Shown piece after piece: positions 1 to 64,000 of a stretch of 64,000 nucleotides of DNA (within the stretch, counting starts at the first letter, position 1; each line of letters begins with the position of its first letter). The stretch comes from Octopus vulgaris (taxonomy: Eukaryota): NCBI GenBank assembly GCA_951406725.2, contig OX597821.1, forward strand, positions 6,200,001 through 6,264,000. The letters run 5' to 3'. Both the position numbers and the translations under genes were made by a program. Below the pieces are notes generated by a model. The model searched no databases, was not told the DNA's origin, and saw only the letters and a list, made by a program, of their open reading frames with translations.

Positions 1-352
1 CCTTTAGTTGAGCAAATTGACTCCAGCACTTATTATTTGTAAGCCTAGTACTTATTCTATCGGTCTCTTTTTGCCGAACTGCTAAGTTACAGGCACATAA
101 GCACACCAGCATCATTTGTCAAGCGATGTTGGGGGGATAAACACAGACACAAAAACACACATATATATATACATATATATATGTATATATGATTGGCTTC
201 TTTTCAGTTTCCGTCTACCAAATCCACTCACAAGGCTTTGGCTGGCCCGAGGCTATAGTAGAAGACATTTGCCCAAGGTGCCACGCAGTGGGACTGAACC
301 AGGAGCCATGTGGTTGGTAAGCAAGCTACTTACCACACAGCCACTCCTGCAC
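1..352 (-). mobile_element. tRNA-derived SINE, family A
   Basis: Head GGAGTGGCTGTGTGGTAAG (A-box-like) and GGTTCAGTCCC (B-box-like), internal (TA)n/(TG)n, tail GAAACAAGTAAAAGAG in full copies; more than 10 copies in the window. Confidence 0.88.
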
Positions 353-626
353 TCTTGATGATTTGTTTCCATTGAAAAAAATGTAGTTTCTTTGACATCT
401 GCCATTTACAGAATTGACACATATATGACTACATGGGGAAAATCAAAGGTAAAATTTGAAATGTAACTTTCACAGGTGCATTATTTTCAGGACAGGTGTA
501 TCTAGGACATTATCCAATATCTATCTTTTCTTTTTAGATAGTGAGGTGTGATTGAGAAGGGATTTGGCTACTATTTCTTGCTCCCATATTGGTTTGACTA
601 AATTATTATTAAATTTTACTCTATAG

Positions 627-729
627 GAGTTGGTGAAACACTCCTGTTGCAGGCGAAATCCTTCATCAGTCGATTCCTTGATAAACGCATACTTGATGCT
701 TGTGAAGAAGCAATATGTTATCTAACCAG
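627..729 (+). CDS. TTC37: TTC37 exon 1 (in window)
   Basis: tatag|GA...AG|gtaaac; (G)VGETLLLQAKSFISRFLDKRILDACEEAICYLT(R). Confidence 0.9.
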
Positions 730-1501
730 GTAAACAATTTTTTTGTTTTTTATCTTTTTTTTATGTATTGTGCTCTCTCTCTCTCTTTCTCTCTACCATT
801 ATTATCCTCCTCCTCCTCCTCCTCCTTTGTAATGTCTGTTATCCATGCTGGCATGGGTTGGACAGTTTGACCAGAGCTGGCAAGCACGAGAGCTGCACTA
901 AGTTCCAATCTGATTTGGTTTGGTTTCTACAGCTGGATACCCTTCCTAATGACCCTCCCCCCATACACACACGTGATTTCATTCAATCTACAACCAATCA
1001 AAACTTGAACCTTTATCTTAAAAACCTATATATATAAAGCAATTTCAGCTTAAAACAGTTCAAGCTCTCACCTACAAAACCAGTAACGAAGAATCCTCCT
1101 TCAGACACTATGAAAGAAATTGTAAAAAATACTTTTTCCTTTCTTCTCCTTTCTTTCCTTACTCTTGTAAAGACTTCATTGTATCTAATTGCTAATTTAA
1201 CTTTCAGTCATGTATGATTGTTACGAAATTCATTGAAACTTATTGAATAGACCAAATGTGTATGAACCGTCGGTCTTTTAAGAATGTTTTTCTGAATTTT
1301 CCCTTGTACCTTCAATCTCTCCTAAACTTTTTTATTTACCATTGAAAAACAATTGTTGAAACCGGTTTAGTATTTTGATAAATTTGTTACTAAATTTTAA
1401 AACTACAACATGTTTAAAACTCAGGTGCATTTTCAACCCCACAAAACCAACTCTTATATATTCTTTCCTGCAAGGGAATACACTTCTTTTCTTTCTCTCT
1501 C

Positions 1502-1539
<38 letters not shown>

Positions 1540-2314
1540 ATTCAAACATGAAGACACAAAGAGAAAACACAACATTGTGAGGATGTGGAGAACAAGTATA
1601 GTGTTATTGGACGCTCAGGAAAGGAAAGAATGAAGGAGGATTTAACGTTTCGAGCAGAGCTCTTTGTCAGAAACATAGAAAAAGGAAAGATCCAAGGAAG
1701 GGAAGACGGAGGAAAAAAATCACCAATGATACACACGCGGTCACACAAATATATATATATATTCTGCCGTAAACATTAATTCCAAATCTGAGGTACTTCA
1801 GTTTAAAAATCAATGTTTGCCTAATTAAAAATAGTTAAAGACCACCATCACAACCACCACACCTCCATCACCATCACCAACAACAACACTTGATTGTCTC
1901 TTGTGTCTTTAGCAGTGGGAACTATTCTTTTTCCAAAAGGTTCTGCATCAGGTTTTGAATACTTCCTTTCCTTTTCTAGTCAAGCCATTGTATAAAGAGG
2001 CTAGTGCAGTTAAGGGTTATTTTGACTCAGAGGCCTTGCATTTCTCTGTCCTGCTTAGCCATAACAAACAATATAAAGTGTACAATTAAGGGTTATCTCA
2101 GCCGCAGAAGTTCTGTCCAAAGTTATAGGCATTGGCCCATCTCATCTTAGTAAGCTATAATAAAAAAAATATACAAAGAGGCCAGCACTGTTCAGCTAAG
2201 ACTTACTTCATACTCTGAGTGTATTAAGAAGGACATTATACCATAATAGTGTTATATCTACAATATATTGTATTGCTCTCTCTCTCAGTGTTGTCATCTT
2301 TGTTTCTATTACAG

Positions 2315-2407
2315 AGCAGCTAGTCAACGTCCTGATTTATCTTGTATCTGGAAGATGTTAGGTGATGCCTGTACGATATTGAATGTTGTTGATATAAATA
2401 ATTTTAG
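2315..2407 (+). CDS. TTC37: TTC37 exon 2
   Basis: tacag|A...AG|gtgagt; AASQRPDLSCIWKMLGDACTILNVVDINNF, cf. human ADVSCLWKLAGDAC. Confidence 0.93.
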
Positions 2408-2644
2408 GTGAGTAAGTTTATTTTTTAATACAAGTACTAATTTGCTTAGTTGCATGCCTCCTTTCCCACTTCAGACCTCATATTTGTGCAACACAGCAAT
2501 GCTCCATTCAATTCTGTTTATGATTAGAGCTTCCATACTCCCTCATCTATTACCTTCTCAGAGTACTTCTTTTACTTCTTTCACTGTCACTCACTATTGA
2601 CCTCCAGCACTTTCTTATCACCCACCATACTCTTTCTCTCTCTT

Positions 2645-2995
2645 TCCCTCAAAATTTCGGGCCTTGTGCCTAGAGTAGAATAGAAAATTGAAATTGTTGT
2701 CCGCCAAGGTCGACCTTGCCTTTCATCCTTTCAGGGTCAATAAATTGAGTACCAGTTGTGTATTGGGGTCGATCTAATCAACTGCCCTCCTCCCCCAAAA
2801 AATTTTGGGCCTTGTGCCCAGAGTAGAGAAGAAAATTGAAATTGTTGTCCTCCAAGGTCGACCTTGTCTTTCATCCTTTTGGGGTTGATAAATTGAGTAC
2901 CAAGTGCATGCTGGGGTTGATCTAATCGACCGGTCCCCCTTCTCCTAAAATTTTGGGCCTTGTGCCTAGAGTAGAAAAGAAAATTGAAATTGTTA
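2645..2995 (+). repeat. ~149 bp tandem repeat (~2.4 units) built from the 3' half of SINE B
   Basis: GGGCCTTGTGCC-AGAGTAGA..GAAAATTGAAATTGTT recurs three times. Confidence 0.85.
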
Positions 2996-3034
2996 TTTAC
3001 ATTTTTATAATTTGATGTTTTTTTTATTTTTCAG

Positions 3035-3133
3035 AAAATTGATGGTCCCTTGTAAACTGACAACAGCAAATGCACCTAATCCAGAAAGTAAAATATCTTT
3101 ACATAAAATTAGTATCATGGAACTGGGATCAAA
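3035..3133 (+). CDS. TTC37: TTC37 exon 3
   Basis: ttcag|A...AA|gtaaga; KLMVPCKLTTANAPNPESKISLHKISIMELGS; phase 2/2 fits both neighbours. Confidence 0.85.
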
Positions 3134-3214
3134 GTAAGAGTTTTACAAATACATTTATTTTTCTCTGTGCCTATTCTTTTTCTCATTTTCACTTTCAAAA
3201 CTATGGTATGGACC

Positions 3215-3742
3215 CCTCAGTCTCTCTCTCTCTCACTCCCTTTCTCCTCTCTCTCATTCCCTCTTTCCTCTCTCTCATTCTCTCTCTCACTCCCTCTCTT
3301 CTCTCTCTCACTCCCTCTTTTCTCTCTCTCACTCCCTCTCCTCTCTCTCACTCCTTTCCTCTCACTCCTTTCCTCTCTCCTCTTTCTCACTCCCTCTCTC
3401 CTTCTCTCTCATTCCCTCTTTCCTCTCTCTCATTCTCTCTCTTCTCTCTCTCACTCCCTCTTTTCTCTCTCTCACTCCCTCACTCCTCTCTCTCACTCCT
3501 TTCCTCTCTCCTCTTTCTCACTCCCTCTCTCCTTCTCTCTCACTCCCTTTCTCCTCTCTCCTTCTCTCTCTCATTCTCCCTCTCCTCTCTCTCACTCCCT
3601 CTTTTCTCTTTCACTCCCTCTCTCCTCTCTCTCTCATTCCCTCTTCTCTCTCTCATCTCTCTCTTACTCCTCTCTCTCTCATTCCTTCTCTCCTCTCTCT
3701 CTCACTCCTTCTCCCCTTCTCCCTCTCACCCCTCTCTCTCCT
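3215..3742. repeat. (CT)-rich polypyrimidine low-complexity tract
   Basis: Almost purely C/T with sparse A. Confidence 0.95.
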
Positions 3743-4196
3743 ACTTTCCATCCAGGAAAGCCACATATTCATCTCTTCAGCAAGACACTTGCTCCTGTCT
3801 CACAATCATATTTTCACATTCTTCAATACTATATCCCACTTGCTTGATGGGGTTTGCCTTGCTACTCCCTGGTGACCTCACTAGTGCTGGTGCCATGAAA
3901 AATATGCAATCTATAAAGTAGTTGGTGTTAGGAAGGGCATCCAGTTGTAGAAATCATGCCAAAGCAGACATTGAGGCTTGATACACCCTTCTGGCTCATT
4001 GGTTCCTGTGGAACTGTCCAGCACATGCCAGCTTGGAAGAAGGAACATTAAATGATGATGATGGCATATGTATTTGTATAAGGTGTTTTGGGTCAGTTTT
4101 CGTCTATATAACAATAAATGAAATGGCTTTTAACAAAGGACAATTAAATTGTTTTGAAAATTTTGATAATGTCAGATATATTTTCATAAAATTTCT

Positions 4197-4600
4197 TGGC
4201 TGTGTGGTAAGTAGCTTGCTTACAAACCACATGGTTCCGGGTTCAGTCCCACTGCGTGGCACCTTGGGCAAGTGTCTTCTACTATAGCCTTGGGCCGACC
4301 AAAGCCTTGTGAGTGGATTTGGTAGATGGAACCTGAAAGAAGTTCGTCGTATATATGTATATATATATATATGTATGTGTGTGTATATGTTTGTGTGTCT
4401 GTGTTTATCCCCCCAACATCGCTTGATAACTGATGCTGTTGTGTTTATGTCCCCATAACTTAGTGGTTCGGCAAAAGAGACTGATAGAATAAGTACTAGG
4501 CTTACAAAGAATAAGTCCTGCGGTTGATTTGCTCGACTAAAGGCGGTGCTCCAGCATGGCCACAGTCACATGACTGAAACAAGTAAGAGTAAAAGAGTAA
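4197..4600 (+). mobile_element. SINE family A
   Basis: Near-complete copy of the same family. Confidence 0.88.
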
Positions 4601-4964
4601 TCGTTAACCTAAAACTGAAAGTAAGTAGACATGAGAAGGAATTCTTGGAATTCAAATTTAATCAAATGAAACTTTAATAAGAATTTGTGTATTTAAACAA
4701 TTTCAATGCAGTTTAGTTTTAGTATTTTTTTGCAAAATCATAATTCTTTTGAATTATTACCTTCAGTTTTTGAACTGGCAAGAGTCACTAGGGCATCAAG
4801 AAGAAATGCTTTGCAAAAGTTCTTCCAAGTCTTTACATTCTGAGTTCAAATTCCACCAAGGTCAATTTTACCTGTAACAATTTTGCATTGAGCTTACTTT
4901 GTCAAATATAATTATTTATTGAATTAATTGTGCATTATCTCGTAGCTTTGCAATTTTGATGAAG

Positions 4965-4995
<31 letters not shown>

Positions 4996-6414
4996 TTAAC
5001 ATCCGCTTTCCATGCTGACATGGGTTGGACGATTTGACTGAGGTCTGGCGAACCAGATAGCTGCATCAGACTCCAATCTGATCTAGCAGAGTTTCTACAG
5101 CTGGATGCCCTTCCTAATGCCAACCACTCCAAGAGTGTGGTGGGTGCTTTTACGTGCCACTGGCACGAAGGCTCAAATGGTGCTTTTTACGTGCCACCTG
5201 CACAGGAGCGAGTCCAGCGGCACTGGCAATGATCTCGCTCAAATGTTTTTCCATGTGCCACCAGCACAAGTGCCAGTAAGGCGACGCAGGTAATGATCAC
5301 GTGTTGTATATTTTTAGAATGACATTGAAGGGTAGGTGTAATAGGCTGGATTTGGCAAGTTTCAGCATAAATCAAGTAGACTATCTGGACTGGATATGGC
5401 TGGTTTAAATGCTAAAGGTTTAATCTCTCTAGAGCTGATAAAATAAAGTACCTGTCAAGTGCTAACATCAATGTGATTGTTTAACCTCCTCCCTTCAGAA
5501 ATAGCTGGCTTTGTGCGTAAATTAGAAACAATTATCATCTGAGTCATATGGAAGTAAGCTGGCGGGAGTGCTTGAAAAGGTACCTTGCTGTATTTGTTTT
5601 GGATGTTTACATTCTAAATTCATATCCATCAACGTCATCTTTACCTTTTATCTCTCTCTGAGATTGATAGAATAAAATACCATTCTGATACTGGGGTCGA
5701 TGTAGTCCACTATACTGTCTCCCCTTAAAAACTGTTAGCCCTAATAGAGGGTGTGAAAGTCTTCAAAATACATCATCTGATATAGCCTGGTGTTTTAATG
5801 TGATAATATTAGTCAGCAAAGCCTACCCTACATTGAGCAACAATAGTAGAAATGGATAGAATGTGTCCACATATCTCCTCTTTGGTCTTGTGCTCATTCT
5901 ATGAAATGTTTTGCACCGTCATGAGAAACCTGGTGTATGTAGCATCAAGGTGAACATGAAGTTCCTTCCTAATTCAGGTTTCATTTCCCATAGAGAAGAA
6001 TTCTCTCTGCATAGTTGACTTTGAAATAATACTTGTCTACCAGATGTTTTGAAACTTGTCTACTCAGCTGGCAAAAATGAGTTGTACCTGTATTTCAAAG
6101 GGCTGGCTTTGTCATGTTCTGGGTCAGTCTGAGAACCACGTTAAGGGTACCTGTGTCTGTGGAGTGCTCAACCACTTGCACGTTAATTTCGTGAGCAGGC
6201 TGTTCCATTAATTGGATCAACCAAAACCTACATTGTCATAACTGACAAAGTGTTAGTTTTGAAGCTCATTATAGATATTCTAGGCCTGTCTCTCTCCGAA
6301 AGTCTTTCTTACTATCAGCAATGCCTGCATTATAGGGATTTACCTTCTGTTAATTAACCACACCAGAATTGTCATTATATCAAAAATAATTAATCTCCTT
6401 CTTCCTTTTTGCAG

Positions 6415-6653
6415 ATGTTATGGCAAAGCAATAAAATGTTTCCCAGAATGTTCTTCGTTGTGGCATGACCTTGGCGTCAGCTTCATGTACCAGACAAAGG
6501 AAATTGAAGCCATGTATTTGAGGAAGGGTCAGCACAAATCCATGGAAGTCGAGAGAAAGGCCCAGAAAGCTATTGAGATCTTAAAGCAAGCTGTGACTCT
6601 TGATCCTCAGAATTTCCAACACTGGAATGCCCTTGGTGTGGCAGCTTGTACAG
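6415..6653 (+). CDS. TTC37: TTC37 exon 4 (TPR repeats)
   Basis: tgcag|A...G|gtacac; CYGKAIKCFPECSSLWHDLGVSF...LKQAVTLDPQNFQHWNALGVAACT. Confidence 0.95.
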
Positions 6654-7454
6654 GTACACAGACCTTGGATTGTTGGTGAAAGGAGATAGGTGTGAGGTAT
6701 GAAAGGGATGTGTGGTGATGGTGTTATGTTGGAAGTGGAATAATGCTGCCAGATGGCAGAACCATTAGCAATGCTGGACAAAATGCTGCTTAGCATTTTG
6801 TCCATATTGATGTTCTGAGTTCAAATTCTGATGTTCTGAGGTCAAATTCAACTTCATCTTTTTATCTTTTTGGGCCTGATGAAATAAATACCAGTTGAAT
6901 ACTGGGGTTGGTGCAATTGACTTACCTTTCCTTTGAAACTACTGGTCTTGTCCCAGAATTTGAAACCATATTTTTGAAGTGGAATAAGGATGCAAGCTGG
7001 CAGAATCATTAACATGCTGGACTGAATGCTTAGCAGCATTGTTTCTGGCTTTACATTCTGAGTTCAAATTCCATTGAGGTTGGCTTTGTCTTTTATCTTT
7101 TTGGGAGTCGATAACATAAGTACCAGCTAAATACTGGAATTGAGGCAATCAAGTAACCCTGGCTCTAAAATTTCAGGAAGAATTATTTTGGAAGTGAATA
7201 TAATGTTGATGGTTGCTGAGGTGGCAACATTGGCAACTATCATTATCAGACAATTGGCTGAAGTATTAAGACACCAGACAAAATGTGCTGACTAGGCATA
7301 TCTTCCTGTGGTCTGCTATATCCAAGAGTTAACAGGCCCTGATGATGTGGGATTATCGTCTCTCCAGATTTGCTGAAAAGGCTGTAGTTCATCCATAGAG
7401 CTAACTGCAAATGAATATGTGTTTGTGTGTGTGTGTGTGTAGAGAGAGAGAGAT

Positions 7455-7711
7455 GTGGTTCTCAATCAGGGTCCATTTGGCCCTTGGGGACCCATATAAG
7501 GTTTTGTTAAAATGTATGTGCAATAAACTTGTTATACTTCTACTGTACACAAAATGTTTAAAGAATATTTAAAATTGTTGACACAAATCCTAAAAATATT
7601 TAATCATAAAAATATAGGAGGTTTTAGATATCAAATGGCTTTGAGGGTCTCACCCACTGAGTAGAATAGGAATGAAAGGAGTCCATAGGCAAAGAATGGT
7701 TGAGAACCACT
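7455..7711. mobile_element. hAT-like MITE
   Basis: Terminal inverted repeats GTGGTTCTCAA / TTGAGAACCAC; related copy at 15466-16210. Confidence 0.7.
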
Positions 7712-7817
7712 CACCTAGAGTATGAAAGAAATAGCTAGCAGAGTGCTACCGTTAACCAATTATTTCAAATTATTTCATGTTTTTCAAATGTGGACTTTTC
7801 TTCTGTTTCTTCTTCAG

Positions 7818-7882
7818 AAGTAGTATTCAACCCAAAGTTGGCCCAGCATTGTTTTTCCAAGGCCATTCAGCTAGACAGCAAC
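7818..7882 (+). CDS. TTC37: TTC37 exon 5
   Basis: ttcag|AA...AAC|gtaagt; VVFNPKLAQHCFSKAIQLDSN. Confidence 0.94.
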
Positions 7883-8133
7883 GTAAGTATTCATTTAATC
7901 TTTTATACTGGTTTCAGTCAGTCGACTATGGCCATGCTGGGGCCCTCTCTTCAACTGTTTTAATCAGTTACACTGATTAAAGAAGTTAGTTTGCATGTTG
8001 TTTAACTGACTCAGGAAGAAAGGTGAAGTTGTCCAAGCATTGAAGGACATAATTAATCAGAGGTGTACTAATTAATTAATTTCAATTTTACAAAGCTTTG
8101 TGCACTGTTTGCTGTTCTAATATTTGAACAAAT

Positions 8134-8348
8134 GAAAGCAGTAAGCTGACAGAAATGTTAGCACGTTGGGTGAAATGCTTAGCGGTATTTCATCTGTCTT
8201 TATGTTCTGAGTTCAAATTCTGCCAAGGTCAACTTTGTCTTTCATCCTTTTGGGGTCAATAAATTAAGTACCAGTTGAGTACTGGGGTGGATCTAATTGA
8301 CTGGCTCCCTCCCCAGAAATTTTGGGCCTTGTGCCTAGAGTAGAAAAG
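8134..8348 (+). mobile_element. SINE family B with 15 bp TSD
   Basis: Family head GAGCTGGCAGAA...GAGTTCAAATTC, core CTTTGCCTTTCATCCTTT-GGGGTC-ATAAATTAAGTACCAG; TSD AATATTTGAACAAAT at 8119-8133 and 8349-8363. Many other copies, e.g. ~6750-7175, 20550-20750, 24180-24480, 32310-32520, 39210-39620, 54363-54575, 59513-59725, 61495-61695. Confidence 0.88.
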
Positions 8349-8796
8349 AATATTTGAACAAATACTCATGGCTATAAGTGATAACTCAATATCTATTGCT
8401 GATGACATGCAACCATGCAGAAATGCATGCATCTTATGGTCTGATGACATAATTCAGAGCTCATTTGTGTGTTTTTCACATATATTGTTTAAAAAAAATT
8501 TTTTTCTCTGAAGCCAGTTTCTGCCGCAGTCTTTTCATTAAATTTAATTTTACATATCTATAAAAGGACGTAACCTGGACAGAAGCAAATATCTTGAAAT
8601 ATTCTTGTTCATTGCATCCATTCTGCTATCAGAATCTGCCAACTATTTAAAAAATAATGGAACAAAAGAATTTTCCTAATTAAGAAACTAATATATATAT
8701 TTATAGTAATGTTAAGATAACAAAAGAATGAAAGAGACCTCGATGTTATGTAAATAGAGGAATTTATCTGTAATATAATATATGACAATTTTTCGG

Positions 8797-8871
8797 TTGC
8801 CATAACAAAACTCCAAGTTTCGGATGTCGGAGCAGAAACCTGCACCGGCATCTCTTCAGTTATCGAGGCAA
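8797..8871 (-). ncRNA. Type I hammerhead ribozyme motif (antisense copy)
   Basis: Inverted copy of the above with the same core; differences give G-U wobbles in stem I and an extra pair in stem II (CGG/CCG). Confidence 0.7.
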
Positions 8872-8892
8872 TCAAAATATAGCATACTTTGA

Positions 8893-8968
8893 TTGCCTCA
8901 AATAACTGAAGAGATGCCAGTGCAGGTTTCTGCTCCGACATCCGAAACTTGGAGTTTTATTATGGCAA
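8893..8968 (+). ncRNA. Type I hammerhead ribozyme motif (sense to the TTC37 pre-mRNA)
   Basis: Stem I UUGCC/GGCAA and AAUAA/UUAUU; core CUGAAGA 8906-8912; stem II GAUG..GCAG-GUUU-CUGC..CAUC; GAAA 8944-8947; stem III ACU-UGG-AGU; NUH triplet GUU 8954-8956. Confidence 0.7.
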
Positions 8969-9229
8969 CCGAATAATTGTCACATATTATATGTATAAAA
9001 TGTGTGTGTGTATGTATGTGTGTGTGTGTGTGTGAATGTATGTGTGCATATACCATATTTACTCATGTATGAGTTGGTTGCACTATTTTAATGGGAAAAC
9101 CGGGGTTTGACTTAGACACAAGACAAAATTAAAACTATGAAGGGAAGAAATTTTGTACCAAGATTTAATAATAAATTAGGGTTGTAGCTTATACACAAGT
9201 AATTATACACAAGTAATTACAGTATGTCT

Positions 9230-9284
<55 letters not shown>

Positions 9285-9492
9285 TGCGTGTGTATGTGTG
9301 TGCATGTGAAGGTTTATGTATATATGAAATCTGAAGGAGATTTGGTTGCTATTTTTTGCAAATTGATTGACTATATAGAGGTTTCTTAGTTGGCTTATGC
9401 ATGTGTGTGCATGAGAGAGAGAGAGAGAGAGAATATCATTATATATGTATGTTTATATAAATATTTTTGCATATATAATATTTCTATTATAG

Positions 9493-9549
9493 AATGTTGT
9501 GCCCTGGACAAATTTAGGAGCCCTTTACCTGCGAAATCAAAATCTCCTG
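9493..9549 (+). CDS. TTC37: TTC37 exon 6
   Basis: tatag|AAT...CTG|gtaagt; NVVPWTNLGALYLRNQNLL. Confidence 0.94.
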
Positions 9550-9653
9550 GTAAGTCAACATGTTACAATAAGGAAGGTTTTGACAAGCCAGTTTCCTCCA
9601 TCACAAACATTACACTCCTTGATGAAACCATTTTTTTAGTTCTGTATCACTTA

Positions 9654-10049
9654 CTAGCAGTATCGCCTGGCATTGCTCGGGTTTGTAAGGGAAATAACTA
9701 TATAAGCATTTTTAGAGATGTAAAGTATAATAGCCATCTCAATATGGCTAACCACAAAGGGTGGGTGGTGTTACTGTAGCTTTTTACATTCTGCGATTTA
9801 ATAATAAATTTTTAGAGAGTTACTTCCCTTATATATGCCAAAAATGCATTAAAAATGGGAAAAATTGATGGTAAATTTTTTTTTAAATCATAGACTCATT
9901 GTAGACACGTGCTAATACCCAGAAGGGCTCGATATGAATCACGACTATAAGATACCCGGTGGTTAAACTGTACCACAAAATGTGGGAGTAGTTAGGAATC
10001 TAAATCGTAGGAGACAGACAGCACACAACCTCTCTTTTATATATAAAGA
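9654..10049 (-). mobile_element. Non-autonomous Helitron
   Basis: On - strand: 5' TC(TTTATATATAAAAG), 3' GC-rich hairpin then CTAG, inserted between A and T with no TSD. Confidence 0.85.
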
Positions 10050-11687
10050 TGTTCTGAAATATTTTGTACTGCACTCATGTTGGGCTTTTATGATAATCTG
10101 TAGTAAATTGTTAACATGAGCATTTTTTGGGTTGTTTATTAGATTGAACTATAAATCATTACAGCATTGAGTCTTTGTCAGTGGTGTGGGCTCAGCTCTC
10201 TAGTGTTTGGTCACTGTTAAATCTTCATTCAAGGAAGAATCTTCATGCTAGGAAGAATCTTTAAATCTTCATGCTAGAAAGAATCTTTGGATGTGAAATG
10301 GAAAATCTCAATGCCAAGGACTAACAAGACAAACCCGCTCAAACAAATAAGGTATAGTATTGAAGAATGTGAAAATATGATAGAGGGACAGTAGCAGGTA
10401 CCTTGCTGAAGTGATGAAGTTTGAAGCATTGCGTGAAGGGGACATGACAGTTTTGGTGTGTAAAGGTGTGAAATGCGGGAGGGAAGAGTCATAGTTGGAG
10501 TGTTGGGTGGGGTTATGATGTACCGAAGGAGAGAGATGTGAGGGCTGTCAACATCTCTCTTACTACGTATCAACAACCCTTCACATCTCTACTTTAGTAT
10601 ATTGGTATGACACAGTCTTACTTCAGACTCTTCCTCTTCACATTCTGCTCAATATAAAACCACCATCATCTGCCTCTTGCAGTTTCTCTGATTTCTCCTC
10701 CTCCTCCATCATCACCGTCACTCCTACCATTGTTGTCATGATGATGATAACGATGATGAATTTCATCATCTTTGTTGTCGTCGTCATCATCATTATCAGT
10801 ATCAATGTCATCGTCATTATCACCATCATCATCATTGTTGACGTCAACATCCTCCTCTTCCTCACATGCATCTCTCTTTCATGTGCTGGTATGGGTTGGA
10901 TGGGTTAGTCACAGTTTAAAGTCAGCTGCTATTCAAAGTTACTGCTCTTGCAAGCATTGCTGGTGGACCATTACCTCATTCATTCATTCATTTTTACGCT
11001 GCAAGGATTCAGTTCTCTTTTCTTAATCTGAAGAAATATTCTTTCACACACATGGGTTGGGTGGGGGTTTACCGAACAATCAAGACTGTAACCCACTAAG
11101 TCCAGGCATTCTTGCACCTCCACCCCACAACACAAACAAAATCGAGGTTTCCCTTTACCACCTTTAACCTATCAACTCTGCTGTTTCAAATACAGTTAAT
11201 TTCTTCCTAGAGAATGCTTATAAACCAAAACCTCATTAAGCAGAGCAATACTTTCCCATAGTAGCAATGTTATAAATCATAATTCGTTCTCAGAAAAATG
11301 TTTTACCTATAAAATTTATAATACTTGTAATTAAATGGCAATAAAACAACAGTAGGATGTAAAGAATTGTAAAAAGACTGTCAAGATCATTTATAGTAAA
11401 GAATATTATTATTATAATAGTTTTCTGAATCACTTTTACTTGCACTAGACTTGTGCACACCATCACTAGTAGACATGATCGCCAGTTCACAAACACTCAT
11501 AGAAGGGCATGTAAGTTTCTTTTTAAAACACAAGTCTAGAGCTGTTTGCTTAGAAGAAGCTTTTTTTCATCCTCTGTTAATTTCTCAGTAACATTCAGAA
11601 GCATTTGTTATGGTAGTAGAAACTTTTGTAGTTTGTTCATAATTTGGATCTTGTGCTTGAAAAATTTCAGCTCACCATACAAGAGTG

Positions 11688-11990
11688 GTGGAGGCACATG
11701 GCCTAGTGGTTAGAGCAGTGGACTTGCGGTCGAGGGATCACGAGTTCGAATCTCAGACTGGATGATGTGTGTGTTTATGAGTGAAAACACCTAAGCTCCA
11801 CGTGGCTCTGGTAGAAGGTAATGAACTTCTGCTGACGCTTTCACCACAGCTTTCTCTCACTTTTTCCTCCTGCATCTTGCAACTCACCTGCAACAGACTG
11901 GCGTCCCGTCCAGGTGGGGAACCTATACTCCAAGGAAACTGGGAAACCGGCCCTATGAGCCAGGGATGGCTCAAGAAGGAACAAACAATA
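11688..11990 (+). mobile_element. tRNA-derived SINE family E
   Basis: Head GGAGGCACATGGCCTAGTGGTTAGAGCAG...GAGTTCGAATCTC with clear A/B boxes; related copies at ~56690-57005, 57010-57260, 57770-58017, 14690-14930 and 17690-18062 (all -). Confidence 0.8.
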
Positions 11991-12110
11991 CAAGAGTGAG
12001 CTGAAAAATAAAACTTGTAAACCTGGGGTCTTGTAAAGCAGTCCTCATAAAGTGAGGCATTACTGCACACTATCCTCCAACTCTCTTAATCTCTTTGCTA
12101 TTTTTTCCAG

Positions 12111-12179
12111 CTTGCCCATGAAGCCTTCTCAGTGGCACAGAGTCTTGATCCTAATTATGTCACCTGTTGGATTGGACAG
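12111..12179 (+). CDS. TTC37: TTC37 exon 7
   Basis: tccag|CTT...CAG|gtaagt; LAHEAFSVAQSLDPNYVTCWIGQ. Confidence 0.96.
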
Positions 12180-12762
12180 GTAAGTTACAGTTGTATAATT
12201 GTATGTTCAGGATGGATGTTTTTACATGTCTTTTTCTTTAGTATATCTCAGGCTACATGATACAATGTGTCCTTCCTTTTTCAAGATGGTAGTGTACTTT
12301 TAACATGACTTCCCAATGTGTCTCTTTTTAAAAATGGGTAAGTGTAATTTGTTGCAGATTTGGTTAGTATTTCTAGCTGGTCAAGTGATTATGTAGTGGT
12401 TCCTTCATTGGGTGCGATGTGTTATACACAAACACTCCTCGAAAGTCATCCGTTTGACTTTTCTCTCTGCTAGTTCTGTATGTGTGTGTGAAATAAAATA
12501 GTTGTTTTGTGAGTGTGTATAGAAGTGGTCCTCGCGATTTTCCCATTCAACTTCCATAATCTTCAAACTTTTGAAAGTTCAAGGAGTATGAAAATTGAAA
12601 GAAAGGAGTTTTAGAATTGTCTGTGATTGCAATATATGTGAATTAACGTGACAACAGACTGTTATGGAACAGCAGGTGCATTCATATCATCCCTTCTTGA
12701 TGTTACAACATTGTCAGGTACTAAAGGCTGTTGACCAGTTGGCACCACTGGACTCTTCCCTC

Positions 12763-13278
12763 CACCGTATGTAATGACACAAATTTTTATTTCCTTTTGT
12801 CTTTGGTCAATAGGTGTTACTTTCCTATTTGTTTCTTTTTAGAAATCAAAGGAAATGACCACTATTCCCTTCAAACTTTGCTTTTGTGACCTGGACATCG
12901 ATGTTTTGAAACTGACCTATTTTCCATTACATTTTAGACTGATTCATTGCTGAGTTGCTCAAGCAGAAATATCATTATAGCAAATATTTTGCTCAATACC
13001 ACAGATTGGCTTTTCAGTTGCTTGACTTTAAACCACTTGAGCATGTCCCTTAGTAGCTGACAATATGTGCATCTCTGATGATGAGCAAGAGTAGTGGGGG
13101 AGCTTCATAGTCATGTGTTGAGAGGGATTCTTTGGGGTTTGAATAAATGTAACAAAAGCAAAGTTTGAAGGAGATATTAGCTATTTTTCAGATTTTTATA
13201 GGGGCAAGCAAATAGGAAACACCAGTTGCTGCCCAAGGACAAAAATTGTCTTTTTACCTGTGTATTATTACACAGTGT
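12763..13278. mobile_element. Degenerate MITE with long imperfect inverted ends
   Basis: CCTTCAAACTTTGCTTTTGT pairs with ACAAAAGCAAAGTTTGAAGG and TTTCCTATTTG with CAAATAGGAAA. Confidence 0.6.
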
Positions 13279-13771
13279 AGGAAATAGAATTTATTACAAA
13301 TTGTCTCATATTATTGTTCTCCCAGAACTGATCAATGGAGGCCTTCTTGTCTCCACTCTGTTGAATTAAATTATTTCCATCTGTGAAACTCTAATAAATG
13401 TGGAACTGAAGCAACCTGTTGACAAACGCTTTTGTAAACTCCCACATGTGTTGAGTCCTATTTTCAATTGTTTGTGTACCTATCTCTGATTGTAATTGAT
13501 TGACTGATTCCTGGTTATAAAGACATTACTACCTGTATAAAGAAGAAGTAAAAATTCCGAGTTCAAATCCAATTTGGGACCATGTCTTTGACCAGGAATA
13601 AGACCCTTGATGGTAAATGGAGATTAAACTAATCAAAGCATTTGTCTATTGCAATTATATAGTTTTATTGGTGCAACATGTAGGATTTGGTTTGTCACAT
13701 TGTACACATGTGTATACTGAAATGTGGTGCTCCATCTTAGTCTTACATAAATCAGCACGGGAAAGGTTTAT

Positions 13772-13984
13772 GATATGTCGAGCTGGCAGAAATGCTTAGC
13801 GGTATTTCTTCTGTCTTTACGTTCTGAGTTCAAATTCCGCTGAAGTCGACTTTGCCTTTCATCCTTCCAGGGTCAATAAATTAAGTATCAGTTACACACT
13901 GGGGTCGATGTAATCAACTTGATTCCTTTGTCTGTCCTTGTTTGTCTTCTCTATGTTTAGCCCCTTGTGGGCAATAAAGAAATA
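13772..13984 (+). mobile_element. SINE family B, alternative tail
   Basis: Same head and core, tail TTTGTCTGTCCTTGTTTG...GCCCCTTGTGGGCAATAAAGAAAT; TSD GGAAAGGTTTAT at 13760 and 13985. Same variant at 31435-31666, 35350-35567 (-) and 39628-39858. Confidence 0.85.
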
Positions 13985-14584
13985 GGAAAGGTTTATAACG
14001 TGTCCAGTGGTTTACCCTTAATTCCCACTAAGATGTACTTCATAGAATGTGGACATGATGAAAAAATCTCACTCCTGGTATTTATACTGTCCCTGGAGGT
14101 GTCTTAAGTTTTTTAAAAGATACAGTTTTTCAAATGAGCAGTCATGGCATAGACACAGGTACAACTGTAGCTTTGCGATTAAGAAGTTGGCTTCCCAACT
14201 GTACTTAAATGTAGCTCCATTTTAGCTATGATACTATAAGCAAACTAAAGAACTAGTGAGTTTGTGTGGAACTATTTGTGTGTATGTGTGTGTATATATA
14301 TGTATGTATATGTGTCTGTACATTTGTGTATATTTTTGTGCATTCATGGATATGTGTACACTTGTTAATATGTGCATACATGTGTGATATGGGTATATAC
14401 CTGCATATAAGTTTGTACATTGTGTGTATGTGTGAATTTATATGTGCGCATATGTGTGTGTAATGATTATGTATGTATACTTTCATGTAGTTGTGATACA
14501 CTGTATATTTACATATGTGTATGTGCACTTCTGTGTATGTGGATGTGGATGTATTCAGCTGTTGTTTCCTTGGTTCTTTTGTAG

Positions 14585-14659
14585 GCGTTTATTGCTGATA
14601 CTGTTGGCCATGATGAAGCCATGGATTTGTTCCGTCACACCACCGAACTTGGTAATCAC
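14585..14659 (+). CDS. TTC37: TTC37 exon 8
   Basis: tgtag|GCG...CAC|gtaagt; AFIADTVGHDEAMDLFRHTTELGNH. Confidence 0.96.
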
Positions 14660-14948
14660 GTAAGTACTGTTCTCTCTTTCTTCAACTTGATTTCACCAAC
14701 GGAACATCCTGTCCGTGAAATTAACAGTGGCTGAGCACTCCACGGACACACGTTCCCTTGATGGGGAGATTCACCATGACGTAGTATGTGACAAGGGTAC
14801 CCATTTTTGCCAGCTGATTGGACTGGAGCAACATGAAACAAAGTGTCTTGCATAAGGACGCAGTGCACCGCTGCGTATCGAACCCATGATCTTATGATCG
14901 TGAGCTGAATACCTTAACCATTAAGCCACACACACTTTTTCTCCCTTT

Positions 14949-15154
14949 CTCTTTTCTCTTTTACTTGTTTCAGTCCTTTGACTGTGGCCATGCTAGAGCA
15001 CCACCTTTAGTCGAGCAAATCGACCCCAAGACTTATTCTTTGGAAGCCTAGTACTTATTCTATCAGTCTCTTTTGCTGAACCACTAAGTTACGGGGACAT
15101 AAACACACCATCATCGGTTGTCAAGCAATGTTGGAGGGACAAACACAGACACAC

Positions 15155-15191
<37 letters not shown>

Positions 15192-15236
15192 AGTAATTTA
15201 ATTTTTCCAAATTAATTAATTTCACCCTTCATTATT

Positions 15237-15285
<49 letters not shown>

Positions 15286-15450
15286 TATACACGACAGGCT
15301 TCTTTCAGTTTCTGTCTCCCAAATCCACTCACAAGGCATTGGTTAGCCTGAGGCTATAGTAGAAGACACTTGACCAAGGTGCCACGCAGTGGGACTGAAC
15401 CCGGAACCATGGGGTTAGTAAGCAAGCTACTTACCACACAGCCTGCACCT
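14949..15450 (-). mobile_element. SINE family A
   Basis: Full copy with expanded (TA)n tract. Confidence 0.88.
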
Positions 15451-15779
15451 TCACTTCCTTTAAGTGAGTGGTTTTCAACTGGGGTCCAAATGGCCCCTGA
15501 AGATCCATATAAGATTTTTTGGGGGCTCACATAACAAAACAGTAAAATGGGGATCCACAATTGTATTTTAAGGGCCCCAGAAAAAAAAATTTTGCTTTAG
15601 ATGTCTGTATTGGTATGTATTGCAAGAAACAGTTAGGTTTCATTCTCTAACATTTTACATAGTTTGAACTACACAAGAGAATGTTGAAAAACAAAATAGG
15701 TGTTTTGAAAGAAGTTTCAATAAAACTTATTCCTAAACACCAAATGGCAATGAGGTTCTACCAGAATAAAATAGTAATA

Positions 15780-16175
15780 GGCGCAGGAGTGGCTGTGTGG
15801 TAAGTAACTTGCTAACCAACCACATGGTTCCGGGTTCAGTCCCACTGCGTGGCATCTTGGGCAAGTGTCTTCTGCTATAGCCCCGGGCCGACCAATGCCT
15901 TGTGAGTCGATTTGGTAGATGGAAACTGAAAGAAGCCTGTCGTATATATGTATATATATGTGTGTGTGTTTGTGTGTCTGTGTTTGTCCCCCTGGCATTG
16001 CTTGACAACCGATGCTGGTGTGTTTACGTCCCCGTCACTTAGTGGTTCGGCAAAAGAGACTGATAGAATAAGTACTGGGCTTACAAAGAATAAGTCCCAT
16101 GGTCGATTTGCTCGACTAAAGGCGGTGCTCCAGCATGGCCGCAGTCAAATGACTGAAATAAGTAAAAGAGTAAAA
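15780..16175 (+). mobile_element. SINE family A, inserted in an hAT-like MITE
   Basis: Full CpG-rich copy; interrupts the MITE at 15466-16210. Confidence 0.9.
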
Positions 16176-16305
16176 GGGGTCCATAGATAAAAGATGGTCG
16201 AGAACCCTTGTTTTAAGTAATGTGAAAAAAGACTAATAAATCATTATTTTTCGCAAATTGATAATTTCAGTATAAAAAAGTATATTTTGTTGTCTTTAAA
16301 TGTAG

Positions 16306-16447
16306 GTGGAATCTCTTATTGGATACGGCCACTGGGTCTGCTCCATGTTACTGGATGAGACCAAGCATGACACTTCACTCTACCGCTATAACATTGAACG
16401 TATGTCTGTTGTACCTGCTGCCTGTGATGCTCTTTCAAAATACACAG
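16306..16447 (+). CDS. TTC37: TTC37 exon 9
   Basis: tgtag|GTG...G|gtatgt; VESLIGYGHWVCSMLLDETKHDTSLYRYNIERMSVVPAACDALSKYT. Confidence 0.95.
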
Positions 16448-16749
16448 GTATGTATATGTGTATATGTCTAGGAGGCAGGTGTATGTGTGTGTGTGTGTGT
16501 GTGTGAATGCATGTTTTTTTTTCGTCGAACTGTCCAACCCATGCTAGCACGGAAAACGGACGTTAAATGATGATGATGATAATGATGTGAATGATTGTTT
16601 TTACAACTAGACAAGGTTGCGTGAGTATGTAAAAAGCTGTGCGTGTGTGTGTGTGTGTCTAAATGAACATATGTATATTTCTATGTGCATGTGAGTGCGT
16701 GTTTTTGTTTCATGTGTGAATAAATGTTTGAGATCCATTGAGTCAAGTA

Positions 16750-17115
16750 CACCAACATCAAAAATCAATGGAAACTGTAGTTGTGATCCCTGTGCCGGTG
16801 GCACGTAAAAAGCACCATCCGAACGTGGCCGATGCCAGCACCGCCTCGACTGGCTTCCGTGCCAGTGGCATGTAAAAAGCACCAATCTGATCATATCCGT
16901 TGCCAGGCTCCCCTGGCACCTGTGCCGGTGGCATGTATAAAGCACCCACTACACTCTCGGAGTGGTTGGCGTTAGGAAGGGCATCCAGCCGTAGAAACAT
17001 TGCCAGACCAGACTGGAGCCTGGTGCAGCCTCTTCGCTTCCCAGACCCCAGTTGAACCGTCCAACCCATGCTAGCATGGAGAACGGACGTTAAATGATGA
17101 TGATGATGATGATGA
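16750..17115 (+). mobile_element. Retroposon family C with (GAT)n tail (LINE-like 3' end)
   Basis: Repeated GTGCCGGTGGCACGTAAAAAGCACC units, then GGCGTTAGGAAGGGCATCCAGC...GGACGTTAAATGATGATGATG; other copies ~820-950 (-), 3880-4062, 4966-5300 (-), 24487-24640 (-), 24770-25075, 32760-32990 (-), 38395-38635, 40390-40525, 45110-45345, 49910-50080. Confidence 0.82.
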
Positions 17116-18386
17116 AAGTTGTGCGTGTTTAAATGAACATATGTCTATTTGTGTGTGTGTTTAAGTGACTGTTTGTGGAACTAAATGTGTGCATGTTTGT
17201 GTATTTTAGTCTATGTGCTTATGTTTGTGTATCAATGTATGTGAGCATGTCTGCTTATATATGAGAGTGTGTGTATGTGAATGTGTGTGCTTTTGTTTCA
17301 TGAGTGAATAAATGTGTATACAACTTGACTGGGTTGTGTGAGTATGTAAAAAAGCTGTGTGTGTGCATATGTGCGTGTGTGCGCAACTAAACGTGTTTTT
17401 GTATATTTATATATGTGAACGTATGTGGATTTATCTAAATGTATGTCCACATGTATGCGTGTATGTATGTGTATGTATAAAAGTCTGTGTGTGTGTCTGT
17501 GTGTATCTGTATATTGATAGAGATGAATGTGCATGTTTATGTATGTGTGTCTTAATTCTCACTAAGATGTGTGCATACACACACACACACTGTTTTGGAC
17601 GGCCTGAGGCTGTTGTAGAAAGCCCTTGCCTACATTTCCTGTTCAGATTAGCTAAGTAGGTTTTTAACCCTTTGGCATTCTGTCAAATATCTCTTGACTC
17701 TTTCGGTCACGAATGACCATGGGTGCACCTAAGAAGTTCCTCTCCGGTGTACAAGTCTGGGTGGAAAGTCACCTCACCAGCAAATGCACAACCTAGGGTT
17801 GTTCTTATGGAAGACCAGCAGTTGCCCATGCATACCAGCCTCCCCTCTCCATGCCACCAATTTTATCTAAGGGAAAGGCAAAGGCTGATACAGCTTGGCA
17901 CTAGTGATGTCACAACTCATTTCTGCAGTTCTGAGTGAACTGGAACAATGTAAAATAAAGTGTCTTGCTCAAGAACACAACATGCAGCCCGGTCTGGGAA
18001 TCAAACTTACAACTTCACAATTGTAAGCTTGACGCTCTAACCACTGAGCCATGCACCTTCACATTTTGTCAAATATAATACTTATTTATTCACATTGTTT
18101 TGAATTAATCAAGCGTTATCTTGTGTCTCTGAGATTTTGATGAAGTAACCATTAAATTTTTAGAATGACATTGTATGGTAGGTGTGAGAGGTCACATATG
18201 GCCAGTTTAAACACAAACCAGGTAGACTATTTTGGTGGAATATAGCTGGTTTAAATGTTAAAGGGTTAAAAAAAATTAAAAACAACAGCTTTTTTGTATT
18301 CTTTGCTATGAAGACATTGCACATGAAACACATCAGTTGTTCAAGCTAATATTGTTCAGTCTGTATAAAGTAGGAATCCGTCTGCC

Positions 18387-18614
18387 TTAACCCTTTCGTT
18401 ACTGTATTTATTTTGAGATGCTCTGTGTTTCTTTCAATTACTTTAAATATAACAAAGAATTTAGTAAAATAACTTAGTTACCATTCGGCTAGTGTTAGGA
18501 ACATAAATTGTGACTAAGGTTCGGTGGAAGATTTTAATTCAAAACTTATGAAAACAAGACATTTGTATTCAGAGCCAGAGCTGGTTTCAGCCGGGTTGGT
18601 TACAAAAGGGTTAA
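18387..18614. mobile_element. piggyBac-like MITE
   Basis: TTAA-CCCTTT ... AAAGGG-TTAA termini. Confidence 0.72.
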
Positions 18615-18673
18615 CACCCCTACCGGAACTTGGCATTTAAGGATATTTCTTTCAGTTCTCATCTCTATTTCAG

Positions 18674-18767
18674 AACGTATCCAAGACTGTGCTGTTGCCT
18701 TCAACATGTACGGTCTTTTACTGGAACGGCATGGTTTACATTCTATGGCAGAAAAGGCATTTTCTAG
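18674..18767 (+). CDS. TTC37: TTC37 exon 10
   Basis: ttcag|AA...AG|gtaatt; RIQDCAVAFNMYGLLLERHGLHSMAEKAFS. Confidence 0.94.
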
Positions 18768-18814
18768 GTAATTCCTTTTCCATTCTATTCCATTTGGCAC
18801 TTTCTTGTTACTTA

Positions 18815-19220
18815 TGTTGTTGTTGTATAAACCCCTGCTAACCTTGGGTCAAGCAGGCCTGTGATCAAAGGTGTTCCACCCTGCTGTGACCACCCTGTCA
18901 TATTTAGACATAGTATATCTAAGACTACATTATCTAATGTGTTGTTTAACCTCAGATCAGTCCTTCATCAAGCAGATCTATGATCAAAAATGTTCCAACT
19001 GTGACCACCCTGTCTGATTTAGACATAGTGTATCTAAGACTACATTGTCCAATGTGTTCCCTCTTTGTTGTCGTTTAGCCCCAGGTCAGCTATTGATGAA
19101 GCAAACCTATGATCAAAGGTATTCCAGTTACAGCCATCCTGTCTTATTTAGACATAGTATATCTAAGACTCCATTATCTAATGTGTCTTCCATTGTCATT
19201 ATTTAGCTCCAGGTCAGCAC
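18815..19220 (+). repeat. Tandem array (~3.3 units of ~120 bp) of dispersed repeat family F
   Basis: TGATCAAA..TTCCA..CCTGTC..TTTAGACATAGT-TATCTAAGACT-CATT-TC-AATGTGT three times; dispersed relatives at ~490-590, 12240-12400, 36745-36920, 59160-59450, 61270-61410, 62555-62730. Confidence 0.8.
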
Positions 19221-19520
19221 TTATATCTGTTTTCTTTGCTTCATATCTGTTTTCCATATTTATATCTGTTCTTTAGGCTGTCCATAAATTACCTTTACAC
19301 AATTTGAAAAATTCAGGAATAATGAAAAATAACAATAACCCAGCAGAGTTTACTGGAAAACATAGGCAAATAAATAAAGTTTTATTGGAAACATCAGAAC
19401 ACTTCCACGTGTGCTTCATATTGATTTTGCAAAGAAGTTGATGGATGGATCTCAGTTTTGATAGATGCAATAAATTGTGGAAGTTGCAAAGATAATTTAT
19501 GAATGCTCTGCATATATGTA

Positions 19521-19738
19521 TGAGGGCGTGCTGAAAAGTTCCTGGCTTTGGGTAAAAGAAAATATAAGAGGATTGGTTAATTATGAATTTATTCAATTTA
19601 TTCCCTTCTCAGATTCACACTTATTGTGGTGGCCCTTCAGTTTTTCTAAGCCCTGTAAAAGAACTTGGGAGGTTGGGCCTTCAACAAGGCCTTTTGTGAT
19701 ACCCTTAAAGCCAGGAACTTTACAGAACCCCATCATGC
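19521..19738. mobile_element. mariner-derived MITE
   Basis: TIR GAGGG-GTGCTGAAAAGTTCCTGGCTTT; interior encodes a mariner-like C-terminus on - strand (LQGLEKLK..KC); inverted copy at ~23903-24120. Confidence 0.78.
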
Positions 19739-19761
19739 ATATGTATGTATGTTTGCATGCA

Positions 19762-20017
19762 TACAGGTTGTTCATAAATTACCATTACAATTTGAAAAAT
19801 TCAGTAAAAAATGAAATATAATGGATAACTCAGCAGAGTTTATTAGAGAACATTGGCAAACAAATAAGATTTTATTAGAAACATCAGAATACTTCTATGT
19901 GGGCTCCAGATGTTATGAACAGCCTGTATCTTTTATATCGTGAAAGTTGTTAAGATAATTTATGCCTGTATATTTGATACTGCAAAAGTTGTAAAGGTAA
20001 TTTATGAACAACCTGTA
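19762..20017. mobile_element. Tc1/mariner-type MITE
   Basis: TIR TACAGGTTGTTCATAAATTACC(A/T)TTACAA / TTGTAAAGGTAATTTATGAACAACCTGTA; older copy at ~19276-19513. Confidence 0.78.
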
Positions 20018-20042
20018 TATTTGATATCTGTTCCCTATCCAG

Positions 20043-20126
20043 GGCTATTGATTTGCTGGAGAAAGAAAAAAATGAAAATTCCGAGTTCAAGTTAAAGGTC
20101 CGGTGTAATCTCGCTCGAATACTTGG
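20043..20126 (+). CDS. TTC37: TTC37 exon 11
   Basis: tccag|G...GG|gtgagt; AIDLLEKEKNENSEFKLKVRCNLARIL. Confidence 0.92.
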
Positions 20127-21159
20127 GTGAGTAATTGTAATCATTTCTAATTTCTTTGGCACAAGTTTTGTAGTTTCGAGAGGAAGGAGTTACCATATTT
20201 TAACATGTGTATTAAGAACCCCTTAATTTTGGGGGCTTAAAATTTCCTAAAACAGTTTTATAAGGGATTTAATACTATCCATGTATAAGAAACTCCCATA
20301 TTTTTTAACCTAATTTTTGACAAAAACGGGTTCCGACTCTTTATTTTATCAACCCTGGAAGGAGAAAAAAGCCAAGTTGACCTCTGTGAGATTTGAACCA
20401 AGAATGTGAAGAGCCATAACAGATATTGCTGGGCATTTCGTTGATGCTCTGGTGATTCTGTCAGTCCTCCACATTGAGGTGAATGATAATGATGATGATA
20501 ATAATAATAATAATAATAATAATAGTAGTAGTAGTAGTAGCAATGATGATTTCAAATTTTGGTACATGGCTAGCAATTCCAGCGCAAGGATTAAGTTCAA
20601 TTACATAGACCCCAGTGGCTCAATTGGCACTTATTTCATCAACCCTGAGAGGATGAAAGGTAAAGTTGACCTCAGCAGAATTTGAACTCAGAACATGAAA
20701 CTGGAAGACATGCTGTTAAGCATTTTGTCTGGCAAGCCAATGGCTCTACCAAATCATCAACAATAACAACAATATAATTCATATAATTCTTTCATTGTTC
20801 TGTTTTGTTCAACTCAAATTGTTTTAAATGCATCATGTCACAGACCACCACAAATTGCATTTATGTTCTAAATGTAAAGAAACTTTGCTTTCTCACCTGT
20901 AAGATTAAAGTGTCTAATTTGGATGGACGAAAGTTAAAATAACTAATTTAGGGTAATGGAATCTCACCTGTCTGGATGACAGCAGATGGGTGGTTTGAGG
21001 GTTTGAGTCTGCAGACAGCTTTCCACCTTTTATCCATTCAAGGGATTTTTTAACCTTCTGTATTATGAGATGATATCCATTGCTGCATTAGCATTCAAAA
21101 TACACCATTTATAGGTAATTTATTAAAGTCTTTCACTTTGGGCTTTTTTTTTCTTTTTG

Positions 21160-22065
21160 GGTGGGATTCTGGTTTAAGCACTTCATATAACTTCTTGTAA
21201 CTTTTTTGGAATTTTCAGAAAAGTTTTGTAAATTCATGTTGTATGCATAGGATTATGATAAAAAAATTTTTTAAAATCTTTTAATGCTTTTCCCCACCTT
21301 ATAGATCCTAAAATTTCCACTCTGTTTTGAATTTTTTTTATAAATCAAAGTTTAAAATACAGGCAGTCCCTGCTCAAATCCCAGCAATGGACCAGCCTTG
21401 GGTGCACCTTCATTCCATTAAATGTGTTTATGGGGATTAAAAAACATTAATACATGTCTGAGATGTACATGAAGAATGTTTGAAGGATCTTGAGAATAGG
21501 AATTTCGCTAGCGGTCCCCAGCCCTGTTGGGAGAACATCTTGTTTGCCGTAGATTTTCCACAGACGCAGGGACAGGACGGGTTGAAGCCGCCGGTTGCTG
21601 GATCAGACGCTTCTGTTCACCAGAGCCCCGTTAGCCGGGTGTAGCCCTGATACCGCTGGGTGTCAGAACAATCCGCCTTGGGTGGCCCTACCAGAAAACG
21701 AAGTCTCTGACGGCATAGCTCTGACACTCCCAATTCACCCCCTTACCACGATGAGGAGGGGTTGGACTTTAGGGGGGACATGATGAATGAAGCCAGCTCA
21801 ACTCACCCCAGGTGAATGCTGTCTCAAGACAAGAAGAAGACAAGAATACATGTCTAAGTTATAAAGGAAGGTATCAAATGGTTGTGGGGTGTGCTAAAAA
21901 TAACACCAAAATCACCTTGAAATCACAGACTAAAAAAATTTTTTTTCTGCATAATCATATGAATTCTCATGTGTAGAACACTAATTCACAAACATTTTCT
22001 GAATATTGCCAAAAATTAAAAAAAGTTACAAAAAGTTAAATGGGGGTGTTAAACCAGAATTCCAT
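21160..22065. mobile_element. DNA transposon relic with inverted ends, interrupted by a 385 bp insertion
   Basis: ATTCTGGTTTAA...TAACTTCTTGTAACTTTTT mirrors AAAAAGTTACAAAAAGTTA...TTAAACCAGAAT. Confidence 0.6.
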
Positions 22066-22144
22066 CATTTTTCATTTAATGATGATGTTTATGATGAGTT
22101 TTTCTATTTTTATTTCTTTTATTTATTTCTATCCTTCTGATCAG

Positions 22145-22272
22145 CACTCTGGGTGATTTTAAAGGTGCTCTAGACCTGTACAAAATTATTGGAAGCGATT
22201 TGGATTTCGGTGGTACTTGTGGACTTGCTTTGACATTGTTTAAGGCAGGACAGTTTTATGAGAGCTATCAAG
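22145..22272 (+). CDS. TTC37: TTC37 exon 12
   Basis: atcag|C...G|gtaaat; TLGDFKGALDLYKIIGSDLDFGGTCGLALTLFKAGQFYESYQ. Confidence 0.93.
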
Positions 22273-22844
22273 GTAAATATTACATTAAAATGATTCCTAA
22301 AACATACTTTGTTTGAAAAGTCAACCTTTATTTATTGAGTCTACAGTGTGTGTGTGTGTGTGTGTGTGTTGTAGTAGTAGTATGAAGAATGCACTGTAAC
22401 AGTGCGTCATTGCATCCACCAATTGTTGGTGATTCCCTTCTATTCCTGGAAGATGACACTTTTGCCCCACTCTGGTGACAATCCTTCAACTCAAGAGTCT
22501 GTTTGGGTAGTGATTACTAGTGCGAGTTTACGTTTTTCACAGGTTCAATGTCTTTGCTTTCACTTTCCCTCTGTATACATATTATATGTGTACACACACA
22601 CACACACACACTCTCTCTCATGTTTTCTCATTTTATTGAAAATAAAACTGAGAGAGTTTGTCTCTTGGCTCAGGTTTAATGCTACTGCAATCTTCAAGCG
22701 AGTACTGTTTTTGTTTGAAGAATACAGTGGCGTGAAACTCAAGTTGAGAGTTTCAGTTAAAAAAAGAACCTTCCCCTGCTATCCTCTACAACATGTATTG
22801 AGCACTCCTGTCTTTTGTCTAACATAAATATGTGTGTGTGTGCA

Positions 22845-23045
22845 TCTGTATCTATCCATCCATCCATCCATCCATCTCTCTCTATCTATCTATCTATCCA
22901 TCCATCCATCCATCCACCCCTCCCCCTCCTTCTCTCTCTCTATCTATCTATCTATCCATCCATCATCCATCCCCCTCTCTCTCTCTCTCTCTCTCTCTCC
23001 ATCCATCTATCTCTCCATCCATCAATCCATCCATTCATCCATCCA
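22845..23045. repeat. (CATC)n/(TATC)n/(CT)n compound microsatellite
   Basis: Directly visible. Confidence 0.95.
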
Positions 23046-23672
23046 AATTGAGGGAGTGGAGCAGGTAAAATTCAGACTACATATGTTTCCTAGCTTGCAG
23101 ATGGTCTCATGCAATAATTACTCAACAAGGGTTACTCTGCTAGCTACACATCAGTCCAAAGATACCTTAATTATATGAAAGCTACATTGTCATTCAGGCA
23201 TCCCTGTTTTTATGTTCATTTATAATAAAAACAATTTTGCATTAATCTCATGGGTTACTCTATATTTTTGCATAGAACAAGTCTATTATTCTTGAATGTT
23301 GTTGGCAGTGACTTCGTAGTTTTGGACAGCTAAGCCATCATCAGACTGGGCAAAACTTCAAAGTCACTATCAACAACATTCTTGTATAAGAACAATAAAT
23401 ATCTATCTATATAGGTATATATGTATATATATATGTATATATATATATATATATATTTGAAATTATAGAAAACAAAAGACAAAGACTGGTGTATGAACAA
23501 CAAGCAAGTGTATTAGTTTGATGCTTGGGAAAAATGAAAAAGTCTTTCATGTTTCAAGCCTGTGCTCTTCATCAGAAAAGAATCAGAGAAAATAAGCAGA
23601 GAGAGAATGTAAAAAACTTGTAGATTTCATTGGTCCAGCATGGCGAATATATATATATCTTTCTCTCTTCAG

Positions 23673-23790
23673 AGTATGGTAAAGCCCTGCAGATGACCGA
23701 AGAGTTTGATTCCCAAGTGATGACTGCTCAAGCAATTGCCTTATTAAACATGGGTAAAATTAACGAAGCTGTCAAACTACTAATGACAGG
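23673..23790 (+). CDS. TTC37: TTC37 exon 13
   Basis: ttcag|AG...GG|gtgtgt; YGKALQMTEEFDSQVMTAQAIALLNMGKINEAVKLLMT. Confidence 0.9.
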
Positions 23791-25161
23791 GTGTGTATTA
23801 ACTTTTATGAATACTTTTTGCTTGTATTAATTCCATTTGGATTTTAATCTTGGAGTTGCTTTATAAAGCCCATCCACAGATATTGGCTATCAGATACTAT
23901 ATTGAGGGAATGGTGAAAAGTTCCTGGCTTTAAGTGTATTGCAAAATGCCTCGATGGAGGCCTGACCTTCTGAGTTCTTTTACAGGGCTTAGAAAAACTG
24001 AAGGACTGCTGCAATAAGTGTGTGAATCTGAGAGGGGAATATGTTGAATAAAATCATAATCAACTGATCCTCCTGTATTTTCTTTTACCCAAACCCAGGA
24101 ACTTTTCAGTACCCCCCCGTATACACTGGAAATGAATCACTTTACGATTGATACATCTGAAAATTAGTACAGTTTATGTAAATATCGATTTTGAGTTTTG
24201 GCACAAGGACAGCAGTTCTGGGTGAGTGGGTAAGTCAATTGCATTGACCCCAGTGCTCAACTGGTACTTATTTTATCCATCCCGTAAGGATAAAAGGCAA
24301 ATTGACCTTGGCAGAATTTGAACTCAGAATGTAAAGACGGATGGAATGCCACAGAGCATTTTGCACAGCTTGCTAACGATCCTTCCAGCTCACTGCCTTA
24401 TTTCATATAAATATTGATTTCAAATTTCGACACAAGGCCAGCAATTTCGTGGGAGAGGTAAAATTGATTACATCGACCTCAGTACTCATCATCATCATCC
24501 TCATCATTTAATGTCTGCTTTCCATGCTGGTATGGGTTGGACGGTTTGACTGAAGACTGGCGAACCAGATGGCTGCTCCAGGATCTAATCTGATCTGGCA
24601 GAGTTTCTACAGCTGGATGCCCTTCCTAACGCCCAACTCCAAAAGAATGAAAAGCAAAATCAACCTTGGTGGAATTTGAACTCAGAGTGTAAAGACTGAC
24701 AAAATGTCACTCAGCATTTTGCCTCTTGTGCTAACAATTCTGTCAGCTCCATGACTTAGCGTCGCCTGACTAGCACTTGTGCTGGTGGCACGTGAAACAT
24801 TCGAGCAAGGTCGTCACCAGTGCCGCTGGACTGGCTCCTGTGCAGGTGCACATAAAAAGCACCATTTGGGCGTGGCCATTGCCAGTACCACCAAACTGGC
24901 CCTCGTGCCAGTGGTACGTAAAAGCACCTACTACACTCTTGGAGTGGTTGGCGTTAGGAAGGGCATCCAGCTGTAGAAACTCTGCCAGATCAGATTGGAT
25001 TCTGGTTCGCCAGTCCTCAGTCAAATCGTCCAACCCATGCTAGCATGGAAAGCAGACATTAAACGATGATGATTAACAAAAGAAACAGAGTGGCACTTTA
25101 CCAGAAGATCATTCTATAAACTTGATGAGTTGATATTTCCCAGTATTGCTTAAATAATATT

Positions 25162-25606
25162 CTTTTCTACTCTAGGCACAAGGCCCGAAATATTGGGGGA
25201 AGGGGCCAGTCGAGTAGATCGACCCCAGTATGCAACTGGTACTTAATTTATCAATCCCGAAATGATGAAATGCAATGTTGACCTCGGCAGAATTTGATCT
25301 CAGAACGTAAAGACAGATGAAATACCACTAAGCATTTTGCCTGGCATGCTAATGTTTCTGCCAGCTCGCCACCTTTATAATAATATTGTTTTCTACTCTA
25401 GGCACAAGGCCTGAAATTTTGGGAGAGGGGGCCAGTCAATTAGATCACCTCCAGTATGCAACAGGTATCTAATTTATCAATCCCGAAAGGATGAAAGGTA
25501 AAGTTGACCTCGGCAGAATTTGAACTCAGAACGTAAAGACAGATGAAATACTGCTAAGCATTTTGCTTGGCATGCTAATGTTTCTGCCAGCTCGCCACCT
25601 TAAATA
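25162..25606 (-). mobile_element. Head-to-tail dimer of SINE family B
   Basis: Two consecutive copies flanked by one 17 bp direct repeat ATTGCTTAAATAATATT (25145-25161, 25607-25623). Confidence 0.85.
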
Positions 25607-25721
25607 ATTGCTTAAATAATATTGATTCAATGTATTATTTCATATATAATGATATTCCTGCAATAATCTGGTAAAGAGTTGACAAAGCAGTTGTAGAATT
25701 ATAATGTGTGTTGTTCAAAAT

Positions 25722-25872
25722 GCTTCCCAACCACATGGTTCTGGTTTCAGTCCCACTGTGTGGTACATTGGGCAAGTGTCTTCTACTATAGCCTTGGGCC
25801 AACGAAAGCCTTGTGAGTGGATTTGGTAGATGGAAACTGAAAGAAGCCTTTGTATATGTATATATATATATA

Positions 25873-25919
<47 letters not shown>

Positions 25920-26172
25920 GTATATGTTTGTGTGTCTATGTTTGTGTGTCTATGTTTGTGTCTGTGTTTGTCCCCCCCCCACCATCACTTGACAACTGAT
26001 GTTGGTGTTTGTACATCCCCGTAACTTAGTGGTTTGCCAAAAGAAACCGATAGAATAAGTACTAGGCTTACAAAGAATAAGTCCCGGGGTTGATTAGTTT
26101 GACTGAAGGCAATGCTCCAGCTTGGCCACAGTCAAATAACTGAGACAAGTAAAAGAATAAAAGAAAAGAATA
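25722..26172 (+). mobile_element. SINE family A
   Basis: 5'-eroded copy ending ~60 nt upstream of exon 14. Confidence 0.85.
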
Positions 26173-26233
26173 AAATCCAAACTTCTTTGTGAATTTCTCT
26201 AATAATGAACCTTCAATCGTCCCTTTATTCCAG

Positions 26234-26411
26234 TTCTCAAATGTCTGTGCCCTCGGTGGAAGGCCTCAAGGCTCTTTGTGCTATTGCTTTAATACGAGCT
26301 GACCATGTTTTGGCATCGGCTGTGGTCCAGGAACTGGCGAAGATAGAAGATCCTAAAGGAGACCACTTAGCGGACATCACATGGCTCTGTGCTGCTGAAT
26401 TCTTTGCTAAG
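26234..26411 (+). CDS. TTC37: TTC37 exon 14
   Basis: tccag|T...AAG|gtaaac; SQMSVPSVEGLKALCAIALIRADHVLASAVVQELAK...WLCAAEFFAK. Confidence 0.93.
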
Positions 26412-26620
26412 GTAAACTTGTGCCATTGGCACATAACATTAGATATATTTGCTGAATCTTGTCTTATCACTTGCCCCCTTCACACTGATCCTTCCATATA
26501 TATATATATATATGTGTATATATAGACTTTGGTCTGCTCATTTAGAGCTCTGTTAATTAATGCTACTGTTAATGAATGCTATTTTCGATTTGTAATTATA
26601 GTTCACCAATTGTATTGCAG

Positions 26621-26794
26621 GATGAGGTAAAGGCCGGTTGCAATTATATCCGGAGAACTATACAGAAATATCCATGGAAAGCTTCGTTGTGGATATTACT
26701 AGCCAAAGCCATCATGTGGTTTGCACCGGAAGACACTCAGATGGCATCCACTTGTGTGTTGTACGCACAGCAACTTGATGAGAGTTTGAATAAG
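26621..26794 (+). CDS. TTC37: TTC37 exon 15 (ends at a GC donor)
   Basis: tgcag|GAT...AAG|gcaagt; DEVKAGCNYIRRTIQKYPWKASLWILLAKAIMWFAP...QLDESLNK. Confidence 0.88.
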
Positions 26795-27004
26795 GCAAGT
26801 ACCATGAGAATGCTTAGATTTTATAGGGAGACTTTGCAAAAGCTTGCTCATGCCAAGTGCCGCCAAATGAAGACTCCACATGTCAGATGGCAGAAGGCTC
26901 CAGGGAGCTTCAAGAAGAACGTGTGCATTGTTTGAGGGCCTTCCACTCAATGAATTACTGTGTGCTGCCCTTTCTCACATACACACACACACTCACTCAC
27001 TGAT

Positions 27005-27450
27005 GGCCTCCACCACTCACTACCAACACCAACACAGCAACTACACCACCACCACCACCACCACCATTGCCGCTTACACTACCACCATCATTACTACTCC
27101 CACCACCATTATCATCACCTTATCACCACCATCATCTTACCACCACCACCACCTTTTCACTACCGCCACCTTACCATCACCACCACTACCATTACTACCA
27201 CCACAACTACTAACAATACCACCAGCACCCCCCCCCCCCATCACCAACAGCACTACCTCTACCACACACCACCGACACTACCACCAACAGCACAACCACT
27301 ATCCTTACTGCCACCAACACCAGCACACCACTGACACCACCATCAGCACCATAGCACCAGGGACCACCGCCACCACCATTACTCACCAACACCACCACCA
27401 TCACTATCACCACCTACCATCTCCACCACTACCACCATTCCCCACCACCA
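27005..27450. repeat. (CAC)n-type degenerate trinucleotide repeat
   Basis: Directly visible. Confidence 0.95.
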
Positions 27451-27796
27451 AGTCCTTGTATATCTTTAGTAATGCTGAATGTTTTAAAAACATTCTTCAT
27501 ACCAGACATACATTTCTCCTGCTGCCCATATTTTTTTGATCCCTTTTATTTTTTATCCCTGCAAGCATTGAACCTGGGGATATCAGTCACGTCATTCCCA
27601 CTAATCTGGGATTGCATTCTTCAAAAGTTATGGCCACTGTCTCTCTTCTCTCTGATTAACTAATGGCAGAAAAAAAAAAAAAAAAAGAGTTTGTAAAGCG
27701 TGTTTACATACACATTTTTTTTGTCTAGCCTTTCTATGTCTCTGTTTCTTACACCTTTTAGTTATGTTATTTGTTTTTACTTTGCTTTGTCTTTAG

Positions 27797-27908
27797 GATG
27801 TGGCCCCTATCTTGGTCCAGAGTCTCCTTGCAGCTGGTTTGCATTGTGCCAGAAATGGGAATCGAAATGGTTTCTCGGTAGCACAGAAGGCTTACCATGT
27901 TCACCCAG
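27797..27908 (+). CDS. TTC37: TTC37 exon 16
   Basis: tttag|GAT...G|gtatgt; DVAPILVQSLLAAGLHCARNGNRNGFSVAQKAYHVHP. Confidence 0.9.
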
Positions 27909-28007
27909 GTATGTAACATTGTGTTTTATATAACTCATTTTGCCACACCTGTAACAACAATCTGCATGTGCATAATTATTCAAGAAAGTGTGTTATCATA
28001 TTTATAT

Positions 28008-28650
28008 ATGAAGGGTTGCTGAAAAGTTCCTGGTTCTGGGTGAAAGAAAATACAGGAGGATCAGTTAATTATGATCTTATTCAACATATTCCCTTCTCAG
28101 AGTCACACACTTACTGCAGTGGTCCTTCAGTTTTTCTAAGCCCTGTAAATGAACTAAGAAGGTTGGGTCTCCAACCGGACCTTTTGCAATACCCTTAAAA
28201 CCAGGAACTTTTCTGCACCCTCTCACATATATAAGGGAGTGCTGAAAAGTTCCTAGCTTTGGGCAAAACAAAATCCGTTAATTATGATTTTATCCAACAT
28301 ATTCTCCTTTCAGATTCACACACTTACTGCAGCAATCCTGTTTTTCTAAGCCCTGGAAAAGAACTTTGGAAGGTTGCGCCTTCAACCTTTCATGATACCC
28401 TTAAAGCCAAGAACTTTTCTGCACACCCTCACACACACACACACACACATGAGTGGGTACTGAAAAGTTCTTGGCTTTGAGGATCAGTTAATTATGATTT
28501 CATTCAACGTATTCCTCTCTCAGATTCACACACTTATTGCAGTGGTCCTTCAGTTTTTCTAAGCCCTGAAAAAAGAACTCAGAAGATTGGGCCTCCAACC
28601 AGGCCTTTTTCAATACCCTTAAAACCAAGAACTTTTCAGCACCCCCTCAT
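28008..28650. mobile_element. Three tandem mariner-derived MITEs
   Basis: Same TIRs repeated three times; - strand reads LQGLEKLKDHCSKCVTLRREYVE. Confidence 0.8.
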
Positions 28651-29169
28651 AGATTTGAATGACTATGTGTAGCCGAATGGCTAAGAAAGCTTGCTTTCCA
28701 ATCATGTGATCTCTGGTTCAGTTTCACTGTGTGGAACCTTGGGCAAGTCTCTTCTGTTACAGCCCCAAGCTGACCAAAGTCTTGTGAGAAGATCTAGCAG
28801 ACAGTAAACTGAAAAAAGGCCTTGCCTTGACGTCATGGTTCTAAAAGAGCATTGGTTTCATACAAACAATGTTGTTCATTTCCAGTCATCCATGAAAAAG
28901 CATGCCTGGCCATGGGAGAAAGATTACCTTCCTTGGAAACAGGTGAGGGTTGGTGACTAAAAGAGCATCCAGTTGTAGAAAATCTGTCTCAACAAATTCA
29001 TGTTTACAGGAGATGTGGATTCGTGTCCTGTGAATAACCTTTAACATTTTCTATCTGGAAGGTTGTTTTTTTGTAACCCAATACTTACATGCTATTATTT
29101 ATGGCTTTCTGTATGTATTCTGAGATATACTCTTCCCAAAAAGAATTATATTTGTGTGTATTTATATAT

Positions 29170-29566
29170 AGGCACAGGAGTGGCTGTGTGGTAAGTAGCT
29201 TGCTAACCAACCACATGGTTCCGGGTTCAGTCCCACTGCGTGGCATCTTGGGCAAGTGTCTTCTGCTATAGCCCCGGGCCGACCAATGCCTTGTGAGTGG
29301 ATTTGGTAGACGGAAACTGAAAGAAGCCTGTTGTACATATATATATATATGTATGTGTGTGTTCGTGTGTCTGTGCTTGTCCCCCCCAACATCGCTTCAC
29401 AACCGATGGTGGTGTGTTTACGTCCCCGTCACTTAGCGGTTCGGTAAAAAAGAGACCGATAGAATAAGTACTGGGCTTACAAAGAATAAGTTCTGGGGTC
29501 GATTTGCTCGACTAAAGGCGGTGCTCCAGTATGGCCGCAGTCAAAAGACTGAAACAAGTAAAAGAG
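29170..29566 (+). mobile_element. SINE family A
   Basis: Full copy. Confidence 0.9.
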
Positions 29567-29856
29567 TATATATATATATAAATAAACATGGTGAACCATT
29601 AATCCCAACACATTTTTATCCTGCTCTCCATTTCTTCCCCCTATTTCCTTTCTGTTGAAGAGCATAGGCTTGAAACATCAAGGATTTTTCTGTTTTTTTT
29701 TTTAAGTGTCAAACTAATACACCTGTCTCTGTCTTTTGTTTTCTCTACATTTGAATCATATATATATATGATTCAATACACACACACACACACACACACA
29801 TTGCCTTACTTTGCAGTTGTTGTTATTTTCTTATATGTATATATATCTCTTTACAG

Positions 29857-29997
29857 ACGATCTCAATAGCATGCTGAATCTGATCCCAGGCATTCATGCT
29901 GGTGCCTTAATCAAACAATGTGTCATCGACAAGGCTCCAGACAACCTTTATTTCACTGAGATGATGTTTCTGGATCATGTACTACTAGAGTTATCAG
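29857..29997 (+). CDS. TTC37: TTC37 exon 17
   Basis: tacag|AC...G|gtaaga; DLNSMLNLIPGIHAGALIKQCVIDKAPDNLYFTEMMFLDHVLLELS. Confidence 0.87.
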
Positions 29998-30885
29998 GTA
30001 AGAAATGGATTTTCTCATAATCCCATTGTGGTTTAGCCTCAGTTCCATCCTTATTCAGAAGCCTTAACACCAATATGTTCTTTCCTTTAAGATAGCAAAA
30101 TGTAATTTGTGGGTTGTTTGGCTGCTATATTTGGCTATATTTATTTTGAGAAATCTTTTTCCTGTGAACAGCAAATGTAATTTTCATTATTTCTACAAAT
30201 ATGAAAGATGGGGGGAGGGGGGTAGAACTTTTGACATATTTCTACCTTATTATGACCTCATTAGTGAAGCACAACTACACTATATATACTGATATATTTA
30301 TTATGACCAATATTTTCTTTTTATGAACAGCAAATTTTGATTATTTCTACAAATATGGAAGATGAATGACAACTTTGGACATGTTTCCACCTTATTGTGA
30401 TCTTGTCAGCAAAGCATAGACTTTACTACACTCTCAGCCTTAATGGCTAAATACTCAATAAGTGAATAATAGTTTACATCAGATGATGACTGAAAATAGG
30501 ATTGGTTAGAGAAAACAGTATCTCATGACAGCCGCGAATCCAACATTTATTATGCAATCTTCCTAAGACAGCGAATCACAAGAATCATTAAAGTGTGAAA
30601 TAAAATCATCATCATCATCATTATCACCATTTAATGTCTGTTTTTCATGCTGGCATGGATTGGACGGTTTGACAGGAGCTCACTAGGCAGATGTTTTGTG
30701 GTACCCATTTTGGCCCTAAGTTGACATCCACCTTAAAAAAATGCATTCTTTAGGAACCGGCAATAAATGGTGGATAGCCTTGAGACATCCTTTGGCAAAT
30801 GTCCATGTATTTCTAGTTTATCACTCAGAACAGCAGCACATCAACTGGCAGGAAGGAATACAATAGAACTCTCTCTCTCTCTCTC

Positions 30886-30922
<37 letters not shown>

Positions 30923-31187
30923 GAAATATGTTACAAAAAGAAAATAGAAACTACACGGGGGAAAGTAAGAAGAAAAATAAGCGAAAATGCACATTGGAAA
31001 TCGAAAAAAGTAAAGGCTTTTTATGAAAAGTAATGAAAGATATATATAATTAGATGTGAATTATTGCGAATTGTTAACTAGATTTAAAAGCATACCAGTT
31101 TCGTAAATTACTAATCATTGCTTTGAATGCACACCGATTAATGTACGGTTAATGAATATATATATATATATATATATTTTCAATGGG

Positions 31188-31430
31188 AGATGATGATGAT
31201 AACAGTGGTGTTGTTGGTGATGGTGGTACTGCTACTGATGACAATGATTGTATTGATGATGATGATGATGGTAAGAAAAACAGTGATTGCTGTGGTGGTG
31301 CGGACGACAATGAGTGTTGTTGTTGATGATGATGATGATGGTGATAGTGATGATGATGATGATAGTGGTGGTGGTGATGGTGCTGCTGCTGTTGATGACA
31401 ATAATGGTGACAAAGATGGTAGTGATGAAG
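31188..31430. repeat. (GAT/GGT)n degenerate trinucleotide repeat
   Basis: Directly visible. Confidence 0.9.
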
Positions 31431-31750
31431 AAAGGTGGTGAGCTGGCAGAAACGTTAGTACGCCGAGCGAAATGCTTTGTGGTATTTCGTCCAACACTGC
31501 ATTCTGAGTTCAAATTCTGCCGAGGTCGACTTTGCCTTTCATCCTTTTGGGGTTGATAAATTAAGTACCAGTTTCACACTGGGGTTGATGTAATCAACTT
31601 AATCTGTTTGTCTGTCCTTGTTTGTCCCCTCTATGTTTAGCCCCTTGTGGGCAATAAAGAAATAAGAAACAGAGAGCTAATAATAATAAGAAAAATGTTA
31701 ATAAAAATAATAATGGTCTTCTTGTTTTTGTTGTCTTCTTTACTCTACAG

Positions 31751-31854
31751 ATCAGATCAGTGTCAGTGTTCAGCAATGGATGTGGAAGCTGAGATGCTGG
31801 TGTGCCATGAACATCTTCTCATCTCTCGAAGAACTACAGATAGTGTGGAAACAG
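31751..31854 (+). CDS. TTC37: TTC37 exon 18
   Basis: tacag|AT...CAG|gtgagc; QISVSVQQWMWKLRCWCAMNIFSSLEELQIVWKQ; phases fit neighbours. Confidence 0.82.
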
Positions 31855-32015
31855 GTGAGCTCAATTTCACTTCTCACATTTTCCTGTAGACATGTATAGT
31901 TGTTTATTTTTTTATATGTTTTGTTTTATTCACTTTTGTCTTATTTGGTGAACAAAAATACCTGGCAAATTATATATTTCTGTTTTTTTCCCCCTCTTTG
32001 TTTTCTTTTGTTCAG

Positions 32016-32159
32016 ATGTTGGAAAGTTCGTGTTTTAAAGAAGAGAAAAACTTCAACACCCTGGCATATATCCGTACATTAGAAGGGGTGAAATTGTGCG
32101 ATGTTGATATTGTGAAAGAAGGTGTCGTACAAGCTGGTGGACTGCTTTCATTTTGGCAG
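32016..32159 (+). CDS. TTC37: TTC37 exon 19
   Basis: ttcag|ATG...CAG|gtatgt; MLESSCFKEEKNFNTLAYIRTLEGVKLCDVDIVKEGVVQAGGLLSFWQ. Confidence 0.86.
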
Positions 32160-33697
32160 GTATGTCTCTTCTGCTTTCTTCATCTGTTATCTTATCTCCT
32201 CCTGCTCCTCCTCTTCCTTCTCCTCCTCCTCCTCATCATCATCATCACTACCACCAATACCACCACCACCACCCTCCTCCTCACTCCCTCCCTCCCCACT
32301 ACAATGGCAGGCAGCTGGCAGAATTGTTAGCACGCTGAGCAAAATGCTTAGCGGCATTCATCCGCCTTTACATTCTGGGTTCGAATTCTGCCGAGGTCGA
32401 CTTTGCTCTTCACCCTTTTGGGGTCGATAAATTAAGTACCAGTCAAGTACGGAGGTGGGGTGTCAATATGTTTGACTATCCCCCTCCCCTCAAATTTTAG
32501 GGCTTGTGCCTAGAAAGGATTATTATTATTACTGCACTTTTCTTTACTCAGCATTCATCTTCATTCTCTCTACTAACTACATCAAACAATTCTATACACT
32601 ACACATCACATAATACTGTTTATATGCTGTACAGTGTTATATCTTCCAAATACTATATATACTAAATTAAAATGGACCTTAGAATTTTCAACCATGAGTT
32701 TTTACATCATTTACATTTGACGGATATTTGTCCTCATCCCGTTTGTTGTTAACACAAGATTATCATCATCGTCATCGTTTAACGTCCGCTTTCCATGCTA
32801 GCATGGGTTGGACGGTTCAACTGGGGTCTGAGAAGCCAGGAGGCTGCACCAGGCTCCAGTCTGATCTGGCAGTGTTTCTACAGCTGGATGCCCTTCCTAA
32901 TGCCAACCACTCCGCGAGTGTAGTGGGTGCTTTTTACGTGCCACCGGCACAGGGGCCAGAGGAGGCTGGCAATGGCCACGATCAGTTGGTGCTGAGGACA
33001 AATATCTGTCAAATGTAAATAATGTAAATAATTCCTCATCTCTTAGATATAGAACTGCATGAGTGTTTTGTTGTTCAATCAACTGAACTACATAACCATT
33101 GAATTTGCATGTAAGTGGCTGAGTATTCCACAGACATGCGCACCCTTAATGTAATTTTGAAAAGGAGTCAGATTGACACAGTGTACAACAAAGCAGTACT
33201 TTTGAATTGTAGATCCAAACCATCAATTGATGGTCTCGATTCTACAATTCTTCTATATACAACATGCTAAATGATATCATTTAATGTATGGCATAATGTA
33301 TTATATCTTCTGTATACAACATATTCTTTTCTACAAAACCCGAAATTTTTTGGGGAGGCGAGGGGTAGTTGATTAAATTGACCTCAGTATACAACTGGTA
33401 CTTAGACGAAATACCACTAAGTATTTCGTCCCTTGTGCTAACGTTTCTGCCAGTTCACCTGTATACAACATATTGAACATCATTTTATGTTCTTCATAGC
33501 ACTGTGTTGTATCTTCTATATACAACACCCTGGATAATATCATTTTATTTACTCTGCAACAGAATGTCTTATATCTTTTGTGTCTGACACTGTTGTTGTA
33601 TAGGGACACTTTTTTGGTTTGAGTCAGTGTTTCTGCCTTTCTTAAATCAAATCAACAGATATATTTTTGTTTTTTTTTTGTTCTTTTTGTTCGCCAG

Positions 33698-33786
33698 ATT
33701 TTGGAGGAAGTTAGCATTAAAGAAGGACTCCTTGAAGATGCAGAATTTATTGCAGGTCAATGTGTTAACTTAGCACAATCTGAAAG
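33698..33786 (+). CDS. TTC37: TTC37 exon 20
   Basis: gccag|ATT...AG|gtatgg; ILEEVSIKEGLLEDAEFIAGQCVNLAQSE. Confidence 0.88.
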
Positions 33787-34517
33787 GTATGGTTATCCTC
33801 TCTCACTTTACATATGTGTATGTGTGTGTGTGTGTGAACGCATGTGTGCATAGAAGTGAGCATGCATGTGTGTACGAATGCATGCTTATGTGTGTGTATG
33901 CATGCTTATGTGTGGGTGTGTATTCTATCCACAGTACTTACTTTGCTGACTTTGTATATTTAATTGGCTGATTTAGTTGAATGAACCGCACTCATGTACT
34001 TTACAGGAACTTTACCCATAGACTGTCCTGGTGATGTCAGTAACATTTGATGCTGTTAATGAGTTGCAAGTTGAGGGCTGAGAATTTCAGTGATCTTGAC
34101 TTTTGCTACATATTGTGGTGGCTGTAAAGGAGACAGAAGAGAAGAAACCGCATTTCTCATAAGATACTGTCTGACCAGAGTCTTGATCCAGATACTTCCC
34201 ACGGACTGGACACCACTAAATACATCTAAGTGCCAGGGTCACAGTTTAGGTCAACCACTTAAGAACAGATACAGCTGAATCCATCTCACAGGCTCCTGTA
34301 CTAGTCTAACCTGACTTCACCCACAAAGCTTGCTTTGACCTGGAGTTAAACTAGATGTCATTTTCCCTGAGTCCCATGCTGTGATATTGAATCAAATAAT
34401 CTGGAACCAGGTGGTTATAAAGTGGACTTTTTAACAACAACATGGCCCTCCCTGAAAGGCCTTACCATAGCCAGTGAGGTAAATCCAAGGTGTGGTTACT
34501 AATGAAACATTATTATT

Positions 34518-34916
34518 AGGTGCAAGAGTGGCTGTGTGGTAAGTAGCTTGCTTACCAACCACATGGTTCCGGATTCAGTCCCACTGCGTGGCACCTTGGG
34601 CAAGTGTCTTCTACTATAGCCTCAGGCTGACCAAAGTCTTGTGAGTGGATTTGGTAGACGGAAACTGAAAGAAGCCTGTCGTATATATGTATATATGTGT
34701 GTGTGTGTGTGTGTGTTTGTATCTGTGTTTCTCCCCCCAACATTGCTTGACAACCGATGGTGGTGTGTTTATGTCCCTGTAAATTAGCGGTTTGGCAAAA
34801 GAGTCCGATAGAATAAATACCAGGCTTCCAAAGAATAAGTCCTGGGGTCAATTTGCTTGACTAAAGGCGGTGATCCAGCGTGGCCACAGTCAAATGACTG
34901 AAACAAATAAAAGAGT
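34518..34916 (+). mobile_element. SINE family A
   Basis: Full copy; a further partial head follows at ~34940-35100. Confidence 0.88.
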
Positions 34917-36489
34917 ATTGTTATTTCTTACATCTTACAGATGCAAGGATGGCTGTGTGGTTAAGAAGTTAGCTTCCGATCCACATTGTTTCAGGTTCAG
35001 TTTTATAGTGTGATATCAGAGACAAGTACTTTCTAATAGAGGACCAGGCCAGCCAAAGCTTTGTGTGTGGATTTGGTAGATGGAAACTGAAAGAAGCCCG
35101 CATAACTACTGTTCTCACCTGAGAGCAATATCAGCACATATTACATCCCATTCCCTTCTAAATGGTCCTCATCCCCCTGAAATACTTCCATTCCTCATCA
35201 TCCCTGCCCACACTATTTTTTCAGTCGATCACCTCCCTTTTGTGCCTTCAACCACTGCTCTTTCTCTCTCTCTCGCTTCTATACTCCATTCTAAACATCT
35301 TTCTTATTTGCTATCCTTCTCCATGCCCTCCTATTATCTACCATCATGACCCACAAGGGGCTAAACATAGAAGGGACAAACAAGGACAGACATAGGTATT
35401 AAGTCGATTACGTCGACCCCAGTGCGTAACTGGTACTTAATTTATCGACCCCAAAAGGATGAAAGGTAAAGTTGACCTCGGCGGAATTTGAACTCACAAC
35501 GTAATGGCAGACGAAATACCACTAAGCATTTCGCTCGGCGTGCTAACGATTCTACCAGCTCTCTGCCGTATCTACCCTCCTATTATCTACCATCATGACC
35601 CACCTACTGTAGCCCCTTATGTATCCCTGTTTCTCCCTCTCCACAGCTTTTAAATGAGATACATGATCTCTCAAAGGAGGGATGAACAGGAAATGGAACT
35701 GATACATGCTGAAATTGTAGGGTTAGGTTGCTTTAATGCCCTATCACCCCCTACCTCTTATCTCCTTCAGCCATATATATCCCCTACAACAAGACACCTG
35801 CGCTTGTTCCTCTATCCTACTTTATCCTTTCAACACCTGGCATACAGCCACTCACCTCTACTTTCCCCTCCCAAATACTCCCTCTTAGTAGTGGGAGCTT
35901 TTCCCTTTTCCATTTTTCTCTGTCCTTTTTTTGTCTAGCAAATTAGTGCTGGTGGAATGAGAAAAGCACCTAGTACTCTCTGTAAAGTGGTTGGTGATAG
36001 GAAGGGCATCTAGCTGTAGAAATTGTGCTAAAGCTGACATCAGAGTTCAACATAGGTCTGCAGGTCACTGGTTCCCAATCAAACTGTCCTACCCGTGTCA
36101 ACATAGGAAGTAGATGTTAAATGATGGTGATGATGATATATACGTACATATATATATATATATATATACATGTGTTTGTGTGTCTTTGTTTTCACATTGC
36201 GTGATAATTGTGTCTTTGTCATAGAAGCAGTGTTTATTCACTTCCAGTATTCTGTATAAATATGTCTAGCCATAGGAAATAGTACTTGCTTGGAAATAAG
36301 TGAGGGCTGACGACAGGAAGAACGTAAGACTGTAGAAAATCTGCTTCAGCAAACAGCATCTAACCCATGCAAGCATGGAGAAATGGAAGTTAATACAATT
36401 ATAAGGACAATGATTGACGACGACGACCAGAAGTTTCTCATATTATATCATGCAAATTTTTTTTTTTTTTTTTTTGTACCTATTTTCAG

Positions 36490-36553
36490 TGCAAGAGAAG
36501 GTCGACTTCTTCCGATGATCAGGTTGGCTATGTACAGCTTCAAACGACTCATG
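36490..36553 (+). CDS. TTC37: TTC37 exon 21
   Basis: ttcag|T...ATG|gttagt; AREGRLLPMIRLAMYSFKRLM, cf. human GKLSSLLRLALL. Confidence 0.88.
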
Positions 36554-37398
36554 GTTAGTTACTGTCATCTACATTGATATCTGAGTTACATCTGCATTGT
36601 AGCAGGTTGCACTCATGCAGCACATGTACACACACACACACATACACACACACACACATACATGGTCAAACACACACAAACACATATATATGTACTCATG
36701 AATGCAAACACGCATGAAGCAATAAAGTCTCTATGTCTTTGTTCAGTTTACTAGAAATAGCAGCCAAATCTCCCTACTGCCCTTAAAAATGGAACGACAC
36801 ATCAGATAATGTTGTCTTTGATACACTGTGCTTGGCAAAGTGAAACGATTGGATAGGCAAGCCTGAAAAGCCCTTCATCATAGGTTAGCCTGATCAAGAC
36901 TGACCTGGGACTTAATAACTACAGTTTACAAATGCATGTATATATACTCACTATCTATGTAGTGTTTTACAAATTCACACAAAAACACACTCCTCTATTC
37001 ACACCAAATGCACTAGTATATACTAATATACACCAATAAACTAGTGTATAATGTAGTGCACAATAGTTGTGTATAATAGTTGTGTATAATCACCATCCAA
37101 TACATGCTAGCATGGAAAAACAGACTTTAACCCTTTAGCATTTAAGCTGGCCATATCTGGCCAAAATATTTTGCTTGTTTTATGTTCAAATCAGCCAGTT
37201 TCAGCTTTTCACACCTACCCTACAATGTTGGTCTGAAAATAAGCAATCACATCATGGAAATGTCAAGGCTACAAGATAATGCAGGGTAAATTTGAAACAA
37301 TGTGAATAAATATTGTTATCTGAATGCTTAAAAGCTTAAATGTTGATGATGATAATGATGATGATGTTATTCACGTAAACACACTAAAGTACTGATAA

Positions 37399-37805
37399 AG
37401 GCGCAGGAGTGGCTGTGTGGTAAGTAGCTTGCTAACCAACCACATGGTTCCGGGTTCAGTCCCACTGCGTGGCACCTTGGGCAAGTGTCTTCTGCTATAG
37501 CCCCGGGCCGACCAATGCCTTGTGAGTGGATTTGGTAGACGGAAACTGAAAGAAGCCTGTCATATATATGTATATATATATATATAAGTGTTTGTGTGTC
37601 TGTGTTTGTCCCCCTAGCATTGCTTCACAACCGATGCTGGTGTGTTTACGTCCCCGTCACTTAGCGGTTCGGCAAAAGAGACTGATAGAATAAGTACTGG
37701 GCTTACAAAAGAATAAGTTTCGGGGTCGATTTGCTCGACTAAAGGCGGTGCTCCAGCATGGCCTTAGTCAAATGACTGAAACAAGTAAAAGAGTAAAAAG
37801 AGAGT
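37399..37805 (+). mobile_element. SINE family A
   Basis: Full copy. Confidence 0.9.
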
Positions 37806-38184
37806 ATATAAATGCACTAATATATATTCACATAAACACATTAAACACACTAATGTATTCTCATAAATGCATTATTGCATTCAAATAAACACATATTCGT
37901 GTATCTATCTTCTAAGCAGCAAAGCAAAAGAAAAAAAAGATCATTAATGCTGCTAGCTCCTTTATGATCGCAGCTTGTTACCATTCACAAAGCTGTTACC
38001 ATTGCATGTTCAACTTTCCCAACACACACAGGGCTGTCCCCAAAATTTCAATTAACTGATCTTATTAGAGTTATCTCCCATTTCTCTATATTGACCATAA
38101 GCATTATAGATTTAACATCACAGCTTTAATTATCAACCCTTAAAATACTTTCATGTTTTACATGTTTCCTGTTTCCTACTGTAG

Positions 38185-38318
38185 AAAGACCTGACATGTG
38201 GCTACAGTTTGTCCATGTTTGAGGAAGCTGTGAAAGAAGTGTTGGAACTCGATCCGTTGTGCACAACGGCTAACCTCATGTATGGTATTGTCGAAGCCCT
38301 GAAGAACAAGGACTCAAA
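38185..38318 (+). CDS. TTC37: TTC37 exon 22
   Basis: tgtag|AAA...AA|gtaagt; KDLTCGYSLSMFEEAVKEVLELDPLCTTANLMYGIVEALKNKDS. Confidence 0.9.
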
Positions 38319-40044
38319 GTAAGTACCTTTTTTTTTATATTTTGTGCCAGTACCATGTGAAATGTGCTTGTTCTGAGGATGCATAAATGCACACGTCTGT
38401 GGCACGTGAAAACCACCCAGTACACCCTTGTAAAGTGGTTGGCATTAGGAAGGACATCCAGCCATAGAAACCAAACCAAAATAGATAAGTGGAGTCTGGC
38501 CGGCTTCCCATCTGGACAGCTTCCTGTCTGGCCAGTTTCCCTGTCTGGCCAGTTTCCCTGTCTGGCCAGCTCCTGTCAAACCATCCAACCCATGCCAGTA
38601 TGGAAAACAAAATGTGAAACAGAGATGATGATGAGGCGATTGGGCATGGCCATTTGGATGCTGATGATTTGACATGTCTGACATTCAACCTGTTTTGATG
38701 GAAGTACTTTTTGGTACAGGGGGGCAAATGCACACACACACACACACACGAGAAATATACAGTGTGAGAGACATATTCATTCAGACATAACTAGATGCTT
38801 ATACACATGAACAAAGAAAGAGAGAGAGAGAGAGAGAATGAGATGAAGGGACATTAAAGCAAGGCTACAAATTTGCTTTGGGGACAATGTGTTATAACTG
38901 ATTAATATTCATAGGGTACTTTTTTTATCTTAGAAAAGATAGAGTCATGGCTGTGTGGTTAACAGTTTTGCTTTGCAGCCTTGTGGTTTCCAGTTTGATT
39001 CCACTCCACAGCACTTTGGGCAAGGATTTGGTACATGGAATCTGATTGAAGCCCATCATGTGTATGTGTGTGAGTGCTTGTTCATGTCCCTTTGTCTTGA
39101 CATGACACTAATTGTAAACAAACAATACTTATACAAGTCGTGTTGTCCATCTACGCTTTTCCATTTAAAATACGTCTGGCTTTTGGTTCTGTTTTTGTTT
39201 GAAAGACTAACACAAACATTGATTTCAAATATAGGCACAAGACCAGTAATTTTGAGACGGGGCTAGTTGATTCCATCGACCCCAGTTCTCAGTTGGTACT
39301 TATTTTATTGACCTTGAAAGGATGAAAGGCAAAGTCAACCTTGATGGAATTTGAACCCAGAATATAACCGTCGATGCTGCTAAGCATTTTGCCTGGCTAA
39401 CAATTCTGCCAGCTTGCCACTTTATCTAACACAAATATTGATTTCAAATATTGGCAGAAGACCAGCAGTTTCAGGGAATGGCGCTAGTCAATCACATCGA
39501 CCCCAGTTTTCAGCTGGTACTTTATCAACCCTGAAAGGCTGAAAGGTAAAGTCGACCTCAACGGAATTTGAACTCAGAACATAAACGTGGATGAAATGCT
39601 GCCAAGCATTTTGCTTGCCATTTTGAAGGCGGCGAGCTGGTAGAAATGTTAGCATACCAGGTGAAATGCTTAGTAGTATTTCGTTTGCTGCTACATTCTG
39701 AGTTCAAATTCTGCCAAGGTCGACTTTGCCTTTCATCCTTTTGGGGTTGATTAAATAAGTACCAGTTACGCACTGAGGTCGATGTAATTGACTTAATCCC
39801 TTTGTCTGTCCTTGTTTGCCCCTCTATGTTTAGCCCCTTGTGGGCAATAAAGAAATAAGCATTTTGCCTGTGATGCTAATGATTCTACTTGCTTGCCATA
39901 TGGAAAATCTCCCTCCATGAATTTAGTCTGACCCCTGCAAGCATAGTAAAGTGGATGTTAAACAATGATGAGGAGGAGGATGATGGTGCTGTTGATGTTG
40001 ATGTTGCTGTTGTCTATTCTTCTCTTCCTTGTCCTTTATTACAG

Positions 40045-40180
40045 AGCAGCTCCTGATTTCCTGAAACAAGTGATCAATGATGATAAAATCACTGGAGGGT
40101 TGTCCTTTGCTGCATCTCTTGCCCGTCAGCATCTCTTGAAGCTCATTCACAAGAAAAACAACTCGGATTCTGAAATAAAG
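40045..40180 (+). CDS. TTC37: TTC37 exon 23
   Basis: tacag|A...AAG|gtatgt; AAPDFLKQVINDDKITGGLSFAASLARQHLLKLIHKKNNSDSEIK. Confidence 0.9.
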
Positions 40181-40520
40181 GTATGTGTAATATGAACTAA
40201 AGAAACCCTCTGTATGTATGTGTGTGTGTGTGTGTGTGGTATTGTGTTTGCATGTGTGTATGTTGCACATTGTGTTGTGTGTATGTGCATGTATGTATAA
40301 TTCTTTATGGGGGTCTATATGTCTCTGCATGTATTCATGTGTATATCACTGCATACATTCATGTGTGCATGTGTATGTATGTATGTATATGAAGGGCATC
40401 CAGCCATAGAAACATTGCCAGATCAGACTGGACCTGGTGCAGCCTTCTGGCTTCGCAGACCCCAGTTGCACCGTCCAACCCATGCCATCATGGAAAGCGG
40501 ACCCTAAACGATGATGATGA

Positions 40521-40555
<35 letters not shown>

Positions 40556-41010
40556 AGCAAACTGAGGAAAACAAATCCTTCAAAGAGGTGTGTTAAACAC
40601 CCAATTCACTGGTACATCAGTTGGATACCATATAAACATTGGTATAATTCAATTATAAAGATAGATTAAATATAGAGATATGCTATTGACAATCCAATAA
40701 TTCATTTTTATTACAATATGACATTAAATACTATGAATATAACATAACATGATATTATATAACATAAATAATTATAAAAACCATAAAAGGTTTCGACTTA
40801 TAGTTTTTCTGATATACTTAATCACAGTTCCATTATATATAAAGTCACTTCAGCTTCAAGAGTTTTGTGTATTGGAACTTATCAAATGTATGAATCTCTT
40901 GGACATTGAGTCACTCTGTTAATTCTGCTAAATATTAATAAAAATTTATATATATATACTCATGTTTTTTTTAGTTCTATTTTTTCTGTTTGCATCAAAA
41001 TACTTGTATA

Positions 41011-41401
41011 TCTTTATATATAAAAGGGAGGTTGTGTGCTGTCTGTCTCCTACAATTTAGATTCCTTACTCCCACATTTTGCGGTGCAGTTTAACCAAAA
41101 CTGGGTATCTTATAGTCGTGATTCATATCGAGCCGTTCTGGGTATTAGCGCGCGTCTACGATGAGTCTGTTTAAAAAAAAAAATTTACCATCAATTTTTC
41201 CCATTTTTAATGCTTTTTTGGCATATATAAGGGAAGTAACTCTCTAAAAATTTATTAAATCTCAGAACGTAAAAAGCTACAGTAACCCCCTCCCCTTTGT
41301 GGTTAGCCATATCGAGATGGCTATTATACTTTTACATCTCTAAAAATGCTTATATAGTTATTTCCCTTACAAACCCGAGCAACGCCGGGCGATACTGCTA
41401 G
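41011..41401 (+). mobile_element. Non-autonomous Helitron (second copy)
   Basis: A|TCTTTATATATAAAAG...CCCGAGCAACGCCGGGCGATACTGCTAG|T; closely similar to 9654-10049. Confidence 0.88.
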
Positions 41402-41429
<28 letters not shown>

Positions 41430-41433
<4 letters not shown>

Positions 41434-41812
41434 ATGGTAAATATATTGTCATCTAAATCACGCAGAAATGAAAATAACACTGGCATCTCATTTTAACAGA
41501 TATATTTACTAAAATTACATAAAAATATCTTGAAATACTAAAGAGTAAATTGATTCTATAAAATCACCATTGGCTTCAACCATGGCCTCCAGACGACTTT
41601 GGAATCTCCTGCAAATCTTCTGGACGTTCTCCTTATTTAATTTGGTGAATGCTGCCATAATCCTTGCCTTCAGTTCATCTTTGGTATTACAAGGAGATTG
41701 AGATTAGTTGATCTCTCGCCCAACTGCACCCCACACATAACAATCAAGGGGGTTGCAGTCTGGGGAGTTAGGTAGCCGGATGTTAGGAGTGATGGTGGTC
41801 ACAGAAATTGTT
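41430..41812 (-). pseudogene. Tc1/mariner (maT/DD37D-like) transposase 3' fragment
   Basis: - strand reads PNSPDCNPLDCYVWGAV...CNTKDELKARIMAAF...CRRFQSRLEAMVEANGDFIE with a stop and frameshifts. Confidence 0.85.
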
Positions 41813-41864
41813 ATTTGTTTATAAAATGTCTGATCTGTTTTCCTCTTCTTCTCTGTATTTTCAG

Positions 41865-41939
41865 TGCTTGCTGGCAGACGCTCATCTTTACAATGATACC
41901 CATACTATTGGAGTGTTTAAGACATTGTCTGTCAAATAA
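41865..41939 (+). CDS. TTC37: TTC37 terminal coding exon (24)
   Basis: ttcag|TGC...TAA; CLLADAHLYNDTHTIGVFKTLSVK*, similar in length and pattern to the human C-terminus as I recall it. Confidence 0.88.
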   Translation, partial: CLLADAHLYNDTHTIGVFKTLSVK

Positions 41940-43165
41940 GGAAGGATTTACTTTGAAAGACATTCACTTCTCAATGATTCTGTGCTTTGGAACATCCCCC
42001 ACCCCAAAGAAAAGACTGTGGAAACAGATGAAGTAAAAAAAACAACAAAATGGAACAAAAAAAAAACAAATAAAACAACAAAAAACCTTCCTGCTGCAAA
42101 AAAATGACACAAAAATGAGAGATTAATTTGTTATTAACTAAATTTCTCTTCGTATTTTTTAAATATGTGAGTGTGTGTGTGTGTGTATGTGTGTGTGTGT
42201 TTGGGTGGGTGTGCACATATATGTGTATGTACACACACACACATATATACACACACACACGTGTATAAACACAAGCACATGCACACATAAATTATAAATA
42301 AATTTTAATCTAATCCTGAATTGCCAGGTTCAAACCCCAACCCTGTTACCCCGAAAGTCTTGTCAATTATTTGATTTTTTTCTGTGCTGTTGTGGGTTCA
42401 GGTATAATTCTGACATTAACAACGTTTTTATTTTTATTATTTTTGGAGTGTTTGTACATGTGTGTGTGAGTGTGTGTGAGTGTTTGTTGTGTGTTTGTTG
42501 TTTGCTGTGTGGCATTTTCAGCAAATGTGTGTGTGCATGTGTGTGTTTTTTCTCATTACTTCAGGTAGACCAATACCTTCTGAATGAAATTTGGTAGATG
42601 GACACTGTGCAGATGCCTGTTGTATGTGTGTGTGTGTGTGTGTACACACATGTATCATCATCATCATCATTTGCTCTCATACCAGCATGGGTTGGCTAGT
42701 CAAACCGTCCAACCCATGCCATCATGGAAAACGGATGTTTAAGGATGATGATGATCATCATATACATCGATGATGATAATACATATATGTATGTGTGTAT
42801 ACATATACATAAATGTGCATGTGTATGAATATATATATATATCTCCCTTTCTTGTTCTTCTTCCTTTCTGTCTTTCTCTCCCACCCTTTTCCTATTCTTC
42901 TCTCCCCTTCACCATCCCTCTCTCTCTCTCTCTCTCTCTCTCTTGCTCACTCTTCCTTGATTCTCTTGTTGCTCACACGTGACCAACGGCCATCCATCTT
43001 TCTTTCTTCCACTTCCTTCCCAAAGACAAGATGTGCTTTTATCTGTGTCTTCTCAAAGCTCGTTTTTCCAGCATTCATTACTTCACATCGTCTTGGCTTA
43101 ACAGCCCTCACCATTTTCTTTTACTGGTTTGTTCTTACTGTCCTGTATATATACGCACATGTATG

Positions 43166-43196
<31 letters not shown>

Positions 43197-44598
43197 TTCT
43201 GTGACCACTCTGTCAGGTTTTCGCCATGATAGATCGCTAGCCACTTTACCTTTTTCTGTTTTCTCTCCCTGTTTATTTCTGTGTTCCTTTCTGTCGAAGA
43301 GCATAGGCTTGAAACGTAAAAGACTTTCTCACTTCCCGAACGTTAAACTAATACATCTGTTTGTTGTTTACACTCCCGTCTTCGTCTTTTGTTTTCTTTT
43401 TGTAAATTCTCACTCTCTATATAGATATATATACATACACATGCAGACATGTATGTATGTGAGTGTCTATACATACATACACACACAGACATGTATGTAT
43501 GTTAGTGTGTGTAAACATACCTACACACACACACACAATCATACACATACACACATGTGAGTATAGCTGTGAGAGATTCCCAATAAATTGGTGCATTGTA
43601 CAAGATTATCTTTTGGTATTTATTGAGTGTGAGTTATGGCCCTTGATGCTGAGGTGGTCTTATCCATTCAATAAATAAACAAGTGATGGAAAGGTACCAG
43701 ATAAAATACCCAGAGTCAGTGTCATCAACTAAAACCTTCGAAGGTGGTACTCCAGCATGGCCACTATCCAGTAACTGAAACCAGTAAAAGAAGATATTTT
43801 TCTCTTTCTTTTGCTTGTTTTGGTAATGCAGAGTAAAATTGTAATTTTCAGTTTGTTTTTGTATCTGGTTTGCAAGATTCTTTATGTGAATTTGTGTGTT
43901 GAAACAAATTTTGTTGTATCTGGGGAGAGTCGTTATACCAATATCATTAACACATGCACTGGTTTGATTCCGCTCCTTTATCAATAGTTAATTAGTTAAA
44001 TATCCAACTAACTGATCGATTGTTTGTAAGTCATTTGTTTGTCAAAGCTTTTTCGTTGCTACTTGCATGCACACACATGTTGAGGACAAGGTCCCAAGCA
44101 GACCAGCTCAGCCTCCGTAACAGACGAAGACAAAAGTCATTGAAAAGGTTGCAAGTAGCAACAAAAGAGCTTTGGCAAACAAACAAAAAAAGCACAAATG
44201 ATTTACTGTTTAACGAAGTTAAACAATTGATTAGTTAGGTGGATATTTAACCAGTTGACCAATAATGAAGAATTGGGATTAAATCAGTGCATTTGTTAAT
44301 AATATTGGCATAATGACTGTCCCAAGATGCAACAAAATTTGTAATATTAACTTTTTTGCAATTCTTTATTGCTCCACCCCCCTTCCTGCTTCCCAATCTC
44401 AAAATAATTAAAATTGAAAAAAAAAAAAAGGAAAATGAAATAAAAAATTCTCATGGATTGTGCAAATGCGAATGTTTTTAAGGATTTTAAGAACTGATTG
44501 TTACATGGACAGAAAAATATGAGTAAATATTTTTAATGCTTTATTTTTTTGTTTGTGTTAGATATATAATTCAGATATAATCTTAATTGCAAAATAAA
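41940..44598 (+). other. Putative TTC37 3' UTR, end uncertain
   Basis: Follows the stop codon; AATAAA candidates include 42069, 42297, 43582 and 44593. Sequence alone cannot say which is used. Confidence 0.4.
43905..44341. repeat. Long imperfect inverted repeat (fold-back/MITE-like)
   Basis: Arm 43905-44066 pairs with 44150-44341, e.g. TTGCTACTTGCA/TGCAAGTAGCAA, GTTAAATATCCA/TGGATATTTAAC, CAAATTTTGTTG/CAACAAAATTTG. Confidence 0.85.
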
Positions 44599-47289
44599 AT
44601 TTAATATATATATATATATATATATATATCTATATATTTGGTTATATCTCTTGATTTATTTATCTGCTTGTCTATTTATTATAAAACCTTGTAGCTACCA
44701 TTTGTTCCTAGGTCTACTCTTATGTAGAGTACAAGCACTTGCCCGGGTCCCAGCCTGTAGATAGAGGTCATCTGTGAATATGGAAATTTACAGTCCCAGA
44801 TCAAATCCCTGGTGGCCTTTTGGCAAAAATGTAACACCTGGTAACCATCCGAGACAGGGTTGTGTTGGGATCATGGAATACAGCATGGCAGATATGAACT
44901 ATTTTGGTAGATGATCTTACTGTGTCAATGGTGAATATCACTAGATGTTGAGCAGATTATCAGTCAACAAACTATTGATGGCCAGTACCAAGCCATCAGT
45001 CAGTGAACTATGGCCGTTATTTGATGTGACATACAGTTATTGAAAGACAAACATGATTTATTGGTCTAAGTAAAATTGCTGTCTTCCACATATATACGGG
45101 CTTGTCCTTCCAGGTGCCAGTGCCACTTAAAAAGCACTTGTGACAGTGCTGCATTAACACACCCATGCTGGTGACACGTAAAAAGAACCCAGCACACTGT
45201 GTGAAGTGGTTGGCATTAGGAAGGGCATCCAGCTGTAGAAACCATGCCACAACAGACAGTTGGAGTCTGGACAGCTCCCTGCATGGCCAGCTCCTTTCAA
45301 ACTATCCAACTAATGCTAGTATGGAAAGAAGACGTTAAATGATGAGGAATTATTGCATTCATTCACTCTCTGTGTATATATCTATTTGTCTCTAGCTTTG
45401 AAATGCATTTTGAGCATTGCCCAGCACTAGCACTTTCTTTTATGATGAAAAACAGTTGATCTCAGTGGGATTTGAACTTGGAACATAGTGTGCCAGAAGC
45501 AAATACTACAAAATATTTTGTCAATGTGCTAACAATCCCAACAATTCATTGTCCTGGATGGGTACTTATTTTATCAACTCCAGACAGATGGAAGGCAAAA
45601 TTGACCTCATTGGCATTTCAACTCAGAATGCTAAAAAGAGCTGCAACAAATGCTTTCAGGCATTTTGTCTGAAGGACGCATGATTTTCTATATTACAAGT
45701 TATTCTCTATATCAGCATTTATCAACTTTTTTACACTCAGGGGAGCTTCAAAATATATTCCATGCCTCAGGGAACCCATATGCAACGGTTATTATTATAT
45801 ATACTAGCTGGCCCCATGCCATAAAAAATGATAGTTAATTGTAGTATTTTATATATAAATATGGATGGTAAATCAAATTAATACACTGGTCAATGTTATC
45901 GAGTGATTGTCTTTTGAGATGTGACATCAATCGTTGTTTGTTACAAACATACACATACAAACATGCACATATTTCCTTGTACATGCACACACATACACAC
46001 ACACAGTTGAAACGCTCTTTGATTTTTGTTTTCAGTGTTGAATGTTCACCATCCCACTTCTATTGCACACACACACACGTCAGATCCACTCACAAGGCTT
46101 TGGTCGGCCTGAGGCTATAGTAGAAGACACTTGCCCAAGGTGTCACACAGTGGGACTGAACCCGGAACCATGTTGTTGGTAAGCAAGCTACTTACCACAA
46201 AGCCACTCCTGCGCCTATATATATATAATAGAATTAAGAAGATAGAATTAAACATATGACCCGAAAATGCATTTGTATGTAATCAGCCTATTTATCTCTA
46301 TTTCTCGTGCTACCCTTTGTGATCTATCACAGAACCCTAGTTACCTAGTTTCTTATTTTACACATATGTTGCTTTTATATAGTAAATTATGAATTGATAA
46401 ATTATTTTCTCTTCATAATATTGTTGGAATAGATGAGGAATTTTATAACAAAGCGTATCCTCCTTTTTATGGAACAGTCAAAAACGAAGGGCAGTATTTA
46501 TTACCCTTTTTCCAAGATTTTCGAAATCCGTGAGGGAAAGAGTGGACGAATATTTGCGAGAGATTCGTCTCGAAACGGCAGTTATTTCCCTTGAATTTTT
46601 TTCTCGCTAATTTAAAGGGGAATAACTCTAACGCTCCACCCACCCACCTCCGTCATCTTAGTGCTTTGCTGTTTTGATGTCACCCTGCTGAAACAGTTTG
46701 AACCATTTTGATTCCAGTCCACCCTGAGCCGCTCCTGGTTTCACGATACGAAATATGTTTTTAAAACGCTCATGTTGAAATGAGAAACCTTTTGTAATTT
46801 TATGTAAGAACTTTGCATTTTGTTTCAAACACCAATTTAATAACCACAAAGTTATTTTACGAAATTACCGTAAATTCTTGATTATTTTCAAAATTAATTA
46901 AAACATGCAGACAGTTTATATCACTGGAATATAGGAAGGCAAAAAGAATTTAAGAAGAAAAGCGTTACTGTGGTTATAAGCTAATGGTAAGGTAAACTTT
47001 CTCATCCAAATATGAATCCACTGCAGGTAATTTAAGGTAAAAACTAAACTCAGCACTTGAACCCATTACTTGTACTGAGAGCTTCTCTTTGGTTATTCGA
47101 TCGGGTGGTCACAAGAATGGCTGTATTAAGAAGTCTGCCTCAATCTTAGCAAATCCATGTTTGATTCTAAATGTAGTGAGCTGGTTAGATGGAAACATTT
47201 GACCTTCTATGAGAACCTCTCAGTCATTATCGAATGATTGCAGAAAACAGACCTCAAACATCAACCGATTCCATTACGAGAAACATGGT

Positions 47290-48379
47290 GTCAGAAATAT
47301 CAACATTGGTATGAAATGAACTGCAGATCAGGTGAGATTACAGAGATGGTGGAGGAGCATTGATAAGATATGCAAGGGCTGAGTCAGCCGGACTCTTCAC
47401 AGGCAAAGAGCATAGATACAAATGCTTCTGAGTTGGTAACAATACTGGTTTAGGTGAAATAGAGATACTGCTGGCAGCGAAATGGACAGAAAACATAATT
47501 GAAGCACCCAGAATTTGTGACAGAATAATTAATCTTGGGCTAATTGTTGGTAAAGCAATGGGAAGTATTATCTCTGTTAAATACATCACCAGCAGCAGCA
47601 GCAGCACAGGGAGGGAGTGTTCTGTTTGGGGTAGTTCTTGAGTTTGCTGCCTTCCCCTCCTACCCTCCCAAACCTATACAGCTGATCTAAAAGTGTCACA
47701 CCCATAAAACCATCACTTGGGACGAACTATCTCACCCATCAGCTGTTCTACTGATAACTCAAATTTCTTTTTTGTGAATGTTGCAAATTAACTTGATAAT
47801 AAATGATAGTTCATTATCTTGGCTGGTGACTTCAATGGACACGTTGGGCAGCACAATGATGGCAAATCTGGAGTACTTGACAACCATAGTCATAGATCTA
47901 GGAATGAAGAAGAATTAAGCTTCTGGAATTTTTTGACAAAAATGAATTAATGGTCTGGAATATGAACTTCAAGAAACCAGCCAACCACTTGGTCATTCTC
48001 CAATCAGATGGTCACTCTTCAATCAGATGAACGTGCAAACCCGACAGGTTCCATCCTCACCTAGAAATGGGATTGAGAAATGACTGTAATTATTAGGTCC
48101 TTCCACTGTGGAGAAACACTCAGTGTTGGCTACTGATAAAGTAGCTTTAGAATGAGAGCTGGACATACTGGGAAATGGATAAATGCTGGAGAAGGTGTAG
48201 AAACTGCAACAATAGGCGTGGGAGTGGCTGTGTGGTAAGCAGCTTGCTAACCAACCACATGGTTCCGGGTTCAGTCCCACTGTGTGGCATCTTGGGCAAG
48301 TGTCTTCTGCTATAGCCTCGGGCCGACCAAAGCCTTGTGAGCGGATTTGGTAGACGGAAACTGAAAGAAGCCTGTCGTA

Positions 48380-48466
<87 letters not shown>

Positions 48467-49677
48467 TTGTCTCCCTAGCATTGCTTGACAACCGATGCTG
48501 GTGTATTTACGTCCCCGTCACTTAGCAGTTCGGCAAAAGAGACCGATAGAATAAGTACTGGGCTTACAAAGAATAAGTCCTGGGGTTGATTTGCTCGACT
48601 AAAGGCGGTGCTCCAGCATGGCCACAGTCAAATGACTGAAACAAGTAAAAGAGTAAAGAGAGAGTATCCTCCTGCTAAATATATATCTAGAGCTGTTCTA
48701 CATGAAGTGCATAATGAAAAGGACGAGGAGATAGAAACCAAAAGCATTGAGGACAATTGAAAGCTCTGACGACACAACCTACCAAAAGCTTTAGATCATT
48801 CCTATGGCTGGAGCAATGTATCAGCTAGATGTAAAGTGACATAGTGATAGAATACCACATCAGATTGAGCAATAAAAGCTAAGAAGCAGTCATAGAAAGA
48901 CTAGAAGAAAATGAGTAGTAAAATACTATGTAGTGTAGTTAGCTAACATGAAAAAAAAAGCTGAAAGTTGGAGATTTACTTGTGTTCTGCAATGACAAGA
49001 TCAGCGGTGTGAGTGTTCTGACTTATGAAATAGTATATTAAGGTGAGTCAAGACATTGTTGAGGAAGAGTTTGCAATGACAGTAATGCACTTAAAGATGG
49101 AAAGGAAGAGGTTTGGAAGTGTTGTTAGAAGAGGATGATGACTGTGGAAAATGTATGGAAAGAAGTGGAACACTCCCAAGTATATTCAGTAGAAAGATTA
49201 GCTATATGGCCATATGACCACTAAAGATAAGATAGGGAAAACAAGGATCCTTCAGATGTAGTCAGTGATCCACTGAAAATATCTAGCAGAGTAGGGTCCA
49301 AGCTAGAAGTCATTCACATAATCGACCTAATAAAATAATTGTGATACTCTATGGTTAGCATAGTTGTATAATTGTCAGCTGTAGCAAAGGTGAAAAAGAT
49401 ACCTTGGAGAAAAGCAACTACAGAAACATAAAGCTGATGGGCCAGGCTATAAAGGTAATAAGGAGAGAGTTAGCATAGTTGATTAGGAAAAGAATCAGCT
49501 TAAATGAGGTGCAGTGGGGTCGGATTACTACCAATGCTCTTTTCAAAGTCAGACAATTATAAGAGAAATATTTAGTTAAGAGTAAATGTCTACTTAGCAT
49601 TTATTGCTCTGGAGAAAGTCTTTGATGGAGTACCATGACCTATTGTCTTGTGGACTTCCTGAAAACTAGGTGTGAGG
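47290..49677 (+). pseudogene. Degenerate RTE-clade LINE (AP endonuclease plus start of RT)
   Basis: TGKEHRYKCF*VGN..LLAAKW..CDRII, ILAGDFNGHVG..RNEE, KKPANHLV, KG..SNYRNIKL, TTNALFKVRQL*EKY, AFIALEKVFDGVP; many stops and frameshifts. Confidence 0.85.
48214..48664 (+). mobile_element. SINE family A, inside an RTE LINE relic
   Basis: Full copy. Confidence 0.9.
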
Positions 49678-51389
49678 TATGTATGTATGTATGTATGTAT
49701 GTATGTATGTATGTATGCATGAATGCATATACATATATTATATAAATATGCATACATGCTGAGACCACCTTCGGTCATGACTGACCATGGGATTACACCT
49801 AGTAAGTTACCCTCCCAGACACAAGTCCGAGCAAAGTTGTTTATGGAAGACCAGCAGTCGTCCATGCATACTGGCCTCCTCTCTCCACACCACTAGTGTT
49901 ATCAATATCAAACCACTCTCAGAGTGGTTGGCATTAGGAATGGCATCCAGCTGTAGAAACACTGCCAGATCAGATTGGGGCCTGGTGCAGCCTCCTGGCT
50001 TCACATACCCCAGCTGAACCATCCAACCCATGCCAGCATGGAAAACGGACGTTAAACAATGATGATGATGATGATGATGACTTCTCTACATCTTAGAATG
50101 TGCTTCTTCTTTCAGATTTGTTTTTTACAGACAATATATAAGTGTGTATGTAAGTATGTGTATGTGTGTATTTGTATATATATTTGTGTGTGTGTCTCTC
50201 TCCTCTACTTTCCCCCAGTTCATGTATTACAGGTCTCACCTCAAATCCCTTTAACTCAGCCCAGTTTCTAGAGTTGTCACCTATTCTTCCCTCTTCCTTA
50301 CCTATCACCTCTCAACACCTGTTCTTCATAATAATCTTCACCTCTCACCCATTCCCCACCTCTAACCATCTCTCACTTTCTCAAACACTCAGGCAATCTC
50401 TACCCACCAACACATCCAATTCTCCTGTTCCCTGCTCAATTCTACTTACCTTGTATCTCAAAGCTCCACTGTAACACTTCACTACTCATTTTTTTATCTC
50501 TTTCCACTCTCATCCTCTTTTCTTTAACCCTTAAGCATTCAGATTACGCTATCAAACGTAATGCTTATATAACATTTTTCTGATATTTTTCTGGAACAAA
50601 TAAGTAGCCAAATCGGATTTAATGAGAAAAATTATTTCAATATACCAAATTTGAAAATTTTGACGTAATTTTAAAATTTTACAGTATGTAACAGCAACAG
50701 GGAAGACCCTACAAAAGTAGAGAGACAGACAGTTATAGGACATCCCCCCACACACATACATTCACAAACATACACACAGGTAATCATGAGTTTAAAATGG
50801 TGTATAGTAGACAAGTATTATGTATATATATGTATGTGTGTGTGTATGCGTGTATCTATATCTTTAGAAAAGTATGTATGCAGCATCGCTTGTATATCCC
50901 TGAATGATATCTGTATTAACGTTACCATCCCATTGCCACTCCATATTTGTTGCTTACACAATGCTGTTCTCCCCTTCCCTGATATCAGTCACACTCACAT
51001 TTCTCTGACACTAACACTCTTGCACCCTTCTCATTTTATCAAATGATAGTCCAACCCCACCTAGGAGACCCATTATAGATTTCTACTGAAATCTAATTAG
51101 CCTATAATGGAACTGGATGTTAGTTTAACATGTATGCAAAGTTTTGTCAAGATTGGTTCACTGGTGTAGGCAGCAAGATGGTAACAGACAGATCAACATA
51201 CAGAAATTGCCATTAATGTATAAGATGTGTGTGTATGTATATTGGTTCTGTGTATATATGTGTGTATATATATATATATATTATTTTTACATATAAATAT
51301 ATATGATGCATTTTTATATATACATATATACACACATGTATATCTACATTATATATATACACCTACAAACACATAGATATACTTATTTG

Positions 51390-51560
51390 TACATACATGC
51401 ATACATACATACACACACATGCACACATACATACATACATACATACATACATACATACATACACACACATACATACATACATACATACACACACACATAC
51501 ATACATACATACATACATACATACACATACACACACACACACACATACATATATATATAC
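51390..51560. repeat. (CATA)n/(CA)n microsatellite
   Basis: Directly visible. Confidence 0.95.
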
Positions 51561-52436
51561 ATCTATGCACATCTCTGAGCATGTCTAAGCTTGCTTGTTC
51601 ATGTCCCCACAATGCTTGCTACCTATGACATGTATACACCTGTCAACAGGTGTAAATATTTGCATTGCTTTGCAAATGTTGAACAACAAGAATCGACATT
51701 CGACTCCTTATTCATTTCAGGCAAATCGACAATGTCCACTTGCTTGTTATAGCAGTTTCGTATGACTAAAACAAATAACAAAATGGCTGAGACTGGCGGA
51801 CATGAATATACACACATCTATTTGTTTTTCTCAGTTGAACATCAGGGAAAAATGGTAAAAATAAATACTAAAAGAATTGTTCTAAGGTTTGAACCTGGAA
51901 ATAATAATACAAAAAGATACTTTGTTGAATTACCAAATAACTCTTTCACTTTGATTTTTGTCTCTCTTTCACCCTTTGCTTTTTTTCTCTCTCTAAAACT
52001 GATCCTTCTACCCAGGTCTGATATATTTGTCAAGATATTTCAAATAGTTTTTAAAAGTAAATAAAAGTTTGCAAAACAAAATAAAATGGAATTGTATTTT
52101 TTTACAAAATTATTTCATTTAAGTGCTGAACTTCCCTGTTTTTTTATTTTTTTAAATTAAAAAGAAAATTATTATTATCGTAATTTACTTCATTTAGTTT
52201 CTAATTTCTAACCCTAAAAGATATATTTTGTTAAATCTTTTTATCGTATTCATGTTTCAGTCATTGGACTGCAGCCATACTGGACACCATCATGAAGGGT
52301 TTTAATAGAATAAATCAACTCCAGTATTTATGTTTTGTTAAAGTGTGGTACTTATTTTATTAGACCCTTTTGTTGAACTGCTATGTTATGGGGATATAAA
52401 CAAAGCAACTCTTGTTGTCAAGTGATGTTGGCGACA

Positions 52437-52467
<31 letters not shown>

Positions 52468-52765
52468 GACAGGCTTCTTTCAATTTTTGTCAACCAAATC
52501 CTTTCACAAAGCTTTGGTCTGCCCAGTTCTATAGCAGAAGACAGTTGCATAAGATGCCACATAGTGAAACTGAACCCAAGACCACATGGTTGGGAAATAA
52601 GCCCCTTCACCACATGCTCACAACTGTGCCAAATTGTCAAGATACAGGGTGTTTGGGTTAAATTTGACTGCTTGCCTCAAAGGAAAAGAAAAGACAATAT
52701 TCCATCCAAAAGGAAAAGTATTTTAAAAAATTCAAAAAATCAACTAGACTATGACTGGTAGATTC

Positions 52766-53144
52766 TTTTATTCTTTTATTTGTTTCAGTCATTTGACTGT
52801 GGCCATGCTGGAGAACTGCCTTTAGTCAAGCAAATCGACCCCAGGACTTATTCTTTGTAAGCCTAGTACTTATTCTATCGGTCTCTCTTGCTGAACTGCT
52901 GAGAGACGGGGACGTAAACACACCAGCACTGGTTGTCAAGCAATGTTGGGGGACAAACACACACACACACACACATATACATATATACGATGGGCTTCTA
53001 TCAGTTTCCATCTATCAAATCCACTCACAAGGCTTTCGTCGGCCTGAGGCTATAGTAGAAGACACTTGCCCAAGGTGCCATGCAGTGGGACTGAAACCGG
53101 AACCATGTGGTTGGTAAGCAAGCTACTTACCACACAGCCACTCC
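52766..53144 (-). mobile_element. SINE family A, inserted at the stop codon of a transposase relic
   Basis: Full copy abutting ...GGYFE*. Confidence 0.88.
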
Positions 53145-53538
53145 TTACTCAAAGTAGCCACCCTCAGCTTCCACCACAACCTCAAAATGGCACTGGAATC
53201 TGGTGCATGTGTTTCTCACTGTGTCCCTAGGAAGATCTTTAAACATCTCCTTGATGATTACAGGTAAATTTACTGCCATTAATTTACCATGAAAAAAGTT
53301 TACCGTGAGGAAAGTCGACTGTGAAGAAAGTTTTAGCATCTCACCATTAATAATTAAAAACTATTTTATTGAGAGAAAAATGGTGAATTGATGATGAAGT
53401 TTCCTTGCAGTGAATTGATGACAGATCAGACATGCTCCTTGGTCTTGGCCATCTGCTTAGCCTTAGTTGTTGCAAGCAGAATGGTTGGTCTTTTCCTCAA
53501 CCTTGTCCCACTCATAGTAACCCATGGGGTTGCAATGG

Positions 53539-53806
53539 AATTTACCATGCTACACCAGACTTCACGGTCCATCATGGCATTATGGAGGTCCTGTTGCTGG
53601 ATGCCTGTATCCCTGGAGATTACATCAGGGTAGGAGAGTGTGCACCCTCTGGTATTGCAAGTAGATGGCTTCCAGAGGAGAAGAGTAGAAATTACTTCTT
53701 TTTCAGCTCTACAACAATGTCCAGCAAACTGGACTCTCCTACCTTTCACAAGAGATGACACAGGTGGTAGTTTCCCATATATTTGCATTTTGGTTGGATA
53801 GCGCTT
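53539..53806 (-). mobile_element. LINE ORF 3' fragment (RTE-like) with 17 bp TSD
   Basis: YPTKMQIYGKLPPVSSLVKGRRVQFAGHCCRAEKE..LLLWKP..DTG..AMMDREVW; flanked by CCATGGGGTTGCAATGG at 53522-53538 and 53807-53823. Confidence 0.82.
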
Positions 53807-55189
53807 CCATGGGGTTGCAATGGGGGTAATTAGGAAGCCAGAAATTGAGGTTGGTAATGCCATAGAAATTTTCCAACAACCACTTCTGACTCTTTCTGGA
53901 AGTATGGCGAGGAGCTGAATCCTGCTGCCACACATATGGCCTTCCAGCAACAACCCTCTCCAGCCAATGTTTGACCACAGTCTTCAATAATTTCACGTAA
54001 CTGTCTGAACTGAACCCGAGGCCCTGTTTAACCCTTTAGCATTCAGATTATTCTGTAAAATGTAAAGCTTATGTATTCACACCATGTAAAATTAATCTTG
54101 CATCATTTCATGGCTTTGAGATTTCAATGATGTGATTGTTTATTTTTAAAATGACACAATAAGACAGCTATGAATGACCATATCTGACTAGTTTGAACAT
54201 AAAATAGGTAGAATATTTTGGCCGGATATGGCCGGTTTAAACACTAAAGGGTTGGGGATGAATTTCAGCATGAGGATGCCCTCAGAATGCCTGCTGTGTC
54301 CCTTCCTTCTGGCCACAGCTTCGTAGTCTCTGTTGCAGTTGTCCGTATTACACCTCACAGTAAGGTGGCGAACTGGCAGAATCGTTAACACACCGGATGA
54401 AAGGCTTAGCAGTATTTCACCTGTCACTACATTCTGTGTACAAATTCCACCAAAGTCGACTCTGCCTTTCATCCTTCGTGATCGATAAATCAAGTACCAG
54501 TTGCGTACTATGGTTGATGTAATCGACTATGCCCCCCCCTCCAAATTTCAGGCCTTGTGCCTATGGTAGAAAGGATTTTACATCTTTCAGTCTTTACAAT
54601 GTTCACAGAACATTGAGCAGCTGTCCTGATGTTGGCATTTTGATGTCCAGCACAAATCATCATGACACAGGTGACACTATACCAATATTCAGATGGTTTC
54701 CAGTCCTCATTGTCAGTGAAGTTTTGTCAGCTACAACTTTAATCTTTATGCTCTCCAACGCCATTGACTGTTCACCAGTGTATTAAGCTGTTCCTGAAAA
54801 AAGGATACATAAAAAAAATCATTAACTTTAGCCAAAACATGGCTGTATTTTAACTATTTTTAAAAACTGAATAAAAGTTTTTGAAACTAAATAGAGAGAA
54901 TTGTATTCTTTTTACAAAATTACTTGATTTAAGAGCTAAACTTTTGTTTTTTTTTATATTTCTATTGTAATTTATTTTGTTTAAATCTTAATTTCTGTAT
55001 ATGTCACATAGCCTCACAATTGTTCCATTATGAATCTGGCAGCCGCTGTGTAAGAAAGGGTTAACTTTTTGACACACACATTAGTATGAAGAATGGTTTT
55101 ATATTCAGTAGAAGCTGCCTTATCTTGTAAGGCTAACAGCAAACAGTTTTATTTCAAGCAATTCGAATGAAAAATTAGAGGCTTCATGC

Positions 55190-55999
55190 TGTTTGTGGTG
55201 GTGGTTGTGGCAGTGGTGACAGTTGTGGTGGTGATGGTGGTGGTGGTGGTGGTTGTAGTGATGGTGGTAGTGGTTATGGTAATGGTTGTGGTAGTTGTGG
55301 TGGTAGTAGTGGTGGTGGTAGTTGTGGTGGTAGTGGTGGTGGTGGTGGTGGTGGTGGTGGTGGTGGTGGTGGTGATGGTGGTAGTGGTGATGGTGGTAGT
55401 GGTGATAGTGATGATATTAATGGTGGTGGTGGTTGTAGTGGTGATTGTGGTGGTGGTGGTGATGGTGGTAGTGGTGGTGATGGTGGTAGTGGTGGTGGTT
55501 ATGATGATGATGGTAATATGGTTACGGTGATTATGGTGATAGTGATGATATTAATGGTGGTGGTGATTGTAGAGATGGTGGTAGTAGTTATAATAATGGT
55601 TGTAGTAGTTGTGGTGGTGGTGGTAGTGATATTGGTTGCAGTGCAGGTGGTAGTGTTAATGGTGGTTGTGACAGTGTTAGTGCTGTTAGTGATAATAGTG
55701 GTGAAGGTGTTGGTTGGAGTGGTGTTGTTAATGGTTTTGGTATAGGTGATAGTGGTAGTTATGCTAATGGTATAACAGTAGTGGTGACTGTGACAGTGGT
55801 GCTAGTGATGGCGATGGTTGTGGCTGTGGAGGCAGTAGTGATAAAGGGTCGTATTGTAGTAGTAATGGTGGTGGTGGTGGTTGTACTTGTGTTAGTGGCA
55901 GTTGTGTTATTGGTTATGGTGGTTGATGTGTTAGTGTTGGTATTAGTAGTAGTTGTAGTGGCAGTAGTAGCAGCAGCTGTAGTAGTAGTAGCAGCATCT

Positions 56000-56039
<40 letters not shown>

Positions 56040-56096
56040 AGATAGTAGTAGTGGAGATAGTAGTAGTGGTGGTGATGGTAGTAGTAGTAATGGGAA

Positions 56097-56132
<36 letters not shown>

Positions 56133-56152
56133 CAACAGCAGCAGCAGCAGTA
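55190..56152. repeat. ~1 kb (GTG)n/(GTA)n trinucleotide tract
   Basis: Directly visible; source of the poly-Val/Thr/Leu ORFs. Confidence 0.95.
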
Positions 56153-56244
56153 AGTCCCATAACAGTCATTGAAGTGGAATGAGTTATCTGAAGATCAATA
56201 TTGACATGTAGAATAAATGCTGTTTAGCCCTAGGTCAACCTTAT

Positions 56245-56550
56245 AACTTCATCATTGAGGCCCGTGTCAAGAGATGGCATGCAGTCTCGTTCCCCACTGA
56301 AGTCAGCTACTGTGGCTTTCCTGCCGGGTCAGTGAGCTATTTCCTGCAGAAAATAGGTCTGAAACCCAGACAACTGAAGAAAGCCAGGAAGGAGATAGGC
56401 ATGGCAGCTAAAACTTGCTGGAGGTGGCCATGGTTGATAAAAAACTGCGAGTGGAACCCTTCTTAAGGTGAAGACCAGTTCAGTCCTCGCTGCCTCACTC
56501 TGGCGAAGCATATAGGCTAAGGGACAAAACACACATGACCCTGAGCAACG
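56245..56550 (+). mobile_element. HERO-like (RLE-type) non-LTR retrotransposon 3' fragment
   Basis: WHAVSFPTEVSYCGFPAGSVSYFLQKIGL...LKKARKEIGMAAKTCWRWPWL..EWNPS* resembles the P-EVGCRGF...AAE...WLW C-terminus I recall for this clade. Confidence 0.7.
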
Positions 56551-58089
56551 AGAAGTAAAGTGTCCTCTTCAAGAACACAATGCATAGGTGGGAATCAAAC
56601 TCACAGAATTATGATTGTGAACTATATACCCCAACCACTAAGCCATGTGCCCCTTCACAGTACACACTTCTATACTATTATATTCAGTCTTCTTCTTCTG
56701 CACCCTTTTCAAGCCTATCCAGGTTCATGGGCCCAGTTTCCCGGTTTCTGTGGCGTATGTGTTCTGCCCAGCTGGATGGGACGCCAGTCCATTGCAGCAT
56801 TACTTAAGAAACAGGAAGAAAGAGTGAGAGAAAGTTGGGGCGAAAGAGTACAACAGGGGTCGCCACCACCCCCTGCCGGAGCCTCATGAGAGCTTTAGGT
56901 GTTTTAGCTCAATAAACACACATAACACCTGGTCTGGGAATCGAAACCGCGATCCTCCGACCAAGGGTCCGCTGCCCTAACCACTGGGCCATTGTGCCTC
57001 CACAAATAAATGCACCCTTTTAAAGCCTAGCCAGGCTCATGGGCCCGGTTTCCTGGTTTCTATGGCATATGTGTTCCCCAGCTGGACGGGATGCCAGTCC
57101 ATTGCAGTGTTACTCATTTTTGCCAGCTGAGTGGACTGGAGCAATATGAAATGAAGTGTTTTGCTCAAAAACACAACATATCGCCTGGTCCAGGAATCGA
57201 AACTACAGCCTTATGATCATGATGCTGACATCCTAACCACTAAGCCACGTACCTCCACATTATATTCAATACTATTGATATATTGTATAAAGCACTAAAA
57301 ATTTTAAATTTATGTCATGAACTCTTTACAAATTTTATTATATAAAAAAATGCTGTATCAAAATTGTTTTAAAACAGTGATGAGTGTACTAATTATACTT
57401 TGACACAAAAGAAACATACATAAACTAGTGTTGGGTGTATTAAAAATAGTCAAAATTTTAAAATATCCTAGCATACTCTGACTCACCTTGAAAACTCACA
57501 GCACACATATGGGCCATGAGTGGTCATGGTAGAGTGGCTGATATTGTTTGCTTTATCAATCATCATCAACAGTATTTTAAATCTGGTTTTCAATGCTGGA
57601 TGATGGGTTGGATGATGAGGACGATGAGGATGATGAGGATGATAATAAAGCAGATATTCTGTATTGAGTGCATGCCTAGATTTTAGGATATATATACCAT
57701 ATTTCTGGTTGTCACAAGAGGCAACTAAAAAGAGCTGTCAAGAAAAAGGGCATCCAGTGGTAAAGGTAAAGGTTACCTTCTCGAGTCATACTGACTCATA
57801 AGGGCCTGTTTCCTGGTGTCCATGACGTATAAATTCCCCGTCTGGATGGGATGCCAGTCTGCCACAGGATTACTAATTTTTGCTTGTTGAGTGGACTGAA
57901 GCAATGTGAGATGAAGTGTTTGGCTCAAGAACACAACATGTCACCTGGTCCAGGAATTGAAACCACAATATTATGATCATGAGTCCAACATCCTAACCAC
58001 TAAGCTATGCACTTCCACTATCCAACCGTAAAGCACTGCCTCAGTAAAAGCTGTCCAACCCATTGTTCCAGCATGGGAAAGCAGATTTA

Positions 58090-58700
58090 TTTTTCACTGA
58101 CCCTGGATGGAGGAAAGGTAAAGTTGACCTCAGTGGGATTTGAACTCAGAATGTAAAGACCCAGAAGTAAATAGTGCAAGGTGCTTTCTCTGACACACTA
58201 AGAATTCTGCCAAACTACTGCCCTTCTGAATTTGATAATTCTTTCAGCTACAGGCACAAGACCTGAAATTTGGAGGAGGTGGGTAGTTAATTACATCAAC
58301 CCTAGTACACAACTAGTATTTATTTTATCGACTCCAAAAGGATGAAAGGTAAAGTCGACTCTGGTATCATTCGAACTCAGAACGTGGAGATGGATGACAT
58401 GTTGCTAAGCAGTTTTCCCCGCATGCTAACGGTTCTACCAGCTCACCGTCTTCCTTCTGAATTTAATAATCCTTTCTACTTAAGGCATAGGTCCTGAAAT
58501 TTTTTGGGAGGAAACTTGTCGATTATATCGACCCCAATATTTCACTGGTACTTCATTTTACAAACGCCAAAAAGATGAAAGGCAAACTCAACCCCAGCAG
58601 CATTTGAACTCAGAACGTGGAGACGGATGACATGTCGCTAAGCATCTTCTCAGCATGCTAACGATTCTACCAACTCACTGCCTTCCTTCTGAATTTAATA
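58090..58700 (-). mobile_element. Three tandem SINE family B copies
   Basis: Units separated by the shared linker CCTTCTGAATTT(G/A)ATAA. Confidence 0.8.
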
Positions 58701-60401
58701 ACAGATCTGCTTTATTCCCACATTGATTGCTTTCATCTCTTTCTGTTTCTGTTTCTGTCAGGCAACGCCTAAAGCGTCTCTTCATGCCTCTCTGACTTCA
58801 TGGCTGGGCAGCATTACAGCTTTATTGTGCCATCACAGATACCCAACCACGGCTGATTTACTTTCAAAACATTAATAGACATAATGCTTTCACGTTAAAC
58901 TATATTAACCTACATTTGTTTATGTTGATCGTGTTGTCATTGTTGTTGTTGTCGTTGTCATTGCTGTTTCTCGGGTTATTGATGTTGCTGTTTGCGTTGT
59001 TGTTGTTGTAGTAAGTGTTGCTTGTGCTGCTGCAGCTGTTGTTGTTGGTGGTGGTGGCAGTGTTGATGTTGTTATTGTTGTTGTTTCTAAGATTATTGAT
59101 GATACAGTTGTTGTTGTAGTTTGGATTGTTGTTGCTGCTGTCATTGATTTTGTTGCCATTTAACCCTGGGTCAGGCCTGACAGAGCAGATTTATGATCAA
59201 AGACATTCAAACCATTTGTTGCAGGTGTTGCTGCTACTGCTGTTGTTGTTGATCTTGTTGTTGTTGTTTAGCCCAGAGTAAGGCCCGACTGAGCAGATCT
59301 ATGATCAAGGACATTCAAACCAGGACCGTCCCCTCTTCTCCTATGTGCAGGAAACTTGAGACCACATTATCCAATGTAACCCTTAAGACAGCAGAAAGTA
59401 ATTTGAGGGAGATTTGAACTGCTATTTCTATAGATCAAGTGACCACCTATCATCTCACCTCACTGGCTTGTGTCTATTATTATTGCTGTTGTTGATATTG
59501 TTACTGTTGAAGGTGGTGAACTGGCACAATCATTATCGTGTTGGACCATATGCCTAGTGGCATTTCTCACACTCTTACATTCTGAGTTCAAACCCCATCA
59601 ACATTGACTTTGTCTTTCATCCTTTTGGGATCAATAAAATAAAGTTTCCGTTGAGCACTGGGGTCAGTGTAATTGACTAGTCCCCTCTCCATAAAATTTG
59701 AGGCCTTGTGTTGATAATAGAAAGAAAAAACATATTACCATTGTGGCTGTTGTTGAATAACCCAAGGTCAGTCCTAATTAAGAAAATCCTGATCAAACAA
59801 AGACCATTCTAACTATGGCCATTGTGTAGATGTTTCAGTTATTTTGTATTTTCTTTGATCCTGCTAGGATTTGGACACTGGGCACCGGGCAGTGAAACTA
59901 AATGTCACAACATGTTTAATGCTATGTGCGAGCAACACTCCAGCTGTTTGCCGCCACCGCTGTCGCCGCCACCACCACCACCACCACCACCACCGCCACC
60001 ACCGCCACCACCACCACCACCACCACCACCATCATCATGTGCATATGCATATGTGTCTTTGACTTCACAACTCTTCAGGTATGAGATCAACCATGTGATT
60101 TCATGTTCAGCCCCACTCCACGGCACTTTGAACCACCACTTGATAACTGGTGTTATTTTGTTTATGTCCCTGTGACTTAATGGTTTGGCATAAAGAGACC
60201 AATTGAATAAATACTTGACTCACAAACAAATACTGGGGGTGTGGGCAATGTGTTCAGGCCAGCCCTTCAAAGTGGTGTTTCAGCATAAAAGATATGCAAA
60301 AGACGAAATGCAGAACATCTAAAAATGGTGCTGTAGCATACACTTAAGATCCATATCCATGCATATCCATGCATGATCCAATATAACTCCCAAGCTATTG
60401 G

Positions 60402-60629
60402 TTAACCCATTAGCATTCAGATTACTCTTTCAAAAGTAAGGCTTTTTTATTCATACTGTTTTGTGTTAATTATATACCATTTCACAGCTTCAAGTCTTTG
60501 ATGATGTGATTGTTTATTTTTAGAATGACATTGTAGGGTAAGTGTGAAAGGCCAGATCTGGTTGGTTTGAACGTAAAATAGGGAGAAGATCTGGGATAAA
60601 CATGGCTGGTTCAAATGCTAAAGGGTTAA
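60402..60629. mobile_element. piggyBac-like MITE family D
   Basis: TTAACCC(T/A)TTAGCATT ... AATGCTAAAGGGTTAA; other copies ~4880-5422, 17665-18270, 37128-37340, 54028-54253. Confidence 0.75.
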
Positions 60630-60974
60630 CCTACAGCTACGGTAAAAGACTCGTGTCCAAGATACAGTACAGTGTGATTGAAACTGGAAATATCTGGTTG
60701 TGAAGCAAACTTCTAAACTGTGAATCCATGCCTGTCCTCTGTTCTTTCATGCTGAACTATGCCTGATGGTGATAACATAACCCCACTGATAGAATATGAG
60801 GAGGTACCCAAAAGTAATCAGAAACATTCTCTGAAGGCAGCGAGCTGGCAGAAACGTTAGTACGCCGGGCAAAATGCTTAGGCAATAAAAGTATAAACAT
60901 CTAAAACTAAGTGAATAAAATAATATGCAAAATTCCAATTTCTTTTGGGTACCCCCTCATACATTGGTTATATG

Positions 60975-61230
60975 TACAGTGACCATTTTTCCAAACATCA
61001 TCTGATGATGTTTCTTATGGTCATTAGATGTTTCAGGTCTTTCAACATCAGATACCCTTGCCCAGGCGATCCAGCTGAGGTCGATCAAACTCCCAGCTTA
61101 TGTCCAGCTTGCACTGCCTCAGGTAGTACTACTTTTTCTGGAGTACATACTTCCTGAACTTTGAAGCAACTTGTAGCAACTTCTGCTGCCTCCACAACCA
61201 ACTTGATGGTCTTCTACCTTCTGGCCTCTT
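60975..61230 (-). mobile_element. HERO-like non-LTR retrotransposon 3' fragment
   Basis: KTIKLVVEAAEVATS then a 3' UTR CTGGATCGCCTGGGCAAGGGTATCTGATGTTGAAAGACCTGAAACA...GATGATG resembling HERO 3' UTRs from memory. Confidence 0.6.
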
Positions 61231-62038
61231 AGTCACACAGGTCACAAACTAAAAAGGGTACCACTACATGGTCGTTTGTCCTGCTGGAAATAACAGCCAA
61301 ACCGCCCATAAGTCATACCTTACCATCATTAAAAGATACAAAAGACTAAATGTAGCCTTTGATATAAGAATTAGATGTTGTTGGTTCATGGTTAGCCTTG
61401 GGGCTAAACGTCAACAACGATAATAATGACAACTTCTGAATGGACGAGACAAACCGGGAGTCTCTGACATTGACGGCCAGCCAGCTAGAAATAATCCTTT
61501 CTACTAAAGGCACAAGGCCTGAAATTTTGTGGGGAGGGGACTAGCCAATTACAAGGACCCCAGTGTTTCACTGGTACTTAATTTATTGACCCCTAAAGAA
61601 TGAAAGGCAAAGTTGACTTTGATGGAATTTGAACTCAGATGAAATACTGCTAAGCATTTTGCCTGGCATGCTAACGATTCTGCCAGCTTGCCATCTTTGA
61701 CCTGCTAGAAATAATAGCTACATTTTCTTCACATCATATCATTGTATCTTAAAAAAACCCCAGTGAATTGGATATACAAAAATATGGGATTGTTATGGGT
61801 AGAATGTCTTCCTTTATAAGAAGACTACCCAATGAAGGTTTGGTTCACCCAGGGCTCAACAATAGCTGCCAATGGGAGGTTGTGGCTACAGGATTGCTAA
61901 ATACTTTGGGTCTTGCTCCTGGTGCAAGAGCAGTGCTTGAACATGTAATTCTTCAACTGAGAGAGGGAGAGAGGGAGAGAGGGGAGAGATAGAGATAGAC
62001 AGAGAGGGAGAGAGTAATGGAGTGGGACAGGGAAATCC

Positions 62039-62080
<42 letters not shown>

Positions 62081-62234
62081 TGAGAGAGGCATGACACGTA
62101 TACCTTTCGGTCGGTCGTAATGACTCCTAATTACATCATAAATAATTAAATAAATATAACTAAAAATATCAGCTGCGTCTTGTTTTTTCTTTTTGTAGAT
62201 ATTAATATGAAGATATGAAAACATGGATGCTATG

Positions 62235-62438
62235 CTTTGCCTCTCACCCTCTTTCCTACTTCTCTCTTCTTTTCCATCTTTCTCTCCCTGCTTCTTTCAC
62301 TTTCACTTTTATTCCCCCTCCTTCGCCTCTGCCTTCTTTGCTCTTCTTTTCTCCCCTTCTTTCTCTTCCACTCTCACTACACCTTTAATGGTTTTCATAT
62401 TTTTCCTTACCGTTATTTTATACTCTCTCTCTCTCTTC

Positions 62439-62472
<34 letters not shown>

Positions 62473-64000
62473 CTCTATTTCTATCTTCCTCTAATTCTTT
62501 GTCCCCTTCCGGTGCCCTCTTTCTTCATCCTACCCATCTCCTGGACGCACTCGCTCGACTTGCTAGAAATAGTTGTCAAATCAACTTGAAATCACACCTT
62601 ACTCTCTTACAAAATGATATAATCTTGGGTGCGTTATGCATTGTTAAAAAACGAGATGGTCAAGGCTGGAAATGCCATTGATAACAAGTCTGCTCGATCA
62701 GAGATGACCAAGGGCTGAACAACAACAACAGTAAGCCCCTTTAGTGTCTCTCCCTCTCTGCAATTCATTACTGTTGACTCTTCGCGCCTCTCACCCACCT
62801 CTGCACCTCCCTAATCTATTATCCAAAGGCCACTTACTCTCTCACCTCTTTCTTTTTCCCTCTCCTTCTCTCTCTGTCTCCATTACTCTCTCTCCATCTG
62901 TGACTCCGTGTCTATGTGTCTCTGTGTCTATCTGTTTCTGTCTCTCTCTCGCTCTCTCTCTAACTAAACTCTATCTTTCTCCACCTTTTTCTCTTCTCCC
63001 ACTCTTACTCTTTCATTTTCTCTTTTCAGCTGTTGCTTACACTTTCATTTTACAAGCAACTTTCTTTTACTTTATCGCTCTCCCTCTCCCCCTCTCACTC
63101 CCTCTACTTTTATCCTTCTACCCCTCTCATTCTGTCTCCCTCCTTCTCCACCACTTTCTCTCTTCTCTCCCTCTCTCTCTTCTCTACCCCCTCTCTCTCT
63201 TCTCTCACACTTTCACACTCCTGATTTGTTGTTTGTCACCAACAGTTTCATAATCGAAGCTACTCTCTCCTTATCTCTCACTCACTTACTCCCTCTTTCA
63301 CTTAATTACTCCCTCTCTCTTACGCACATATTGTTTCTCTTTCTTCTGCTTTTTCTACACTCTCCGTCCACTCATCCTCCTCTCACCTCTACCCACTCAT
63401 CCAATCTGTCGTCTGTGAAAGACAAGGTATTCTCAAAGCTCTTTTTTCTGTTCGTCTTTCTCCTACTCTGTCTCTCTCATCCATTCAATCAGCTATTCTC
63501 TCTCTCTCTCTCTCTCTCTCACTCTTACTCTATCATCTGTTACGCTCCATTCCTCTCTCTTACACCATTACCCTTTCTTCGATCTGTTGACTTACCGGCA
63601 ATTTCTTTGTTTCTCTCCTCACTTTCACTTTCTCTCTCTCTCTCAGTCATACTTGCCTTTTACTCACTCATTTACTAAGGTTTTCTCCCTTACTCATTCA
63701 GCTCCCCGAGTTATTTTATTTCATTCAATCAATCTTTCCCCCTATCATTCAATCAATCACTTTCTTAACGAATAACTCTTTCATATTCATTCGAATATTT
63801 ACTTTCTCTCTTAACCAATTACTCTCACGTTTTCTATATTAATCAATTATTCAATCACTCTTTCTCCCTTATCCAATAAATCAACTTCACTCATTCATCT
63901 CACTCAGTCATTCACTCTGTTGTTCTTTCTCTCTCTCTTTCTTCTGCCCCCTCCTACTCTATCATCATCTTTCACTTCATTCTTCCTCCTCTCACTTTTA
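62235..64000. repeat. Extended CT-rich low-complexity region
   Basis: Directly visible, interrupted by a family F repeat at ~62555-62730. Confidence 0.9.

Follow-up and report, generated by a model that had tools for sequence, protein, structure and literature searches.

The palindrome in an intron of the SKI3/TTC37 gene is, in all probability, an arrangement of two truncated, head-to-head copies of a very abundant hammerhead-bearing repeat, only one of them tailed, and represents a likely inert stub of a Penelope-like element (PLE) whose transcript is predicted to close into a locked hairpin. Positions given here are those of the 64-kb window, the whole stretch of DNA that was analysed. As it stands the locus is of little importance, being one more fold-back stub of the kind described for PLEs. 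The family has some modest value. At least four related organisms harbour it in great abundance, and its hammerhead variant, with a stem II bulge on the 3' side, escapes Rfam. Its thousands of copies provide break points that could be used to test the priming of the inverted copy and whether hammerhead cleavage sets template ends in vivo.

Exons on either side of the intron align with human SKI3 (chain 9G8O_B, residues 769-840, 846-861 and 884-905 of 1568), and these matches bear out the host gene named in the preliminary description of this DNA. The exon upstream of the host intron (7818-7882, plus strand) has residues 846-861 as its best match (E 5.5e-5). The downstream exon (9493-9549, plus strand), too short for a search, was recognized by eye from its splice sites and open frame, and the exon after it matches residues 884-905. 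The host intron, with splice sites also read by eye, spans 7883-9492, and the element lies ~800 nt from its donor and ~500 nt from its acceptor. It had been called intron 5; it is the fifth intron visible in the window and, by the SKI3 residues matched, lies mid-gene. The three upstream exons of the window rest on reading by eye, and a candidate exon at 629-727 found no match among solved structures. The same intron contains a short palindrome at 7953-7987 (16-nt arms, 88%, 3-nt loop).

The claim of a palindrome with arms of ~108 bp and 3 nt between them was upheld by a repeat search and by global alignment. The repeat search of the window returned one arm pair of 91 nt at 96% (8773-8863/8902-8992) and a second of 16 nt with 3 nt between (8865-8880/8884-8899); aligned globally, arms 8773-8880 (108 nt) and 8884-8992 (109 nt) differ by six substitutions and one indel. 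Each arm, read outward from the centre, does have the type I hammerhead layout proposed for it, with the conserved core (CUGANGA, GAAA, NUH) at a three-stem junction and stem I open. In the plus copy, where the sequence was read directly, the fold occupies 8893-8968 (plus strand) and consists of distal stem I (8893-8897/8964-8968), proximal stem I (8901-8905/8957-8961), CUGAAGA (8906-8912), stem II with one bulged C (8913-8943), GAAA (8944-8947) and the GUU triplet (8954-8956). Helix III (8947-8955, plus strand) is short, self-complementary and of the dimer type, with a self-duplex of -6.8 kcal/mol. The plus core runs from 8906 to 8956, with cleavage predicted after 8956, and the minus core from 8859 to 8809, with cleavage predicted between 8809 and 8808. 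A cis dimer between the two arms is impossible, as they lie on opposite strands.

A strict hammerhead descriptor matches at two places in the 64 kb, namely the two arms, which as mirror copies are not independent and count as one observation. In 100 dinucleotide shuffles it gave a mean of 0.08 matches, with one match in 8 shuffles and two in none. Rfam gave no match at gathering score for the whole window, and no hammerhead family among 34 matches at E<=10 for 8500-9300 (801 bases); the miRNA and sRNA matches in that segment are generic hairpin matches below the gathering score. Each arm searched singly has Hammerhead_1 (RF00163) as its best match over the full model length, weakly so (plus arm 11.3 bits, E 6; minus arm 14.6 bits, E 0.47). 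With a gathering score of 34 for this family, the covariance-model check proposed in the preliminary description formally failed, probably because the 31-nt stem II falls outside the model. No 3'-side stem II bulge is shown in the available part of Perreault 2011.

Contigs from public DNA runs showed the palindrome to be a single member of a genomic repeat of very high abundance. Among five coded organisms, 20 of 24 listed runs contain part of 8380-8995, and contigs were aligned to the locus at 80% likeness for four runs, with organisms A, B, D and E represented by a single run apiece (4404, 4329, 1620 and 3225 aligned contigs per run). Across the flank 8526-8679 each run has essentially a single contig, with a summed depth of 8-53. 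From 8691-8702 onward the summed depth climbs to 1e5-1e6, which in the four runs is 10^3-10^4 times that of the flank; it is not a copy number and is taken simply as 'very abundant'. Depth decreases from the 3' end towards the 5' end, ~10-fold between 8967 and 8934 (mirrored depth) and further upstream too, so that in one run (X1) it is ~500-fold lower at the centre than at the 3' end (1,618 vs 953,307). This gradient is as expected for 5'-truncated retroposed copies, with a contribution from the clipping of diverged copies. The repeat is thus dispersed, high-copy and 5'-truncated, and lies in AT-rich/(TA)n sites. Neither blastn nor nhmmer found other copies within the 64-kb window. A metagenome pattern scan for the core with its bulged C yielded 20 loci, about the chance number by a rough estimate, none of them similar to the arm (blastn, E<=0.1), and the family motif was found 0 times in viral and 0 times in prokaryote genome collections, where its presence is hardly expected.

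The copies also revise the anatomy of the locus, since the element begins near 8691-8705 and not at 8773. Fifteen of the 32 pieces among those listed (13,979 others) bridge 8773 with at least 31 letters on each side, loose contig ends before 8691, 8713 and 8719 are TA-rich, and the loose ends of other copies behind 8989/8992 continue with letters like those of the minus-copy tail. The minus copy (8773-8880, minus strand) is 5'-truncated, carries a type I hammerhead and is prolonged by a one-sided 3' tail of ~70-80 nt (8691-8772, minus strand), whose left boundary is uncertain within the TA run 8691-8705, the TA-rich insertion site. This tail is missing from the plus copy (8879-8992, plus strand), which is likewise 5'-truncated and is sense to SKI3. 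A loose end in run X8 behind 8877 indicates that the upstream sequence of the family includes the 'loop' letters; the match of X1 record 8 starts at 8879, and those of four X7 contigs (records 19, 21, 22 and 23) end at 8880. From this loose end and these contig ends it follows that the plus copy starts at 8879, that the minus copy extends to 8880 and that the two meet at a head-to-head junction with a 2-nt overlap (AT, 8879-8880). Of the '3 nt loop' described earlier the spacing is real, but there is no designed loop: AGC are letters of the plus copy at the joint between copies. The possibility of an assembly artefact is ruled out, each arm having its own changes relative to the other copies.

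Head-to-head joins are also found at other loci, so that the structure is a by-product which this high-copy family yields repeatedly. Of the 32 listed pieces, three extend through the centre, differing at 14-19 letters and containing 8-23 gaps; of the 15 joints among those listed (64 others), five pass directly from left arm to right arm, at differing points. Joints at 80% likeness may be alignment artefacts, and among the listed contigs none spans the centre of the SKI3-intron locus at high identity. A candidate 10-bp target-site duplication (8696-8705/8988-8997, one mismatch) is not significant against the control TA runs of the window, 46 of the 53 others being equally good; such duplications are optional in PLEs. 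Among other copies the tail stops in at least two different places, judging from the loose ends before 8691, 8713 and 8719, and a further end ~8 nt past 8992 is common; multiple tail ends suggest several reverse transcriptase (RT) start sites or subfamilies. Summed family depth was also seen to drop 2-3-fold between 8961 and 8950, across the predicted cleavage site, in all four runs. This drop could reflect copy 5' ends set by ribozyme cleavage or, equally, alignment clipping. The right-arm break points among those listed are, however, spread over 8899-8973. For PLEs, Frangieh 2024 (PMC11167929) observed no reads with ends at the cleavage site.

The link to Penelope made in the preliminary description agrees with the published PLE signature of an inverted 5'-truncated copy, a one-sided tail, a TA target and a dimer-type hammerhead. 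An inverted 5'-truncated copy together with a tail of 30-40 bp at one end is typical of PLEs (Craig 2021, PMC8557442), and head-to-head inverted pLTRs with an overlap and an optional tail have been described (Arkhipova 2013, PMC3846280). Here, an inverted 5'-truncated copy is joined head to head, and a tail longer than the published ones is present on one end only, that of the minus copy (8691/8705-8772). The PLE parent is inferred from structure, as no RT/endonuclease ORF could be linked to the family: no Penelope RT or GIY-YIG ORF lies in the 64-kb window, and the available Craig 2021 supplement (PMC8557442) gave no match. Four motifs searched in that supplement gave no match to the repeat, and the three text matches belong to other elements; line breaks in its files can hide motifs. 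The hammerhead repeat family was not found in the literature searched and may be catalogued in Repbase, Dfam or the 2026 O. vulgaris repeat library. In O. vulgaris, 31 recently active Penelope-like families are reported (PMC13282606).

The following sequence of events would probably account for the stub. The endonuclease of the element would nick a TA-rich site in the intron, as suggested by the TA-rich ends and by published PLE behaviour. Reverse transcription would then copy just the 3' end of the element (pLTR) and halt shortly upstream of the hammerhead; the truncation gradient is observed, and such halting is its presumed cause. In the same event, a second, inverted copy of the same template would be joined via the 2-nt overlap, with one copy ending ~70-80 nt further 3' than the other; the geometry is observed and the mechanism is presumed. 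Two RT start sites have been tied to the PLE tail (Frangieh 2024, PMC11167929). The two arms would thereafter mutate independently, as is seen in their sequences, and the hammerhead would not fold at the SKI3-intron locus.

Like canonical EN+ PLE insertions (PMC3846280, PMC8557442), the stub has a head-to-head inverted 5'-truncated copy, a junction overlap, a tail at one end, a 5'-truncation gradient and an AT-rich target. It differs from them in the absence of an ORF, in a tail of ~70-80 nt instead of 30-40, in an overlap of 2 nt instead of 15 and in having no significant target duplication. With the Hydra clade of PLEs (Craig 2021, PMC8557442) it shares the (TA)n target, a type I hammerhead with a palindromic 4-1-4 helix III near the 3' end, and a 3' end ~40 nt beyond the cleavage site. 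Nearly all Hydra families in the available File S2 of that study insert in (TA)n, and the 9-letter helix III of most copies is that of Hydra-2_aMil and Penelope-16_HM in the same file. In contrast, the stub has a longer stem II with its bulge on the 3' side, and assignment to a clade needs the protein. The sequence of Hydra-1_Obim is, by eye, unlike the repeat, and the octopus Hydra-1 and Naiad consensus ends in the available Craig 2021 material are different families. The motif AACGGT occurs in an upstream loose end of the family and, by eye, also upstream of the hammerhead in Hydra-1_Obim and Penelope-15_HM; it may be a weak hint of Hydra-clade affinity.

The resemblance extends to the metazoan PLE hammerheads of Cervera 2014 (PMC4209133), which have a long helix II, a short helix I, G10.1-C11.1 and a small palindromic helix III, and which occur in high copy number as dual minimal motifs on opposite strands. 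The activity reported for them is dimer-dependent and weak, and one tested motif had no activity as a monomer and low activity as a dimer; the helix III of the stub would be of this dimer type. Differences concern the unpaired stem II base, on the 5' side there and on the 3' side in the stub, and the distance between motifs, ~50 nt in the stub vs 100-700 bp reported. Non-LTR retrozymes (Cervera 2020, PMC7229834; Li 2026, 10.64898/2026.07.22.740005) are also short non-coding type I hammerhead repeats of likely PLE origin, and they often sit in introns (43.9% in X. tropicalis), albeit less often than intron length would predict. Unlike them, the stub is inverted and not tandem, and no repeating monomer of 150-450 bp was seen. 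The domesticated intronic hammerheads of amniotes, e.g. in RECK (PMC6155905), are likewise type I, sense and intronic, but are single, ultraconserved and unmasked, whereas the stub is a decaying member of a huge family and is locked by its antisense arm.

Variation among copies, read from pooled contigs and loose-end consensuses and not from aligned single copies, bears on the hammerhead fold. Position 8950 is C in 77-83% of summed depth and its mirror 8815 is C in 95-98%; with C at 8950, as in most other copies, helix III becomes a perfect palindrome around a central G. In X1 and X7, loose-end consensuses have GUGG/CCAC where the stem II tip of the locus is GCAG/CUGC. At 8961, C accounts for 55-82% of summed depth and can pair with the stem I G of the minus arm, and three inserts of listed contigs hint at a two-sided change in distal stem I. 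The fractions of stem partners are unequal (8924 is G in 32-52%, at its mirror 8841, and 8931 is C in 71-92%). Covariation of the stems among copies thus appears supportive but not proven. The hammerhead fold is likely to be under selection in the parent element, in whose RNA it is likely a working dimer-type motif.

At the SKI3 locus itself both arms decay. Compared with other copies, the plus arm has derived letters at 8887, at 8900 (with an inserted base) and likely at 8919, and the minus arm at 8782, 8791 and 8806; the sense arm is the more decayed, with one stem II pair lost and an insertion gained. As to the extra stem II pair of the preliminary description, the other copies make a loss by the plus arm likelier than a gain by the minus arm. 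The arms also share letters that differ from those of most other copies (8950/8815, 8961/8804, 8967/8798 and 8931/8834). They diverge at 6 of 108 letters (5.6%), and the flank contigs differ from the window at 1/388 (0.3%) in organism A, 2/388 (0.5%) in B, 6/343 (1.7%) in D and 23/~310 (~7%) in E. Arm divergence is about neutral, with no sign of conservation or homogenization, and the arms have mutated independently since the insertion. The left junction of the insertion is present in organisms A and B, the contig of organism D ends at 8692, and in organism E the flank contig stops following the window at 8668, leaving 54 letters unaligned, which weakly hints that this organism lacks the insertion. 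ADAR editing before insertion was considered, since the five transitions between the arms would be G.U on the minus strand, and was rejected: once polarized by the other copies, they are a mix of two A-to-G and three C-to-T changes on that strand.

The antisense arm is transcribed first and, as the preliminary description anticipated, the hairpin is predicted to close ahead of core synthesis. In minimum-energy folds of the growing transcript, pairing involves 14 of the first 15 plus-arm bases when synthesis has reached 8898, and 102 of 111 at 8994. The energy model, which ignores Mg2+, tertiary contacts and dimers, gives -165.5 kcal/mol for the whole hairpin, a cost of ~104 kcal/mol for enforcing the hammerhead fold, and populations of 2e-5 (plus) and 7e-4 (minus) for the monomer hammerhead fold in isolated arms. 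Masking is therefore real as a prediction and, given the pairing by 8898, the cost of opening and the low monomer population, seems to be lasting and not open to switching. On the SKI3 strand each of the five transition mismatches reads A.C (four from the alignment and a fifth by eye at the indel), and editing would tighten the duplex because inosine at such mismatches pairs with C. Five conserved hammerhead core positions are As, which editing in the core would strike. A-to-I editing is thus unlikely to be the key to unmasking. For hammerheads whose helix III is this short, a second sense copy is reported to be required (Cervera 2014, PMC4209133), and the SKI3 transcript contains a single sense copy. 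At most, the hairpin would be an unremarkable stretch of double-stranded RNA, removed with the intron by splicing and possibly ADAR-edited. Several inverted pairs of SINE-like repeats (15275-15959, 24497-25073, 39265-39793 and 43904-44342; arms 72-169 nt, 77-92%) were also seen in the window; these pairs would give intronic double-stranded RNA as well, and long hairpins are not unusual in this region.

Other origins for the palindrome have been weighed. That it is a non-autonomous element, retrozyme-like or MITE-like, spreading as a whole fold-back unit strikes us as improbable. A short, non-coding, very abundant repeat with long inverted arms would suit such a unit, as would the failure to find a parent ORF in the window or in the available Craig 2021 supplement; yet the centres differ between loci, the tail makes the structure asymmetric, depth at the centre in X1 is ~500-fold below that of the 3' end, and no head-to-tail joint occurs among the 15 joints listed (64 others). 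Retrozymes, moreover, are defined as tandem direct repeats (Cervera 2020, PMC7229834); here the copies are inverted and no tandem direct repeats of a hammerhead monomer were found, which speaks against a non-LTR retrozyme. A MITE or other fold-back DNA transposon is disfavoured as well, the asymmetric tail, several 3' ends and variable centres standing in place of fixed termini with terminal inverted repeats and a uniform structure. We regard it as very improbable that a single hammerhead repeat inserted first and acquired its inverted arm later, by a local DNA-repair fold-back duplication. The letters common to both arms and different from those of most other copies do imply one template, and the 2-nt overlap at the junction would fit such repair. 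The plus copy, however, has five upstream family letters missing in the minus copy, and the minus copy has a tail missing in the plus copy; because each has letters that the other lacks, neither arm can have served as the in-place template of the other. Such an arrangement is, moreover, seen again at other loci.

The preliminary description further entertained a self-masked ribozyme unmasked by editing or a helicase, with an inert transposon relic as its fallback, and it is the relic that the evidence supports. We give scarcely any credence to a stub domesticated as a masked ribozyme that would cut the SKI3 pre-mRNA once a helicase, a PLE protein or A-to-I editing had unlocked it. The core bases are intact in both arms and the left junction is found in organisms A and B, amniotes do have domesticated intronic hammerheads (review PMC6155905), and a PLE hammerhead that cleaved only with its protein is on record, though it is also described as dispensable in vitro (Frangieh 2024, PMC11167929). 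Against these points, opening the hairpin is predicted to cost ~104 kcal/mol and the sense arm alone would adopt the monomer fold at 2e-5. There is a single sense copy, whose helix III is unmatched to the second hammerhead-like motif of the intron (-0.2 kcal/mol), and the sense arm has lost one stem II pair and gained one insertion. The arms diverge at about the neutral rate, organism E gives its weak hint of absence through the flank contig that breaks off from the window sequence at 8668, and the splice sites are ~800 and ~500 nt away. Just as hard to credit is a recruited masked ribozyme that, its hairpin opened by a helicase, by RNA editing or by the protein of the parent element, would pair in trans with one of the many family RNAs via the palindromic helix III and cut the SKI3 pre-mRNA, retroelement activity thereby lowering an RNA-decay factor. 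A masked ribozyme, if true, would constitute a new regulatory link between retroelements and RNA decay; nothing in the data points there, and the inert PLE stub remains the preferred reading.

The second hammerhead-like motif, unrelated to the first, lies in the same intron at 8392-8480 (plus strand; core 8399-8433), is sense to SKI3 and has no masking palindrome. It comprises CUGAUGA, a 4-bp stem II with two extra bases, GAAA and an AUC triplet, together with a perfect 10-nt palindromic helix III (self-duplex -13.4) and a stem I with 5 of 6 pairs. A relaxed descriptor matches this motif and the two arms, and gave one match in 2 of 100 shuffles; Rfam returned no hammerhead match for the motif. 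A cross dimer of the plus arm with it was rejected, there being no complementarity in helix III. The motif is multi-copy (summed depth 11-35 times that of the flank; 10-19 contigs at 8434) and probably represents what is left of a decayed insertion from a different family. Elsewhere in the window, an open stretch of 185 codons (53429-53983, minus strand) is a candidate for the C-terminal part of a non-LTR retrotransposon ORF, which it resembles.
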